Shown here: positions 1 to 64,000 of the stretch, one piece after another | How the letters are laid out: every line of letters begins with the position of its first letter | How positions within the stretch are numbered: position 1 is the first letter of the stretch | Assembly: GCA_963810095.1 (NCBI GenBank) | Contig: CAWEMM010000006.1 | Span: 1,419,353 to 1,483,352, forward strand | Reading direction: 5' to 3' | From: an uncultured Chloroflexia bacterium | GTDB taxonomy: Bacteria > Chloroflexota > Anaerolineae > CG2-30-64-16 | Length of the DNA: 64,000 bases | The notes under the pieces: model-generated | Seen by the model: the letters and a program-made list of their open reading frames with translations, nothing else | What the model was told of the DNA's origin: nothing | Database searches by the model: none | Translations under genes and position numbers: made by a program

Positions 1-42
1 GCTTTGACCCGCTTACTGACATAAACTATACTGCGCTTTCGC

Positions 43-1416
43 ATGATGCACCAACCTACGCGCGACCCCCGGCCGCGTAAGTCCGATCCCACGCTCTTGC
101 TGGCGTTCCTGCTGCCTGTTTTCGCCTGGGCCCCGCTGACCTACCCCGGCTATTTTGTGTTCCGCAGCGGCTTCCTCCCCATCTTCAACCTGGCCGACCG
201 GCTCGCGCAATTGGGCAATTTCGCCTGGTTGCCCGCCATCGGGACGGGCTACCACCTGCTGAGCGGGGACGGCGGACTGCCCTACCTGCTGGCGGCGGTG
301 CCGGGCGCGTTGGGCGCGAGCCCGGCGAACGCCGTGAAGCTGCTCTTCGGGCTGGCGTTCGTGGCAGGCAGCGTGGGAGCTTATGCATGGACCCGGCGGC
401 TGCTGCCCGACGCATGGGCTGCGCTCGTCGCCGCCGCGGCGTACGTGTTCAGTCCGATCTGGCTGCCCCTCGTGTACGTGCAGGGGGCCCTTGCCGAGGC
501 GGTTTTGCTCGCCCTGCTGCCGTGGGTGTTGTGGGCGGCGGATTGGGCCGCCGAGGGCCAGCGAGCACGCGTCCTGATTCTCGCGCTGCTTGCAGCGGCG
601 TGCTTGTGGACGCAAAGCGCACTGGCATTGGCGTTCCTGGTCACCGTGTTCGTCTATTTGCTCGTCCTGCTCGCTGCCCGACAGATTGCGCGGCAGGGGT
701 TGGTGGCAGCTGCAAGCGGCCTGCTGCTGGGCCTGCTGCTCGGTGCGGTGGGGTGGCTGCCCGTCCTGATTCAACACGGACTGGGTAGGGCCGAGCCATT
801 CGAAGGCTGGCAGTGGGCGGTGCTCCTGGCGCCGTGGGTCGGGCTCCTGGCCGGCTGGGTTGCGCTGAGGCTCGTCGCGATGCTGCCCCCGGATGCGCCG
901 GGCGTGCGCGGCGCTGCTGCCGAGCGGGCGTCTGCGGAGCGCCACAGCCTGTTCGCCGCCCTGATCGGACTCCTGCTGTTGAGCATGGCCGGCAACCTGC
1001 AGCCTGTCGCGGGCGCTGGCCCGGTCGCGACTGCGCCGCTCGCCGTTTTCGGCGCGAACGAGATCGCGCTGTTGAGCGTCGAAACGGAAGGGACGCCCGG
1101 ACCCGGCGGGACCGTCGCGCTCGACGTTGAGTGGCAGGCGCTGAAGCCGCTGGATCGCGATTACACCGTCTTCTTTCATGTGCTCGCCGCGGACGATCAG
1201 CGATACGGGCAGTTGGACACGATGCCGCAGGCGGGCAAGCTCCCCACGTCGCAGTGGCAGCCGGGCGAGGTGATCCGCGACCGTTACCAGGTGGAAATGG
1301 ACCCGAAAGCGCCCATCCGCAGCGATTACAGCTACTGGCTCGGCTGGTACCTGGGTGAGACGGGGAACGCCTGCCCGCGGTGCAGGCGGGCTCGACCGGC
1401 GATAAATTCGTGGTGA
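43..1416 (+). CDS. polytopic integral membrane protein (GT-C / PTPS-related-like family member)
   Basis: This 457-aa ORF has many hydrophobic segments. Its N-terminal PLTYPGYF resembles PLLQPGYF and PLFAPGYF in the paralogs at 1431 and 13038. The function is only a family-level guess. Confidence 0.7.
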   Translation: MMHQPTRDPRPRKSDPTLLLAFLLPVFAWAPLTYPGYFVFRSGFLPIFNLADRLAQLGNFAWLPAIGTGYHLLSGDGGLPYLLAAVPGALGASPANAVKLLFGLAFVAGSVGAYAWTRRLLPDAWAALVAAAAYVFSPIWLPLVYVQGALAEAVLLALLPWVLWAADWAAEGQRARVLILALLAAACLWTQSALALAFLVTVFVYLLVLLAARQIARQGLVAAASGLLLGLLLGAVGWLPVLIQHGLGRAEPFEGWQWAVLLAPWVGLLAGWVALRLVAMLPPDAPGVRGAAAERASAERHSLFAALIGLLLLSMAGNLQPVAGAGPVATAPLAVFGANEIALLSVETEGTPGPGGTVALDVEWQALKPLDRDYTVFFHVLAADDQRYGQLDTMPQAGKLPTSQWQPGEVIRDRYQVEMDPKAPIRSDYSYWLGWYLGETGNACPRCRRARPAINSW

Positions 1417-1430
1417 AACCGTGATAGGCT

Positions 1431-3364
1431 ATGGTCCCGATGAGCACTGATTCGATGGCCCGGGCCGGGCGGCGTGCGGAGTGGGTCTATGCGGGCCTCG
1501 TACTGCTGTTTGGCTTGGTCGTGATCGCGCCGCTGTTGCAGCCCGGTTACTTCTGGGGCGCGCACGACGCACGGCACGACGTCTACTTTATCCAGCAGTA
1601 CGGCCTCTCGTTCAAAGAAGGCATCCTCTGGCCGCGCTGGTCGCCCGACTGGACGTTCGGCTACGGCTATCCGTTCTTCACCATCTACGCGCCCTTGTCC
1701 ACTTTCGCGGGCGTGTTGTTCAACCAGGTGGCGGGCCTCGGATACGAGGCAAGCGTCAAGGCGGTGCTGGCGCTCTCGGTGCTCGGCTCCGGGCTGGCGA
1801 TGTACGGCTTCGTGCGCTCGTGGCTGGGCCGGCGTGCCGGGCTGGTCGCCGCAGTCGCCTATATGGCGGTGCCGTATCACCTCGTCAACCTGTTTGTGCG
1901 GGCGGCCCTGGCCGAGTCGGTGGCGCTCGCCTTCCTGCCGCTGGCCCTCTGGGCCTTCAGAGAGGCAGTCGTCCGCCCCCGAATCCGGTCCGTCGTCGCG
2001 GCGGGGTTGACGTTTGGCGCAATCATGTGGACCAGCAACCTCGTGGCGCTGGTCTTCACCCCCGGGTTGGCCGCGTACGTCCTCGTGCTGATCTTGCTGG
2101 AGGCGCGCGGGCGCCAGGCAGAAGGCCGGAGTTTTCTGCGCAGCCTGTGGACGCCCGACACGCTGCGCAGCGTCCTGGCGCCCGGGCTTGCGCTCGCGCT
2201 GGGGCTCGGCCTCAGCGCGGCCTTCTTCGTCCCCGCGCTGGTCGAGCAAGGGTCGTACATCAACAAGACGCAGTGGTTCGGCGATTACTACAATCCCGAG
2301 CAGCACTTTGTCTACTTCAACCAGTTGTTCGATCCGCGTTGGGGCTTCGGCATCAGCCAGGCCGGACCGGACGATGCCGCACAGGGCAGCCTGAGCTACC
2401 AGTTGGGCGCGGCCGCGACGTTGTTCTCGATTATCGCGCTGGCGCTGAGCGGGCGCTTTCGGCCGCGCGTGCGGGCCGAGCTGCGCTTCTGGGGCCTCTG
2501 GCTGGTCGTTGCGGTCTTCCTGATGCTGCCCGTTTCGGTGCTGGCCTGGCGCTACGTGCCCATCGTCCCGTACGCGCAGTTCCCATGGCGCTACCTGATG
2601 CTGGCGATCCTCCCCCTGAGCATCCTGCCGGGCGCACTGATTGCGCTGCCCGGGGCTGCCGACCGGCGTCCTTCGACTGCGCTCCCTTCGGTCGCTCCGC
2701 TCAGGATGCCGGAGGGTGCGGGTGGCGCGCTGGGGGCGTCTTCCCCGCCTTCGTGTTGAGCCTTGTGCTGCTGCTCTCCAGCGCGCCCTACCTCCAGGTT
2801 GAGATTCGCGAGCCGACGGCCGAGCAAGGCCCGGTGTCGATGGCCGCCCTGATGCGCTTCCAGCGCACGAGCGACGAGATGACCGGAGTCACCGCCTGGG
2901 TGGACCCGGCCCAGCGGCCCATTTGGTCGACGATGGCCGACCTGTGGGTGCAGGGGCAGGCAGTCACCAGCCGGGTGGACTACTCGCAGGTGCCGCAGAA
3001 CGAGACGCTGGCGATCAACACGGAAGACGTGGGGACCGCCCACGAACAGATCTTCTTCTATGCCAAGGACCCCGGCAAGTCGATCACGTTCAATCGCTTC
3101 TGGTATCCCGGCTGGACGGCGTGGCTGCTGGATGGGAAGAACGGCCGGCCGGTGCGCAAGTTGGATTTGCAGCGTGAGGACGGGCCGCTTGCACGCATCG
3201 TGGTGCCCATCCCCCAGGGTGAGGGCTACATTTTGCTGCGCTTTGAGGATACACCACTGCGGCGGGTGTCCAAGCTGGTGACGCTGGCATTCGTAATTGG
3301 CCTGTTGGCAATACTGGCGGTCGCGTACGTGCTGAGGCGCCGCCGGTCAGGGAGGAGTGCATGA
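1431..3364 (+). pseudogene. polytopic membrane protein, paralog of 13038..14936, with a single frame disruption
   Basis: The N-terminal two thirds lie in ORF 1431..2759. The C-terminal third (FVLSLVLLLSSAPYLQVEIREP... to stop 3364) lies in the frame of ORF 1481..3364. The gene is colinear with the intact 632-aa paralog (HDARH and FPWR motifs). The frames join if the G5 run at 2732-2736 is really G6. Confidence 0.8.
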
Positions 3365-3933
3365 TCTCAGATAATTTGTGGACCGGTCCCAACCTGCGTC
3401 TGACCGGCCTGGAGCGATTCGATGCCCGGGCCTTCTCCATGTGGCACAACGATGCGGGCTTTTTGCGGCTGCTCGATGCGGAATATGCGCGCCCCCGCAG
3501 CGAGGACGAGTGCGTCAAGTGGTTCGAGGATTGGCAGCGAGACGCGAAGATGATTGCCTTTGCCGTGCGCCCGCTGGCCGCCGACGACCTGGTTGGCGTC
3601 GTGATGCTGGAAAGCATCCTCTTCCAGCACGGGGTCGCATGGTTGGGCATGGGCTTTGGCAATCGCGAGCAGTGGGGCAAGGGGTACGGCCGCGAAGCGA
3701 TGTCGCTCATCCTCCGGTATGCCTTCAGCGAGCTGAATTTCCACCGGGTGCAAGCCAGCGTGTTCGAATACAACACGCTTTCCATCGGGATGTGCGAGCG
3801 GGCGGGGTTCCGGCGTGAGGGTGTGTTTCGAGAGTTCCTGCTGCGCGACGGCCGGCGCTACGACATGTACCTTTACGGCGTATTACGTGCAGAGTGGGCG
3901 GCCCTGAACGGCGGAGGAGAAGACATTGGCTGA
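3361..3933 (+). CDS. GNAT family N-acetyltransferase (RimJ/RimL-like)
   Basis: The GNAT core is recognisable: GNREQWGKGYGREAMSLILRYAFSELNFHRVQASVFEYNTLSIGMCERAGFRREG. The ATG overlaps the upstream stop (ATGA at 3361-3364). Confidence 0.85.
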   Translation: MISDNLWTGPNLRLTGLERFDARAFSMWHNDAGFLRLLDAEYARPRSEDECVKWFEDWQRDAKMIAFAVRPLAADDLVGVVMLESILFQHGVAWLGMGFGNREQWGKGYGREAMSLILRYAFSELNFHRVQASVFEYNTLSIGMCERAGFRREGVFREFLLRDGRRYDMYLYGVLRAEWAALNGGGEDIG

Positions 3934-4738
3934 CGAACGGCCGTTGATCCTGTTGACCAACGACGACGGGATTGCTTCGCCCGGGTTGCTGGCGGCAGCG
4001 GAGGCGGTGTGCGACCTGGGCGAACTGCTAATTGTCGCGCCCGCCACCCAACAGACAGGGATGGGTCGCGGCACGCCGCCGATCCTAAACGGGGCGCTGA
4101 CGGTCGAGACGCTGCGGGTCGGGTGCGAGGACGTCCGTGTGTATGCATTGAACGGCTCGCCCGCGCAGACGGTCGTGATTGCGGTGCTTGGCATCGCGGA
4201 GCGGCGGCCGGCGCTGGTGGTCTCAGGCATCAACCACGGCGAGAACCTGGGCACGGCGGTGACCGGGTCGGGCACGGTTGGGGCGGCGCTGCAGGCGGCC
4301 GAAATGGGGATTCCGGGCTTGGCCGTATCGCTCGAGGTCGAGAAGGTCTACCACTACAACCACGCCGAAGACTTGCACTGGAGCGCGGCCGCGCACTTTA
4401 CGCGCTATTTTGCACAGCGCATGCTGGCCCAGACCATGCCGTTCGACGTCGACGTGCTCAAGGTGGACGTGCCGGCCGAGGCGACTGCCGAGACGCCCTG
4501 GCGTATCACAAGACAGGCGCGGCAGTCGTATTACAAGGTCTATCCGCCAAAGATGCGTCTGGCGCCCGGGCCGCTGGCAGAGCTCGACTATGGGATCGAG
4601 ATCGATTGGGATGACCTGCCGCAGGACACGGACGTCTACGTCTTTGCGCGCGAGCGGGTGGTGTCGGTGACGCCGTTGAGCCAGGATCTGACGTCACGTA
4701 CGGACGTTGCCGGCCTGGAGCGCCTGCTGCGGGGCTAG
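3926..4738 (+). CDS. surE: 5'/3'-nucleotidase SurE
   Basis: SurE signatures are present: ILLTNDDGIASPGL, SGINHGENLG and GSGTVGAALQAA. It uses a TTG start preceded by GGAGGAGA. Confidence 0.9.
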   Translation: MADERPLILLTNDDGIASPGLLAAAEAVCDLGELLIVAPATQQTGMGRGTPPILNGALTVETLRVGCEDVRVYALNGSPAQTVVIAVLGIAERRPALVVSGINHGENLGTAVTGSGTVGAALQAAEMGIPGLAVSLEVEKVYHYNHAEDLHWSAAAHFTRYFAQRMLAQTMPFDVDVLKVDVPAEATAETPWRITRQARQSYYKVYPPKMRLAPGPLAELDYGIEIDWDDLPQDTDVYVFARERVVSVTPLSQDLTSRTDVAGLERLLRG

Positions 4739-4784
4739 TGTTTGGTGGGCGACCGGCCAGAGCATGACGGGGCAAATGGTGATG

Positions 4785-5125
4785 TTTGTTGGGGGCCGTC
4801 TGGCCCCCAACGCCCCCGACGGGGGGCTGCGCCCCCTCGTCCCCCAAAGGTTAAGGGGACGCGTGGCTTCCGCCAATTGGCCCATTTGAGCGTCCACATG
4901 GCGGGGCCAGACGGAAGCGGCTTGCGGGAAACCGGCATTTTGTGGAAGCACGGTTCTGATGCCGACTGCCGTGAGCGAGTCCGGCTGCTGCCCGCTGTCA
5001 ACACGGCCGGGGGCGTTGACCTTGGGGGTTTCGGGGGCAAGGCCCCCGAGGCGGGGGCGGCGGGGCAAGCCTGCCCCCGCCAAGACAAGATGTAGCAAGG
5101 GCGGCGGGGCAAGCCGGCCACAACA
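4785..5125. repeat. composite GC-rich hairpin repeat, copy A (full length)
   Basis: It contains ordered modules. First is the hairpin GTTGGGGGCC-gtct-GGCCCCCAAC (4788-4811). Next come GGGGCTGCGCCCCCTCG, GGCTTGCGGGAAACCGGCATTTTGTGGAAGCAC and the hairpin TCGGGGGC-aag-GCCCCCGA (5031-5049). It ends with GGCGGGGCA...TGCCCCCGCC. The same order is seen at 42896-43287. Confidence 0.8.
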
Positions 5126-5141
5126 GTGAGGTTAATTGACA

Positions 5142-6818
5142 ATGTCGAAACGTCTGCTTGCATTATTCCTGATTCTTCTAGTCAGCCTGGTCCTGGCTGC
5201 GTGCGGCGGGCCGGCCACCCAGCCGCTGAGCTACCGCCCCGCGCCGTGGCAGAGCGGGGAGGTCAGCCGGTACGACCTGGTGGACCGCGGCGGCGCCACC
5301 GTTGGCACGGCCGAGTGGACGTGGCAGCGCGCCGGCGATCAGTGGCGCCAAGGCTACACCGTGACCGTCAACGGCGTGCCAGACACGGGCGAGGTCGTGC
5401 TCGACAACAGCTTGAAGTCGTTGAGCTCGTGGCGCGAGGTGGGCGGCAAGCGCTTCGATACCACGTACGGCGCGAAGACCATCGAGGTCAAGACGACGGC
5501 CGCGGACGGCACGGTCACGACGAAGAGCCTGCCCGCACCGGCCGACGCAATCGACAACGACGTCTCGCTGCAGATTCAGCGGGCAATGCCGCTGGCGGCG
5601 GGCTATGCGACCCGCTACACCGACATTATCCCGACCACGGGCGGCGCGGCGCCCATCGTTCTGAGCGTCACCGGCGCCGAAACGATCACGGTTCCCGCGG
5701 GCACGTTCCCGACGTGGAAGGTCAAGATGGCGGTGGGGTCGACCGCGCACGAGGCGTGGTACGCGCAGCAAGCGCCCTACGCGATGGTGAAATACCTCAA
5801 CTCGGGCTCGGGTGCGCAGTTCGTGCTGACCGGCCTGGCAGGTGCCGCATCTGCGACGGCGTCACAGCCGGCGGCCACCCCGGTTCCGGGCGCGGCTGCA
5901 GTTGCTGGCGAACCGGGGGCCATGGCGCCCATCAACTGGCTCTACCTCGCGCTTGTCGTGTTCATCCAATTGCCCTTCCTGCTTGGCTTGCCGATCGTCT
6001 TGGGCTGGTGGATCAAGCGGCGGTATGGCATCGGCTGGGGGGTGTTCGGGTGGGGCGCACTCTCGTTCATCCTGTCGCAGGTCGTCCATATCCCGCTCAA
6101 CATGGCGCTGGGCCTGATCGGCGCGCCGCCCCGGGGCGTGGCCCTGGCGTCCCCCTTCGTGCTCGGCCTGGTCGCCGGCCTGAGCGCGGCGGTGTGCGAG
6201 GAAGGTATGCGGCTGCTCGTGATCACCGTCTTCGCTAAGAAGATTCGCGGCTGGCGCCCCAGTTTGCAGTTCGGCGCGGGGCACGGCGGCGCGGAGAGCA
6301 TCATTCTCGGCCTGCTGGTGGCCGTGAATCTGATCGGCATCCTGGCCTCGCGCAACCTCGGCGCGATTGGACAAGTGCTGCCCCCCGAGGCAGCCGCACA
6401 ACTGCAGGCCGCGCAGGCCGCATTCTGGGGCCAGAGCCCCTGGATTCCATTCGTCAGCGTGATCGAGCGCATTTCGGCTCTCGCCTTGCAGGTGTCGCTG
6501 GCCGTGCTCGTAGTGGCTTCCGTTACGCGGCGCCGGCCGCTCTACTTCGTCGCCGCGCTTGCGCTGCACACCGTGGTCGATGGTTGGACGATCTGGGCGC
6601 AGCCGCTCGGTGTGGCTGCGATCGAAGCCGGGGTGGCGCTGGCGGGACTCCTGGCCCTGTGGATTATCTGGCGGCTGCGTGAGCAACCCGCTGCCCTCCA
6701 ACCCGTATTAACAGGTGAAGCGGGCAGCAGCCCGGTTCCGAACGCAGCCGACCTGTCCGAGCAGGCGCTTTCACCTGATGAGCTGGCCCGGCGGGCCGAG
6801 CGGTCGCGGTACGAGTAA
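5142..6818 (+). CDS. lipoprotein-type N-terminal domain fused to a YhfC-family intramembrane metalloprotease
   Basis: The signal and lipobox read LLALFLILLVSLVLAAC. A soluble domain of about 250 aa follows, then a multi-TM domain with AAVCEEGMRLL and FGAGHGGAESIILG (YhfC/CPBP-like motifs). ATG 5142 lies behind GTGAGG; the track's alternative TTG is at 5136. Confidence 0.75.
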   Translation: MSKRLLALFLILLVSLVLAACGGPATQPLSYRPAPWQSGEVSRYDLVDRGGATVGTAEWTWQRAGDQWRQGYTVTVNGVPDTGEVVLDNSLKSLSSWREVGGKRFDTTYGAKTIEVKTTAADGTVTTKSLPAPADAIDNDVSLQIQRAMPLAAGYATRYTDIIPTTGGAAPIVLSVTGAETITVPAGTFPTWKVKMAVGSTAHEAWYAQQAPYAMVKYLNSGSGAQFVLTGLAGAASATASQPAATPVPGAAAVAGEPGAMAPINWLYLALVVFIQLPFLLGLPIVLGWWIKRRYGIGWGVFGWGALSFILSQVVHIPLNMALGLIGAPPRGVALASPFVLGLVAGLSAAVCEEGMRLLVITVFAKKIRGWRPSLQFGAGHGGAESIILGLLVAVNLIGILASRNLGAIGQVLPPEAAAQLQAAQAAFWGQSPWIPFVSVIERISALALQVSLAVLVVASVTRRRPLYFVAALALHTVVDGWTIWAQPLGVAAIEAGVALAGLLALWIIWRLREQPAALQPVLTGEAGSSPVPNAADLSEQALSPDELARRAERSRYE

Positions 6819-6829
6819 GCGAGGATTCG

Positions 6830-7798
6830 ATGATTCGCACAGAGGCATTATCAAAACACTTCGAGAGCGACGGCCGAACAATCAAGGCCGTCGACGGGCT
6901 GGACCTCCAGGTGCAGGAAGGGGAGGTGTTCGGCTTTCTCGGCCCCAATGGCGCGGGAAAGACGACCAGCGTCCGCCTGCTGACCAGCCTGATTGCGCCA
7001 ACGGGCGGCCGCGCCTGGGTCAACGGCCTGCAGTTGGGCGAGGACGACGCGAAGATCCGGGCCAGCGTCGGCATTCTGACCGAGTCGCCCGGGCTGTACG
7101 AGCGGCTGAGCGCGTTCTATAACCTGCAGATTTTCGGCGAGCTGTACGGGTGCAAGGACCCGAAGGGGCAGGCCGAGAAGTACCTGCGGCTGCTGGAGTT
7201 GTGGGACCGCAAGGACACCGAGGCCGGAACGTTCTCGAAAGGCATGAAGCAGAAGCTGGCCATCGCGCGGGCGTTGCTCCACGAGCCGCCGGTCGTGTTT
7301 CTTGACGAGCCGACCTCGGCGCTTGACCCTGAGTCGGCCAAGACCGTGCGCGAGTTTATCGAGACGCTGCGCGGACAAGGGCGCACCATCTTCCTCTGCA
7401 CCCATAACCTGGACGAGGCGGAGCGACTCTGCGACCGGATCGGCGTGTTCAAGCAGCGGTTGATCGCCGTGGACACGCCCGACGCGCTACGCAAGAAACT
7501 CTTTGGCCGCCAGACCGTGATCCACCTGGCGCCGGGCAGCGAAGCGGGGCGGCTGGCGGGGGCTGTCGAGTGCTTGCCGGGCATCAAGCACGTGGAGACG
7601 CTGCCTGCGGCCGACGGCGAATCGCCCAAGCTGGTGATCAGCCTGAATGAGCCGGCCCAGCAGAACCCTGCCATCGTGCGCGCCCTTATCGAGCAGGGTG
7701 CGGCCATCCAGTTCGTGAATGAGCTTCGGCATTCGTTGGAAGATGTGTACCTGAGCCTGATCCACAGCGGTCCGACCGGAGAAGGGGGCGCCAAGTGA
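6830..7798 (+). CDS. ABC transporter ATP-binding protein (ABC-2 type exporter)
   Basis: It has Walker A GPNGAGKTT, the signature-like FSKGMKQKLAIARAL and Walker B VVFLDEPTSALD. Confidence 0.9.
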   Translation: MIRTEALSKHFESDGRTIKAVDGLDLQVQEGEVFGFLGPNGAGKTTSVRLLTSLIAPTGGRAWVNGLQLGEDDAKIRASVGILTESPGLYERLSAFYNLQIFGELYGCKDPKGQAEKYLRLLELWDRKDTEAGTFSKGMKQKLAIARALLHEPPVVFLDEPTSALDPESAKTVREFIETLRGQGRTIFLCTHNLDEAERLCDRIGVFKQRLIAVDTPDALRKKLFGRQTVIHLAPGSEAGRLAGAVECLPGIKHVETLPAADGESPKLVISLNEPAQQNPAIVRALIEQGAAIQFVNELRHSLEDVYLSLIHSGPTGEGGAK

Positions 7799-8586
7799 GC
7801 GCGATAGGCACAGTGGTTAAGAAAGAGTGGATGGAGGTCCGCCGGAACAAGCTGGTGCTGTCCGTCGTGCTTTTCATCCCACTGCTGATGACGGCGATTC
7901 CGCTCGTGATGATGGGGATTATGGGCCGGGTCGGCGCGAGTGCGAGCGATATGGAAGAAATGAGCATGATGCTCAAGAACCCCATCTTCCAGGGCATGAG
8001 CCCCAACGAAGCCATCCAGGCAACGTTGGCGTCGAACTTCCTTGTGCTCTTCCTGATGATGCCGCTAATGGTGCCGGTGACGATCGCTGCCTACAGCATC
8101 GTGGGCGAGAAGGTTACTCGCTCGCTCGAACCGCTGCTTGCGACGCCCATCAGCACCACCCGGTTGCTGCTGGCAAAGGGGATTGCCGCGGCCGTGCCGG
8201 GCATCCTGGGCGCGTGGATCGCCTACGTGGTTTTCCTGATAGGCGCTCGCTTCCTGGCCGTCAGCGACCAGGTGTTTGCGATCTTTCTGAACCCGATGTG
8301 GTTGGTCGCTATGCTGGTGCTGGCGCCCCTGCTGACGATCATGGCGGTCAACGTTGGCATTATCGTCAGCAGCCGCACGTCAGACCCGCGCGCCGCAGAG
8401 CAGCTCGGCAGCCTGATCATCCTGCCGCTGATGGTGCTGTTTCTCGGCCCGCTGGCCGGCTTCATCCAGCTCAACGTGACCACCTTCATGGTTGCGGCGC
8501 TGATTGCCCTGGCGGCCGACGTCGTACTGGTGTATCTGGGCGTGAAGCTGTTCCAGCGTGAGACGATCCTGACCCGCTGGAAGTAG
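7795..8586 (+). CDS. ABC-2 family transporter permease
   Basis: This 263-aa protein has about 6 hydrophobic spans. Its start overlaps the ATPase stop (GTGA at 7795-7798). Confidence 0.8.
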   Translation: MSAIGTVVKKEWMEVRRNKLVLSVVLFIPLLMTAIPLVMMGIMGRVGASASDMEEMSMMLKNPIFQGMSPNEAIQATLASNFLVLFLMMPLMVPVTIAAYSIVGEKVTRSLEPLLATPISTTRLLLAKGIAAAVPGILGAWIAYVVFLIGARFLAVSDQVFAIFLNPMWLVAMLVLAPLLTIMAVNVGIIVSSRTSDPRAAEQLGSLIILPLMVLFLGPLAGFIQLNVTTFMVAALIALAADVVLVYLGVKLFQRETILTRWK

Positions 8587-8631
8587 GGGCATCGCGCACC
8601 CGGCCGCGCATCTCGGCAGTCGATTGAAACA

Positions 8632-8703
8632 CCAAGAACCGAAGAACCAAAGGTGCACGAAGCCCAAGAGGCTTTGCGGACCTTAGGCTTCTTCGGTTCT
8701 TCG
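8632..8703 (+). other. long imperfect stem-loop downstream of the ABC permease gene
   Basis: AAGAACCGAAGAACC pairs with GGCTTCTTCGGTTCTT, and an inner AAGCC/GGCTT hairpin is present. No T-run follows. Confidence 0.4.
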
Positions 8704-8821
8704 TGTGAACGGCCGTCCGCACAGGGGTCTTGCCCGTGTTGACGATCTCGGCGAGGGAACTTATGCTTGAGTTCCCTCGTTTTGTTGGCGGGGTTTTTTC
8801 CCATTCAGAGGAGGCGGCGTA

Positions 8822-10987
8822 ATGAGCCGTGGCCGTCGGACTTATCTCTACAGCGTGGCCTTGTTTGGCCTCGTGGCTTCGCTGGTCAGCCTGGTATCCT
8901 TCTTGTGGCGGTTTTTCGCCGCCCGCGCCGTGGACCTGCTCGGGGCGTCGCCCCTGACCGGGGTGCTGGACTCGCCCGCGCTGCCCTGGCTGATACTCTT
9001 CCTGCTGACCCTCGCCACGTGGCTCTATCACATCATCGCCGCAAACCGGGCGGCCCGCCCGCTGACCATGGCCGGGGCCGCCGAACGTGCCGCGCCCGAA
9101 CGCAAGATGTACCTCTACATGGGGCGGCTGGCTGTTGTGGCGGTCCTGGCCGGACAGGCCTGGCTGCTGATCCGCCACGTGGCCGTTGCATTTCTCGACA
9201 ACGGCGTTGCCGGCTTACGGGCGGGCAGCGGGTGGACCTTGGCGCTGGCCGCGGGGATCGTCGTCGCCCTGGGTTACTACGTCTACCTGCGCGTCGAGGC
9301 GAGCCGCGATGGTGACTTGGGTCAGGAGCGGGGCAAGGCGGTGCTTTGGCGGAGGGCGTACACGTACGCGGCCGCGCTGGCCGGCGCGCTGCTGACATTC
9401 CTCGGCGGCGGCGAGTTGATCCGTGCGGGGATCCGGGTCTTGATGACGCCGCTGAGCCGCGACGTGACGTGGCATGGTCCTGCCGCGGCTGCGCTTGGGG
9501 CGCTCGTCGTCGGCTTGCCGCTAAGTGCAGCGGCCTGGGGCGCGGCGAACCGGGCCGCGACCATGAACGCGCCCTCGGAGACGAACGCGCTCAGCCGGGT
9601 GCTGCTGCGCTACGGCGGCGTGCTGGTGGCGACGCTCGTCACCCTCGTGGCGTTGGGCTACCTGGTCGAGCAGATCATCCTGACTGCCATCAGCCGGCCG
9701 GTCGGAAATGCAGGCCGGGCCTTATTCGGCATGTTCGACTGGACCTGGGCGCTGGCCTACCTGCCCGTGGCCGCGCTGATGTGGATCAGTTTTTCGGGCG
9801 GCGCGCGGACGGATGCGCTCTGGGGTGGTGAGAAGCCGCGCACGGGCGGCATCCGCCGGGTTGTCCGCTACCTGCTGACGGCGATCTCGCTGGTCGCCTT
9901 CTGGTACGGCTTGACGGAGTTCACGCGGCTGATTCTCCAGGTGTTCCTGGGCGCAGACTCGGCCACGGGCAGCGCGGCCGAATGGGTCCAGCGCTTCGCG
10001 ACCTCGGCGGCGTTCCTTCTGATTGGCGCGCCGGCGTGGTGGGGTCACTGGTGGTCGCAGCAGATGCGCGTGCGTTCGGAGAACTACGAGAGCCGCGGCA
10101 CAGCCGTGAGCGAACGGGGCTCGCGGGTGCGGCGTGTCTACCTGTGGGGGGTTCTGCTGGTGGCTGCCGTGGTGGTCGTCGCCGCGTTTGGGTTCGCCGT
10201 GGTGCTGGCGTTGAACTGGCGGTCGGCCGGCAACCTCGGCGGGGTGCGGGCTGCGGTGGCGGGCGCCGTGGCCGCGGCAGTTGTTGCCGCGTTCTGGGCA
10301 CTCGTCCACGGCCTGGTGTTGAGGAGTGACATGCGTTATCTGTCGCGGGGCCAAGCCGCCGGCGCTGCGGAGCCCGTCATCGTCGCACCGCTCGTGCCGG
10401 CGGCTGCGGCTGCTCCGGCCGGCATCGGGCCTGTCGCAGCGGCCGCGGCCGTCGCCGGTGTAAGCCGGGCGGCGCCGGGCGGGACGCAGCCCCAGCCCCT
10501 TGCCGAGAGCCGCGAGTATCGCCGGGAAGACCTGGCGCCGCTGGCCGCGCAGGCGGGTTTGGACGTCGTGGCAGGAGGGGCAACACCCGCCCTGGTCATC
10601 CTGGACGGTGCCGATGGCGCGCTGGGCGCGCAGCTGACAGCAGCGCTTCGTTCCGCATTCCCGACCGCAGCGCTCTGGCCGGTGGGGTTGAACGAGGTGG
10701 CGCACATGGCTATGCTGGGCGCGCTGGGCCAGGAGCCGCCCGTCCTGCCCGACGATGCCTTCGACCGGGCCGCGGGCATCCTTGCGCCGTCGGACGTGCT
10801 GATCCCCGGTGCGTTGGATGGGCAGGTCACTGCCGAACTGGTCGAGGCGCTCGCGCGGACCACCGCCCGGATCATGCTGCTGCCCCCGCACGACGCCCGG
10901 CTGCGCTGGGTGGCCGCGCCGAATTGGCCGGTGGAGCGCTGGGTGGAAAACGCGGTGATCGAAGCGGGAAACGTGCTTGGGGCGTAA
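8822..10987 (+). CDS. large membrane protein with six repeated TM-hairpin modules plus a C-terminal soluble domain
   Basis: ATG follows GAGGAGG. A module starting R(R/K)xYLY/W recurs: RRTYLYSVALFG, RKMYLYMGRLAV, RRAYTYAAALAG, SRVLLRYGGVLV, RRVVRYLLTAIS and RRVYLWGVLLVA. No enzymatic motif was recognised. Confidence 0.8.
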   Translation: MSRGRRTYLYSVALFGLVASLVSLVSFLWRFFAARAVDLLGASPLTGVLDSPALPWLILFLLTLATWLYHIIAANRAARPLTMAGAAERAAPERKMYLYMGRLAVVAVLAGQAWLLIRHVAVAFLDNGVAGLRAGSGWTLALAAGIVVALGYYVYLRVEASRDGDLGQERGKAVLWRRAYTYAAALAGALLTFLGGGELIRAGIRVLMTPLSRDVTWHGPAAAALGALVVGLPLSAAAWGAANRAATMNAPSETNALSRVLLRYGGVLVATLVTLVALGYLVEQIILTAISRPVGNAGRALFGMFDWTWALAYLPVAALMWISFSGGARTDALWGGEKPRTGGIRRVVRYLLTAISLVAFWYGLTEFTRLILQVFLGADSATGSAAEWVQRFATSAAFLLIGAPAWWGHWWSQQMRVRSENYESRGTAVSERGSRVRRVYLWGVLLVAAVVVVAAFGFAVVLALNWRSAGNLGGVRAAVAGAVAAAVVAAFWALVHGLVLRSDMRYLSRGQAAGAAEPVIVAPLVPAAAAAPAGIGPVAAAAAVAGVSRAAPGGTQPQPLAESREYRREDLAPLAAQAGLDVVAGGATPALVILDGADGALGAQLTAALRSAFPTAALWPVGLNEVAHMAMLGALGQEPPVLPDDAFDRAAGILAPSDVLIPGALDGQVTAELVEALARTTARIMLLPPHDARLRWVAAPNWPVERWVENAVIEAGNVLGA

Positions 10988-11006
10988 CGAGAAATGACAA
11001 GGGCGA

Positions 11007-11048
11007 GGCATTGCGGCCTGCACTGCTCGCAGCGCAGGCCGCAATGCC
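11007..11048. terminator. bidirectional hairpin between convergent genes
   Basis: GGCATTGCGGCCTGC (11007-11021) pairs perfectly with GCAGGCCGCAATGCC (11034-11048). Confidence 0.7.
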
Positions 11049-11055
11049 TACGCCC

Positions 11056-12315
11056 CTACTCCTGCAGGCACTTGAGACAGTAATCCACTTCTTCGCGTGT
11101 GTTGTAGTGCGCCAGGCCCGCGCGCACTACGCCGCCGCTTTCTTCGATCCCCAGGCGCTCGGTGACGGCCAGCGCATAGAAGTTGCCCGACCATACATAC
11201 ACGCCGCGGCGAGCCAGGTGCTCGGCCACCTCGTCCGGATGCTTGCCCGCGAGCCGGAACGCGGCCGTCGGGGTGCGCCGGTCGAACTGGCTTGGATCGG
11301 CGATGCCGTAGAAGGTCAGGCCGGGGATGGCCCGCAGGCCCTGGGCGAAGTGCGCGAACAGGTCCCGCTCATACGCCTTGATGGCGGCCATCGCCTGCTT
11401 CAACGCCAGCCGGCTGCCTGTGAAGCCCGGGAATTGGCCCTCAAACTCGCCTCCGCACATGCTCCCGAGCTCGGCCAGATACTCGACCGCGGCCAGAACG
11501 CCCGCCTGCGCCTCGTGGGCCTGGGTGCCCGTCTCGAACTTGTCGGGCGACGCGTTGCCGGCCGGACGCACCTTGTAGGCCCGCAGCTGCTCCAGAAGCT
11601 CGTGCCGGCCCCACAGCGTGCCCGAGTGCGGGCCGAAAAACTTGTAAGGCGAGCAGATCAGGAAGTCGCAGCCGAGCGCCTGCACGTCGACCGGACCGTG
11701 CGGGACGTAGTGCACCGCATCGACCCATAACCATGCGCCGGCCGCGTGAACCAGGCGGGCAATCTCGGGGATCGGATTGACCGTCCCGACCGCGTTCGAG
11801 GCGTAGCCGACCGCTACGAGCTTGGTCTTGGGGCCGAGCTTGCTCTGCAGGTCGTCGAGGCGCAGCGTGCAGTCTGCCGGGTCGAAGTCGACCTCCTTGA
11901 CCACAACCCCCTTTTCGGCCAGCGCAAGCCAGGGTGCGCGATTTGCGTCGTGGTCGAGCTTCGTGATGAGCACCTCGTCGCCGGGGGCCAGCTCGCGGCC
12001 GATGGCCCGGCTGACGGCAAACGTGAGCGTGGTCATGTTGGCGCCGAAGACGATCTCGGCGGGCGAGGCCGCGTTGAGCAGATCGGCCATGGCCTCATGC
12101 GCGGCGTGCAGCACTGCGTCGCTCTCGCGGGAGGTGCGGAACGCGCCCCCATGGTTGGCGTTCGATCGGATGAGGTAATGCGCCATCGCATCGATCACGC
12201 GCTGGGGCACCTGGGTGCCGCCGGGTCCGTCGAAGTAGACGGCCGGCCGGCCCGCGTCGACCAGGGCGAGCGCGGGGAACTGGGAACGGACGAAGGAAAG
12301 GTCTAGCTGAGACAT
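11056..12315 (-). CDS. class V aminotransferase / cysteine desulfurase-like PLP enzyme
   Basis: The N-terminus reads FPAL...VYFDGPGGTQVPQRVIDAM. The PLP-lysine context is CSPYKFFGPHSG. An AGGAG RBS precedes the ATG. Confidence 0.85.
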   Translation of the reverse strand: MSQLDLSFVRSQFPALALVDAGRPAVYFDGPGGTQVPQRVIDAMAHYLIRSNANHGGAFRTSRESDAVLHAAHEAMADLLNAASPAEIVFGANMTTLTFAVSRAIGRELAPGDEVLITKLDHDANRAPWLALAEKGVVVKEVDFDPADCTLRLDDLQSKLGPKTKLVAVGYASNAVGTVNPIPEIARLVHAAGAWLWVDAVHYVPHGPVDVQALGCDFLICSPYKFFGPHSGTLWGRHELLEQLRAYKVRPAGNASPDKFETGTQAHEAQAGVLAAVEYLAELGSMCGGEFEGQFPGFTGSRLALKQAMAAIKAYERDLFAHFAQGLRAIPGLTFYGIADPSQFDRRTPTAAFRLAGKHPDEVAEHLARRGVYVWSGNFYALAVTERLGIEESGGVVRAGLAHYNTREEVDYCLKCLQE

Positions 12316-12354
12316 GGTTTGCTCCTGAAGGGATAGACCGTCGCATCTTACCCA

Positions 12355-12436
12355 AGAAACCCGCTTTCTGCCAGAACCACCTTTAGGAAACCAGGTTTCT
12401 CCGAGAAACCGGGTTTCTGCTCTCGCATGCTATAAT
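12355..12436 (+). promoter_or_regulatory. three copies of the palindrome (A/G)GAAACCnGGTTTCT upstream of a TATAAT box
   Basis: The copies are AGAAACCCGCTTTCT (12355-12369), GGAAACCAGGTTTCT (12386-12400) and AGAAACCGGGTTTCT (12404-12418). TATAAT lies at 12431-12436. The region sits between divergent genes 12315(-) and 12476(+). Confidence 0.55.
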
Positions 12437-12475
12437 GGCCCGGTCAGACGATTCTCCTGCAAAGAGGTTAACCTC

Positions 12476-13063
12476 GTGGCTACTCAAGTTCGCCTGTTCG
12501 TCAGCGCGGGACCGGCTGAAGAGGGGGCGAGGGAACACCTGGGCCGGGCGCTTGCGGAGCTGCCCATCAGCGTGGGCTGGGTGATCAAGCGCACACCCGA
12601 CGTCGACTCCGTGGCCGAATGCCACCTGTTCGCGGTGCTACTTGGCCGCGATATCGCCGCGCCGGTGGGGCTCGAGCTATGGTGGGCGCGGCGCACGGAG
12701 AAGCCGGTGCTGGCCTATACGGCCGAAGGGCTGCGCACGCCGGCCTGCCAGGTGTTCTTCCAGGACAACTTCTACCTCGACTGGCACCCATTTCCCGATG
12801 CGGTGAGTTTGCGGCGCCTGTTCCTGCTCGACATCTGCCGCTTTCTCCTCGCCCACGACGAGCGGTATGGCGTGACCGTGGTCGAGACGGAGGCGCTGCG
12901 CGGCTTCATGGCGCGATTGGAAAAGCCCGCAGCGGTCGTCCCCGGCCGCGCTCCGGCACGGGAAGGCCCCCTGGCCAGGCCCCAAGGCGCAGGGGGCGGG
13001 GGCGTGATCCTCGCGCCGGGCAAGGACACCCCGCGCGGTGCACGCATCATTGGCGAGGAGTGA
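12476..13063 (+). CDS. hypothetical protein
   Basis: This 195-aa ORF has a GTG start behind AAAGAGG. No family was recognised with confidence. Confidence 0.6.
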   Translation: MATQVRLFVSAGPAEEGAREHLGRALAELPISVGWVIKRTPDVDSVAECHLFAVLLGRDIAAPVGLELWWARRTEKPVLAYTAEGLRTPACQVFFQDNFYLDWHPFPDAVSLRRLFLLDICRFLLAHDERYGVTVVETEALRGFMARLEKPAAVVPGRAPAREGPLARPQGAGGGGVILAPGKDTPRGARIIGEE

Positions 13064-14936
13064 GCCCGCGCAGCCCATGAACCTGTCTCCCAGCGTCCCT
13101 GCCCCGCGCCCTGCGCCCCTCGCACGAGTTACAGCCTGGCTGCGTCGCGATGTGCACCTGTGGTTGGCCCTACTCCTGGTCGTCCCTGCAATGCTGCCGC
13201 TCTTCGCGCCGGGCTACTTCGTGAAAGCCCACGACGCGCGGCACAGCATCTTCTTCCTGGTCGAGTTCGACCGCAGTTTCAGCGAGGGCGCCTTGTGGCC
13301 CGTGTGGGGGCCCGACCATGCCGTCGGATTCGGCTATCCGACGTTCTTGTTGTACGCACCGCTCGCGTTTTACGTGGGCGAGGCATTCCACCTGCTGGGT
13401 CTTGGCTTCGCCGCGGCGACGAAGGCGACCTGGGCGCTCGGCTTCCTGCTGGGCGCGGCGGGCACCTACCGCCTTAGCCGGCGCTGGTTCACCCCCGCAG
13501 TTGCGCTGGTTGCGAGCCTCGCTTTCACGTACGCGCCGTATCACCTGGGGCAGATCTACGTGCGCGCCGCCCTTGCCGAGTTCATGGCGCTTGCCTGGTT
13601 GCCCTGGGCCGTGCTGGCCTTCTTACGACTGTGGGACGAGCCGGGACCGCGCCGGGCGGCGCTGGCCGGGCTGGCGTTGGCGGCGTTGTTGCTGTTTCAC
13701 ACAGTCTCGACGTTGACCTTCGCGCCGCTGATCGGCGCGCTGCTGGCGCTGCTCCTCGTGCGGGACGCGGTGAAGGCGCGCTCGCTCGTGCGGGCGGTGC
13801 GCTCGCCGCAGGCCGGCTGGACGTTCGTGGCGCTGGTCGTGGCGGGCCTGCTCTCCTGCATCTTCTTCGTGCCCATGCTCCTGGAGCGCGGCGGCGTGGC
13901 ACAGTGGCAGTGGGTCAAGGAGACGTACAGCTACCGGCTGCACTTCGTCTATCCGGGTCAATTCCTGCTTCCCACCTGGGGCTATGGCTACTCCGTGGCA
14001 GGCCCGAACGATGGCATGAGTTTTCAGGTCGGCATCCCGATCTTCCTGCTGGCGGTGCTGGGCGCCGGCGTGGCGCTGCTGAGGCGCGCGCGTCCTGAGC
14101 CGACCGCCTTCCAGCTGGAAGGGGTGGAGGCGCCGGTCGCGCCTCCGGCGGGCGGGCGATTAATGGTCCTGTTCCTCACGGCCGTCACGCTGGTGACCCT
14201 GTTCCTGATGACGCCGGCGGCGCAGGGCATCTGGGATGTGCTGCCCCTGGTGGAGTTAATCCAATTTCCGTGGCGTTTGCTGGCGGTGGTCGTGTTTGCG
14301 CTGGCGCTGCTCGCAGGTTGGGGCGCATGGCTGCTCAACTCGCGTGCCTTGCGCCGGGGACCGCAAGGCGTCAGCCCCTTCGTCTACGTTGCCGGGTTGG
14401 CGCTCATCGTGAGCAGCCTGCCGTTCACGCGGCCCGAGATCGTCCCGCTCAGGCCGCAGGATGAGAGCCCGCTCGCGGTGCTCGACTTCGAGATGGCCTT
14501 CCCCGACATGCGCGGGTTGACCGCGTGGGCCGAGCGGCCGCCCGCGGACGCCGACTCGCCGCTGATTGCCCAGTACCTGGCCGGGCAGCCGCTGCAAAAG
14601 GCGGCGATTGCGTCGGGCTCGGGCACGATTCTCGAGCAGTCGTCCGGTGCGCTGTCGGCGCGGGCGAGCGTGCGCGCGACCGGCCCGTTGTCTCTGCGCT
14701 TCTACACGTATTACTTCCCCGGCTGGCGTGCGACGGTCGACGGGCGGCCTGCTGAGTTGCGGGCTGAGGGCCCGAACGGGCTGATGACGGTGGACGTGCC
14801 GGCCGGCGAGCACGAAGTGCGGGTTACGTTTGGGCAGACCCCGGCGAGGATGGCCGGCCGGTTGCTGGCCGCCCTGGGTGCGCTTCTATGCGTGTTTTTG
14901 CTGGTAAAGGGCAAGCGCAAGGCAATTATCGGCTGA
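13038..14936 (+). CDS. polytopic membrane protein (GT-C / PTPS-related-like), the intact paralog
   Basis: This 632-aa protein has PLFAPGYFVKAHDARHSIFF and FPWRLL, with many TM spans. An alternative start ATG 13077 avoids overlap with the upstream gene. Confidence 0.85.
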   Translation: MHASLARSEPAQPMNLSPSVPAPRPAPLARVTAWLRRDVHLWLALLLVVPAMLPLFAPGYFVKAHDARHSIFFLVEFDRSFSEGALWPVWGPDHAVGFGYPTFLLYAPLAFYVGEAFHLLGLGFAAATKATWALGFLLGAAGTYRLSRRWFTPAVALVASLAFTYAPYHLGQIYVRAALAEFMALAWLPWAVLAFLRLWDEPGPRRAALAGLALAALLLFHTVSTLTFAPLIGALLALLLVRDAVKARSLVRAVRSPQAGWTFVALVVAGLLSCIFFVPMLLERGGVAQWQWVKETYSYRLHFVYPGQFLLPTWGYGYSVAGPNDGMSFQVGIPIFLLAVLGAGVALLRRARPEPTAFQLEGVEAPVAPPAGGRLMVLFLTAVTLVTLFLMTPAAQGIWDVLPLVELIQFPWRLLAVVVFALALLAGWGAWLLNSRALRRGPQGVSPFVYVAGLALIVSSLPFTRPEIVPLRPQDESPLAVLDFEMAFPDMRGLTAWAERPPADADSPLIAQYLAGQPLQKAAIASGSGTILEQSSGALSARASVRATGPLSLRFYTYYFPGWRATVDGRPAELRAEGPNGLMTVDVPAGEHEVRVTFGQTPARMAGRLLAALGALLCVFLLVKGKRKAIIG

Positions 14937-15135
14937 CGCCTGATGACTATTTTGCGGGGGCGCTCTTGCCCCCGCCGCCCCGACGCGAGTGGCTGCCCAC
15001 GACCGACTCATTGGCGGGGAGCGCTCTCGCCCCCGACGCGAGGGGTTGCCACGACCGACTCATTGGCGGGAGCGCTCTTGCCCCCGCCGCCCCCGACCAG
15101 GGGCTGCGCCCCTTGGAACCCCAAAGGCAGCGCTG
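14937..15135. repeat. GC-rich hairpin repeat, copy B (tandem sub-units of about 57 bp)
   Basis: The unit CGACCGACTCATTGGCGGG(G)AGCGCTCT(T/C)GCCCCCG occurs about 2.5 times. There is a hairpin GCGGGGGC-gctctt-GCCCCCGC at 14954-14975. The copy ends with the family module CCAGGGGCTGCGCCCCTTGGAACCCCAAAGG. Confidence 0.75.
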
Positions 15136-15322
15136 TAGGTACACGTTCGCCTGGATAAGTCACTGTACGGGGGATGAGCCAGGGCGGCAGGAACCATGCG
15201 TGTGGTTACAACGCCTAACGGGCCACACGGCTGATGAAGGCAGCCGGCCCGCCGTAAGCGTTGCCTTCGGAGGTTCTGGGGGCGGCGGCGGCATGACATT
15301 GGTCGTATCTGCCTGGGCAAAC

Positions 15323-15351
15323 TTGCGTTTGTTCGTGCAGATTATTATAAT
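15323..15351 (+). promoter_or_regulatory. sigma70-like promoter TTGCGT-17-TATAAT, 10 nt before the start codon
   Basis: The -35 box is at 15323-15328 and the -10 box at 15346-15351. The ATG is at 15362, so the leader is very short or absent. Confidence 0.6.
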
Positions 15352-15361
15352 CGGTTAACCT

Positions 15362-16513
15362 ATGAGCCAACCGGATACACCTCGGCCGTCCTACGGCCAA
15401 CTGCGCACTTGTCCCAGCTGCGGGACACGGGTCGCTCAGAAAGCTGAAACCTGTTTCTTCTGCGGCGCCGCGCTCGATTCAGAGCCACGCCGCCGGCTGC
15501 GATTGCCCTGGGCCGACCTTGTCCTTTTCGCTGCGATCGCCGCGGTGCTCGCCGTGTGGTGGCTGCGCGCCCCCGACGCACCGGAGACGCGCGGACCGGG
15601 CACGGTCGAAGCCGTCTTGAGCGCGCAGCGGGCCGCCGCGTCGCCCACTGCTGCGATCGTCGCTGCTTTGCAGCTGGACGACCCGACGAACACCCCGATG
15701 CCAACCCGAACGCCGCTTCCCACGTCGACAGTCGCTCCCACTGCTACGCCTGAAGCGGCCTCACCCACTCCGGCGGCGGGTCCGACCCGTCACAAGGTGC
15801 AAGCGGGCGATTCCGTAGCGGCTATTGCTGCCAAATATGGCTCGACGATCAAGGATATTATCTCGGCCAACAACCTGAGCGCGGACGGCCGCCTGAGCAT
15901 CGGACAAGAGCTGCTGATCCCGGTTGCCGGGCCTATGGGTGGCCCGGGACCGACGGCGACCCCCGGCACCACGGGCCTGATGTACAACACGCGGGCCGGC
16001 GACACGATCAGCGGCATCGCGACCCGTTTCAAGTCGCAGGTCGACTGGATCATGAAGGCCAATAATATCAAGCCGGGCGACACGCTGCGCATCGGCCAGC
16101 CGCTCCTGGTCCCGCTGGTGCCGGCCACCCCCACCCCCATACCGACCGATCCGATCACGCCCCTGCCGCCGACGCCCACGGAAATCCCGGGCTTGTCTGC
16201 GCCCCAGCTGTTGACGCCGGCGGACGGCGCAACGATTGCGGGACAAGACACGCTCCTTCTGAGTTGGACGTCGGTGGGTGTGTTGGCTCCGGAAGAGTAC
16301 TACGTGGTGACATTGAAGTCGCCCGAGAAGGAAACCGCTGTCGCAACGTGGTGGACCAAGAGCACGTCGTGGCGGCTGCCGGTCGATTACCGGCCCACCG
16401 GCAGCGCAGGGCTGGATTACGTCTGGCGGGTGCAGGTGCGGCGGGGCGGGCAAGACAAGCCGGGCGAGGCCACCAGTCCCACCAGCGAACAGCGGCGTTT
16501 CACCTGGCGTTAA
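15362..16513 (+). CDS. zinc-ribbon / TM / Pro-Thr linker / 2x LysM domain protein
   Basis: The zinc ribbon reads CPSCGTRVAQKAETCFFCGA and is followed by one TM span. The two LysM repeats are HKVQAGDSVAAIAAKYGSTIKDIISANNL and YNTRAGDTISGIATRFKSQVDWIMKANNI. Confidence 0.85.
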   Translation: MSQPDTPRPSYGQLRTCPSCGTRVAQKAETCFFCGAALDSEPRRRLRLPWADLVLFAAIAAVLAVWWLRAPDAPETRGPGTVEAVLSAQRAAASPTAAIVAALQLDDPTNTPMPTRTPLPTSTVAPTATPEAASPTPAAGPTRHKVQAGDSVAAIAAKYGSTIKDIISANNLSADGRLSIGQELLIPVAGPMGGPGPTATPGTTGLMYNTRAGDTISGIATRFKSQVDWIMKANNIKPGDTLRIGQPLLVPLVPATPTPIPTDPITPLPPTPTEIPGLSAPQLLTPADGATIAGQDTLLLSWTSVGVLAPEEYYVVTLKSPEKETAVATWWTKSTSWRLPVDYRPTGSAGLDYVWRVQVRRGGQDKPGEATSPTSEQRRFTWR

Positions 16514-16533
16514 CGGGCGACCCCAGTGACTGC

Positions 16534-16566
16534 AAGTGCCGGGCACCTTCAAGGTGCCCGGCACTT
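16534..16566. terminator. bidirectional rho-independent-type hairpin
   Basis: The hairpin is AAGTGCCGGGCACC-ttcaa-GGTGCCCGGCACTT followed by TT. It lies between convergent genes. Confidence 0.75.
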
Positions 16567-16567
16567 T

Positions 16568-17358
16568 TCAGTTTGCGGTGGGAAGATGCAGCACGGCGTA
16601 TAGGTTCAGATTGCCTTCGTGGCCGTCGGAGAAAAAGGTCTCCTGCGCCCCAAGGCCCGCCGCGGCCGCCATTTCTTTGAGCTCCGCCTCGTCGATGTAC
16701 GCGCAATAGCGGGCCCCCGGCGATCCTTCCCCCCACCCCACCAGGTAGTCGTTGCGCTCGACCTCGGCCAGATCGATCCCGACAGAATCCCAGGAGGCGA
16801 TGCGCTTTCTGAGCCGGTCGGAGGCCATGAACTGCCAGGTGGACACGATCAGGGGCGCGCCGGGCGGCAGCAGGGCTGCGCTCCGCCGCGAGAAACTCGA
16901 TGCGGTGACTGCGGCCGGGGATGTGGTGCAGGACCGCCAGGCAGACCGCTGCGTCAAACGGGCCCGCTTGAGACAAGGCGCCGGGCCAGTCGGGCGCGAA
17001 GAGGTCGGCCTCGACGAGCGCGGACGGGATGCGCGGGCGCTGCGCAGCCGTGGCGGCTGCATCTGCCAGCAGGTTCGTGCTGCTGTCCAGCCCCGTGTAG
17101 CGGCCGGTCCAGCCGCTGTCGTCGAGGAAGACGAGGAACCGGGCGTTGCCGCAGCCCAGGTCGAGGACGTTGAACCCGTTTTCCAGATAGGGTAGAATGC
17201 GGCTGAAGCCGGGGGGCCACGAGCGCCGGGTGCGCGAGAACTCGCCGGCGAAGCGCGCATAGAACTGCCTGTTGAGCGCGAGGAGCGCGGCGACCGTCTG
17301 GGGTTGCATTTGATCTTGCGGTTGGCTTTGATCTTGAGGTTGCATGTGTTGAGGTTGC

Positions 17359-17360
<2 letters not shown>
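16568..17360 (-). pseudogene. Trm9-like class I SAM-dependent methyltransferase with one +1 frame disruption near 16888
   Basis: The N-terminal part lies in the ORF 16500..17522 frame: YARFAGEFSRTRRSWPP, VLDLGCGN, AVLHHIPGRSHRIEFL. The C-terminal part lies in ORF 16568..17260: RRSAALLPPGAPLIVSTWQF ... RYCAYIDEAELKEM. Candidate starts are 17360, 17345 and 17309. Confidence 0.8.
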
Positions 17361-19095
<1,735 letters not shown>

Positions 19096-19280
19096 GGAGA
19101 GCTCTCGACTCGCGTGCGCCCACGGCTCCGCATCCTTCGATTACGCTGCGCTCCGCTCGGCCTGTTTTTTCGTTGCGGCCGTGCGGCGTGAGCTGTTTTT
19201 GTCCCGCGGTTGTTCATGCTATACTTGCGCCACTTAGAGAGGCTTGAGGACGGGTTTCCACGCAGACAAGGAGCGCGCAG

Positions 19281-19502
19281 ATGGATTTCGGCAAGTTCTT
19301 GCTGGGGTTGTTGGTGGGTGCGGCCAGTGGCGCCGCTGCCGCGTTGATGCTGACGCCTCAGTCAGGCGAGGCGACGCAGAACTCGATTCGCGAGCGCGTG
19401 CAGCTCGTCATGGACGAGGGGAAGCGCGCGGCTGCCGAGCGGCGGGCCGAACTCGAAGCCCAATTTGCGCAAGCGCGGCAGACGCCTCGGCTAGAGGGCT
19501 GA
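19281..19502 (+). CDS. YtxH domain-containing small membrane-associated protein
   Basis: The sequence MDFGKFLLGLLVGAASGAAAALMLTPQSGEATQ is followed by a coiled, charged tail. Confidence 0.7.
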   Translation: MDFGKFLLGLLVGAASGAAAALMLTPQSGEATQNSIRERVQLVMDEGKRAAAERRAELEAQFAQARQTPRLEG

Positions 19503-19537
19503 CCGAGCGGCGCCGGCATTGTCGAGAGGGGGCTCAG

Positions 19538-20293
19538 GTGCTGACCAGCAAGCTCGAGGCCGCGCAGACCCGTCTCCGCGAACGCTCGTATCCCCATTTT
19601 GCCTGGCTGATCAACAAGGAGATCCCCTGGACCGCCCCCACGCGCCCGCTGCGCGAGTCTTCGGTGGCGCTGCTCAGCACCTGCGGACTGTACTGCCTGG
19701 ATAGCCAAGTGCCGTTTGATGCCTGGAACGACGCCGGCGACCCGTCGTTTCGCGAGATTCATATCGACACTCCGGTCGACCGGCTGGCGATCTCGCATTC
19801 GCATTACGATCATGAGCAGGTCAGGTCCGATCTGAACGTGGCCCTGCCCTTGGCCCGCTTCCGGCAGCTCGTCGAGGAGGGGGTGGTCGGGACGCTGCAT
19901 CCCTGGGCCTACAGCTTCATGGGCTACCTCCCCGAAGCGTTTCAACTGATCAGAAAGACGGCGCCCCAGGTGGCAAAGCGGCTGGCGGGGAGTGGGGTGC
20001 ACGCGGCCTTCCTGACCCCCTGCTGACCGATCTGCCAACAGTCCGTTGGACTGATCGCACGGGCCATCGAAGCGGAGGGCATCCCGACCGTTTGCGTCGT
20101 GATGAATCGCGACATTGCGGAGAACGTGGGCATTCCGCGAGCCTTGCACGTGCATTTTCCGTACGGCGCGCCGCTGGGGCCGGCCGCGCACGTGGAGACG
20201 CAAATGGCCGTGATCCGGGAGGCGCTCGGCCTGCTTGCCACGGCGACTGGCCCGGGGCAGATTCTGGAATCCACGGTCGAGTGGCCGGAGTGA
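19538..20293 (+). CDS. GrdB/PrdB-family (selenoprotein B-like) oxidoreductase with Sec encoded by TGA 20024-20026
   Basis: GTG 19538 follows GAGAGGGGG. ORF 19244..20026 ends ...AAFLTPC-TGA and the same frame continues as ORF 20099..20293. Read-through gives TPC-U-PICQQSVGLIARAIEAEGIPTV. Confidence 0.8.
20028..20057 (+). promoter_or_regulatory. SECIS-like hairpin for TGA 20024
   Basis: The lower stem pairs CGAT (20028-31) with ATCG (20054-57). The upper stem pairs CAGTCC (20039-44) with GGACTG (20048-53). The apical loop is GTT, starting 18 nt after the TGA. Confidence 0.6.
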
Positions 20294-20329
20294 CCGGCTT
20301 TTCTCAGTGATTCTTCAGGAGGAAGACTC

Positions 20330-20593
20330 GTGCGCGTCAGCATCGAATTCTGCGTAGCCTGAAACTACACGCCGCGGGCCGCCAGTTTGGCGGAAACTTT
20401 GGTCAACACCTTCAAGCCTTTCGTGGGCGGGAAACATCCCATCGAGTCCATCACCCTGATCCCCTCGGGCAATGGCCGCTACGAGGTCACGCTTGACGAC
20501 GAGCTGGTCTACTCAAAGGCCGCAACGGGCAAACACACGACAAACGAGTTTATCGTCGACCAGGTGCGAGCAAGACTGAAACTGCAACACTAG
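20330..20593 (+). CDS. SelW/Rdx-family selenoprotein with Sec encoded by TGA 20360-20362
   Basis: GTG 20330 lies 8 nt after AGGAGG. The translation is VRVSIEFCVA-U-NYTPRAASLAETLVNTFKP...LIPSGNGRYEVTLDDELVYSKAATGKH. The track only shows the part after the TGA (20387..20593). Confidence 0.85.
20379..20393 (+). promoter_or_regulatory. SECIS-like hairpin for TGA 20360
   Basis: The hairpin is CCGCCA-GTT-TGGCGG, with the apical loop GTT starting 22 nt after the TGA. Confidence 0.55.
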
Positions 20594-20603
20594 CCAACAA
20601 TCT

Positions 20604-21953
20604 ATGATCGACATCTCGCTGATCATCACCATCGGCGCCATCTTTCTTTTGTCGCTGACGGCCGCATATTTGCGTTCCCGAACGAGAGACCGCTGCCTGA
20701 AGTCTTGGGAAGGATTTCACGTAACGCTGGAGCGCACGAACGGCAAGCTGGTGTGGGGTGAGCTGCACGTGGTGTCGACGGGGATGGAGTTCGTCTATGC
20801 CGGGTCGGTGCAGGACGAACGCCACCTCGAGTCCTCCTATCTTCTATATGCCTCGGAGTACGCCGAGATCCAGGCGCTCTACCGCTACGTCGCCGACCTG
20901 TCGGACCAGAGCAAGCAGCAACGGCTGCGCGACATCGATTCCTCCTTCCACCCGAACCCTGCGCGCCGCCTGCGCCGCGACGCGCAGAACTTCTTCGGCA
21001 CCGCCACCGACTCCCTGAACGAAGTCATCGGCCTCGTCGTCGGCCGGGCGGGCAAAGTGGGCGGCCGCTATATCGCCGCCGACGGCACGTCCTCGATCAA
21101 GAGCCTGAGCGGCAAGGTGCTCGGCCAGGTCGGCTCGATTTACGATCCGCTCCTCGAACGCTATATTGGGAGCCGCGTCGTGATCGAGTTGCTCGAGGGC
21201 CAGGAGGTGCACGAGCATGTGGGGATCTTGCGGAATTACAGCCAGGACTTCATCGAAATTCTCGACGTGCGTTATCCGCAGCGGCGGTCGGTTGCAGTCG
21301 AGGCAGGTGGGCGGGTCGAAGGAGAGGGGTTAATCGTCGAAAAGGTGCCCGGCAGGATCCATCTGCGCAACTGCAATGACTGGCCGGTGCTGGTCCATTC
21401 GCTGGCTTATGCGGACCACGAGGAGATGATTAATGCGGTCGTCGACGGCGACGAGGAAATCGACCTGAACGTGGAAGACGTGTCCGCACAATCCGTTAAG
21501 CTGATCGTGCGCATTCCGGAAGAACTCGACTTTATCGTGCCGCGCAGCCGCTGCGTGGTGCGTCACCGGGCGGAACAGTACCGCCAGGCCGATTTCAAAG
21601 CGCTCGTCGAGGATGTCGTTTTCGACGTGGGAAGGATATTCTCGACCAGCGGCCGCGACAACGGCCACGACAATACCGAGGCGCGGCTGCGTCAAGATGT
21701 GCGCCGGGACCCGATGAACGCGGCGGCCGCGGCTAACCTCGGATTTCTCTTAATGCAGCGGGACGAGTTGGCCGAGGCTGAGAAGTGGCTGCGGCATGCG
21801 CTGCAGTTCGAGTATTCGCTGCCCGACGGCGGCCGCCGGACGCGCATGCAACTGCGCGAGATCGAACGGCGCCGCGAGGGGTTGGATGCCTATGTCCAGG
21901 GTGCGATTCAGTCCTCGCCGACCGTCATTGGAGGCGAAGGCTCGGATTTGTGA
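20604..21953 (+). CDS. hypothetical protein with an N-terminal TM helix and a C-terminal TPR-like segment
   Basis: This is a 449-aa ORF. The TM helix is MIDISLIITIGAIFLLSLTAAYL. The C-terminal segment reads AAAANLGFLLMQRDELAEAEKWLRHALQFE. Confidence 0.7.
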   Translation: MIDISLIITIGAIFLLSLTAAYLRSRTRDRCLKSWEGFHVTLERTNGKLVWGELHVVSTGMEFVYAGSVQDERHLESSYLLYASEYAEIQALYRYVADLSDQSKQQRLRDIDSSFHPNPARRLRRDAQNFFGTATDSLNEVIGLVVGRAGKVGGRYIAADGTSSIKSLSGKVLGQVGSIYDPLLERYIGSRVVIELLEGQEVHEHVGILRNYSQDFIEILDVRYPQRRSVAVEAGGRVEGEGLIVEKVPGRIHLRNCNDWPVLVHSLAYADHEEMINAVVDGDEEIDLNVEDVSAQSVKLIVRIPEELDFIVPRSRCVVRHRAEQYRQADFKALVEDVVFDVGRIFSTSGRDNGHDNTEARLRQDVRRDPMNAAAAANLGFLLMQRDELAEAEKWLRHALQFEYSLPDGGRRTRMQLREIERRREGLDAYVQGAIQSSPTVIGGEGSDL

Positions 21954-21977
21954 TGTGCTATGAGGAGGGATGCTTGT

Positions 21978-22918
21978 ATGGCAGGTGAAACTTGCTGTGT
22001 GTGCGACAAGCCGATCGCCGGCGCGGCAAAGATGCTGGGGGGCCGCGCGTTTTGCGAGGAGCATTATGCCGCGTGTGGGGCAAAGCCGGCGAGGGCTGTG
22101 GCTCGCCACGGTCTTCCTGATCGTCGGGCTGGCGCTGTTCGTCACTGCCGTATTTTTCGCGGCGCCCGCGGTGCGCGACTCGCTGCAGGGTCCGGCCCTG
22201 GTCTTCGCCGGACTGCTGCTGGCGCTCGTTCCGGCGGCCATCTGGATGGTCGTGTTCTACCTGCAAGACCGGGCCGAGCCGGAGCCGAAGCGTTACGTGA
22301 TTGGCGTGTTTTTGCTCGGCGTGCTCCTGGCTGCGGCAATTGGTCAGCCATTGATCCGGGCGTTCGACGTGAACGCATGGGCCGCGCGGCAGCCTGGCAC
22401 TGCGGCTGCTGGCCGGCGTGTGCGTCATCGGCATCACGCAGGAGTTTCTCAAGTACGCGGCGGTGCGCTACACCGTGTTCGGCAGCGCGGAGTTCGACGA
22501 GCGAATTGACGGCATCATCTACGGGGCGGCCGCGGGCCTGGGCTACGCCACCTACCTGAACGTCAATTACGTCATCTCGAACGGCGGCGTGGACATTGGG
22601 ATCGGAGCCGTGCGGATCGCGGTCGTCGCGCTGGCCCAGGCGTCATTCGCCGGCGTCACCGGCTACTTCCTAGGCCGGGCCAAGTTCGAGAATCGGGGGC
22701 CGTTCTGGCTCCCGGTCGGGCTGTTTCTCGCCGCAGTGCTGAACGGGGTCGTCACGACGCTACTCAGCGAGATTACGCGCAGCGGCCTGCAGCCCACGCC
22801 GCTCAATGGCCTGATCTTTGCCGCCGTCGTGGCGGCGCTCACCTTTATCATCCTGTTCACCGTGATCCGCCGGGGTGCGCGGCCGATGCCCGCCGTGGCA
22901 GGAGGAGTGAACTCATGA
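21978..22918 (+). pseudogene. PrsW-family intramembrane protease with an N-terminal Cys-rich zinc-ribbon; two +1 frame disruptions
   Basis: The first frame gives MAGETCCVCDK...FCEEHYA. The second gives VGQSRRGLWLATVFLIVG...YLQDRAEPEPKRYV. The third gives VCVIGITQEFLKYAAVRY...IIYGAAAGLGYATY. The shifts are near 22065 and 22388. Confidence 0.8.
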
Positions 22919-23524
22919 CCGCTGCTGCTGTCAAAATGCCTCGCAGCCGGGGCCGTGCCGAAGAGCCCGAGTGGCTGGTGTGGGCGCTGGTGCTGGTGAT
23001 GCTGGCCATCGGCCTCCTCGCACGGACGGTCGTGCTGGGTCAGACAACCACGTTCACTGCGGGCGGCGTCTCGGTTAAATACCCGGCCGCGTGGATTGCC
23101 CTAACTAAGCAGAATGACGATGACGCTGCTGACTGTGGGCCAGCCTTTTGCGGGCGGGCTTTTCCCGGCGCGTTTCGCGCTGCTGCAGATGCCGGCGAGC
23201 AGCATCAGCCGGAACGCCCAGTCGCTCGGCGACTTTGCGCTGCAGTGGTCGGACCGGGGGGCGCAGGATCTGCTGGGATACAAAGTGCTGAACATCGAGC
23301 CGGTGCAGGTGCGGGGCAAGGACGCGGTGCGGGTCGACTACGTGTACGTCGCCGAGCCGGCCCTTGCCACCCCGAACAGCATCCCCATCGTCGCGCAAGG
23401 GGCCGACATCCTCATTCCGGCGGGCGACAAGATGACGGTTGCCCGGCTCGTGGCTGCGTCCGACGAATTCGACGGCTTGGGCCAAACCTGGGACCGCATT
23501 CTCGGCTCCCTCGAGCTGCAGTAG
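22915..23524 (+). pseudogene. single-TM hypothetical protein with one +1 frame disruption near 23125
   Basis: The N-terminal part with the TM span lies in ORF 22915..23544. The remainder (LLTVGQPFAGGLFPARFALLQ...GSLELQ) lies in ORF 23114..23524. Confidence 0.6.
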
Positions 23525-23533
23525 GAGGCGACG

Positions 23534-25111
23534 ATGAAACGTAACTACCGCACGGCAATTCTCGCCGTCCTGGTGCTGCTGAGCCTGGCGGGCACGCTGG
23601 CGGGCAGTGCGCCGCGTGCCGAGGCCGTGGACAAGGACGTCGCCCAGCGCATCCTGCGCGCATCGGTCAAGCTGCTGACCCCCATGGATGCGGACGAGAA
23701 CTCGGGGAGCCTCTGTTCGGGCAGCATGCTGGACCCGCAGGGCTACATCCTGACGAACTTCCACTGCATCGGCTATCCGACGTCGGGCCCGAAGGACCAG
23801 GAGCTGGAAAGCCTGGGCATGGAGCCCGGCGACCTGTTCAACTCGAAGGGGCTGTCGGTGGTGGCGGTGACGGACGACCCCCGCAAGCTCCCGAAGCCCA
23901 CCTATGTCGCGCAGGTCATGTCTTCCGACCCCGAGCTGGACATTGCCGTGCTTAAGGTGATTGCGTACTACAACAGCAAGCAGAAGTTGACGGACAACCT
24001 GCCGGTGATGACGATGGACGTGGCCGATTCGGAGGCCGTTGAGACGCTGGACGACGTCATCGTCGTTGGCTATCCGGGCATTGCGGGCGACACCGTTACG
24101 GCCACGGAGGGCCGTATCTCCGGCTTCATTGACGAGGACGGCGACGATAACTTCGATTGGTTCAAGACCGACGTGTTGGTGAATCAGGGGAATTCGGGCG
24201 GCTCCGCGCTGAACGCCAAGGGCGAATTGATCGGCGTGCCGACGGCCCGGCTGCAGGACAAGTCGGGCAACGTGATCTACCTGATCCGGCCGGTCAACCG
24301 GGCCGCGGCCTATATTGAAGAAGCGCACAAGGTGGGCGCCAGCGGCGGGCAGGTGGCGACAAAGCCGCCAAGCAAGCCGGCCGCGCCTGCTCAGACGAGC
24401 GGCAAGGGGACGTTCGGCGAGCCCATCTTCGGCACGGGCTTCGACGATAACGATGGGATCACCGGCGAAGCAACCACGTTCAACTCGGGCATCAAGGAAA
24501 TTCACGCGGGTCTGCCTTACGAGAACATGCGGGACGGAACCTCCTGGGGCTACCAGTGGCAGTACGAGGGCCAGGACGTGACGGGCGAGTCGGACCTGGC
24601 GTGGGAGTTCGGCCAGTCTGGCGTGGTCGACTTGAGCCTGACCGGCAAGAAGGGGCTCACGGACGGCGAGTACAGCCTGCAGGTATACCTGCGCGGCGAC
24701 CTCGTGCAAGAGACCGGGTTTACGGTCGGACGCAAGCCGGGCAACAACCGGCCGCCCCAGAAGCCGCAGAAGCCGGTGGACGAGGGTGTGACGATCACCG
24801 GCACGATCATCGACCATGCCACCCGGCGGCCCATCCGCGACGCGATCGTCGTATTCCTGAATCCGGGGCAGACGGTGGACGATTTTGATGCGGACTCGAG
24901 TGACGGCAAGACAGAGACGGTATTCGCCTACGGCGTCAGCGACGCAAAGGGGATTTACACGCTGAACAATCCGCTGCCGCGCGGCGAGGTCTACACCGTG
25001 ATCGTTGGTGCGAAGGGCTACGCCCGCATCGCCGAGGACGACGCGCTGGAGATAACGCAGGATGATCCGGACGTGATCGAGCTTGATCCGCTGGAGTTGG
25101 ACAAGCAGTAG
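23534..25111 (+). CDS. secreted trypsin-like serine protease (S1 family) with C-terminal beta-rich domains
   Basis: A signal peptide is present. The catalytic triad contexts are TNFHCIG, DIAVLKV and GNSGGSALN. The C-terminal part is carboxypeptidase-regulatory-like (VTITGTIIDHATRRPIRDAIV). Confidence 0.85.
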   Translation: MKRNYRTAILAVLVLLSLAGTLAGSAPRAEAVDKDVAQRILRASVKLLTPMDADENSGSLCSGSMLDPQGYILTNFHCIGYPTSGPKDQELESLGMEPGDLFNSKGLSVVAVTDDPRKLPKPTYVAQVMSSDPELDIAVLKVIAYYNSKQKLTDNLPVMTMDVADSEAVETLDDVIVVGYPGIAGDTVTATEGRISGFIDEDGDDNFDWFKTDVLVNQGNSGGSALNAKGELIGVPTARLQDKSGNVIYLIRPVNRAAAYIEEAHKVGASGGQVATKPPSKPAAPAQTSGKGTFGEPIFGTGFDDNDGITGEATTFNSGIKEIHAGLPYENMRDGTSWGYQWQYEGQDVTGESDLAWEFGQSGVVDLSLTGKKGLTDGEYSLQVYLRGDLVQETGFTVGRKPGNNRPPQKPQKPVDEGVTITGTIIDHATRRPIRDAIVVFLNPGQTVDDFDADSSDGKTETVFAYGVSDAKGIYTLNNPLPRGEVYTVIVGAKGYARIAEDDALEITQDDPDVIELDPLELDKQ

Positions 25112-25132
25112 TGCACGCGCTGCTCACATGAG

Positions 25133-25171
25133 AACGACGCCGGGGCGGCCTGAAGCCGCCCCGGCGTCGTT
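25133..25171. terminator. bidirectional terminator hairpin with a 17-bp perfect stem
   Basis: The hairpin is AACGACGCCGGGGCGGC-ctgaa-GCCGCCCCGGCGTCGTT. It lies between convergent genes. Confidence 0.8.
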
Positions 25172-25182
25172 TAAGCCGATCG

Positions 25183-25773
25183 TTACTTAAGCAGCGTGCG
25201 CTTCAGGAACTCAACGATCACATGCGTTGGGATTGCAAACCCCACGTCCGGGCCGTTGATCATGGTGTTGATCCCCAGCAGCCGGCCGCGGACGTCCACC
25301 AGTGGTCCGCCGGAGTGGCCCGGCCGCATGTGAAGGCTGACCACCAGCCAGTCTCGCATGGCCGGCCGCATCTCGGGCCACTGCCGGCCCATGCCGATGA
25401 TGACCCCCCCGGTCGCCGCCCCTGTCACGCCCCACGGGTGGCCCAGCGCCATGACCCACTGGCCGGGCCGCACCGCCCGTGAGTCGGCCAGTTGGATCGT
25501 GGGTAGCGTCTTCGCATCGATCCTCAGCGCGGCCAGGTCACAGTCCCGGTCGACGGCCAGGATCTCCGCATCGAACTCCCGTCCGCCAACCAGCTCGACC
25601 TTTAGCGGGCCGCGGCTTGCCACATGCGCGTTTGTGACAATCAGCCCCTCGGGATGCCAGATGGTCCCCGCCCCTGCGCCACGCCGCCCGTTTCGCACCT
25701 GCACCAGGCTCTTGTACACTTCGTCGACTACGTCCGCCGACTCGACATTCAACGCCTGCACCTGATCCATCAT
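25183..25773 (-). CDS. small trypsin-like serine protease (S1C-like, no PDZ)
   Basis: The triad contexts are TNAHVA, DLAALRI and RPGHSGGPLV. Confidence 0.85.
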   Translation of the reverse strand: MMDQVQALNVESADVVDEVYKSLVQVRNGRRGAGAGTIWHPEGLIVTNAHVASRGPLKVELVGGREFDAEILAVDRDCDLAALRIDAKTLPTIQLADSRAVRPGQWVMALGHPWGVTGAATGGVIIGMGRQWPEMRPAMRDWLVVSLHMRPGHSGGPLVDVRGRLLGINTMINGPDVGFAIPTHVIVEFLKRTLLK

Positions 25774-25797
25774 CTCATCCCCGGTCTTCGATACGCC

Positions 25798-26716
25798 TTA
25801 CCCCTGCTCGCCGACCAAAACGCTAATCTCGGTGACCTGGCCGCCGCGCAACAGGCGAACCGGGACGGCCTTGCCGACGCGGTCACCGCCGAGCGCGGCC
25901 AGCAGGTCGTCGAGGTGCGCGGTGCGCTGGCCGTCGAGCGAGAGCAGCGTGTCGCCCATGAAGAGGCCGCTGCGTTCCGCAGGGCTGCCGGCTTCAACCG
26001 AGCCCAGCAAAAGCCCCGTCTCCTGTCCGACTTGCTCTGCTATAGCCTGCGGCAGGCGCACGGTCTGTGCGCCTACGCCCAGATAGCCCGCGCTTCACCC
26101 GCCCGTGCCGCAGCAGCGCCTCGGCCACCCGCCGGATCGTCTCGGCCGGGATGGTCAGGGTAACGTCGCGCAGCATGGCCGACGTGTTAATGCCGACGAA
26201 CTTGCCCCCGGCACTGACCAGCGGCCCGCCCGAAAAGCCCGGGTACATGAGCGCGTCCGTCTGGAGGTAGTAGTCTAGCTGCCCGCCGGCGGGCGTGCGC
26301 CAGTCCTTTTTGAGCGCGCTGATGATCCCGAGGGTCGCCATAACGCTCTGCCCCGGCCGGCCGAGCGCCAGTGCGAGGTGGCCGACATGGAGGAAGTCAC
26401 CGCCCGCCCAAGCCGGCGCCGCCAGTTCTCCGGCCGCCTGCAGACCGTCGGCGCCGATGCGGAGGAGCGCGAGGTCGGTGGTCGGATCGCGGCCGACGAG
26501 GGTCGCGGTCACCGTGCGCCCGCCGGCCAGGCCAATGCCAATGTTCTCGTCCTGCTCGACGACATGATGCGCGGTAACGATCAACCCGTCCGCAGACCAA
26601 ACGACGCCGGTCGCGGGCAGCCGCCGCCGGCCTTCCACCCGCACGATGCTCGGGCCTGCGATCTCCACTGCCGACGCCAGCGCGTCGGACACTGATGCCA
26701 ATGCTTCGCCAGTCAT
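25798..26716 (-). pseudogene. HtrA-like serine protease with a PDZ domain; one +1 frame disruption near 26085
   Basis: The protease part (VTAHHVV, DLALLRI, PGFSGGPLV) lies in ORF 25994..26716. The PDZ part (GLLLGSVEAGSPAERSGLFMGDTLLSLDG) lies in ORF 25798..26061. Confidence 0.85.
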
Positions 26717-26819
26717 AGTTGCCTCCGGTAATGGTTTACGGCGGCAGCATACCGCTTCCGACGCGCCGGCGCATCGCTCGTTGTGGGGGGAGGGGACCTG
26801 GAAAAAAGGTTAGGGAGGG

Positions 26820-27465
26820 TTACAGGAACACGAGCCCAAGACGGGTGGCGCGAACGACGGCTTCCGTGCGACTTGCCACGCCGAGCTTGCCAAGGAGGGC
26901 GTTAACGTGGAACTTGACCGTGTGCTCGCTGATGTCGAGCCGCTGCGCGATCGTCTTGTTGGGCAGCCCCTCGGCGAGGAGGCGCAGCACTTCGAGCTCG
27001 CGGGGGGTTAGCTCTTCTATCAGGGCCGGCTCGTCGCCGCCGAACGGCGGCGCGGCTGCCGTGACCGGTGCGGCGCTCAGCACGGAGCGGAACGCGGTAT
27101 CGAACAGGGACAGACCTTCGGCTGCAGCATGCAGCCCGGCGGCAATCCGGGCTGGCGGGGCGTCACGGGCCAGGACGCGCGGGCGCGCCGGCGGCCCACG
27201 CGGCCCGGGCGTCCGGCTCGTCGTTCACCAGTGCGACGACGGGGAGGCTCTTTGGGGCCTCGGCGAGGTGGGCCAGCGCGATCTCCGGTTTCCAGCCCAT
27301 ATCCCAGAGCACCACGTCGGGCCGGTGAGCGTCCAGCTCGGCCCCCAGGTCATCGCCGGCAACCCGGCCGGCAATCGACAGATCGGGGAGGTCGGCCAGC
27401 AGGACGGCCAGGCCGGCGCGTGCCAGCGGATCGTCCGCGACGATCAGGACGCGTAGCGCGCTCAT
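26820..27465 (-). pseudogene. NarL/LuxR-family response regulator; one +1 frame disruption near 27180
   Basis: The receiver ([13 protein letters not shown]...DVVLWDMGW) lies at the tail of ORF 27163..28692. The HTH ([35 protein letters not shown]) lies in ORF 26820..27083. Its ATG overlaps the upstream stop (ATGA at 27462-27465). Confidence 0.85.
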
Positions 27466-28533
27466 GCCGGCGCCTCGCCGGGGAGAAAGTCGACGATCAG
27501 CACGTCGGGCGGGCACCAGATGCGGAGGGGCGGCTCGGCCGAGCCGACGCCCGAGGTCACGAAGAGGTGCGTTTGACCGAAGACAAAGTGACCCTGGTCG
27601 AAGAGGCGGCCGTACTTGGAAGGCACGACGAGCGGCCCCAGGCCCGGCACGCGGATTTGGCCGCCATGATAATGGCCAGCGAAGATGGCGTTGAAGCCCT
27701 GGTCGCGCAGCGCATAGACGTTGTCGGGGGTATGCGTCAGGACGAGCTGGAGCTCGCCGGGCATGGGCTGGGGCAAGACCCACCGTTTTTCGCCCCAGGG
27801 ATGCTCGAAGCCGCTCAGCACGACGGCATGGCCGGTTCCGGTTGCCAGGCGCACGGTCTGTCCGCCGATCATGCGGACCCCGGCCGACTCTGCCGTCGCC
27901 CGGACTGCCTCGCTGCCGGCCCAGCGGTCGTGGTTGCCGATGACGCCGAACGAGCCCAGCCGGCCCGTCGCGCGGGGCAGCACGTCGCCCATCAGGGGGA
28001 TGTATTCCCGGTAGGTCACGAAGTCGCCCGTGAAAACGACGACGTCCGGCTCCGCTTCGGCCACCCGGCCCATGGCTTCGCGGAAGTAGCTCAGCGGAAG
28101 ATGGCTGTTCAGATGGAAGTCGCTCAGATGCGCGACGCGCACCGCGCGGCCCGCTCCAGCCCGAGACCGGGACCTCGTAGTGGCGCAGCACGAGGTCAGT
28201 GGTCGTCGCGGGGCGGGCGAGGTCGAGCGCGGGGCCGTGCTGGGCAACGGGCGCGGCGCCGCGGTGACGGCTGCGCACGGCGCGACGGCGGGCTTCGCCG
28301 TAGAGGGTTACGCAGAAACCGGCGGCGGGCAGCAGCACCCAGCGCGACCTGCCGATGCGCCAGCCAACCAGGCCGCTGATCCCGAGGGTGAGCAGTCCGC
28401 CCGCGCGAATCATGAAGCTCTTGAGGCGCTTGCCGCGCATCTGGATCAGGAGGCGATTGAGGACGTACAGATAGCCTGCCGAGGCCGAGACCATCGTCAG
28501 CAGCATGCTTAGGGAGCGGGTGAGGATTGTCAT
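27462..28533 (-). pseudogene. membrane-anchored metallophosphoesterase; one +1 frame disruption near 28160
   Basis: The TM N-terminus (MTILTRSLSMLLTMVSASAGYLYV) lies in the ORF 27163..28692 frame. The catalytic part (HLSDFHL, FTGDF, GNHD, GHYHGG) lies in ORF 27462..28247. Confidence 0.8.
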
Positions 28534-28537
28534 AAGG

Positions 28538-29456
28538 TCAGGCCACGACCGCCCGGTACGATGGGGCAAACTCGAGCGCGGTGCTGATCGTGCGGAACTG
28601 GATGTCGACGGTATCTTCGATGCGACGCGCATAGCCGCCGCCCATGACCACGGCGACGGGGATGCCGGCCTCGCGGCAGCGCTCCAGCACAAGGCAGTCG
28701 CGCCGGGCCAGGCCCTCTTTGGTCAAGGCGAGCCGGCCCAGGGTGTCGCCCGCGAAGGGATCCGCGCCGGCGAGGTAGATGGCGAAGTCTGGGCGGAAGG
28801 TGGGCAGAACGCGGTCCAGAGCGCTCGTCAGCAGGTCGAGGTACAGATTATCGTCGGCCCCGTCGGGCAACTCCACGTCCAGGTCGCTTTGCTCCTTGTG
28901 GTGCGGGAAGTTCTTGGCGCCGTGCATGGAGAAGGTGTAGATGCTCGGGTCGCCGGCCAGGAGGGCGGCCGTCCCGTTCCCCTGGTGTACGTCGCAATCG
29001 ACGATCACCGCCCGGCGCGCCCGGCCCTCGCGCTGCATGGCGCGGCGCGGCCACGACACAATCGTTGAACACGCAGAAGCCCTCGCCGTGATCGGCGAAG
29101 GCGTGGTGCGTGCCGCCGGTCAGGCTGGCGGCCAGCCCCTCTTGCAGCGCGGCCCGGCAGGCCCCCAGCGTGCTGCCCACGGAGCGCCGGCAGCGCTCGA
29201 CCAACTCGGGCGACCAGGGGAGCCCGATACGCCGCACCTCGCGGGCCGACAATTCGCCGGTAACCACCTTGTCCAGGTAACTTTGCTCGTGGGCCAGGAG
29301 CAACTCGTCGTCGGTTGCCGCGTCTGGCACGAGCATCTCGCAGCGGTCGCCCAGCTCGCGGCCGACTCGTTCACGCAGCAACGAGTACTTGGCTGCGGGG
29401 AACCGGTGGCCCTGGGGCAGCGGGTAGGTGAAGTGGTCGCAGTAAAAGACTTTCAC
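28538..29456 (-). pseudogene. histone deacetylase-family (HDAC/acetylpolyamine amidohydrolase-like) enzyme; one +1 frame disruption near 29050
   Basis: GGTHHAF and EGFCVFND lie in the ORF 28848..29729 frame. DCDVHQGNG and AGADPF lie in ORF 28538..29059. Its GTG start overlaps the upstream stop (GTGA at 29453-29456). Confidence 0.85.
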
Positions 29457-31075
29457 TGGGCCTGCGTGCCGCCTTGCTGCTTCGGCGTGTCGGGGCGCAC
29501 CACCTCGCCGCGCGCGACCGGCGCCAGCATCTGATCGACCGGCGCGTACTGGTCGGTGAGCACCGTCGCCCGCCCACTCGCGAGGATGGACCGCACGGTC
29601 GAAGCCGGCAGCGCCAGGTCGGCCAGCAGCGTCTCGCCGTCGCCCGCGTCGATGTTCTTGAAGCGCTCCATGTTGATCGGGGCCCGGGAGGCCAGGATGA
29701 CGAAGGTCACCCGGGGCGAGTCCTGCCAACCCCTGATCGCCGGCACAACCTCGACATGGTCGAACGTCTGCTGCAGCGTGTTGACGTACGCGGCCAGGAA
29801 GTCGCGGCGCGGGCCGTCGATCAGGTTAACCATGTAAATGCCGTCGTCGGCCAACCACGCGCTGACCCGCTCGTTGAACTCGCGGGTCGTCAGGTGGTAT
29901 GGTACCGAGTAGTCGTTGAACGCGTCGCCCATGATGAGGGAGTATTGGCGGTCGGGGCGGCGCTCCAGGAACAAGCGGGCGTCCTCGTTGAACGACCGCA
30001 CGCGGGTGTCGCGTTTGAGCCCCAGCAGATCGTACGCCACTTGGGTTACGCCCGGGTCGATCTCGATGACGTCCAGGTCGCTGTTCGGGTAGAGCGCCTC
30101 CATGTAGCGGGGGAACGTGTAGCCGCCGCCGCCGATGAACAGGGCAGACAGCTTTTCGTGACTCAGCGACTGGTAGCGGGCTACTTCCGCGTAGACTTTC
30201 TCATAGCCATACACCAGCCGCCGGGGGTTATCCAGGTCGCTGTACGAATGAACCAGGCGGTCGAGGATCAGCACCCGCACGTTCTCGCCGCGATTCGTGT
30301 CCTGCCGCACCTTGATGCAGAAGTAGTTGGTTTCGAGCGAGCACTGCGACCTCGTCCAGCCTTGCTGCACCGCCGCATACGTCGCGCCGGCCAGGACGAC
30401 CAGCACCAGCAGCCCCGCGACGACCACCCTGCGGCCGCCGGAGCCGGCGAGCAGGAATCCCAGGGCCATCAGGAACAAGACGACGGCGACGCCCCAGATG
30501 ATGGCGTGGGTGCCGAACCAGGAAATGAGCAGGAAGCCGGTGGCGAAGGTGCCGACAATGCTCCCGACGGTGCCTGCGGCCGAAATCCGGCCGACCGTGC
30601 TGCCCGTTCGCGCGAGATCGTGGAGTGCAAGCTTCGTCACCACCGGCGAGACCGTGCCCAGGACCATGGCCGGGATGAAGAAGACGGTGGAGACGAGCAC
30701 GAGGATGCGCAAGACGATGGGCCAGGCATCGGGCAGGGATTGGCCCACGAGGTCTACGAACAGGACCGCCACGCTCGTCAGGCCGCCCAGGAAGAAGAGC
30801 AGGCTCAGAAGACGGTAGGAGGCCCAGCGGTCGGCCAGCCGGCCACCCAGGTAGTTGCCGAGACTCATGCCGGCCAGGATGACGCCGATGATGGTCGTCC
30901 AGGTGTAGAGCGAGACGCCCACGTAGGGCGCCACGATCCGGCCGGCGACCAACTCGAGCACCATCATGCACGCGCTGGAGACGAAGACGATCAGCATTGC
31001 CGCCCACAGGCGCGGCGCCGGTCGTGCGATTTCGCTTTCCATCGGTCCTCGTGGTTCGTCAGTTAATGTCGCCAT
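29453..31075 (-). CDS. fused multi-TM (MFS-like) / spermidine synthase-like aminopropyltransferase
   Basis: The N-terminal 220 aa or so are hydrophobic. The C-terminal part reads LFIGGGGYTFPRYMEALYPNSDLDVIEIDPGV ... MGDAFND. Confidence 0.85.
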   Translation of the reverse strand: MATLTDEPRGPMESEIARPAPRLWAAMLIVFVSSACMMVLELVAGRIVAPYVGVSLYTWTTIIGVILAGMSLGNYLGGRLADRWASYRLLSLLFFLGGLTSVAVLFVDLVGQSLPDAWPIVLRILVLVSTVFFIPAMVLGTVSPVVTKLALHDLARTGSTVGRISAAGTVGSIVGTFATGFLLISWFGTHAIIWGVAVVLFLMALGFLLAGSGGRRVVVAGLLVLVVLAGATYAAVQQGWTRSQCSLETNYFCIKVRQDTNRGENVRVLILDRLVHSYSDLDNPRRLVYGYEKVYAEVARYQSLSHEKLSALFIGGGGYTFPRYMEALYPNSDLDVIEIDPGVTQVAYDLLGLKRDTRVRSFNEDARLFLERRPDRQYSLIMGDAFNDYSVPYHLTTREFNERVSAWLADDGIYMVNLIDGPRRDFLAAYVNTLQQTFDHVEVVPAIRGWQDSPRVTFVILASRAPINMERFKNIDAGDGETLLADLALPASTVRSILASGRATVLTDQYAPVDQMLAPVARGEVVRPDTPKQQGGTQAQ

Positions 31076-31253
31076 GGTCGCTCATGCCACGGCCCGACGG
31101 CCGGCAAGGACCTTCCACGTCGCCGCAGTCGAAGTAGTGGACGTCGTGGCCGGGGTTGCTCGCACGGGTTTCCGCAACGAGCGCGGCGATCCGGGCCAGG
31201 CCATCGGTCGGGCCATGGGTGTCGTTGGTGTGCAATATGATTACGTGTTGCAT
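31059..31253 (-). pseudogene. N-terminal remnant of a UshA-type 5'-nucleotidase / metallophosphatase
   Basis: This 64-aa ORF reads MQHVIILHTNDTHG...HYFDCGDVEG and then loses similarity. It is wedged between the mutM stop (31254) and the start of the next gene (31075). Confidence 0.45.
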
Positions 31254-32105
31254 CTAGGGCTCGCTTTGTTTCGCAGGCTGACACACGGGGCAGAAGTGGG
31301 TGCTGCGCTGCGTGACCCGAATCCGCTCGATCGGGCCGCCGCACGCGGGGCAGGCTTTCCCGTACTTCCCATAGACCCGCAGGTGGTTCTGAAAGTAGCC
31401 ATCTTCGCCGTACGGCGTGCGGTAGTCGCGCAGAAGCGTGCCGCGCTTGTCGATGGCCTCGTTAAGGACCTCGCGCAGGGAGGCGTAGAGCCGGCCCAGC
31501 TCTTCATCGGTCAGGGTGGAAGACTTGCGCAGCGGGTGAATTCCTGCCCGGTGGAGGGCTTCGTCGGCGTAGATGTTGCCCACCCCGGCGACCGCGGTCT
31601 GGTCGAGCAGTAACGCCTTGATGGCGACCTTTCGCTTGCAGATGCGCGCCGCGAAGTCCTCGGGGCTGAGGTCCCAGGCGAGCGGCTCGGGCCCAAGCTT
31701 GCCGGTCACTTCGTCTACGCTGTTAACCAGCCAGATGCGGCCGAACTTGCGCGAGTCGGTGAACGTCAGCGCGTCCCCGCTCGCACTGCCCAGCGGGGCG
31801 AGCGCGAACCAGGCCCGCAAGTGCTTGTCGTCGAGCAAGGGGCTGTCGGCGGGGACCACGGCCAGCCGGCCCGTCATCCGGAGATGGACGATGAGGGTTT
31901 GCCCGTCGTCGAGGTGCACCAGGATGTACTTGCCGCGGCGGCCCACGTCGACCACCTGGCGGCCGGCCAGCCGCGCTTCGAGCTCGCTCTCCGCGGGCGC
32001 GGCCAGGGTGCGGGCCCAGAGAATATGGGCCTCGCCAAAGCGGCGGCCCGTGATCTGCCCGCGCAGGTCGCCGGCGACGGTTTCGACTTCAGGGAGTTCA
32101 GGCAT
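31254..32105 (-). CDS. mutM: formamidopyrimidine-DNA glycosylase
   Basis: It has the N-terminal MPELPEVETV and a C-terminal zinc finger CPACGGPIERIRVTQRSTHFCPVCQ. Confidence 0.92.
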   Translation of the reverse strand: MPELPEVETVAGDLRGQITGRRFGEAHILWARTLAAPAESELEARLAGRQVVDVGRRGKYILVHLDDGQTLIVHLRMTGRLAVVPADSPLLDDKHLRAWFALAPLGSASGDALTFTDSRKFGRIWLVNSVDEVTGKLGPEPLAWDLSPEDFAARICKRKVAIKALLLDQTAVAGVGNIYADEALHRAGIHPLRKSSTLTDEELGRLYASLREVLNEAIDKRGTLLRDYRTPYGEDGYFQNHLRVYGKYGKACPACGGPIERIRVTQRSTHFCPVCQPAKQSEP

Positions 32106-32133
32106 CTGCAGGCTTTTTCTTCATGGTTCCTGT

Positions 32134-32163
32134 TGCACAAAAAGGCGGGCATAGCCCGCCTTT
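32134..32163 (-). terminator. rho-independent terminator after the anti-sigma gene
   Basis: On the minus strand it reads AAAGGCGGGC-tat-GCCCGCCTTT followed by TTGTG. Confidence 0.7.
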
Positions 32164-32188
32164 GCATCGTAAGAGAGGACCGGGTCCT

Positions 32189-34164
32189 TCAGTTCGATCG
32201 GGCGTCCCACATGGCTTCTCGGGTCAGGGGCAGGAGCCCCACGGCCTTGCCGTCGACATCGGTCAGAGTCAGCAGCCAGCCGGTTCCGGTATCGTGTGCG
32301 GCGAGGATCTGGCTCTCGGACACCCACCGCGGGCCAACGATGCTCGTTGCGTTTGCAAGCCGCGCCGGCTCGCGGCCAGGCGCACCGGCGAATATCTGGA
32401 AATTATCCTGGTAAATGAACTCGTTTCCCTGAGGCGACCAGCTGATGAATTCGCCCTGGTTTGTCGACGCGTAGAGCTCAGATTGGGTGCCATCAGCCTT
32501 CGCCAGGTACAACTCCTTTGTCGCCAGCGTATCGTCAGTCCACCGAGTGTATGCCATCGCGTTGCCAACCGGCGACCAATAGACCTCCGACGCATCGACC
32601 TGGCCGGCTTCCTTGGCGTCGCCGTTGGCCGTCACCCGGTACAGCTTCGTCCCGTTTGGCGGCACAGGCGTCCCGTAGTCTGCTGTCGGGATAGCGACCC
32701 AAGCTTGCTTGCCGTCGGGCGCCCAGACAACCTGGTTGTCGTAGCCGTTCTTCCCCGGGCTGGCCGGGAAGGTCAGCACCGTCTTGCTCTTCCCGTCTTT
32801 TGCGTCCACAAGGTTCAGGGTGCCTTCGGGGTTTTCCACGGTGCCGTACTGCAGGACCAGGTACTGCTTACCGTCCGGCGAAAAATAGGGCCGCCACGCC
32901 GCGCCCAACTCGCCGACACGCCGCAGCTTGCCCGTCTCAACATCGACTTGCCAAACCTCGGTCTTGACCTGCAGCGAGGTCTGGGGGTCGGGGACCACCG
33001 CCATCGTGACGGTGAGCGTGTTCGGTTCCGCGCCCCAGCGCGTGTCGCTGATTGCCCGCCGCACGTAGCCCGTGGGTAGTCCCTCGGTTGGCAGCTTGTT
33101 GTCGTCGAGCAGCAGCTTGGGCTGGCCGCCTTCCCAGCGGACCGCCCATACTTGCAGGCCCTGCTCGGCGTAGATCCGATAGACGACCCAACGCTGGTTC
33201 GGCGAGAGCTGGGGCGTGTTGATGCCGCGGCCCTGCACGAGCTGGCGCAGCCCGCCGTCCCGGTCGATGGCCCACAAGGCGTTCAGGTCCGAATACGCCA
33301 TGCGCACGCCCGGGGGCAGCGCTTCGGCCAGCGGCCGGCCGGGCGGGGTTGCCTCGGGCGTCAGGAACTCGGGCGGAATGCCGACCGGCGACGACGGCCC
33401 GCCGCCGCCGCGACCCATCGCGGCCGCACCCATTTCCGGAGCAGCTGCGGCAGCGGCCGCACCTGCCGCCCCGATGCCGGGCGTCTCGGTCGCAGGCGCG
33501 GCCTTGGCCATCAGCGGCGCTTCGACGGTGGGTGAAGGCTCAGGTTGGGCCGGAGTCGCAGCGGGCGCGGGCGCCGGTGCAACGTCCGCCGCTGCATCGG
33601 TGGGCGGGGCAGACATCAGGGCGGGCTGGGGCGCCTCGGTTGCAGCCGGCGGCGCGTTTTCCGCGCTCGACTGGGCTGCGGACGCGGCGGCTGCGGCGGG
33701 AGGCGCTTCAGTGGGGGCGGCGGCAGAAACCGGCTGCGTCTCCGCGAGTTGTGCGACGGGCGCTGGGCTTGGGACCGCGCGGGCGACAGTCTGCGGCGGG
33801 TTCCACGGCGCCTTGTCCGGCTCGCAGCAGGCTGAAGGCGACGAACGCAACCACCAGGACGGCCGCGACCGCGCCGAGGCCGCGCGCGAGCCCGCCCATC
33901 CAGCCGGGCGAGGCGGCGGGCCGGCGAATGCCGACCTGTGCCTCTGAGAGTGTGAATGCGCGAGGCACCGCGACGCGAGGCAGGGTTTGCAGCAGGTACA
34001 CGGTGCGGCGCAGGCTGTCCAGCTCTGCCGCGGCACTCCATGCACTGCTGCAGGTGCGCGTCGATGTACGCTCGCTCGGCCGGCGCAGCCTGTTGATCCA
34101 GGTACGCGGAAAGCTGCTCGACCTGGACGTGGCCCCGGACCGGGCCTCCGAAAAGTGATTTCAT
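32189..34164 (-). pseudogene. anti-sigma factor (zinc-finger N-terminus, one TM, Ala/Pro-rich linker, TolB-like beta-propeller); two +1 frame disruptions
   Basis: The first part reads MKSLFGG...HLQQCMEC (frame of ORF 33616..34248). The second reads AELDSLRRTVYLLQTLPRV plus a TM (ORF 33708..34001). The third holds the linker and propeller repeats (ORF 32189..34045). The shifts are near 34025 and 33805. Confidence 0.75.
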
Positions 34165-34320
34165 GGAAAACTCACGACCAAAAAGAATACAAACTGTAGC
34201 ATGCGCCAGGTTGGCGACGAGTGGGGAGCGGGTAGAGCAGTTGCCCACCGCCTTGGGCCGCTCCGCCTGGCCTCCGGCCTCGCCGGCGCCTCACCAGCCG
34301 TGCTGGTGCCCGCTCTTATG

Positions 34321-35089
34321 CTAACTGTCAGTGAGACGGTAGCTTGCGGGCAAAAGTTCCTGGTGCTCCAGGAGCAGGTCGCGCACCTTGGCGCGCGCGC
34401 GAGAGCCGCGATTTGACGGTGCCCAGCGCCGCACCGGTCGCATCGGCGATCTCCTGGTAGTCCAGGCCCTCGACATCAGACAGCACGAGTGCGGTGCGCT
34501 GGTCGGGGGGCAGCTGGCTGATCGCCGCCTGGATGGCGACGGCCAGCTCCTGGCGCATCGCATGATCCTCGGGGCGCTCGCCGCCGTCGATCAGCCGGGA
34601 GTCGTACTCGGGATCGTCCTCGTCCTCTTCGCTTTCGAGCGGAGTGGTGGGCCGGCGCTTGCGTGCGCGCAGCGCGTCGTAGCAGGTGTTGGTAACGATC
34701 CGTAGCACCCACGACTTGAACGAGCCCCCGCGGTACTGGCCGAGCCGTTGATAGGCTTTAATGAAGGCGTCCTGCGTGGCGTCTGCCGCAAGGTCGGCAT
34801 CGTTTGTGAGCCGGTACGCGATGTTGTAGGCCAGGCTCTGATAATGGAGGATCAGTTGGTTAAATGCCGGAAGGTCGCCGCGCTGGGCCGCGGCCAGCAG
34901 TGCGGCTTCGTCGTATTCCTGCCGTCCGGGTCCGCGGCCGCGCGGACCGCCCGGCCACGCGTCGTGGTAGCCCTCGTCGCGCACCGATGTGGTCAGCACG
35001 ACGAAAGATGCCCTGGCGGGCCAGGCTAACGCCTGCCACAGCCAGGCTGGCGCTCCTATGATATTCCGGGCCAGATCCGTTCGCGCCAC
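34321..35089 (-). pseudogene. ECF-type RNA polymerase sigma-70 family factor; one +1 disruption near 34395 in a (GC)n run
   Basis: Region 2 reads AFNQLILHYQSLAYNIAYRL...DATQDAFIKAY. Region 4 reads ALVLSDVEGLDYQEIADATGAALGTVKSRLSRAR. The tail AKVRDLLLEHQEL lies in ORF 34321..34563. The N-terminal extent is uncertain. Confidence 0.85.
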
Positions 35090-35230
35090 GCTCGGGAATC
35101 CGGCCTAAAAAGCTCAGACATTCACCCCACCAGTTACCACAACATGCTGCAATGGGTGCTGCAGACTGCCGGCACTCGCCCGCAATTCACATCACCGGGA
35201 AAGCCGTGATCAGTTACAAGACGAACAAAC

Positions 35231-35259
35231 TTGACCTAAGCACTGCGTTAGATTATACT
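35231..35259 (+). promoter_or_regulatory. sigma70-like promoter TTGACC-17-TATACT upstream of the tRNA
   Basis: The -35 box is at 35231-35236 and the -10 box at 35254-35259. The tRNA starts 40 nt downstream. Confidence 0.6.
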
Positions 35260-35298
35260 CTGGACTTGCATTGCCGGATGCAACGGCTAGCTATGCTT

Positions 35299-35381
35299 GC
35301 CGAAGTGGCGGAACGGTAGACGCGACGGTCTCAAACACCGTTGGGGGTTGCCCCATGTGGGTTCGATTCCCACCTTCGGCA
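35299..35381 (+). tRNA. tRNA-Leu (anticodon CAA), class II with a long variable arm
   Basis: The acceptor pairs GCCGAAG with CTTCGGC plus discriminator A. The anticodon stem pairs ACGGT with ACCGT and the loop is CTCAAAC. The T-arm is GTGGGTTCGATTCCCAC. No CCA is encoded. Confidence 0.9.
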
Positions 35382-35677
35382 CTTCTGATCCCGTCCGGGT
35401 GCTTTTACACCCGCGACGCCCTCGCTTTCTTCTTTTGTCCTGTTTGTTGCGAGGGACCTTGCCCTTCGTGTGAGCCGCAGTTGCCAGCGCAATTGCTCAT
35501 TGCACGTGCGGCGCCATTATAGCAGTCTTGCGGGTTCGGAAGCAAAGGCTGCGTCCCAAAATCTCAAACGGGGATCTGTCCCAGATGCATGACGCTTCGG
35601 GCAGAGCGTCTGAACCGTCCTGCATAGACCACAGGACGCAAAGGGCGCAAAGCCCTGATTCCCTGCGCGAAAGCCAC

Positions 35678-37009
35678 ATGACAACACACCACCGTCACAT
35701 CCGCGGCCCCCAAGGCCAGCGGCCGGTTCCATTCCGCTTGGTTACGTTCCTCGTGCTGATTGTGCTTGCTCTGCTGGCCGCTGCTTGCGGCGGGCGTGGC
35801 GCCTCCGGCACTTCGGAGAGCCGCGACGTGTCACTGCGCCAGATCGCGGCCCAGTACGCGCAGACGGGCGATCTTCAGCAGGCGCAAACGGCGCTCGACA
35901 AGCTCAATCTGGCCAATCCGGGCCAACTGCTGTTGGCCCTCGGCGAGTCGGACATGAGTGCTGGCGCCCCACGGGATGACGTGCAGGCCGTCGCGAACCT
36001 GGCCGGCGCCCTCGGCGCACGCAGCCAGAAGCTGGTGGCCTACTTGGCGCCGCCGGCGAGCGCCGCGCCGACGAAAGATGCAGGCGCGCCACTGGCAGTG
36101 GAAACCGTCTTGGCGGTCACCCTCGAGGCGCCGACCGTCGCTCCGTCGCCCACTGCTCCACCGCCGACGGCCGCCCCTACGGCGACCGCCGAACCTGCGA
36201 CCGCGACCTCGGCCCCGCCGACGAATAGTCCGACGCCCGAGCCACAGAACCCGCGGGTGGTGGCGAGCAGCGACGTGAACCTGCGCGGCGGCCCCGGCAA
36301 GGCGTATCCCGTCGTGGCACGGCTGCGCAACGGCCAGGAAGTCGCCATCGTCGGCCGCAATGCCTCAGGCGACTGGTGGCAGCTCGAGATGCCCGGCGTC
36401 AAGCAGGCTTGGGTAGCGGGCACCGTGGTCAAGGTGCTTGGGGCCATCGACACGGTCAAAGTGGCCCAGAACATCCCGCCCGTGCCCACCGCTGCACCCC
36501 GACCCACGGCTGCGCCGCAGCCACCGGCCGCCGCAGCACCTGCGCCTGCGCCTGCCCCTTCCGGACCGCATTTCACGCTCGTTGGGCGCCGCCTGTGGAC
36601 GGTCGAGGAAACCGGCGGCGTGGTGGCCGGGGGCCTGTCGGTTAACTGCGGCGGCCAGCACACGCTGCACGTCTATGTCAAAGACGCCGCCGGCAACCTG
36701 CTGAACGGCGTGACCATTAAGGAGACGGGCGGGGTGCAACAGGAGTTAGTGTCGGGCAGCAAGGGGCCTGGCATGGCCGAGTACGATCTGTACCCTCCGG
36801 GCAAGGACGTGGCCATCGCACGGGACGCGGATGGTCGCCAGGCAACGAGCGATACGGGCGCTGCGCCGAGTGTTGTCACTGCCATCCCATTTGATATTCT
36901 ACGCAGTGGGCACTATTGTACGTCTGATGACGACTGCGCTCATCTGGTACGGGAGAACGGCTGCACCGGTCATTACTCGTGGGACCTGGTTTTCCAGCGC
37001 AACTATTAG
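35678..37009 (+). CDS. lipoprotein with an SH3b domain and an uncharacterised Cys-containing C-terminal domain
   Basis: The lipobox is LALLAAAC. The SH3b region reads VNLRGGPGKAYPVVARLRNGQEVAIVGRNASGDWWQLE. The C-terminal domain, ...GSKGPGMAEYDLY...GHYSWDLVFQRNY, is shared with the next gene. Confidence 0.8.
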   Translation: MTTHHRHIRGPQGQRPVPFRLVTFLVLIVLALLAAACGGRGASGTSESRDVSLRQIAAQYAQTGDLQQAQTALDKLNLANPGQLLLALGESDMSAGAPRDDVQAVANLAGALGARSQKLVAYLAPPASAAPTKDAGAPLAVETVLAVTLEAPTVAPSPTAPPPTAAPTATAEPATATSAPPTNSPTPEPQNPRVVASSDVNLRGGPGKAYPVVARLRNGQEVAIVGRNASGDWWQLEMPGVKQAWVAGTVVKVLGAIDTVKVAQNIPPVPTAAPRPTAAPQPPAAAAPAPAPAPSGPHFTLVGRRLWTVEETGGVVAGGLSVNCGGQHTLHVYVKDAAGNLLNGVTIKETGGVQQELVSGSKGPGMAEYDLYPPGKDVAIARDADGRQATSDTGAAPSVVTAIPFDILRSGHYCTSDDDCAHLVRENGCTGHYSWDLVFQRNY

Positions 37010-37068
37010 CGCACCTACTGATGCCGAGCTGCGCTGACGTGTGTCTCGGCAGACAGGGAGATTAGCCT

Positions 37069-38812
37069 GTGAAAGAATCCATGATGGAAAACACCCCGCT
37101 CTTCTCGGTGCTCACCGAGGAGCAGCGGTCAGTCATCGCAGACCGCATGACGGAGGAAAAGCGCCGGGCGGGCGAGATCATCTACCAGCAAGGCCGGCCC
37201 GCGGGGGCGCTGTTCCTGATTCGCTCGGGCTGGGCGCGGCTCCTGAGCGACCAGATGGGCGTGCTCAGCAACGTGGGCGCCGGTTCGCTGCTGGGCGAGA
37301 CCGACCTGATCCTGGGCCGGGCCTACAGCGTATCGGCCGAGGCCGCCTCTGACGTGTCGCTCTGGGCGCTGCGCGAGGCTGATCTCAAGGTGATTTTCCA
37401 GGAGCAGCCGGCCATCGCGCGTGCGCTGAAGGTGGCGATGGGCGTCAGCGAGGACCAGACGCTGGAGCGGCACCTGCGGAAGCTCGAGATCATGCAGGGG
37501 CTGAGCGCGGCCGACCTGCACGATATCGCGGCGCATCTGCGACCCGAGCGCTTTGTCGCGGGCCAGACGATCTACCGCCAGGGCACGGATGGCGAGTCGA
37601 TGTACCTGATCGACGAGGGCCAGGTGCAGCTGACGGGCACGTCGGGCCTCGTCGCCAGCGTGGGGCCGGGCGACGAGTTCGGCGACGGCGCGTTTCTGAC
37701 GGGCGAGCCCCGCAGCGTGACCGCAATCGCACTGACCGATGTCATCGCCTGGTCGTTCGGCCGGGCCGACTTCGAGCAACTGGCGCTGCGCTACCCGATC
37801 ATGGCGCTCAATCTCAGCCGGGGCGTCTCACGGCGCCTGCGCGAACGCAACCTGCGGGGCGCGGCAGTGGTTTCCGCGGCAGTGCCGCCACCGCCTTCGC
37901 CTGCAGTCACGACCGCGGAGACGGCCGGGGCCCTCACCGCGCTCTATAAGGCATCGACGACCCCCAAAGCCTCCTGGTGGAGCCAGAGCAGCTACGGGCG
38001 CGAAGATCCGCCTGGTGGCCGTGGTGGTCCTCCTGCTCTGGGTGCTGGGCGCCGCTGCGGTTGCGGTCATCAACTCGCTTGTGTCGCAGAACACGGGCGT
38101 CAGCCGGACGGCCCCCATGGCCGCCGGCTTCCAGGAGCGGGCGGTCCTCGTCGCCCTCGCCGCCGACCTGCCGGTCGACATGACGGCCACCTATACACCG
38201 TGGCCCACCGAGACGCCGCTGCCCACGCCGACCTTCACGCCGACGGCAACGCCGACCAACACGCCCATCCCGACGGCCACGTTTACCCCAATGCCGACCG
38301 ACACCCCGGTGCCGCCGACCAAGACGCCTGTGCCGACGCGCGTGCCGGTCAAGGCGGTTGCCCGTGCCGCGGCTGCGCCGGTGGCCGCCGCTGCGCCGGC
38401 CGTCCAAGCGGCAAAGGCCGTTGCCGCACCGAGCGTGCAGTTCAGCCTGGCCGAGATGCGCCACCTCACGCCTTGTGAGAACCACGGCATGCACAATATC
38501 TTCGTCAAGATTGTGGATGCCGGCGGCAACCCCGTCGACGGCGTAACCCTGGCGCAGACCCCCAAGGGGGAATACGGGAATGCCGTGGATCGGCAGGTGA
38601 CCGGTTCCAAGGGCCCGGGCATGGCCGAGTTCGTGATGTGGAAGGGTGCGGAGTATTCCGTGTACATCACCGGGGATGGCGCAAATCCGGGCAACACCGA
38701 TATCGCATCGGGCCTGCATCCCAACTTCCCGGACGAGCCATCGGCCGAGTGTCCCATGGGCAACACGCTATTCCACAATTCCTGGAGCGTGGTGTTCCGC
38801 AAGAACTTCTAG
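37069..38812 (+). pseudogene. dual cyclic-nucleotide-binding-domain protein with a TM, Pro-Thr linker and shared C-terminal domain; one +1 disruption near 37985
   Basis: There are two cNMP-binding domains (AGEIIYQQGRPAGALFLIRSG; AGQTIYRQGTDGESMYLIDEG...GDGAFLTGEPRSVT) in ORF 37069..38478. The TM, PT-rich linker and domain ...GSKGPGMAEFVMW...HNSWSVVFRKNF lie in ORF 37739..38812. Confidence 0.8.
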
Positions 38813-38838
38813 GCCGCAAGTTGCCGTCGGGCAACGCC

Positions 38839-38892
38839 AACCTCCGAGGTCGCCTCAGCGTCGCTGAGGGTCAGGACCCCGGAGGTTTTTTG
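38839..38892 (+). terminator. rho-independent terminator (nested hairpins plus a T-run)
   Basis: AACCTCCG (38839-46) pairs with CGGAGGTT (38880-87). An inner CCTCAGC/GCTGAGG hairpin is present, and TTTTGTTG follows. Confidence 0.75.
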
Positions 38893-38895
38893 TTG

Positions 38896-38928
38896 CGATT
38901 GACACAATCGATCTGCGGGGAGTAAACT
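38896..38928 (+). promoter_or_regulatory. putative promoter TTGACA-18-TAAACT with the palindrome CGATTG-aca-CAATCG across the -35 box
   Basis: The palindrome is at 38896-38910, the -35 box at 38899-38904 and the -10 box at 38923-38928. It lies upstream of the acyl-CoA dehydrogenase gene. Confidence 0.5.
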
Positions 38929-39037
38929 GGCTTTGCCCTCGCGAATCGGAAGTGGGCATGCGGTTAGATGACGCACCGCGCATTTACAATAACGGCGATA
39001 CTGTGCCCCGATCGAGCAAAGGACGGAGGTTGTACCC

Positions 39038-40180
39038 ATGCTGAGCTACAAGCTGACCGACGAACAGGAAATGATCCGGGACATGGCCCGGAGTTTTGCA
39101 AAGAAGGAAATTCTCCCCGTCGCCGAGCACTACGACACGAGTGAAGAGTACCCCTGGCCGATCATCAAGAAGGCCAATCCGCTCGGCTTGATCAGCTCCA
39201 ACATTCCCGAAGCCTACGGTGGGCCGGGCTTTGGCGTCCTCGAAGAGTGCATCATCAACGAGGAACTGGCGTGGGGTTGCTCGGGCATCCAGACCGCGCT
39301 CATGCTGAACAACCTGGCCGCCTGGCCCATCATTTTGGCCGGGAACGAGGCGCAGAAGCAGAAGTACCTCACCCGGCTGACGGCAGGCGGCGAGCTGGCA
39401 TCGTACGGGCTGACCGAGCCGGCGGCCGGGTCAGACGTGGCAGGCATTCTGACGACCGCGGTCAAGAAGGGCGACGAGTATTATCTGAACGGCACCAAGA
39501 CGTGGATCACGAACGCACCCGTCGCGAGTTTCTTCATCATTTTTGCCAAGACCGACCCCGCGGGCCGGCACCGCGGCATGACCGCCTTCATCGTCGAGCG
39601 CAACTGGCCGGGGGTCAGCGTCGGCAAGCCCATCCGCAAGCTGGGGCAGCACGCGGCCTGGACGGGCGAAATCGTGATGGAGGACGTGTGCGTACCGGCC
39701 GAGAACCGGCTGGGCAACGACGGCGACGGGTTCATGATCGCGATGAAGGTCTTCGATCGCTCGCGGCCGCCCGTGGCAGCCGCCGCGGTGGGGGTGGCGA
39801 GGCGGGCGCTGGACGAGGCAACGAAGTATGCCATGGAGCGCAAGGCATTCGGCAAGCCGATTGCTGTGAACCAGGCGATCAGTTTCATGCTGGCCGACAT
39901 GGCGATGAACATCGAGGCGTCGGAGCACCTGACCCGGCACGCCGCGTGGCTGATCGACCAGGGCAAGTCGAACGTGAAGGAAGCGGCCATGGCCAAGGCC
40001 TTTGCGGCCGACACGGTAATGAAGGCGACGACGGACGCGGTACAGGTCTTCGGCGGCTACGGCTACAGCGCTGAATACCCTGTCGAGAAGCTGATGCGCG
40101 ACGCCAAGATTTACCAGATTTACGAGGGCACGAGCCAGATCCAGCGGGTAATCATCGCACGCGAGCTGACAAAGGGCTGA
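39038..40180 (+). CDS. acyl-CoA dehydrogenase
   Basis: This 380-aa protein reads [20 protein letters not shown], and [16 protein letters not shown] at the C-terminus. A GGACGGAGG RBS is present. Confidence 0.92.
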
Positions 40181-40188
40181 GACGAATT

Positions 40189-40267
40189 AGGACACTGATT
40201 GAACTGTTGAGACGGATGCACCTGATCTCTTTCGCAAAGACAGGGCAGATCAGTTCAATATGCGTCC
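40189..40267. repeat. hairpin element of the GGACACTGAT family (second copy at 46670-46781)
   Basis: It starts 9 nt after the stop codon. GGACACTGATTGAACTG pairs imperfectly with CAGTTCAATATGCGTCC. Confidence 0.45.
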
Positions 40268-40336
40268 CATTCCAGGTCAAAACGCTGACCGCGCCGATGG
40301 TCATGACGGTCGCGGGGCCGGGCGCGTACCAAACCC

Positions 40337-40369
40337 AGACCTCGGAGGTTTTCAAAACCTCCGAGGTCT
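40337..40369 (+). terminator. perfect 16-bp palindromic hairpin
   Basis: The hairpin is AGACCTCGGAGGTTTT-c-AAAACCTCCGAGGTCT followed by TT. It shares the CCTCCGAGG core with the terminator at 38839. Confidence 0.7.
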
Positions 40370-40391
40370 TTGATCGTTTCACGGAGGAAGC

Positions 40392-42888
40392 ATGCCGCCA
40401 TTGGTGAAAGCAACCGCCGCCACGCTAAGCGCCACCCTGACCGGCGTTGGTCGCGCCCGCCGGCCCACGCTGAAAGGCCATCTGCGACTCCCCGAGTTGA
40501 GCGGCCCGGTCGAGGTCTTTCGGGATGCGTGGGGGGTGCCCCATCTCTACGCCGGCAGCGCGGCGGATCTCTGTTTCGCGCAGGGCTTTGTCCATGCCCA
40601 GGACCGGCTTTGGCAGATGGATTTCCAGCGCCGCCTCGTCGCCGGCCGGCTGGCCGAGGTATTGGGGCCGGCGGTGGTGGGCGTGGACCGCAGCCTGCGG
40701 GTGCTCGGCATGTACCGGGTGGCAGAGGCGGAGGTAAGCCTCCTGAGCGCGGAGGCGCGGCGAGAGGCTGAGGCCTACGCCTCGGGCGTCAACGCGGCCA
40801 TCGAACGGCAGCCGCTGCCGGTCGAGTTCACCTTGCTGCGCTACCGGCCTTACCCTTGGCGAGCGGCGGACTCGCTGTGCTGGGCGAAGATGATGTCATG
40901 GGCGCTGTCGGTCAACTGGGAGAGCGAGCTGCTGCGCGCGAGGCTGATCGAAGTGCTGGGCGTAGAGCGGGCCGCGCAGCTCGAGCCGCTGCTGGCAAGC
41001 CCGATTGTAACGGGGGGCGAGCGGCGTCCCGCGCACCCCTACGGGCCGCTGCCGCCGCGGAATGCGGCGCAAGGACGTGAAGGGGCCGCTCAAGCCGACA
41101 GCGCACCAGAAATCCACATGCCTTCCACGCCGGGCACCCCCGGCAGCAATAACTGGGTCATTGCTGGCGCGCACACGGCCAGCGGCAAGCCCCTTCTGGC
41201 GAACGATATGCACCTGTTGGTCTCCGCGCCGGCCATCTGGTACGAGAACCACCTTGTCTGCACCGATCCCGGCAGCCCGGTCGACGTCACCGGCGTTTCA
41301 TTTCCCGGGATTCCTTTTGTGGTCGCCGGGCATAATGACCGCGTGGCCTGGGGCTTTACCAACGGCTTCCCCGACGTGCAGGACCTGTTTGTCGAGCACC
41401 TCCGCCGGACCGAGCGCGGGGTGGAGTACGAGCACCGGGGCCAATGGCTGCCCGCCGAGGTGCGGCGGGAGGAAATCCGGGTCAAGGGCGAGGCCGCGGT
41501 AACGGAAGAAGTCATCGTCACGGTCCACGGGCCGGTCATCAACCGGCTGGCGGTGGGACTGGCGATGCAGCCCGGCGCGGACGGTCTGCCTGAGCAGCCG
41601 CTCGCGTTGTGCTGGACCTCGCTGACGCCCCACCCAATGGTGGAGTCGCTGCGGGCCATGAACCGGGCGAGTTCGTGCGCCGAGTTCCGGGAAGCCTTGC
41701 GCGGCTGGGTCGCGCCGACCCAGAACGTGGTCTATGCGGACACGGACGGCAACATCGGCTACACCTTCGCCGGTCGAGTGCCGATCCGCCCGCGGGGCGA
41801 AGGCCGCGTGCCCGCGCCGGGCTGGACCGGCGAGTATGACTGGGCAGGCTGGATTCCTTTTGAGGAATTGCCGCACCAACAGAACCCGGCCGAGGGCTAC
41901 ATCGTGTCGGCCAACAACCAGCCGGTCGACGAGAGTTATCCGTACTTCATCGGGCGGGAGTTTGCCCTGGGCGACCGGGCCGGCCGGATTGCCGAGCTCA
42001 TCCGCTCGGGTTCCGCCATCAAGCCGAGCGACATCCGGATCATGCAGCTGGACCAGGAGGCGTCGTCGCTGAAGCGGCTCGCGAGTGTCTTGGGCGGGCT
42101 GGAGCCCTCCGAGCCGGAGCTGCGGGGCTTGGTGACCCTGGTCAGGGCATGGGACGGCCGGCTGACGGCGGAAACCCCTGCGGGCACGATCTGCGAGATC
42201 AGCGGCCCGCGAGGTGCAGATGCTGGTGATGAGGGCCGTGTTGGGCGAAGCCGGCGTTAGCGTGACGCCTGAGAACCCGATTCCCCTCGTCGAACGGGTG
42301 TTGGGTCGCGGGCCCACCCCTGGGATCCAGGACTTTAGCGCTTTCTATCACCGAGTTTGGGAGTGGCTGTACTCGGTGTTGGAGGAGCCGGCGTCGGAGT
42401 GGTGGGATCTGGGGGGCGGCGAGACGCGCGACGACGTGCTGCTGGTTGCGCTCCGGCGCACCTACGACTACCTCGCCGACCGACTGGGCCAGCCTGACCT
42501 GCCCGGCTACGCACAATGGGCGTGGGGCCGGCTTCATACCGTGACGTTCGGGCACGTTGCCGGGCAGGCCCCCACGGTGGCGCGCCATTTCAATCGCGGC
42601 CCGTACCCGGTCGGTGGAGATGAAAACACGGTGTTTGCGACCGGCGGCGGTGTGACCCCCGAAGCCAGCCGGGCCGTGGTCGCGCCGCCCTTCCGCTTCA
42701 TCGCGGACCTGTCCGACTTGTCGCGCTGCTACGGCTTGCTGGCCCCGGGCAACTCGGGGCGACCTGACAGCCCGCACTATGATGACCAGGTTGAGGCGTG
42801 GTTCAAGGGAAAGTATCATCCGATGCTGTACAAGCGGGAGGATGTGGAGCGGGGCGCCCGGCGCAAGCTCATTTTGGCGCCGGCATAG
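40392..42888 (+). pseudogene. penicillin acylase (S45 Ntn-hydrolase) family protein; one +1 disruption near 42200
   Basis: The nucleophile context is GSNNWVIAGAHTASGKPLLANDMHL. The N-terminal 600 aa or so lie in ORF 40392..42260 and the C-terminal 224 aa in ORF 42214..42888. Confidence 0.88.
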
Positions 42889-42895
42889 GGGGGCT

Positions 42896-43287
42896 TTCTT
42901 TTGTTGGGGGCCGCCGGCCCCATCCATTGGATATGTCTTCTGTTGGGGGCCGCCGGCCCCCAACGCCCCGGCCGAGGGGCTGCGCCCCCTCGACCCCCAA
43001 ACTTACTCGGGGAACAGTTCATTTGTGGAGCAACGGCTGGGGCCCACGGACCGCTGCGGGGCTGCCAGTTGCGGGCTTGCACGAGGCCGGCATTTTAGGA
43101 AATGCGCGAGCAATAGCCTCCTCGGGGACATGCAGACGCCGATCTCTTTGGCGATAACTACGCCAGGAGCGTAGCAATTGGGGGTCTCGGGGGCAACGCC
43201 CCCGAGGCGGGGTTGGCAGGGGCCGGCCGGCCCCTGCCAAAAGACCGGAACCTCGAAGCGGGGTGGACGGAGGCCGCCGGCCCCTGC
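42896..43287. repeat. composite GC-rich hairpin repeat, copy D (full length)
   Basis: It begins with two GTTGGGGGCCGCCGGCCCC(C)A hairpins. These are followed by CGAGGGGCTGCGCCCCCTCG, GGCTTGCACGAGGCCGGCATTTTAGGAAATGCGC and CTCGGGGGCAACGCCCCCGAG. It ends with two GGCAGGGGCCGGCCGGCCCCTGCC-type hairpins. Confidence 0.8.
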
Positions 43288-45061
43288 CTAACGCCGCGTC
43301 AAGCCCCACACGAATGCGGCGCCGGCCGCGACGAACAGCCCCGTCGTCAGCCCGGACGACCCACTCGACGTCTGGAACATCATTCCCGCCAGGAATAGCC
43401 CGCCCGCTAGCACGGCCCAGGTGAGCCGGTCGACCGAGCGTTCGAGACGGCGGATCGCCTTCGCCGCATCGGGCGCGAGGGCGGTCTGCTGCACCAACTC
43501 GCCGCGCTCGGCCGCGGTGAGGAACCGGTCGAGTCGCACGGGCAGCCGGAGCGCCAGCTGCATGATGCTGCCCAGCTCGTCTAGCACGCCCCGCCAATCG
43601 CGCGCTAGTTCCTGCGATGCGAGACGCTCGGCGAAGGGCAGCGTCGCAGCCCACGGGTCGAAGTGCGGGTCGAGCGTGGTCGCCATGCCCGACAAGATCG
43701 CGACGGCCCGGATCGCGAAGAGCACGTCGGTGGGGAACTGGAAGGGCAGGTCGTACACCAGGTCCCGGTACTCTCGTATGAGGAACGCGGCCTGCTGCAT
43801 GGCCACGCCGGTGAGTTGGCCCATGCGCACGCCGCCGAAGCGGGCGAACAGAACGTCGTGCAACTCCTCGATCCGCTGCCTGTCTGCCCCCGGCAGCAGC
43901 ACGCCCGCGTCGTAATAAGCCTGCACCAGCCGGCGGGCGTCGCGCGTGCCCACCGCGATCGCCACGTCACGCATCGCACCGCGCATGCTCTCCGGGATCA
44001 CCGCCACCATGCCGAAATCCACGAAGATCAGCCAGAACGGCCGCGGACTGCCGGGCGGTGCCGCGGGATCGCGCGGCAGGGGGTGTACGAACAGGTTGCC
44101 GGGATGCGGGTCGGCGTGGACGAAGCTGTGAACGAAGATTTGCTCGAGGTAGGTGTCGTACAGGCGGCGCGCGACTTCGGCCCCGCTGATCCCCGCAGCA
44201 TCCATGGCCGCCACGTCGTCGATCTTGATGCTGGCGACGTTCTCCAGCGTCAAGACGCGGCGGGTGGTGTATTCCCAGAAGACATCCGCAATGTAGATGC
44301 CGGGATCGCCGGCGAAGTCGTCGGCAAACCGGTCCGCGTTGCGGCCCTCTTCGATGAAATCGAGCTCGGCGCGTGTGGTGCGTGCGAACTCGTCGTAGAG
44401 CCGGTCGAGGTCCGCATGCCGGTTGATGGGGGGGTAGAGCTTTAGCCAGTTGGTCGCCAGGCGCAGTGCGGCGAGGTCGGTTTCGACGAGGAGCTCGATG
44501 CGCTTCCGCTGCACCTTCACCACCACTTCCTCGCCGTCCAAGAGCCGCGCCAGGTGCACTTGTGCCAGCGACGCGGCGGCCTGTGGGGTGGGCGAGAGCC
44601 AGGCATAGACCTCTTCGACCGGCCGCTTGAACTCGCCTTCGATCACGGCGCGGACGTCTTCGAGCGTTTCGGCGGGCACCTCGTCCTGCAGACCGCGCAG
44701 CTCAGACGTGACTTCCGGCGGCAGCATGTCGACGCGAATGCTGAGGAACTGCCCCAGCTTGATCAGAACGCCGCCATAGCGAACCGCCAGGGCCCGATAC
44801 CGCTGTGCATGAGCACGCCAGCGCGCGAGGTTGGTTGCCCGCACGTAGGAGCGGAAGCCGGGCAGGTGGCCCAGCACGAGGTTCCAGCCGATGAAGGAGA
44901 GAAAGACACGCGGCGAAGTAGAACGCGACGCGCAAGTAACGCACGCGGTCGAGCGGCGCGCCGGCCGAAGCTGCCGGCTGTACGAAGTTGGAGAGTTCGC
45001 CCAGCGCAACCTGGCTGGCAGGCGCCGTTCTGGGGCGACGGAAGCGGCGCCCAATACTCAT
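43288..45061 (-). pseudogene. ABC1/UbiB-family atypical kinase; one +1 disruption near 44905
   Basis: The N-terminal 50 aa (MSIGRRF...RYLRVAFYFAA) lie in ORF 44702..45061. The rest (VFLSFIGWNLVL...IKLGQFLSIRVDMLPPEVTSELRGLQDEVP...HADPHPGN) lies in ORF 43288..45054. Confidence 0.85.
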
Positions 45062-45132
45062 GCGTCAATTGTACCGCGGTTCATAAGCATGTCAATACGT
45101 GCGGCGTCTCTCCCCCAACTCCCGGGCTGAGG

Positions 45133-45161
45133 TTGACCCGGCGCGACATGCCCTTTATAAT
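45133..45161 (+). promoter_or_regulatory. near-consensus promoter TTGACC-17-TATAAT
   Basis: The -35 box is at 45133-45138 and the -10 box at 45156-45161. This places the likely TSS downstream of the track's ATG 45148, which favours ATG 45235 as the start. Confidence 0.65.
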
Positions 45162-45234
45162 CATTGCGATACAACTATACGCGTTATCCCTGGCGCTCGT
45201 CCTCGGTGCGGCGAGTCACACCACATTGTTGGCA

Positions 45235-45927
45235 ATGATCGAAACGTTCAAGCTGCTATTTTCGAACAATGCAGGCATCCTGGAGATTGTGGCGCTCTCG
45301 CTGAAAGTGTCGGGCATCGCGCTGCTCTTCAGCACGCTAATCGGGATCCCGCTCGGCGCGGCCCTGGGGCTGGGCCGGTTCTTCGGCCGGCGGTTGATGG
45401 TGGCCTTCATGTACACGGGCATGGGGTTTCCACCCGTGGTCGTGGGCCTGTTCGTCTACCTGCTGCTGTCGCGCAGCGGCCCGCTGGGCGGCCTAAACTC
45501 GCCGTACCTGCCGAGCCTCTTCACGCCGGGCGCCATGATCCTCGCGCAGTCGATCATCGCGTTTCCCCTGGTCGCCGGCTTCACGATGGCTGCGGTGATG
45601 GGGGTCGACAAGGCGCTGCGCCAGCAGGTGCGCTCGCTGGGCGCCACGAACTGGCAGACGACGCTGACCGTGCTGCAGGAAGCGCGGATCGGCGTCATCG
45701 TCGCCGTCATCGCGGGTTTCGGCGGGATCATATCAGAGGTGGGCGCGGTGATGCTGGTGGGAGGAAATATCGAGGGCCGGACGCGGGTGATGACGACGGC
45801 CATCGTGCTGGAGACGCGGCAGGGGAACTTCGAGATGGCGCTGGCGCTCGGCGCAATTCTCCTGGCGATCACGTTTGTGGTCAATGTAGTCATGCTGCGC
45901 TTGCAGGGGAAGGCCTTCACGGAATGA
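45235..45927 (+). CDS. ABC transporter permease (TupB/anion-uptake type)
   Basis: The sequence is MIETFKLLFSNNAGILEIVALSLKVSG...LGATNWQTTLTVLQEARIG..., which is TupB-like. An alternative upstream start lies at 45148. Confidence 0.75.
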   Translation: MIETFKLLFSNNAGILEIVALSLKVSGIALLFSTLIGIPLGAALGLGRFFGRRLMVAFMYTGMGFPPVVVGLFVYLLLSRSGPLGGLNSPYLPSLFTPGAMILAQSIIAFPLVAGFTMAAVMGVDKALRQQVRSLGATNWQTTLTVLQEARIGVIVAVIAGFGGIISEVGAVMLVGGNIEGRTRVMTTAIVLETRQGNFEMALALGAILLAITFVVNVVMLRLQGKAFTE

Positions 45928-46664
45928 ACCATGATCTTCGTGCCGCTTATGCCATTGAAGACCTGACGAAGGTTTACCAGAACCGGCAGGTGTTGGGCAT
46001 CGAGCAGTTGGATATTCGCCCCGGCGAGATCCTGGCTGTGGTTGGGCCGAGCGGGTCGGGCAAGAGCACGCTGCTGCGCCTGCTCAATTTCCTCGAATCG
46101 CCCACCGGAGGCCGCATCACGTACCGGGGCGCGCAATTCGATCCCCAGCACGACGTCGCGCTTGACGTGCGCCGTACGGTGACCACGGTCAGCCAACGCC
46201 CCGTGCTGCTGAATCGCTCAGTGCGGGCCAACGTCGAGTATGGACTGCGGCTGCGGGGCCAGCGTGATCGGGGTGGTGAAGTGCGGGCCGCGCTGGAAAA
46301 TGTAGGCCTGGCCGAGCTTGAGCGGCAGGACGCGCGGACGCTCTCGGGGGGTGAGGCGCAGCGGGTGGCGCTGGCCCGCGCGATGGTGATCCGGCCCGAC
46401 GTGCTCCTGCTCGACGAGCCGACCGCGAACCTGGACCCCTATAACGTGGCCGTGATTGAGGATGCTGTGCGGCGGCTCAACGCGGAGCGGGGGACGACCG
46501 TGGTCCTGGTGACCCACAATGTTTTCCAGGCGCACCGCCTTGCGCACCGGGTGGTATTCATCCTCGAAGGCAAGGTGGTGGAGGTGGCCGACACCCAGAC
46601 GTTCTTCGAGCGCCCGGCCGATCCCCGGACGGGCGCATTCGTGCGGGGGGAGATGATTTGCTGA
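45924..46664 (+). CDS. ABC transporter ATP-binding protein (TupC-like)
   Basis: It has Walker A GPSGSGKST, the signature LSGGEAQRVALARA and Walker B LLLDEPTANLD. Its ATG overlaps the permease stop (ATGA). Confidence 0.88.
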   Translation: MNHDLRAAYAIEDLTKVYQNRQVLGIEQLDIRPGEILAVVGPSGSGKSTLLRLLNFLESPTGGRITYRGAQFDPQHDVALDVRRTVTTVSQRPVLLNRSVRANVEYGLRLRGQRDRGGEVRAALENVGLAELERQDARTLSGGEAQRVALARAMVIRPDVLLLDEPTANLDPYNVAVIEDAVRRLNAERGTTVVLVTHNVFQAHRLAHRVVFILEGKVVEVADTQTFFERPADPRTGAFVRGEMIC

Positions 46665-46669
46665 GCGTC

Positions 46670-46781
46670 TGAAATGGGACACTGATGCAACCGGATCTGA
46701 GACCGATCTATCGTTGCTGCGCTGCCTGCGGGAAAAGATCGTGACAATCAGTCCGATCGGTTCGATCAGTGTCCTATTTCA
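46670..46781. repeat. long hairpin element of the GGACACTGAT family
   Basis: TGAAATGGGACACTGAT (46670-86) pairs with ATCAGTGTCCTATTTCA (46765-81), and the arms show further imperfect pairing. It starts 6 nt after the stop codon, between convergent genes. Confidence 0.5.
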
Positions 46782-46812
46782 TCAGCGTTGACCAGCCCTG
46801 CGGGGTGAATGT

Positions 46813-47814
46813 CTATTTGCGCTTCCCGGGGTCTGCCTGTTTTTGTCCGCCGGGCAGCCTGAGCCTCCCGAAGAACATCTCGCGCAGGGACGAGCCCGCA
46901 CTGGGCACCTCGGTCATCTGGTTGGGCGCCGCGTCCCAATTGCCCGTATAAGTGGCATTAAGCCACCGGTAGCCCTCGGCCAGCCCCCGGTCGATCCGAG
47001 CGACCAGTTCATCGGTCTCGCCCGCGGCCAGTTGATCGCGGTACGACGTCAATTCGGCCACCAGCGCGTCCAGCCAATGAATCACATTGTCCCGGTTTGC
47101 CAGTGGCGCCGCGACCGCCTCCTTGCCCGAACGGGCGACCATCAGGGTGCTGGCGAAGAACTGGTTTGCGGCCAGCTTGCGCATGTCCTGCCACCCTGCG
47201 CTGTCCGACGTGGCCGACATCAGTGCGGCGGCCATCAGCGAAGGTAGCTGCTCGACCCCTGCGACGAGCCCGTCATGCTCCTCGGCGTTCAGGAAGAAAG
47301 GTTTTGCACCCATGGCCTCGGCGAGGTCGGCGGCGAGTTGGACCGCGGTCCCGTCGGTGTTAGGGCCCGGGGTCAGGCAGAACAACTTGCCCTCGAAGAG
47401 ATTCGCCCGCGCGCCTTCGGTCTCCAGGGAGTCGGACAACACGACGGGGTGGCCGCCGACGAAATGGACTTCTGGCGGCAGCAGCTCGGCGGCCCACGCC
47501 ATCACCGGTTCCTTCACATCCGCCGTGTCCACGATCACGCAACCGGGGCGCAACTCGCCCTTGATCGCGTCGAGCGTGGACCGGATTTCGCTGACGGGCA
47601 GCGCAAGGATGACGCGGTCCGCGGGCGCCACGGCGTTGATGAGGTTCCACTCCGTGCGGTCGACCGCGCCGGCCCGCTTCGCCTTACTCGAAATCTCGGG
47701 GCTGGGATCGTGGCCGACCACGGTCACCTTTTCGGCGTATTTATGGAGGGCCAGGCCGGCCGATGTTCCGATGATGCCAAGGCCAACGATGGCCACATGC
47801 AGCTTGTCGGGCAT
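46813..47814 (-). CDS. tyrA: prephenate dehydrogenase
   Basis: The sequence is MPDKLHVAIVGLGIIGTSAGLAL (GxGxxG) with HFVGGHPV. The start is taken at ATG 47814, because the 72 aa further upstream in the ORF look non-coding. Confidence 0.85.
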   Translation of the reverse strand: MPDKLHVAIVGLGIIGTSAGLALHKYAEKVTVVGHDPSPEISSKAKRAGAVDRTEWNLINAVAPADRVILALPVSEIRSTLDAIKGELRPGCVIVDTADVKEPVMAWAAELLPPEVHFVGGHPVVLSDSLETEGARANLFEGKLFCLTPGPNTDGTAVQLAADLAEAMGAKPFFLNAEEHDGLVAGVEQLPSLMAAALMSATSDSAGWQDMRKLAANQFFASTLMVARSGKEAVAAPLANRDNVIHWLDALVAELTSYRDQLAAGETDELVARIDRGLAEGYRWLNATYTGNWDAAPNQMTEVPSAGSSLREMFFGRLRLPGGQKQADPGKRK

Positions 47815-47884
47815 AGGGGGTCTCTTTCTTGTTGTTGGGCCGGCAGACGAACGCGCCGGACGGCGCTCGTGGCTCCGCGCTAGA

Positions 47885-48440
47885 TCAGTTGTCGTCGTCG
47901 GCACGCTGCAGCGCAAGCAGCAGCGCGTCTTCGCGCGACGGCGCCGAACCGGCGGGCACGGCGTCCTGGTGCCGGCGCATGAGGCTGACGGCCAGCGGCG
48001 CGCAGCCGGCATCGGATGCGAGACGGGCACTCGTCGCCGGATGATTGGCGTGGGCCCAGAGCGGATAGCGCATGCTGCGCCGGCGCGGCTCGGGCGACGT
48101 CTTCAGCCGCTGCCACGCCCCCGGTGCGAACGCCTTGATCAGGACCACCGCAACCCGGTGAAACAAGGTGACGCCGCCCAGATGCTTGGCCACGTCGTGC
48201 AGCAGCGCGGCCTGGGCGAGGGCCGGGTCGTCAAAGCCGCCCGCCCGCAGCGCAGCCCATACTTTCAGCGCGTGCACCTGGTCAGAGCGGGGCATCCCTC
48301 TGAACAACCGCCAACCTGCCTCGGGCAGCGCCCGCCGGGCACGTGCGAGGTCCTGTTCGTCGGGTCCGCGCCTGCCGCGCCCCCAGTGCCTGCCCGAACT
48401 GGCGCACCCGGTAGGCTACACGCCCGCCAAACCCGGCCAT
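47885..48440 (-). pseudogene. HD-domain protein; one +1 disruption near 48370
   Basis: The first frame reads MAGFGGRVAYRVRQFGQALG. The second reads PDEQDLARARRALPEAGWRLFRGMPRSDQVHAL...ALLHDVAKHLGG. Its ATG shares one base with the upstream stop (TGATG). Confidence 0.7.
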
Positions 48441-49075
48441 CAAATGCCGAGCAGCAGATCGGAAACCTTCGCCGCGCCGACGCTCAGAAAGCCGCCGATG
48501 CTCAATTGGGGCAGCACGAGCGGCACCAGGAAGATCGCCATGAGGATCATCGGGCCGTAGGCCTGCAAGGGAAGCAGCACCGACGAGATACGCTCGCCGA
48601 CAAGCCCGTTCAGCACGGCGAAGCCATCGAGCGGCGGAAGCGGGATCAGGTTGAACAGGAATAGCGTGGCATTGATCAGGATGAACATGTAGACGAAGTC
48701 GAGCACGTTTTGCGACGCGCCCTGCAGCAGGCCCAGGCGATACGCGAGCGCCATCAGGGTTGCCATCAACAGGTTGCTGACCGGACCGGCGGCCGAGACG
48801 AGCGCGTGGCCGACGCGCGGCCCGTACCGCAAGTGATAAGGATTCACCGGCACCGGTTTCGCCCAGCCGAAATGTGCGACCAGCAGGAGGATCGATCCGA
48901 GCGGGTCGAGATGCTTGAGCGGGTTAAGCGTCAGGCGACCCTGCTGCTTGGCCGTGTTGTCTCCCAGCCGGTAGGCCACGAAGGCATGCGCGAGCTCATG
49001 AATAGGGAACCCGACCAGCAGGATCACGAGCAGTGCCGCGAGGGTCGGGAGATCGAGTCCTAAGACGTTTGACAA
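48440..49075 (-). CDS. site-2 protease family (M50) zinc metalloprotease
   Basis: It has HELAHAFVAYRLGD (HExxH) and NLIPLPPLDG, in a multi-TM protein. Confidence 0.85.
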   Translation of the reverse strand: MSNVLGLDLPTLAALLVILLVGFPIHELAHAFVAYRLGDNTAKQQGRLTLNPLKHLDPLGSILLLVAHFGWAKPVPVNPYHLRYGPRVGHALVSAAGPVSNLLMATLMALAYRLGLLQGASQNVLDFVYMFILINATLFLFNLIPLPPLDGFAVLNGLVGERISSVLLPLQAYGPMILMAIFLVPLVLPQLSIGGFLSVGAAKVSDLLLGI

Positions 49076-49104
49076 GGGGTGCTCCGTTCACGTACTTCGG
49101 GCGG

Positions 49105-49133
49105 ATTATAGCATACGGTCCGACGCCCACCAA
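49105..49133 (-). promoter_or_regulatory. putative promoter TTGGTG-17-TATAAT (minus strand) for the M50 operon
   Basis: The -10 box is the reverse complement of 49105-49110 and the -35 box the reverse complement of 49128-49133. Confidence 0.5.
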
Positions 49134-49179
49134 GGCATCTTCATTCCGTTTCGCGTGTGTGTTATGATGATTGCTCCCT

Positions 49180-51416
49180 ATGGCACGCAGCATCGTCGAT
49201 CTAAGCACCCTTCCATGGCGTTTCGGCCAGGTCGCCCGCCAGGGCTTTTCGCACGCGGCCGAGCGACGACCGGCGCGCGGTCGCCAACTGGGAACCCGCG
49301 TCAGTCCCCGGCGACGTGCGAGCGGATCTGCTGGCGACGGGATATCTGCGCGGCCTGGATACACCGGAGGATCTTCCGCGGTCAGGCTGGGTGGACAGCG
49401 TCGACTGGTGGTATCGGGTCGATATCGATCCGGTCGAACCGGGAACCACGGTGGTTCTCGAAGCCGACGGGATCGACTACCTCAGCAGCGTGTGGCTGGA
49501 TGGAGAGTTTCTGGCCGCGCACCAGGGCATGTTTGCGCGGCAGGCACTCGTGCTCCCGCCGCCGCATGGAGGCGCCCGGGAAGCACGAGCTGGCGGTGCG
49601 GATTTGGGGCGCGGGTGCGCTGCCGCGCCTCCCCAACCCTCCGCTGCGCCGGGGCCTGCGCCGGCTGATCTGCGGCCTGGGTGTCGTCGACGAATACTTC
49701 CCCGATCGCCTCGCCACCCCCAAAGCGCAATACAGCTTCGGGTGGGACTTCGCGCCGCGCGTGCTGAGCACGGGCATCTGGGACGGCATCCGCCTGGTCC
49801 ACTGCCGGGGCGCCTATCTTTCCGACGTGCAGGTGCTTGCCGAGCCGCTGAGCGAGGGCGACCCGACCCCTGTCCGCTGGACCGTGCGGCTTACGACCCG
49901 GCGATTCGAGGAGCAGCGGCTCACTGCGCGGGTCGAGCTGCGCACGCTCGAAGGTGAACGGATCCCGCTGGCGCGCGATACCTTCGCGTTGGGCGAGGGC
50001 AATGCGGCGGACCTGGTCTTTGATTCGCCGCGACTGGCCCGCTGGTGGCCGTGGGACCAGGGTGAGCCGGCCCTCTACCGCCTTTCAGTTCGACTGTTCG
50101 ACGAGCGCGGGCCGGCCGACGAGGCGGAGACGGTGGTCGGGCGTGCGCACGGTGGGCCGCGAGCGCTTCAAGAACGGGCAGCCCTGGCGTTTCACGGTCA
50201 ACGGCCGCTCGGTCTTCCTGCGCGGGGCGAACTGGGTGCCCGCCGACATCCTGCCCGGCCGGGTGGCCGAGAATGACTATGCCGGCCTGATCGGGCAGGC
50301 GCGGGCCGGGGGGGTCAACTTCCTGCGGGTGTGGGGCGGCGGCATCCGCGAGAAGCCCGCGTTCTGGGAGCTGTGCAACCGGCAGGGCATCCTGGTCATG
50401 CAGGAGTTCCCCCTCGCTTGCACGTTCCTCGATCACTACCCGCGCGATCCGGGCTACCTCTCCGTGCTCGAGTCTGAGGCGCAAGGCATCGTCCGCGGCT
50501 TGCGCAACCACCCAAGTCTGATCGCCTGGTGCGGGGGCAACGAGATCAGCCCGCAACGTGAGCGGCTTCCTCTGCGTACTATTGAGCGGGTGCTGGCGCG
50601 CGAAGACCCCGGCCGGCCCTGGATTCCGGCTTCTCCGTCGACAGGGCGACATCCACAACTGGGACGTGTGGCATGGCGGCGCGCCCTGGCAGTCGTTGGC
50701 GCGGGTTCGCGCCCCGTTCATGAGCGAGTTCGGCGTGCAGGCGCTGCCCCATGCCGACACCATCGCCGAGATGTTTCCGTCGGGCCCGCCCACGCGGCTG
50801 GACGATGCCGGGTGGGCCGCGCGCAAGCTGCAGGCCGACAAGCTGCGTCACTACTGTGGGCCCTTGCCCGAAGAGGACCTGGTAGCCACGATTGAGGCTA
50901 CTCAGAGGACGCAGGCCGCGGCTCTGCAGGCGGGGATCGAGGCGTGCCGGCTCCGCCGCGAGGGCTCGGGCAGCCCGCGCCCATGCGGCGGGCGTGGCCT
51001 TCTGGCAGTTCAATGAGCCGTGGCCCGCGGTCTCCTGGTCCCTGGTCGACCGGCGCGGCCGGCCAAAGGCGGCCTACAGTATGCTCATGCGCAGCTACCA
51101 ACCCCTGCTCGTGGCGGCCGTGTTCGAGCGGCGGGCATGGCGGGCGGGCGACCGGTTCGACGCCGAGATCTGGGTGGTGAACGACGGGGCGGAAGAAGCA
51201 GCAGAGGGCGAAGTCGAGGCGCTGTTGGACGGGCGCAGCGTCTGCCCACGCAGCCGCGTCGCGGCGCCTCCCGCGTCTGCCCGGCAGGTTGGGGCATTCG
51301 GCGTGCAGTTGGCGGGGCCCCCGGCCACCCTCGCGTTGGCGTGGCGGGCAGGCGGTGCGGTTCTTGCCGCCAACGAGTATGACCTGCAGGTCTACTTGCC
51401 GCCGCCGCAGCCCTGA
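49180..51416 (+). pseudogene. glycoside hydrolase family 2 (beta-mannosidase-like) with five +1 frame disruptions
   Basis: The segments run in frame order 1>2>0>1>2>0. They read MARSIVDLSTLPWRF; WEPASVPGDVRADLLATGYL...LEADGIDYLSSVWLDG; HELAVRIWGAG...YSFGWDFAP; FTVNGRSVFLRGANWVP...NHPSLIAWCGGNE; DIHNWDVWHGG...SEFGVQALP; VAFWQFNEPWPAVSWSLVD. Confidence 0.85.
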
Positions 51417-51507
51417 TGGGTTGGCTGATGCGCCGCGCCGGCGAACTGCTGCTGCAAATTGGTTGACACATCGGGGTCGTTTCGGATATCCTCGCAAGCA
51501 GATAAAA

Positions 51508-52547
51508 ATGCGGATAGTCGTCAACGGCTGGTTCTGGGACCGGATGACCGCCGGCAGCGGGCAGTACCTGGCCGCGCTCGGCAGCCGTCTTGCCGCGCGC
51601 CGGCTCGGCGCACGAGTTCATTCTGGCGCTGCCGGCGGCGCACGAAGGAGCCGGCGACGCTCGCTCGAGGGTGGCGCACCGTGCGGCGCGGGACGCCGTT
51701 CGACGCGGCTGCAGCGCAGAACCTGGCCAAGCTGTGGTTCGAGCAGGTCACGTTTCCCGAGCTTGTGCCGCCGTCTGGGGGCGGACGTGGGTTTCGTGCC
51801 CTACTGGGGCTCGCCCTGGGCGCGGCCCTGCCCGATGGTCGTCACGGTGCACGACCTGATCCCGCTGCTGCTGCCGCTGTACCGGGGCGGAAGGCTGCAG
51901 CGGATGTACACCGCGTCTCGTCGGCGCGTACGGCTCGGCGGGCCGCGGCGGTCGTGACGGATTCAGAGGCCAGCCGCCGGGACATCGTGGCCCATCTCCG
52001 CGTGCCGGCAGAACGCGTGCATGCGGTCTATCTGGCGGCGGGCCGGCTGCGAGCTGGGCGCGGACGCCGGACGAGCGCGGCCTTCGCGGCGCGCTTGAAC
52101 CTGCCCGGCGGGCCGTTTTTGCTGTACCTGGGCGGCTTTGACGCACGCAAGAATGTGCTGCGGACGCATCGAAGGCTATGCGAAGCTGGCTCGAGCGGCG
52201 TGGCCGCCGAGGGGGCCGAAGCGCCGGCTTCTGGTCGATTGCGGGCCGGCTGCCCGCGGTCGACTCGGACTTTGCGCCGGATCCGCGGCCGGTGGTCCGC
52301 TCGGCTCGGGCGTGGCGGACCGTGTTCATTTTGCCGGCTGGGTGGACGAGGCAGACAAGGCCGCGCTGTACCGGCATGGCAGCAGGCGTCCTGTTTCGTC
52401 AGCGAGTATGAGGGGTTTGGCCTGCCGGTGCTGGAAGCGATGGCCTGCGACCGGGAAAAGAGATCCACGAGACCTGGTAGGTTCAAGCAACCAGGTCACC
52501 AGCTGCGAGATTGGGGAGTCCTGGTGACTGAACCGTGCGAAGACTGA
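51508..52547 (+). pseudogene. GT4-family glycosyltransferase with many +1 frame disruptions
   Basis: Fragments are spread over all three frames. They read MRIVVNGWFW, NLAKLWFEQVTFP, VVTVHDLIPLLLP, VVTDSEASRRDIVAHL, FLLYLGGFDARKNV, VHFAGWVDEADKAALYR and FVSEYEGFGLPVLEAMAC. Confidence 0.8.
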
Positions 52548-53927
52548 ATCGCGCGGGCCCACAACATCCTGACGCGCACGTTCAGCCTGCGGCGCGACCA
52601 GAACCTGCTGATTTTCGCCGACGTCGCGTCGCTGGAAGTGGTGGAAGTGGTGGCGCGGGTGGCGCGCGAGCTCGGCATCAACGACGACCGCGTTTTTCGT
52701 GCCCGCGGGTGCTCCAGCTCGAGATGGGGCCTAACGAAAGCCTGCCGCTGCCTGCCGAGGCCGCGGTGCGTGAAGCCGACGCGATCCTGAGCTGCCTGTC
52801 CGACCAGCCAGAACACCTGCACTATCGGATGCGCGTGCTGCACGCCAGCTGGGGCCGGCGGGCGCAGGCTCGGCCCACGCGCCCGGCATGACGCTCGAGA
52901 TCGCTGCAGCACGCATCGACACCGACTACGCGGCGATCAGCCGAGCAGGCCCAGCTGCTGAGCCTCGCGCTGATCCTGGGCAAGCGGGTCGAGATCGTCA
53001 CGACGGACAGCCAGCGCCGCGAGCACCGGCTGAACGTGCGGGTCGGCGGCTGGGACTATCCGCCCGGCATCAACGACGGGACGATTCGCGAGGGCGCGTG
53101 GAGCAACCTGCCGCCCGGCGAAGTCTACATCGTGCCGCGCGATGGGGACGGCCAGATCGTCGTCAACGGCTCGATTCCCGGCAAGGTGCTGGGGCCGGCG
53201 GAGGAGCTGATCCTGACTTTCCGCGAGGGCCGGTTGGTCGACGTGGAGCCGGAGGATGTGCCCGCCGCGCGTCATCTGCACGAGACGCAGATCGCCTACG
53301 CGGAGCGCCGCGGCGACACCAACTGGTCGAACCTGGCCGAGGTCGGCTTCGGGCTGAATCCCGCGGTGCAAGACCTGACCGGCCTGGGCGATCGTGGACG
53401 AGAAGAAGGCGCACACGGTTCATGTCGCGGTTGGGCACAGCGCCGGGCTGGGCGGCGACGTAGATTCGGTCATCCACTGCGACATGATCGCCAAGAAGCC
53501 GACTGTCTACGTCAACGGCCGGCTCGATCATGAAGCGGGGCGACTGGCGCATCAACGAGGCGGACTGGCGGCTGGATCACCGCACGGTGACGGTGCCGGT
53601 CGGCTGGTGGGAAAGCATGGGGCAGATTGGCGCGGAGCGGCGCCGCGCACCGAGCGTGAGTCGGGCCGGCTGACATGCGTGTGGAATGCGGGCCGGGGCC
53701 GGTGGGACAGCGCGCCGGTTGGCGTGGAGCAGACGGCGCGCCTGGCCGCTCGCGGTGTACGACCTGCTGCCCGAGAACGGCGTCCCGGTGGGCAAGGCGC
53801 GCGTGGTCGCGCTGGCCGAGCAGGCCGGGCATCCCGTGCGAAGCGCTGCCGCGGCCTGTTCTGGATCATGCTTCAGTTCGACCTGGTCCGGATGTCGCGG
53901 CGCGGTGCCGAGCCAATGCCGACGTAG
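52548..53927 (+). pseudogene. aminopeptidase (M29/AmpS-like) with a C-terminal extension; many +1 frame disruptions and no clear start codon
   Basis: Fragments across the frames read ILTRTFSLRRDQNLLIFAD, LEMGPNESLPLPAEAAVREADAIL, GHAPGMTLE, REGAWSNLPPGEVYIVP...VNGSIPG and VDEKKAHTVHVAVGHS...VIHCDMI. Confidence 0.6.
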
Positions 53928-53976
53928 ACCGGAGACGTCGAAGAACGAGGGGTCGTGGATAGCTGGGGAGAGCATC

Positions 53977-55530
53977 ATGACCGCAGTCAAGACCCCGTGG
54001 CGTCAATCGATGCCGGATTTCCTCCAGTTTCTGGATGGAACGCTGGGACACAAGGTCAAGCTCCACAAGGAAGTGCTCGGCTATGACCTGTATCTCGTCG
54101 ATCTTTCGGACTGGAAGCTGCGCTTCTCCGACCGCACGCCCTTGATCATCGTCAAGGAAGCGCGATCTGGCGTCGATGAGTGCCCGCGAGCTCGCGCAGA
54201 GCCTCGCCGAGGTGGTCCGCGGCCAGTCGCTGGCAGAGCGCAACCCCATCGTCGTCGTGCAGGGACCCGGCAGAGCGAACTCAAGGAGCAGCTGCACGCC
54301 GACGTACCAGCCGCTGCTGGTGCTGGACGAGGCGGACGTGCAGGCCGTGCGCGAGTCGCGGCGGCCCTCGGGCGAATTGCTCGACCGGCTCGCGCCGCAG
54401 CTCGACCTGTCGCTCCTGACGCCCTACGAGACGAGCAAGCCCGTCACCGGCTCGCGCTTCTTCGGCCGGGAGTTCGAGGTGCGCCGCATCCTGCAGACGC
54501 GGCGACAGCAATTTCGCCATTATGGGCATCCGGCGCATCGGCAAGACGTCGCTGATGCGCGAGATCGAGCGCCAGCTGAAGGAGCAGGCGCAGGAGGCCG
54601 AGAGCGAAGAGACGCTGGAGCGCATCATCTTTATGGATTGCAGCGCCATCGCGTCGCCCGAACAACTTCATCCAGGAAGTCGTGCGCAAGCTGCGGCCGC
54701 AGGAGCTGACGCGGCTGTCGTCCAAGCAGTACCCGATCTTCTTCCCCGATTTCCTCGAGCGGATGGCGCAGCGCTACGGCGGCCCGATCATGTTCTTCCT
54801 CGACGAGTTCGACAAGGTGCTTACCTGGCACTACGAGGACGACTCGCTGCTCAACGCGCTGCGGGCGTCGAGCAACCAGGGTCACTCGCGCTATATCGTC
54901 GGCGGCTTCCGCGATGTGATGCGTGCGTTCAGCGACCTGGAATCGCCCCTGTACAACTTCGCGCGGCCCATCCGCCTCAAGGAGTTCAGCCGGGAGCAGG
55001 CCGCGGCGATGATTCTCGGCCCGCTGGAGAAGTTGGGCGTGCAGTTCGAGCGCCGCAACGACGTGGTCAACCGCATCTTCGACGAGACCGCCGGCCAGCC
55101 GAACCTGATCCAGTTCTACTGCAGCATCCTGGTCGAGCGGCTGGACCGCGAGGGCAGCCGGCGCATCGCATCGCTCGCCCGAGAGCCTGTTCGACGTCTA
55201 CGGCAACGACGATTTCCGCGCGTTCGTGCTCAGCACCTTCATGGATAACACGACGCACCTGGAGAAGGCGATCGTGTTTGCGGTGATGGCGGACCTGGGC
55301 GCGGAGCATCCATTCGGCGTCCAGCAGATCGACGGCGCGCTCGAACGTCGCGGGCGTCGAAATCCCGCTGTCCGACCTGGACCTTGCCTGCCGCAACCTG
55401 GAGCTTGGCGGGCACCTTCACCTCGCGCGGGCCGATGTTCCGCTTCGCGACGCCGGTTTTCCCGCGCATGCTGAGCGAGAACTACGACGTAGACTACCTG
55501 TTCCGCAAAGTGCTGCAAGAGGGCATCTGA
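53977..55530 (+). pseudogene. AAA+ ATPase (Arch_ATPase/ORC-like P-loop) with an unknown N-terminal domain; six +1 frame disruptions
   Basis: The frame order is 1>2>0>1>2>0>1. It starts with MTAVKTPWRQSMPDFLQFLDG, followed by FFGREFEVRRIL. The Walker A-like motif is MGIRRIGKTSL and the Walker B-like motif is IMFFLDEFD. Later fragments read AGQPNLIQFYC and ...YLFRKVLQEGI-stop. Confidence 0.7.
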
Positions 55531-55532
55531 CA

Positions 55533-58386
55533 ATGAGCGCTAGCATCGAAGCCTGGCGGATCGTTCCCTACGAAGGAGGCGCATCGCCCGTTCAAGAAGG
55601 TGCGGGTGCGCGACGAGGCCGCGGGTGCGCGCGGTCGTGCGGCACCTGATGAACGACGAGTGCGTCGCCTTGCTCGGTCCGCCCATGAGCGAGAAGAGCC
55701 ACCTGCTGCGGGACGTGGCGGAGGCGCTGGAGCAGGGCGGTCGCTTCCGGCCGCTGCATATCGACTTGTGGCGCACACGATCGAACGATGAGGCCGCCTT
55801 CTTCACCAGCCTTGCCGAGTCTGCTGGCCGACGAGCTGCGGGACGCCGGCGCCGCGAGTCCCGACGAGCCGGCCGAGCACGCGCGGTTCCAGGGTTATCT
55901 CGCCGCTTGCGAATGCGAGCGGCCGCAGCCTTGCGCTGCTGATCGATCACCTGCAGGCGCTGCCGCACGACCTCGTCCACAGCCTGCTGCGTCGCCCTGC
56001 GCGCGGCCTACATGGAGCGCGAGGCCGACGCGCCGCACAGCCTGGTCGCGGTGGTCACCGGCGGCATCAACCTCGTCGGTCTGTCCGTCCGGCCCGACCT
56101 CGCCGTTCAACATCGCCAAACCCGTGGTCGCGACACCGCTGACCCTCGAACAGAGCCGCGCGCTGGCCGAGGCGACGCTCAAGCGCTGGAGTGCTCGGCA
56201 TCCGCCAACGGCATGGACCGCTTGCTGAGCCTGGGCGCAGGCGACCGGTACCTGATTCCGCGGCTCTGCGCCGACAGCTCCGAACTGGTCAGCTTGCACC
56301 GCCTGCACCGCGTGACGTCGGCCATTGCGGATCGCGCCGGCGCGGGCGCTCGTCGCCCGCGGACGCGGCCGCCGCCCGTTCGCGCCGCCATCCGCATGAT
56401 CGAGGAAGACCCGGACACGGTGCTGGACGTGCTGCACCTGCTCGACCACGGCTCGCTGCCGCGCTCACGCTCGCGCCAGATGCCGACGCGCACCGGCACG
56501 GACCGGCTGCAGCTCTCGGGCGCGGTGGTCCTGGTCGGATGGGTGCTACGGCTTTATGAACGAGGCGTACCGCGAGGCGTTGGCCGCGCACTTCACCACC
56601 GACCGGGTCGGGCACATGTTGCGGATTGCCGGGCCGGTGGAGCGAGGCGATCGCCTATCTCGCGCCGCAGCGGGCGCGCGTCGCGCGTCCGCAGCTGCTC
56701 GAAGCCATCGTCCAGATCGATCTATGCGAGCTGACTCGTCCGAACAGGCGTATCGGGCTGCTGGCCGACGGCCTGCGGCTCGGCTTCGGCCTGTCGGACA
56801 TCGGCATCTACTGCGGCGCTGCCGGCCGACTGCTCAGCTCGACCGCGTCTATCCGCCCAAGGACGGCGGCCCGAGGAGCACGTCGACCTGCGCGATCCCG
56901 GGTGCGTCGAGGCCCAGACCTTCAACCTGGGCAACTATGCGCTGCGCGGCACCGCGGATGAGGCGCGCCTGGTCGTCGCGCTGGCATCGGCCAGCCGGCC
57001 GCTCGGCGTCGTGACGATCGAACGCTATGTGCAGAACCGCGATCCGCACGAGCTGCCCGACGAACTGCCCGACCTGCTGCGTTTCCTGCAGCACGCAGTC
57101 CGGGGCGCTGGAAAACGTCATCACTCGGGCTGCCTACCGCGCCATCGGACAGGCCGTGCTGGATGCCAAGGCCATGCAGCCGACCGTGGAGCGGGTGCTC
57201 GAGACGGTAGCGGAGGCGCTTGGGCTGCGACTACGGCGCCCTGTATCTGCGGGATGAGACCGCCGCCAGCTGGAGATGGCCGCAGCAGTCGGCAGGGTGG
57301 TGACGGAGGAGTGGCAGGCGCAGGCGCGCTTTCCCCTCGACGGCCGACACCCCGCGGTCACCGCGCTGCTGGAGGGGCGGATGTTGACGGCGCGAGGGGG
57401 CGAGGACGCAGAGGACCGCGTGCTGCACGACCGTTTCGGCCTGCACCGCTACCTGCGCGTCTTCCTGCCTCTGCTCGCCGGCGGCGAACAGCTCGGCACG
57501 CTCGAACTGGGCTACGCGAGCCGGCCGCATGCGCATGTCGGATGAGCTACAAGCGGACGCTGGTCGAGTTCGCCGACCAGGTGGCGATCGCGGTGCATAA
57601 CATGCTGCTGCTGCGGCGGACGGACGAGGCGCTGGCACGCGCAAGCTGGCCGAGCTTGTCGGTGGGCCGCGAGATTCAGCTCAGCCTGCTGCCGAAGGTC
57701 ACGCCGACCGTTCCCGGCTGGCAGTTCGCGGCCATGTACGAGGCCGCCCGCACCGTCGGCGGCGACTTCTACGACTTCTGCGAATTGCCGGGTCCGCCCG
57801 CATCGGCTGGGCGTCGTCATTGCCGATGTGGCGGACAAGGGCGTGCCGGCCGCGCTGTTCATGGCGGTCAGCCGGACGATCATTCGCAGCGTCGCGCTTC
57901 ACCGGCCGCGGCCCGGCCGTCTGCCCTGATGCGAGCGAACCAACTGATTCTCGCCGACAGCCAGGCCGACCTGTTCCTGAGCGCGATCTACCTGGTGCTC
58001 GAGACCGACAACGGGCGCGGATTTCGTTCAGCAACGCGGGGCACAACCGGCCGCTGCTGGTACCGCGCTGCGGACCGCGCAGCTCACGCGAGCTGACCCA
58101 GCGCGGCATCATCCTGGGCGCGTTCGACGAGATCACGCTGCAGGACGACACGGCTGGACCTGGCCGCCGGCGACGTGCTGGTGCTGTACACGGACGGCGT
58201 CACGGACGCGCTCAACGCGGACGGGCGAGGAGTTCGGCGAGCAGCGCCTGTTCGACGTGGTGCGGGGCAGCGCCGCACGGCAGCGCGCAGGAGATCCTGT
58301 GGGCGATCACGGGCGCGCTGGCGGGCTTCATCGGCGACACGGAGCAGGCGGACGACGTGACCTGCGTCGTGATCAAGAAGGACTAG
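55533..58386 (+). pseudogene. STAND-like ATPase fused to two GAF domains and a PP2C/SpoIIE phosphatase; at least 12 +1 frame disruptions
   Basis: The fragments begin with VALLGPPMSEKSHLL (P-loop) and LALLIDHLQALPHD. The GAF-like fragments are LETVAEALG..GALYLRD and FLPLLAGGEQLGTLELGY. The SpoIIE fragments are [53 protein letters not shown] and DDVTCVVIKKD-stop. Confidence 0.7.
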
Positions 58387-58475
58387 GCCTTTGTTTGTTG
58401 GGGCCCGGATGACCCTCAACACCTGGTTGCATGGGCCGCCTTGCTGTTGGGGGCCGTCGGGCCCCCAACGCCCCC
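58387..58475. repeat. GC-rich hairpin repeat, copy E, left part (interrupted by the IS)
   Basis: It contains GTTGGGGCCCGGATGACCCTCAAC and GTTGGGGGCCGTCGGGCCCCCAACGCCCCC, ending exactly at the IS481 left end. Confidence 0.7.
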
Positions 58476-58562
58476 GTGTATAGACCGGGGACATAGTAGA
58501 CAGTCGTTCGGAGACATGGTAGACGCTAGAATGGGAATAACTGCCACCGGAAGGAGGCTGAT

Positions 58563-59705
58563 ATGCCCTGGCGAGAGGCAAATGCCATGTCCTTACGACT
58601 TGATTTCGTGACCCGAGCTGGTCACGAAGCTGCTAACGTGCGGGCCCTGTGCCGCGAGTTCGGTATCAGCCCGAACACTGCGTACAAGTGGCTTGTGCGC
58701 TACCAGGCGGCGGGGCCCGCGGGGCTGGCCGATCGCTCACGGCGCCCGAACGCAGTCCGAGCCGACACGCCGCCCGGCCGCGAACAGTTGGTGCTGGCGA
58801 CGCGCCAGGCCCACCCGGCCTGGGGCGGCCGCAAGCTCAAGGCCTACCTGGAGCAGGCCGGCTATGCGGACGTGCCGGCAGCTTCCACCATCACAGCCAT
58901 TCTGCGCCGGCACGGGGCGCTGGATGACCAGGAGGGCGCTCAGCATCGCGCCTTTCAGCGTTTCGAACGTGAGGCGCCCAACGAGCTGTGGCAGATGGAC
59001 TTCAAGGGCCATTTTGCGCTCGGGGATGGTACGCGCTGCGACCCCTTGACGGTCCTCGACGACCATGCGCGCTTCCTGTTGGCGCTGGACGCCTGTGCCG
59101 ACGAGACCCGCCGCACGGTGCAGGCCGCGCTGACCGGCGTCTTCGAGCGCTACGGCTTGCCCGAGCGCATCCTGTGCGATCATGGGCCACCGTGGGGCGC
59201 CCCCAATGCCGGCGACGTGTACACGACGTTGAGTGCGTGGCTCTTGCGGCTGGGCATCGGGGTCGTGCACGGGCGGCCCAAGCATCCGCAGACGCAAGGC
59301 AAGGACGAGCGATTGCATCGCACGTTGCGGGCCGAGTTGCTGCGCCGGCAGACGTTCGCCGATCTGCCGGCCTGTCAGCCCGCCTTCGATACCTGGCGGC
59401 AGATGTATAATGAACAGCGCCCGCATGAGGCGCTAGCCATGCAGGTGCCGGCGGCCCGCTATCGGCCCAGCCCGCGCCCGTGGCCCGCCCGCCTGCCCGC
59501 GATCGAGTATCCGGCCAGCGACCGAGTGCGCCGGGTGCAAGATAAGGGCCAGATCAAAGTCGGCGGCCACGAGTTTCGCATCGGCAAAGCCTTCATCGGC
59601 TACCCGGTGGGCCTCCGGCCCACGAACCAGGACGGCTGCTATGACGTTTACTTCTGCGCCCAGCGCATTGGCCAAATTCAACTATCCGCCGGGCAACGGA
59701 TTTAG
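58563..59705 (+). CDS. IS481-family transposase (DDE integrase core), intact
   Basis: The N-terminal HTH reads MPWREANAMSLRLDFV...LCREFGISPNTAYKWLVRY...DRSRRP. The rve-type core reads ELWQMDFKG...DHGPPWG...KHPQTQGKDERLHRTL. Confidence 0.9.
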   Translation: MPWREANAMSLRLDFVTRAGHEAANVRALCREFGISPNTAYKWLVRYQAAGPAGLADRSRRPNAVRADTPPGREQLVLATRQAHPAWGGRKLKAYLEQAGYADVPAASTITAILRRHGALDDQEGAQHRAFQRFEREAPNELWQMDFKGHFALGDGTRCDPLTVLDDHARFLLALDACADETRRTVQAALTGVFERYGLPERILCDHGPPWGAPNAGDVYTTLSAWLLRLGIGVVHGRPKHPQTQGKDERLHRTLRAELLRRQTFADLPACQPAFDTWRQMYNEQRPHEALAMQVPAARYRPSPRPWPARLPAIEYPASDRVRRVQDKGQIKVGGHEFRIGKAFIGYPVGLRPTNQDGCYDVYFCAQRIGQIQLSAGQRI

Positions 59706-59709
59706 CTCA

Positions 59710-61518
59710 GCCTGTGGGTAAGGGGCTGTCCGAAAAGTAATCGGGCGGCCCCTTTTTTGCGTGCTTTTCTCGCGTTCTTTAAGGATTCATGGTTTAATGG
59801 GGGCATGAAACGCAAACCTGCTGCCCCCGTCTTCAAGCCCTACACGATGGCTCAGCCGCAGTTGCTGCCGCCGAGCCTGGATGAGTTGATCGAGCCGGAC
59901 CACCTGGTGCGGGTGGTAAATGCGGCGATCGACCAGTTGGATTTGCGGCCGCTGCTGGCGCAGTACCCCGGCGGCGGGACGTCCAGCTATCATCCGCAGA
60001 TGCTGCTGAAGGTGTTGGTGTACGCCTATTGCAGCAAGATCTACTCGTCGCGGCGGATTGCGGCGGCGCTGCGGGAGAACATTCACTTCATGTGGTTGAG
60101 TGGCGGGAACCGGCCGGACTTTCGCACGATCAACGACTTTCGCGGGCAGCGGATGAAGGGCGTGATCGACGCGGTGTTCGCCGAGGTGCTGCAGTACCTG
60201 GTCGAGGCGGGGTACGTGCAGTTGGAGCACTACTTCGTCGACGGGACGAAGATCGCCGCCGATGCGAACCAGCACAAGGTGGTGTGGGCCAAGCGCACGG
60301 CGCGTTACCAGCAGCGGGTGCGGGAGCAGATCGCGTGAGTTGCTGCGGCAGATCGAGCAGGTGAATGCTGACGAGCAGGCCGAGTACGGCGATGCCGATC
60401 TGGAAGAGCGGGGCCGGCGGTGGGGGTGGCGAGATCGACTCGGACGCAACTCAAGGAGCGCATCGACCAACTCAACCAGCGGCTCCGCGAGCGTCAGCAC
60501 CCCAAGCCCGAAGCCCAGGCAGCCGAGAAGGCGCTGAAGAAACTGGCGACGGATTGTCTGCCGCGGTTGGAGAAGTACGAGCAGCAGACCGCGACGCTGG
60601 CGGGGCGGTCGAGCTATGCCCAGACCGACCCGGACGCCACGTGCATGCGGATGAAGGAAGACCGCGGCGCCGAGCGGCCCTGGCCCAAGCCGGCCTACAA
60701 CGTGCAGGTGGGCACGGAAGGGCAATTCATCGTCGGGTTCAGCGTGCACGACCAGGCGGGCGACACCGGGTGCCTGATCCCGCATCTGGAGCAGGTGCGC
60801 CAGAACACCGGCGGCCGCTTACCGCAGAACGTGGTGGCGGATGCGGGGTACGGCAGCGAAGAGAACTACGCCTATCTGGAACAGCAGCAGGTGGGCAACT
60901 ACCTCAAGTACAACACCTTCTACCAGGACACGCATCATTACCGCGACCCGGCCGTGCTGCGGGCGCACCAGTTCCGGGCCGAGAACTTCGCCTACGACGC
61001 GGCCACCGACACCTTCGTCTGCCCGGCCGGCCAGCGGCTGCACTTCCAGTACACCACCCGCTACACCAGCGACAACGGCTACCTGAGCGACCGCCGCATC
61101 TACGAATGCTTCGCGTGTGCCGACTGCCCGCTGCGCAGCCAGTGCACCCGGGCCAAAGGCAACCGCCAGATTCGCATCAGTTTCCGCTTGCTCGCCTACC
61201 GCAAGCAAGCCCGCGACAACCTGACCAGCGCCGACAGGTGAGCGCTTACGCGCCGCGCGCTCCGTCGAGGTGGAAACCGTCTTCGGGCATATCAAACAGA
61301 ATATGGGCTTCCGGAGATTTCACTTACGCGGGCGGGCGAAAGTGAAGACCGAATGGGGGCTCGTGAGCATCGCTCACAACCTGAAGAAGGTGGCGGCCGC
61401 ATAGGCCGCTTTTTTTCTCCGCTTTCCGCGAGCTCCAACTCATCTCCCGCTGACTCCGAATCGGCACAAGAAAGGGGCTGCCTGGATGTTCTTTCCAGAC
61501 AGCCCCTTACCCACAGGC
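59710..61518 (+). mobile_element. IS1182-family insertion sequence, nested 5 nt after the IS481 transposase stop
   Basis: The terminal inverted repeats are 28 bp with 2 mismatches. The left one is GCCTGTGGGTAAGGGGCTGTCCGAAAAG (59710-59737). The right one is the reverse complement of CTTTCCAGACAGCCCCTTACCCACAGGC (61491-61518). I saw no clear target duplication. Confidence 0.8.
59805..61404 (+). pseudogene. IS1182-family transposase with four +1 frame disruptions
   Basis: The frame order is 0>1>2>0>1. The fragments are MKRKPAAPVFKPYTMAQPQLLPPSLDELIEPDHLVR..., ELLRQIEQVNADEQAEY, QLKERIDQLNQRL...DAGYGSEENYAYLE...CPLRSQCTRAKGNRQI and the tail VEVETVFGHIKQNMGFRRFHLRG...NLKKVAAA-stop. Confidence 0.85.
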
Positions 61519-61603
61519 CCGACGCGACGACACCATTCTTTAAGGTGTTCAGGTGTCTACGATGTCCCCGAACACCTGTCTACGATGTATTCGGTCCATA
61601 CAC

Positions 61604-61760
61604 CCCGACGAAGGGCTGCGCCGCTTCGACCCCCTAATTTGCTCGGGCAGCACCGCATCCGCCGTCTAACGCGCACGGCTGCCGGCCGGGACGGGGCCGA
61701 CAGTGGCAGGCTTGCACGAACCGACGCGATGGAAAATGTACGTCAGGCGGTTTCGCTTTG
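61604..61760. repeat. GC-rich hairpin repeat, copy E, right part
   Basis: CCCGACGAAGGGCTGCGCCGCTTCGACCCCCTAA and GGCAGGCTTGCACGAACCGACGCGATGGAAAATGTACG are colinear with modules 2-3 of copies A and D. Confidence 0.6.
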
Positions 61761-61762
61761 CA

Positions 61763-64000
61763 TCAAGGGCGGCGGGGGCCCGCGGGACCGGGCCAAAGCG
61801 GGAAACCGCCGCCCGTCACAGGCAGGGTGCCGGGCCCACGCAGGACGTCCGACTTGAAGCGCGGGATGATACGGTAGCCCGCGTCGGGCGTCTTCTCGCC
61901 CACGGACTGCCCCAGGACGCCCTGCCGCGGCCCACATCTGCCCGATCTGCACGTAGGGGCGGCGCCAGGGCAGGCTCTCGGGGAAGTAGATGCGGATCAG
62001 CCCGGCCCTGTCTTTCAAGACCAGGCCGCGCGTCTCGTACTTGACCACCGCACCCACGACCTGCACGAGCCTCCCCTCGTTCGCTTCTGCCAGGTCCGCC
62101 GAGGTGACCGGCTGCGGCGCGACAGCCTTGCCTTCGCCCAGCACTGTTAAGTAACCGGCATCGGGGACAGATAACTCGGTTTCTCCGTAGAAGTCGCGGG
62201 TCCAGCCCGTGACCCGCACCCGGCTGCCCGGCTTCAGCGTGGGATAGTCGCCTTTGCGCAGGTAGACCTTGATGCCCCCTGTCTCGTCCTGCAAGTAGAT
62301 CGTCTTCGCAATCAGCCCGGGCGGGAAAGTCACGGTGCCGCTGACGACGGCGCGACTGTCTACCTTCGCCGAGCGGGCCGCCGCGACGGTTTGCGGAACC
62401 GGCGGGGGCGTGGCTTGGGGCGGAGCAGGCGCCGCGGGCGCAGGAGGCGGCAGCAGGCGGTTCGGCTGGCCCGGCGTCGCCTCGCAGTCGGACGTCCACC
62501 CGCCTACGCCGTCGGTGTTCCGACAGTAACTGCGGTCTGCGCCCGGCCCATGGTCATAGGCGAAGCGGTCTGCCAACGTCCCGTCGCTCCTGGTGAGGGT
62601 CACCGAGTCGCGCCAGTCGCTCAGCGAGAGACGGGTCTGGCCGCGGAAGAACAGCATGAAGCTGTGGGGCCAGATCACGGCGCCCGCGGGAATGCGGTAG
62701 CTCGCGGCCTCATCGCCGATCTGCCAGCCCTCCAGGGGGACGGCGCTGCCCGTCGGATTATGCAACTCGATCCATTCGTCCGAGAAGTTCGCCGTGCCGT
62801 CGCGATCCCAGTCGACCGAGCGCGGGTCAGGGAGGATTTCATTCAGCTTGACCTTCAGCGCATCGGGCGGGAGCGGGGTGGGGGTCGGCGTCTGCGTGGA
62901 CGTGGGCGAGGCCGTGACGGTGCCGGTGGGAGTGCGCGTTGGCGTGACAGTGCGCGTGGGTGTGGAGGTGCGCGTGGGCGTGACGGTACGCGTGGGTGTG
63001 GAGGTGCGGGTGGGCGTCGGCGTGGCGGCGGGATCGCGGGTTGGGGTCGCGGTCGGCGTTGCGGTGGGCACGAGGGTCGTGCGCTCGCCTGGGTTGGGCG
63101 CTTGGCGGGTCCAGTCCGCCGCGCTGTCACTGTCCTGGAGGTTCCAGCGGCCTAGTGACTCGCCGGCACGCACTTTCTCGCAGGGCGGCTCGTTAATGCT
63201 CGTGTCCGAGCCGTAGCTCATGGCGTCGACGACGGTGGCGTCGGGTGCGAGGAGGCGGACCGCGTCGCCGGTGTTGCTCAGCCCGTTGCCAATGGCGCCC
63301 TCGAGGCTGACGAGCAGGCCCGAGAAGCCGGGGAAACTGGCGCGGAACGCGGCTTCTTTGGCGGCAACAACGGCATATTCGCCGGGCAGCAGGCTGAACT
63401 CGGGCAGCGCGTCCTGGCCCGTGTTGTCGCCGATGCGCCAGCCCGAGAGCAGGACCGCGTCGCCCGTGGGGTTCACGATCTCGACGAACTCCCAATCGGC
63501 ATCCGCGCCGTCTTGGATAGGGTCGTACAGCACTTCACTTAGGAGCAGCTTCGGCCAAGCCGCCGGATACGGGAGAGTTGGCGAAGGCGTCGGCGTGGCT
63601 GTGCGGGTGGAGGCGGGCGTGCGCGTGACTGTAGGCGTGCGGGTGACCGTGGGACTTGGGCCGGCCGTTCGCGTCGCAGCCGGCGTGCGGGTTGCGCTCG
63701 CGGTCCGAGTCGGAGTCCGCGTGAGGGTTGCAGTCCGCGTGATTGCGGTCCGCGTTGGGCTCGCGGTGCGGGTTGGGCTGGGGGTGCGGGTCGGCGTCGG
63801 AGTGGGCGTGCTTTCGATCGTCCCGCTCACGCCGGGATTGGGGACCGATTGCCCATACCAGTCTTCTGCCGTGCCGGTGTCCATGTCGCTGGGGATACGC
63901 GACAAGGACTCGCCGGCCGCTACCCCGGGGCACGCCGGGTCGAACGCCGTCGTATCTGAGCCATAGCTCATCGCATCTGCCAGCACGCCGTTCGGCGCCA
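61763..64000 (-). pseudogene. secreted multi-LTD (lamin-tail-domain) / OB-fold protein; 5' end outside the window, with one +1 disruption near 61935
   Basis: There are three LTD-like repeats (SEVLYDPIQDGADADWEFVEIVNPTGDAVLLSGWRIGD; NEILPDPRSVDWDRDGTANFSDEWIELHNPTGSAVPLEGWQIGD; a partial one at the window edge). They are separated by TPTRT-type linkers. An OB-like region follows (VVSGTVTFPPGLIAKTIYLQDETGGIKVYL). The tail GVLGQSVGEKTPDAGYRIIPRFKSDV lies in the next frame. Confidence 0.8.
62932..63020 (-). repeat. 36-bp tandem repeat (about 2.5 copies) encoding the Pro-Thr-Arg linker
   Basis: Unit 62932-62967 and unit 62968-63003 differ at 3 positions. They encode STPTRTVTPTRT repeats within the LTD protein. 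Confidence 0.8.

Follow-up and report, generated by a model that had tools for sequence, protein, structure and literature searches.

What did each of two nested insertion sequences enter at this locus, and at which bases does each begin and end? An earlier note on the stretch of DNA analysed here, 64 kb in length and called the window below, had described an IS1182-type element within an IS481-type element within a hairpin repeat, and in its core that reading holds. The locus very probably consists of three stacked layers of ordinary mobile DNA, an IS1182-type element in an IS481-type element in a GC-rich hairpin repeat, and each of the two insertion sequences is inserted into a DNA hairpin. 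Both appear to be new members of families already known and refine known biology without changing it.

The outer element and the repeat that it entered

The outer element, its gene, its target duplication and the interrupted repeat are laid out as follows.

58477..61602, plus strand: IS481-family element with ends TGT...ACA; homology with relatives L081-L085 and L090 starts and stops exactly here
58477..58531, plus strand: left-hand terminal inverted repeat of the outer element; holds the sub-repeat ACATNGTAGAC twice, at 58491 and 58514; conserved in relatives
61548..61602, minus strand: right-hand terminal inverted repeat of the outer element; holds the sub-repeat ACATCGTAGAC twice
58563..59705, plus strand: IS481-family DDE transposase, 380 aa, open reading frame open; NF033577 at 265.1 bits, cutoff 224
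58472..58476, no strand: left copy of the target-site duplication CCCCG, read from the sequence
61603..61607, no strand: right copy of the target-site duplication CCCCG, read from the sequence
58445..58476, plus strand: left half of the interrupted REP-like module, hairpin 1 (TTGGGGGCC-GTCG-GGCCCCCAA) and spacer
61608..61640, plus strand: right half of the interrupted REP-like module, hairpin 2 and a CCCCC-TAA tail

As found, the IS481-type element is 3126 bp long, or 1341 bp when the inner element is subtracted; its uninterrupted relatives measure 1366-1373 bp, and one contig (L084) is exactly the element, end to end. Membership of the IS481 family follows from a single rve-type DDE transposase above the family cutoff (Pfam domains rve, rve_3, HTH_32 and LZ_Tnp_IS481, with the IS3 and IS21 models below their own cutoffs), from the TGT...ACA terminal inverted repeats, and from a short direct duplication of the target, which is CCCCG at this locus and CCGCC in L090. 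Duplications in this family range from 4 to 15 bp in ISfinder. The transposase is 98% identical to P0241, the relatives L081-L085 show 76-82% amino-acid identity, their homology ending precisely at TGT and ACA, and L090, from another metagenome contig, carries an uninterrupted copy with the same ends at approximately 99% nucleotide identity. In the scan of a genome collection the nearest relatives of the transposase reached at most 57% protein identity. A nucleotide identity of 95% or more with a named ISfinder entry would make the element the same as that entry; the plasmid collection gave no near match.

Imperfect inverted repeats had been reported at the termini, each with two sub-repeats, and both features are present: the repeats occupy 58476-58531 and 61548-61603 (56 nt, 79% complementary), and the 64-kb window has exactly four occurrences of ACATNGTAGAC, two per end, where 0.04 are expected by chance. 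The ends had been placed at 58476 and 61603; the terminal repeats were correctly recognised there, but the exact boundaries are TGT at 58477 and ACA at 61602. The earlier note had also considered that other copies of the element might have different ends, or that these repeats might be part of the host repeat family. Neither is the case: L081-L085 and L090 end at the same bases, and the combination TGTATAGACCGG...CCGGTCYATACA is found at 70 distinct sites in unrelated genomes.

The target duplication, formerly thought ambiguous and at most a short C-run, proved to be an exact 5-bp CCCCG on both flanks. When one copy is removed, the restored target matches repeat copies A and B with no gap; the flanks, and the uninterrupted copy A at 4802-4833, read as they had been quoted. 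An nhmmer profile of the repeat, made from copies A to D, matches the left half at 58445-58477 (model positions 2-34, aligning with copies A and B) and the right half at 61603-61640 (model positions 29-66), and the two matches overlap by some 5-6 positions, about the length of the duplication. Beyond the right half, approximately 80 nt resemble the interior of copy B, with 69% identity to 42967-43084. The host repeat is a GC-rich module of two hairpins, approximately 65 bp long, just past the 3' end of a phosphatase-like gene; as DNA it folds at -24 kcal/mol (z = -4.2). Being short, GC-rich, imperfectly palindromic, extragenic and repeated, it belongs to the REP/REPIN-like family; the window holds three full copies, one split copy and several partial ones, all just downstream of open reading frames. 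The outer element lies in the C-run or spacer between the two hairpins of the module, and a 5-bp staggered cut by its DDE transposase would have duplicated CCCCG.

State of the two transposase genes

One further feature bears on whether either element is functional.

59805..61404, plus strand: IS1182-family transposase gene with about five frame-breaking indels; NF033551 fragments and alignment with intact copies

Three open reading frame fragments of IS1182 type lie inside the outer element, covering NF033551 model positions 1-172, 196-431 and 438-487 with 186, 167 and 64 bits, each under the cutoff of 270. The frame-repaired protein of 531 aa scores 453 bits against that cutoff, which places it in the family, and homologues at 78% identity to it are named IS1182 family transposase. 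The frames are broken by insertions of one base near 60334, 60442 and 61234 and by deletions of one base near 60410 and 60418. Because of these indels the inner element is non-autonomous as sequenced; the intact transposase of an autonomous element is lacking in the sequence as it stands, and assembly error is possible.

The inner element had been called degenerate and the transposase of the outer one intact. The first description is accurate for the broken frames, but not as a statement of true decay, in that the indels may be consensus errors; the second is accurate for the open reading frame but goes no further, as residues 63-68 of the outer transposase are out of frame between compensating indels at 58749 and 58764. 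It is a serious possibility, though on balance a doubtful one, that the damage to the inner gene is entirely artefactual, arising from consensus errors in a long-read metagenome assembly of a multi-copy element whose real gene is intact. Three of the five indels lie within G-runs, the compensated pair in the outer gene is likewise seen relative to L090, a GAF/SpoIIE gene nearby is fragmented across three or more frames, and the source contig is 1.92 Mb long; moreover, indels aside, the repaired protein is 92-94% identical to intact proteins of 531-532 aa and has no in-frame stop. Against this, two of the five are insertions of one base where there is no homopolymer, and the rest of the window has many uninterrupted open reading frames of 450-740 aa.

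Order of events

The local order of events need not follow the nesting, and the composite may have arrived already assembled, in one transposition. Because its transposase frame is open and both its ends are kept, the outer element could in principle mobilise the whole 3.1-kb composite. We consider it unlikely, without being far-fetched, that the composite was built elsewhere, the IS1182-type element having inserted into an IS481-type copy at another locus and the 3.1-kb unit having then moved into the present repeat. Such a history would accommodate the intact state of the IS481 ends, the transposase frame and the 5-bp duplication, and nothing binds the IS1182 insertion to the present locus. 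However, neither the 64-kb window nor the plasmid collection (no match by megablast) yielded a further copy of the composite, the IS481-type copy in L090 is without the interruption, and the exact IS481 transposase protein is on record for a single contig only. The Rfam scan returned one tRNA (35299-35381) as its sole match, with none in the region of the composite, and a Pfam comparison of ten large open reading frames gave no universal marker.

The inner element replaces the centre of a palindrome

Returning to the reading of three stacked layers, the inner insertion is best understood from the following features and from the uninterrupted IS481-type copy in L090.

59722..61506, plus strand: IS1182-family element, 1785 bp, ends GGGGCTGTCC...GGACAGCCCC; aligned with intact copies L086-L089
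59722..59752, plus strand: left terminal hairpin of the IS1182-family element, then TTTTTT; DNA fold of 59722-59760 at -11.5 kcal/mol, z = -4.2
61474..61506, minus strand: right terminal hairpin of the IS1182-family element, then TTTCTT on the minus strand; inverted-repeat pair and DNA fold
59710..59721, no strand: what survives of the palindrome's left arm, its outer 12 nt (GCCTGTGGGTAA); comparison with L090
61507..61518, no strand: what survives of the palindrome's right arm, its outer 12 nt (TTACCCACAGGC); comparison with L090

Homology with L086-L089 begins at GGGGCTGTCC and ceases at GACAGCCCC, and the same end motifs are present in nearly all of 84 related loci scanned; the terminal inverted repeats expected of the IS1182 family, here GGGGCTGTCCGAAAAG and CTTTCCAGACAGCCCC, are conserved at these loci too. 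Both ends fold. The left terminal hairpin with its TTTTTT looks like an inward-facing terminator, and the minus strand of 61465-61506, a hairpin and T-rich run, folds at -14.1 kcal/mol (z = -5.5).

In L090 the IS481 transposase stop codon is followed closely by a perfect 49-bp palindrome, GCCTGTGGGTAA-GTGGGCAGGC-CACAC-GCCTGCCCAC-TTACCCACAGGC, with 22-bp arms and a 5-nt loop (DNA fold -30.9 kcal/mol, z = -9.5). The palindrome is present in L081-L085 too and is confined to one IS481 clade. It was rejected as a canonical intrinsic terminator, there being no T-run after it, and its covariation, with two compensatory pairs, is too thin a basis on which to argue function, 65 of 500 shuffles doing as well. 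The L090 copy, from elsewhere and not the same genome but 99% identical, supplies the empty-site sequence for the inner insertion: in the window the IS1182-family element stands in place of the central 25 bp of the palindrome, with no duplication of the target. The insertion mode is that of IS1272, in which the target is a hairpin, part of it is deleted and nothing is duplicated. The element would have entered the palindrome with both arms cut 12 bp from the stem base, positions that are ambiguous by up to approximately 4 nt, as the IS1182 ends GGGG/CCCC resemble the GTGG/CCAC of the target; the inner 10 bp of each arm and the 5-nt loop, 25 bp in all, would have been lost.

A converse history, in which the palindrome is what an old IS1182 insertion left of its tips after internal deletion and the full insertion in the window is the ancestral state, is highly improbable. 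It would fit the restriction of the palindrome to one IS481 clade, its position, which is exactly that of the IS1182-family element, and the GTGG/CCAC and, in some relatives, GACAGCC that its inner arms share with the IS1182 tips. We reject it because the inner arms otherwise do not match those tips, being GTGGGCAGGC and GCCTGCCCAC in L090 rather than GGGGCTGTCC and GGACAGCCCC; in addition, the perfect 22-bp arms extend through the outer 12 nt, a stretch that does not belong to IS1182, and the IS1182-family element of the window is only approximately 8% diverged from intact copies, whereas the palindrome-bearing IS481 lineages differ by 18-24% in protein.

Replacement of the palindrome's centre also accounts for the boundaries first given to the inner element, 1809 bp from 59710 to 61518 with 28-bp inverted repeats. 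Family and position were right, but the boundaries were 12 nt off on each side because the arms of the target hairpin were taken for inverted repeats of the element. The repeats themselves can be seen, at 59710-59737 and 61491-61518 with two mismatches, but their outer 12 nt are IS481 palindrome and so are not IS1182 termini. That an element of 1809 bp with true 28-bp terminal inverted repeats nevertheless sits in plain IS481 sequence 5 nt past the stop codon is scarcely credible, for all that the 28-nt repeat exists: L086-L089 and all 58 other flanked sites start with GGGGCTGTCC and end with GACAGCCCC between unrelated flanks, several contigs break exactly at the IS1182 end motifs, and the outer 12 nt of both sides, joined by 25 bp, are present in uninterrupted IS481 copies.

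Hairpins as candidate landing sites in both families

For the IS1182 clade, 59 distinct sites had both flanks readable. A target duplication was sought at these and was absent at 52 of the 59, the same as in the control. Residual flanking stems were present at five of the 59, against 1.5% in the control (P = 0.002), and hairpin targeting by the whole clade is supported only indirectly, since so few sites keep recognisable stem remnants.

The IS481 subgroup was surveyed at 70 sites, where the duplication is 5 bp at 22 and 6 bp at 17 (5-6 bp at 39/70). With the window added, the insertion point is touched by a perfect stem of 8 bp or more at 28 of the 71 sites, against 6.7% among mismatched flank pairs (Mann-Whitney P = 5e-11); these 71 sites are not fully independent, because many come from a few repeat-rich genomes. 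One repeat family has been struck independently three times by IS481 elements, in the window, in L090 and in L082. The L090 element, with its 5-bp duplication CCGCC, lies in the same repeat family as that of the window but adjoins different genes (copper oxidase, GlnE), and it is therefore an independent insertion. The 71 sites suggest that this subgroup habitually prefers hairpin or palindrome targets, which would be a property of its transposase. A literature search for hairpin or REP targeting by the IS481 family returned nothing specific.

Taken jointly, these observations tilt us modestly towards the view that hairpin DNA is a common landing pad for two unrelated lineages of DDE insertion sequences in environmental bacteria. 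On this view, the IS481 subgroup with ends TGTATAGACCGG would target the loops and arms of GC-rich REP-like hairpins with 5-6-bp duplications, and hairpin replacement of the IS1272 type would be general in a widespread IS1182 clade with hairpin ends. If this is true, the IS481 subgroup would join IS3, IS110, IS4, IS256 and IS5 as a REP-targeting family (2006 survey, PMC1525189).

After insertion into a hairpin, the stem arms left beside an insertion sequence pass for extra inverted repeat, and boundaries drawn from one copy alone can err by a dozen bases. The hairpin-replacing mode of the inner insertion is already published for IS1272, and its documentation so far is in staphylococci; the present locus gives, as a clean natural pair, a filled and an empty site of such a duplication-free insertion by an IS1182-family element, far outside that group. 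It suggests, too, that one IS481 subgroup has REP-like hairpins as its preferred targets. Both matters bear on how transposases choose structured DNA and on repeat elements as safe havens for mobile DNA.

Comparison with known systems

The inner insertion has its closest analogue in IS1272 and TnSha1, staphylococcal members of the IS1182 family that insert into hairpins, partly deleting the target without duplicating it, in a mode termed 'inverted-repeat-replacing' (Furi et al. 2016, PMC4923244; Wan et al. 2017, PMC5678879). Like these, the inner element has an IS1182-family DDE transposase and lies in a stem-loop directly 3' of a gene, with both arms cut, the loop and inner stem gone, no target duplication and low primary-sequence specificity of insertion. 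Unlike them, it comes from an environmental bacterium with 67% G+C, its ends differ (GGGGCTGTCC...), its copy is frame-broken as sequenced, and its target hairpin is inside another insertion sequence. Loss of the stem is also partial here: because only 10 of 22 bp were removed from each arm, the remaining 12-bp arms persist and mimic longer inverted repeats.

The outer element can be set beside the prototype IS481 of Bordetella pertussis, which is approximately 1-1.3 kb long, has TGT ends and makes a short duplication of a palindromic NCTAGN target. The two have in common a single rve-type DDE transposase, TGT...ACA ends, a short duplication and a preference for symmetric targets. The outer element differs in its inverted repeats of approximately 55 bp, each with two ACATNGTAGAC sub-repeats, in the 49-bp palindrome that follows the stop codon in its clade, and in its target, which is GC-rich hairpins or REP-like repeats and not a 6-bp motif.

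The host repeat resembles REP, REPIN and BIME sequences in consisting of short, GC-rich, intergenic hairpin modules just 3' of genes, single, in tandem or in inverted pairs; it differs in that there is a handful of module copies, as counted within one 64-kb window. Among insertion sequences that target REP, IS1397, ISKpn1 and ISPsy8 of the IS3 family and ISPpu9, ISPpu10 and ISPa11 of the IS110 family have been described, in a survey that names the IS3, IS110, IS4, IS256 and IS5 families and leaves IS481 unmentioned (Tobes and Pareja 2006, PMC1525189). The repeats at this locus differ from those of the survey in being two-hairpin modules, found also as inverted pairs approximately 300 bp long, but the outer IS481-type element is like the REP-targeting insertion sequences in landing repeatedly in extragenic, GC-rich, palindromic repeats.

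Structure and ends of the outer element

The composite consists of an IS481-family insertion sequence carrying an IS1182-family insertion sequence, and its parts and neighbours, along with the window's one Rfam match, are as follows.

35299-35381 (+): tRNA, the sole Rfam match in the window
57011-58386 (+): GAF and SpoIIE/PP2C phosphatase-like host gene, directly upstream
58476-58531 and 61548-61603: inverted repeats of the IS481 element, 56 nt, 79% complementary
58563-59705: 380-aa IS481 transposase, between these arms
59710-59721 and 61507-61518: outer 12 nt of each arm of a palindrome, all that the window retains of it
59722-59758 (+) and 61468-61506 (-): hairpins of 31-33 nt, one at each IS1182 end, with a T-rich run on the inner side
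61743-63986 (-): 747-aa protein adjoining the composite, with two lamin-tail domains, an OB-fold and long Thr/Pro-rich linkers; its last ~60 residues are an apparent out-of-frame extension into the repeat region

The terminal inverted repeats claimed in the earlier note were borne out, as were their paired sub-repeats: the 64-kb window has four copies of ACATNGTAGAC, two per arm, where 0.04 would be expected by chance. The transposase carries rve, rve_3, HTH_32 and LZ_Tnp_IS481 domains and scores 265 bits against the NCBIfam IS481 model (cutoff 224). Protein searches recovered relatives of 76-82% identity on short contigs (L081-L085) and one of 98% identity (P0241) on L090, a metagenome contig of 20 kb. 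In DNA alignments, homology with these contigs begins at TGTATAGACC (58477) and ends at ...TATACA (61602), which places the ends of the element at TGT...ACA; the whole of contig L084 is one such element of 1373 bp, and the L090 copy is uninterrupted, 1367 bp long and ~99% identical in nucleotides to that of the window.

Insertion into a hairpin repeat

The flanks and the intact repeat copy A (4802-4833) had been quoted correctly in the earlier note, but the target duplication that it called ambiguous is exact, 5 bp (CCCCG), once the ends are set at TGT...ACA. The flanks read ...GCCCCCG / IS / CCCCGACG..., and removal of one CCCCG copy leaves a gapless alignment with copies A and B of the GC-rich, two-hairpin REP-like repeat; in the repeat profile, matches of the two interrupted halves overlap by 5-6 positions. 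In L090 the element is likewise flanked by a 5-bp duplication, CCGCC, set 2 bp further on in a module of that repeat family; its neighbours are a copper oxidase and GlnE, unlike the window's genes, which makes this insertion independent. The L082 copy (82% identity) lies in a similar module.

Elsewhere in the window, two-hairpin modules form inverted pairs ~300 bp apart with partly similar interiors (4786-5083 and 42941-43240), which look REPIN- or MITE-like, and another has tandem partial copies (14954-15128); all lie directly downstream of plus-strand ORFs.

Copies of this IS481 subgroup from a genome scan provided 70 distinct sites (71 with the window), across which the ends TGTATAGACCGG...CCGGTCYATACA are conserved. 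Exact duplications are of 5 bp at 22 of the 70 sites and 6 bp at 17, and the rebuilt empty sites are strikingly palindromic, as in CCCTCTCCCCCGCGGG / IS / CGCGGGGAGAGGG. At 28 of 71 sites there is a perfect stem of 8 bp or longer whose loop reaches the insertion point, against 6.7% of mismatched flank pairs (P = 5e-11); this excess indicates that landing in hairpin repeats is a habit of the subgroup, not an accident. Among the scanned loci L001-L080, many copies from metagenome-assembled genomes (Nitrospirales, Dehalococcoidia, Acidobacteriota and others) lie inside CCCTCTCCC...GGGAGAGGG-type palindromes, for example L001, L007, L026, L029, L063 and L079, and the duplication is often one palindrome arm or the loop.

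Replacement of a native palindrome

The IS481 relatives (L081-L085, L090) lack the 1.8-kb insert and have a 49-bp palindrome at its exact position. In L090 this is perfect:

L090 7148-7196: GCCTGTGGGTAA-GTGGGCAGGC-CACAC-GCCTGCCCAC-TTACCCACAGGC

Its DNA fold has a free energy of -30.9 kcal/mol (z = -9.5); it lacks a following T-run and shows only two compensatory pairs. The palindrome, which follows the transposase stop in L090 and L081-L085, is confined to a single clade of the subgroup; it is absent in L001-L080, and in more distant relatives the stop codon leads directly to the right inverted repeat.

Three ORF fragments downstream of the IS481 transposase correspond to consecutive parts of the IS1182 model (1-172, 196-431 and 438-487). 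The frame-repaired protein of 531 aa scores 453 bits on that model and has intact homologues of 531-532 aa at 92-94% identity. We mapped the ends from four loci of intact homologues (L086-L089) and 80 metagenome loci. The conserved sequence consistently runs from GGGGCTGTCC to GACAGCCCC, between unrelated flanks, and several contigs break precisely at these ends, which sets the inner element at 59722-61506 (1785 bp). The 28-nt inverted repeats reported at 59710/61518 do bracket the ORF fragments with two mismatches, but comprise 12 nt of target stem and 16 nt of true repeat. In the window, the IS1182 element has taken the place of the palindrome's central 25 bp.

There is no target duplication at the window's IS1182 element, nor at 52 of 59 distinct IS1182 sites, a rate the same as in the control; leftover in-register stems flank five of the 59, against 1.5% expected (P = 0.002). 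Relatives keep the end hairpins (with G-T to A-T changes), which look like inward-facing terminators that would stop read-through into the element.

Order of events and state of the transposases

The nesting holds in that IS1182 entered an IS481 copy, but entry at this very locus does not follow from it. Because its ends are intact and the outer transposase frame is open, the composite could instead have moved here as one unit; no second composite copy was present in the window, L090 or the plasmid collection.

The earlier contrast of an intact outer and a degenerate inner transposase needs qualifying. The outer frame is open, but carries a compensated -1/+1 indel pair relative to L090 (58749 and 58764), by which six residues change from TRSPSH, which agrees with the family pattern, to NAVRAD, lowering the family-model score slightly (271.8 to 265.1 bits). 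In the inner gene, about five indels break the frame relative to intact copies (+1 ~60334, -1 ~60410, -1 ~60418, +1 ~60442, +1 ~61234), three of them in G-runs. Consensus error over a multi-copy element is a possible but not the more probable source of these. The upstream GAF/SpoIIE gene is spread across three or more reading frames, and is either a pseudogene or the product of local assembly indels; long, clean ORFs are few at 49-58 kb. The window, which is drawn from a 1.92-Mb contig, has many unbroken long ORFs elsewhere.

Comparison with known systems

The locus is of modest interest, a nested insertion of the textbook kind to which two useful points can be added. Both elements are of known kinds: all family-defining features tested were found in the IS481 element, and in the IS1182 element all except, as sequenced, an intact transposase. 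In a survey of REP-targeting insertion sequences (PMC1525189), the families listed are IS3, IS110, IS4, IS256 and IS5, and IS481 goes unmentioned; the locus and our survey give statistical support for REP-like hairpins as targets of an IS481 subgroup. In the IS1182 family, hairpins, often terminators, are the targets of IS1272 and its derivative TnSha1, which delete part of the target and make no duplication (PMC4923244; PMC5678879). The window element resembles them in its hairpin target, partial target loss and lack of duplication. The natural pair of filled and empty sites shows hairpin replacement of the IS1272 type in a clade of IS1182 that is distant.
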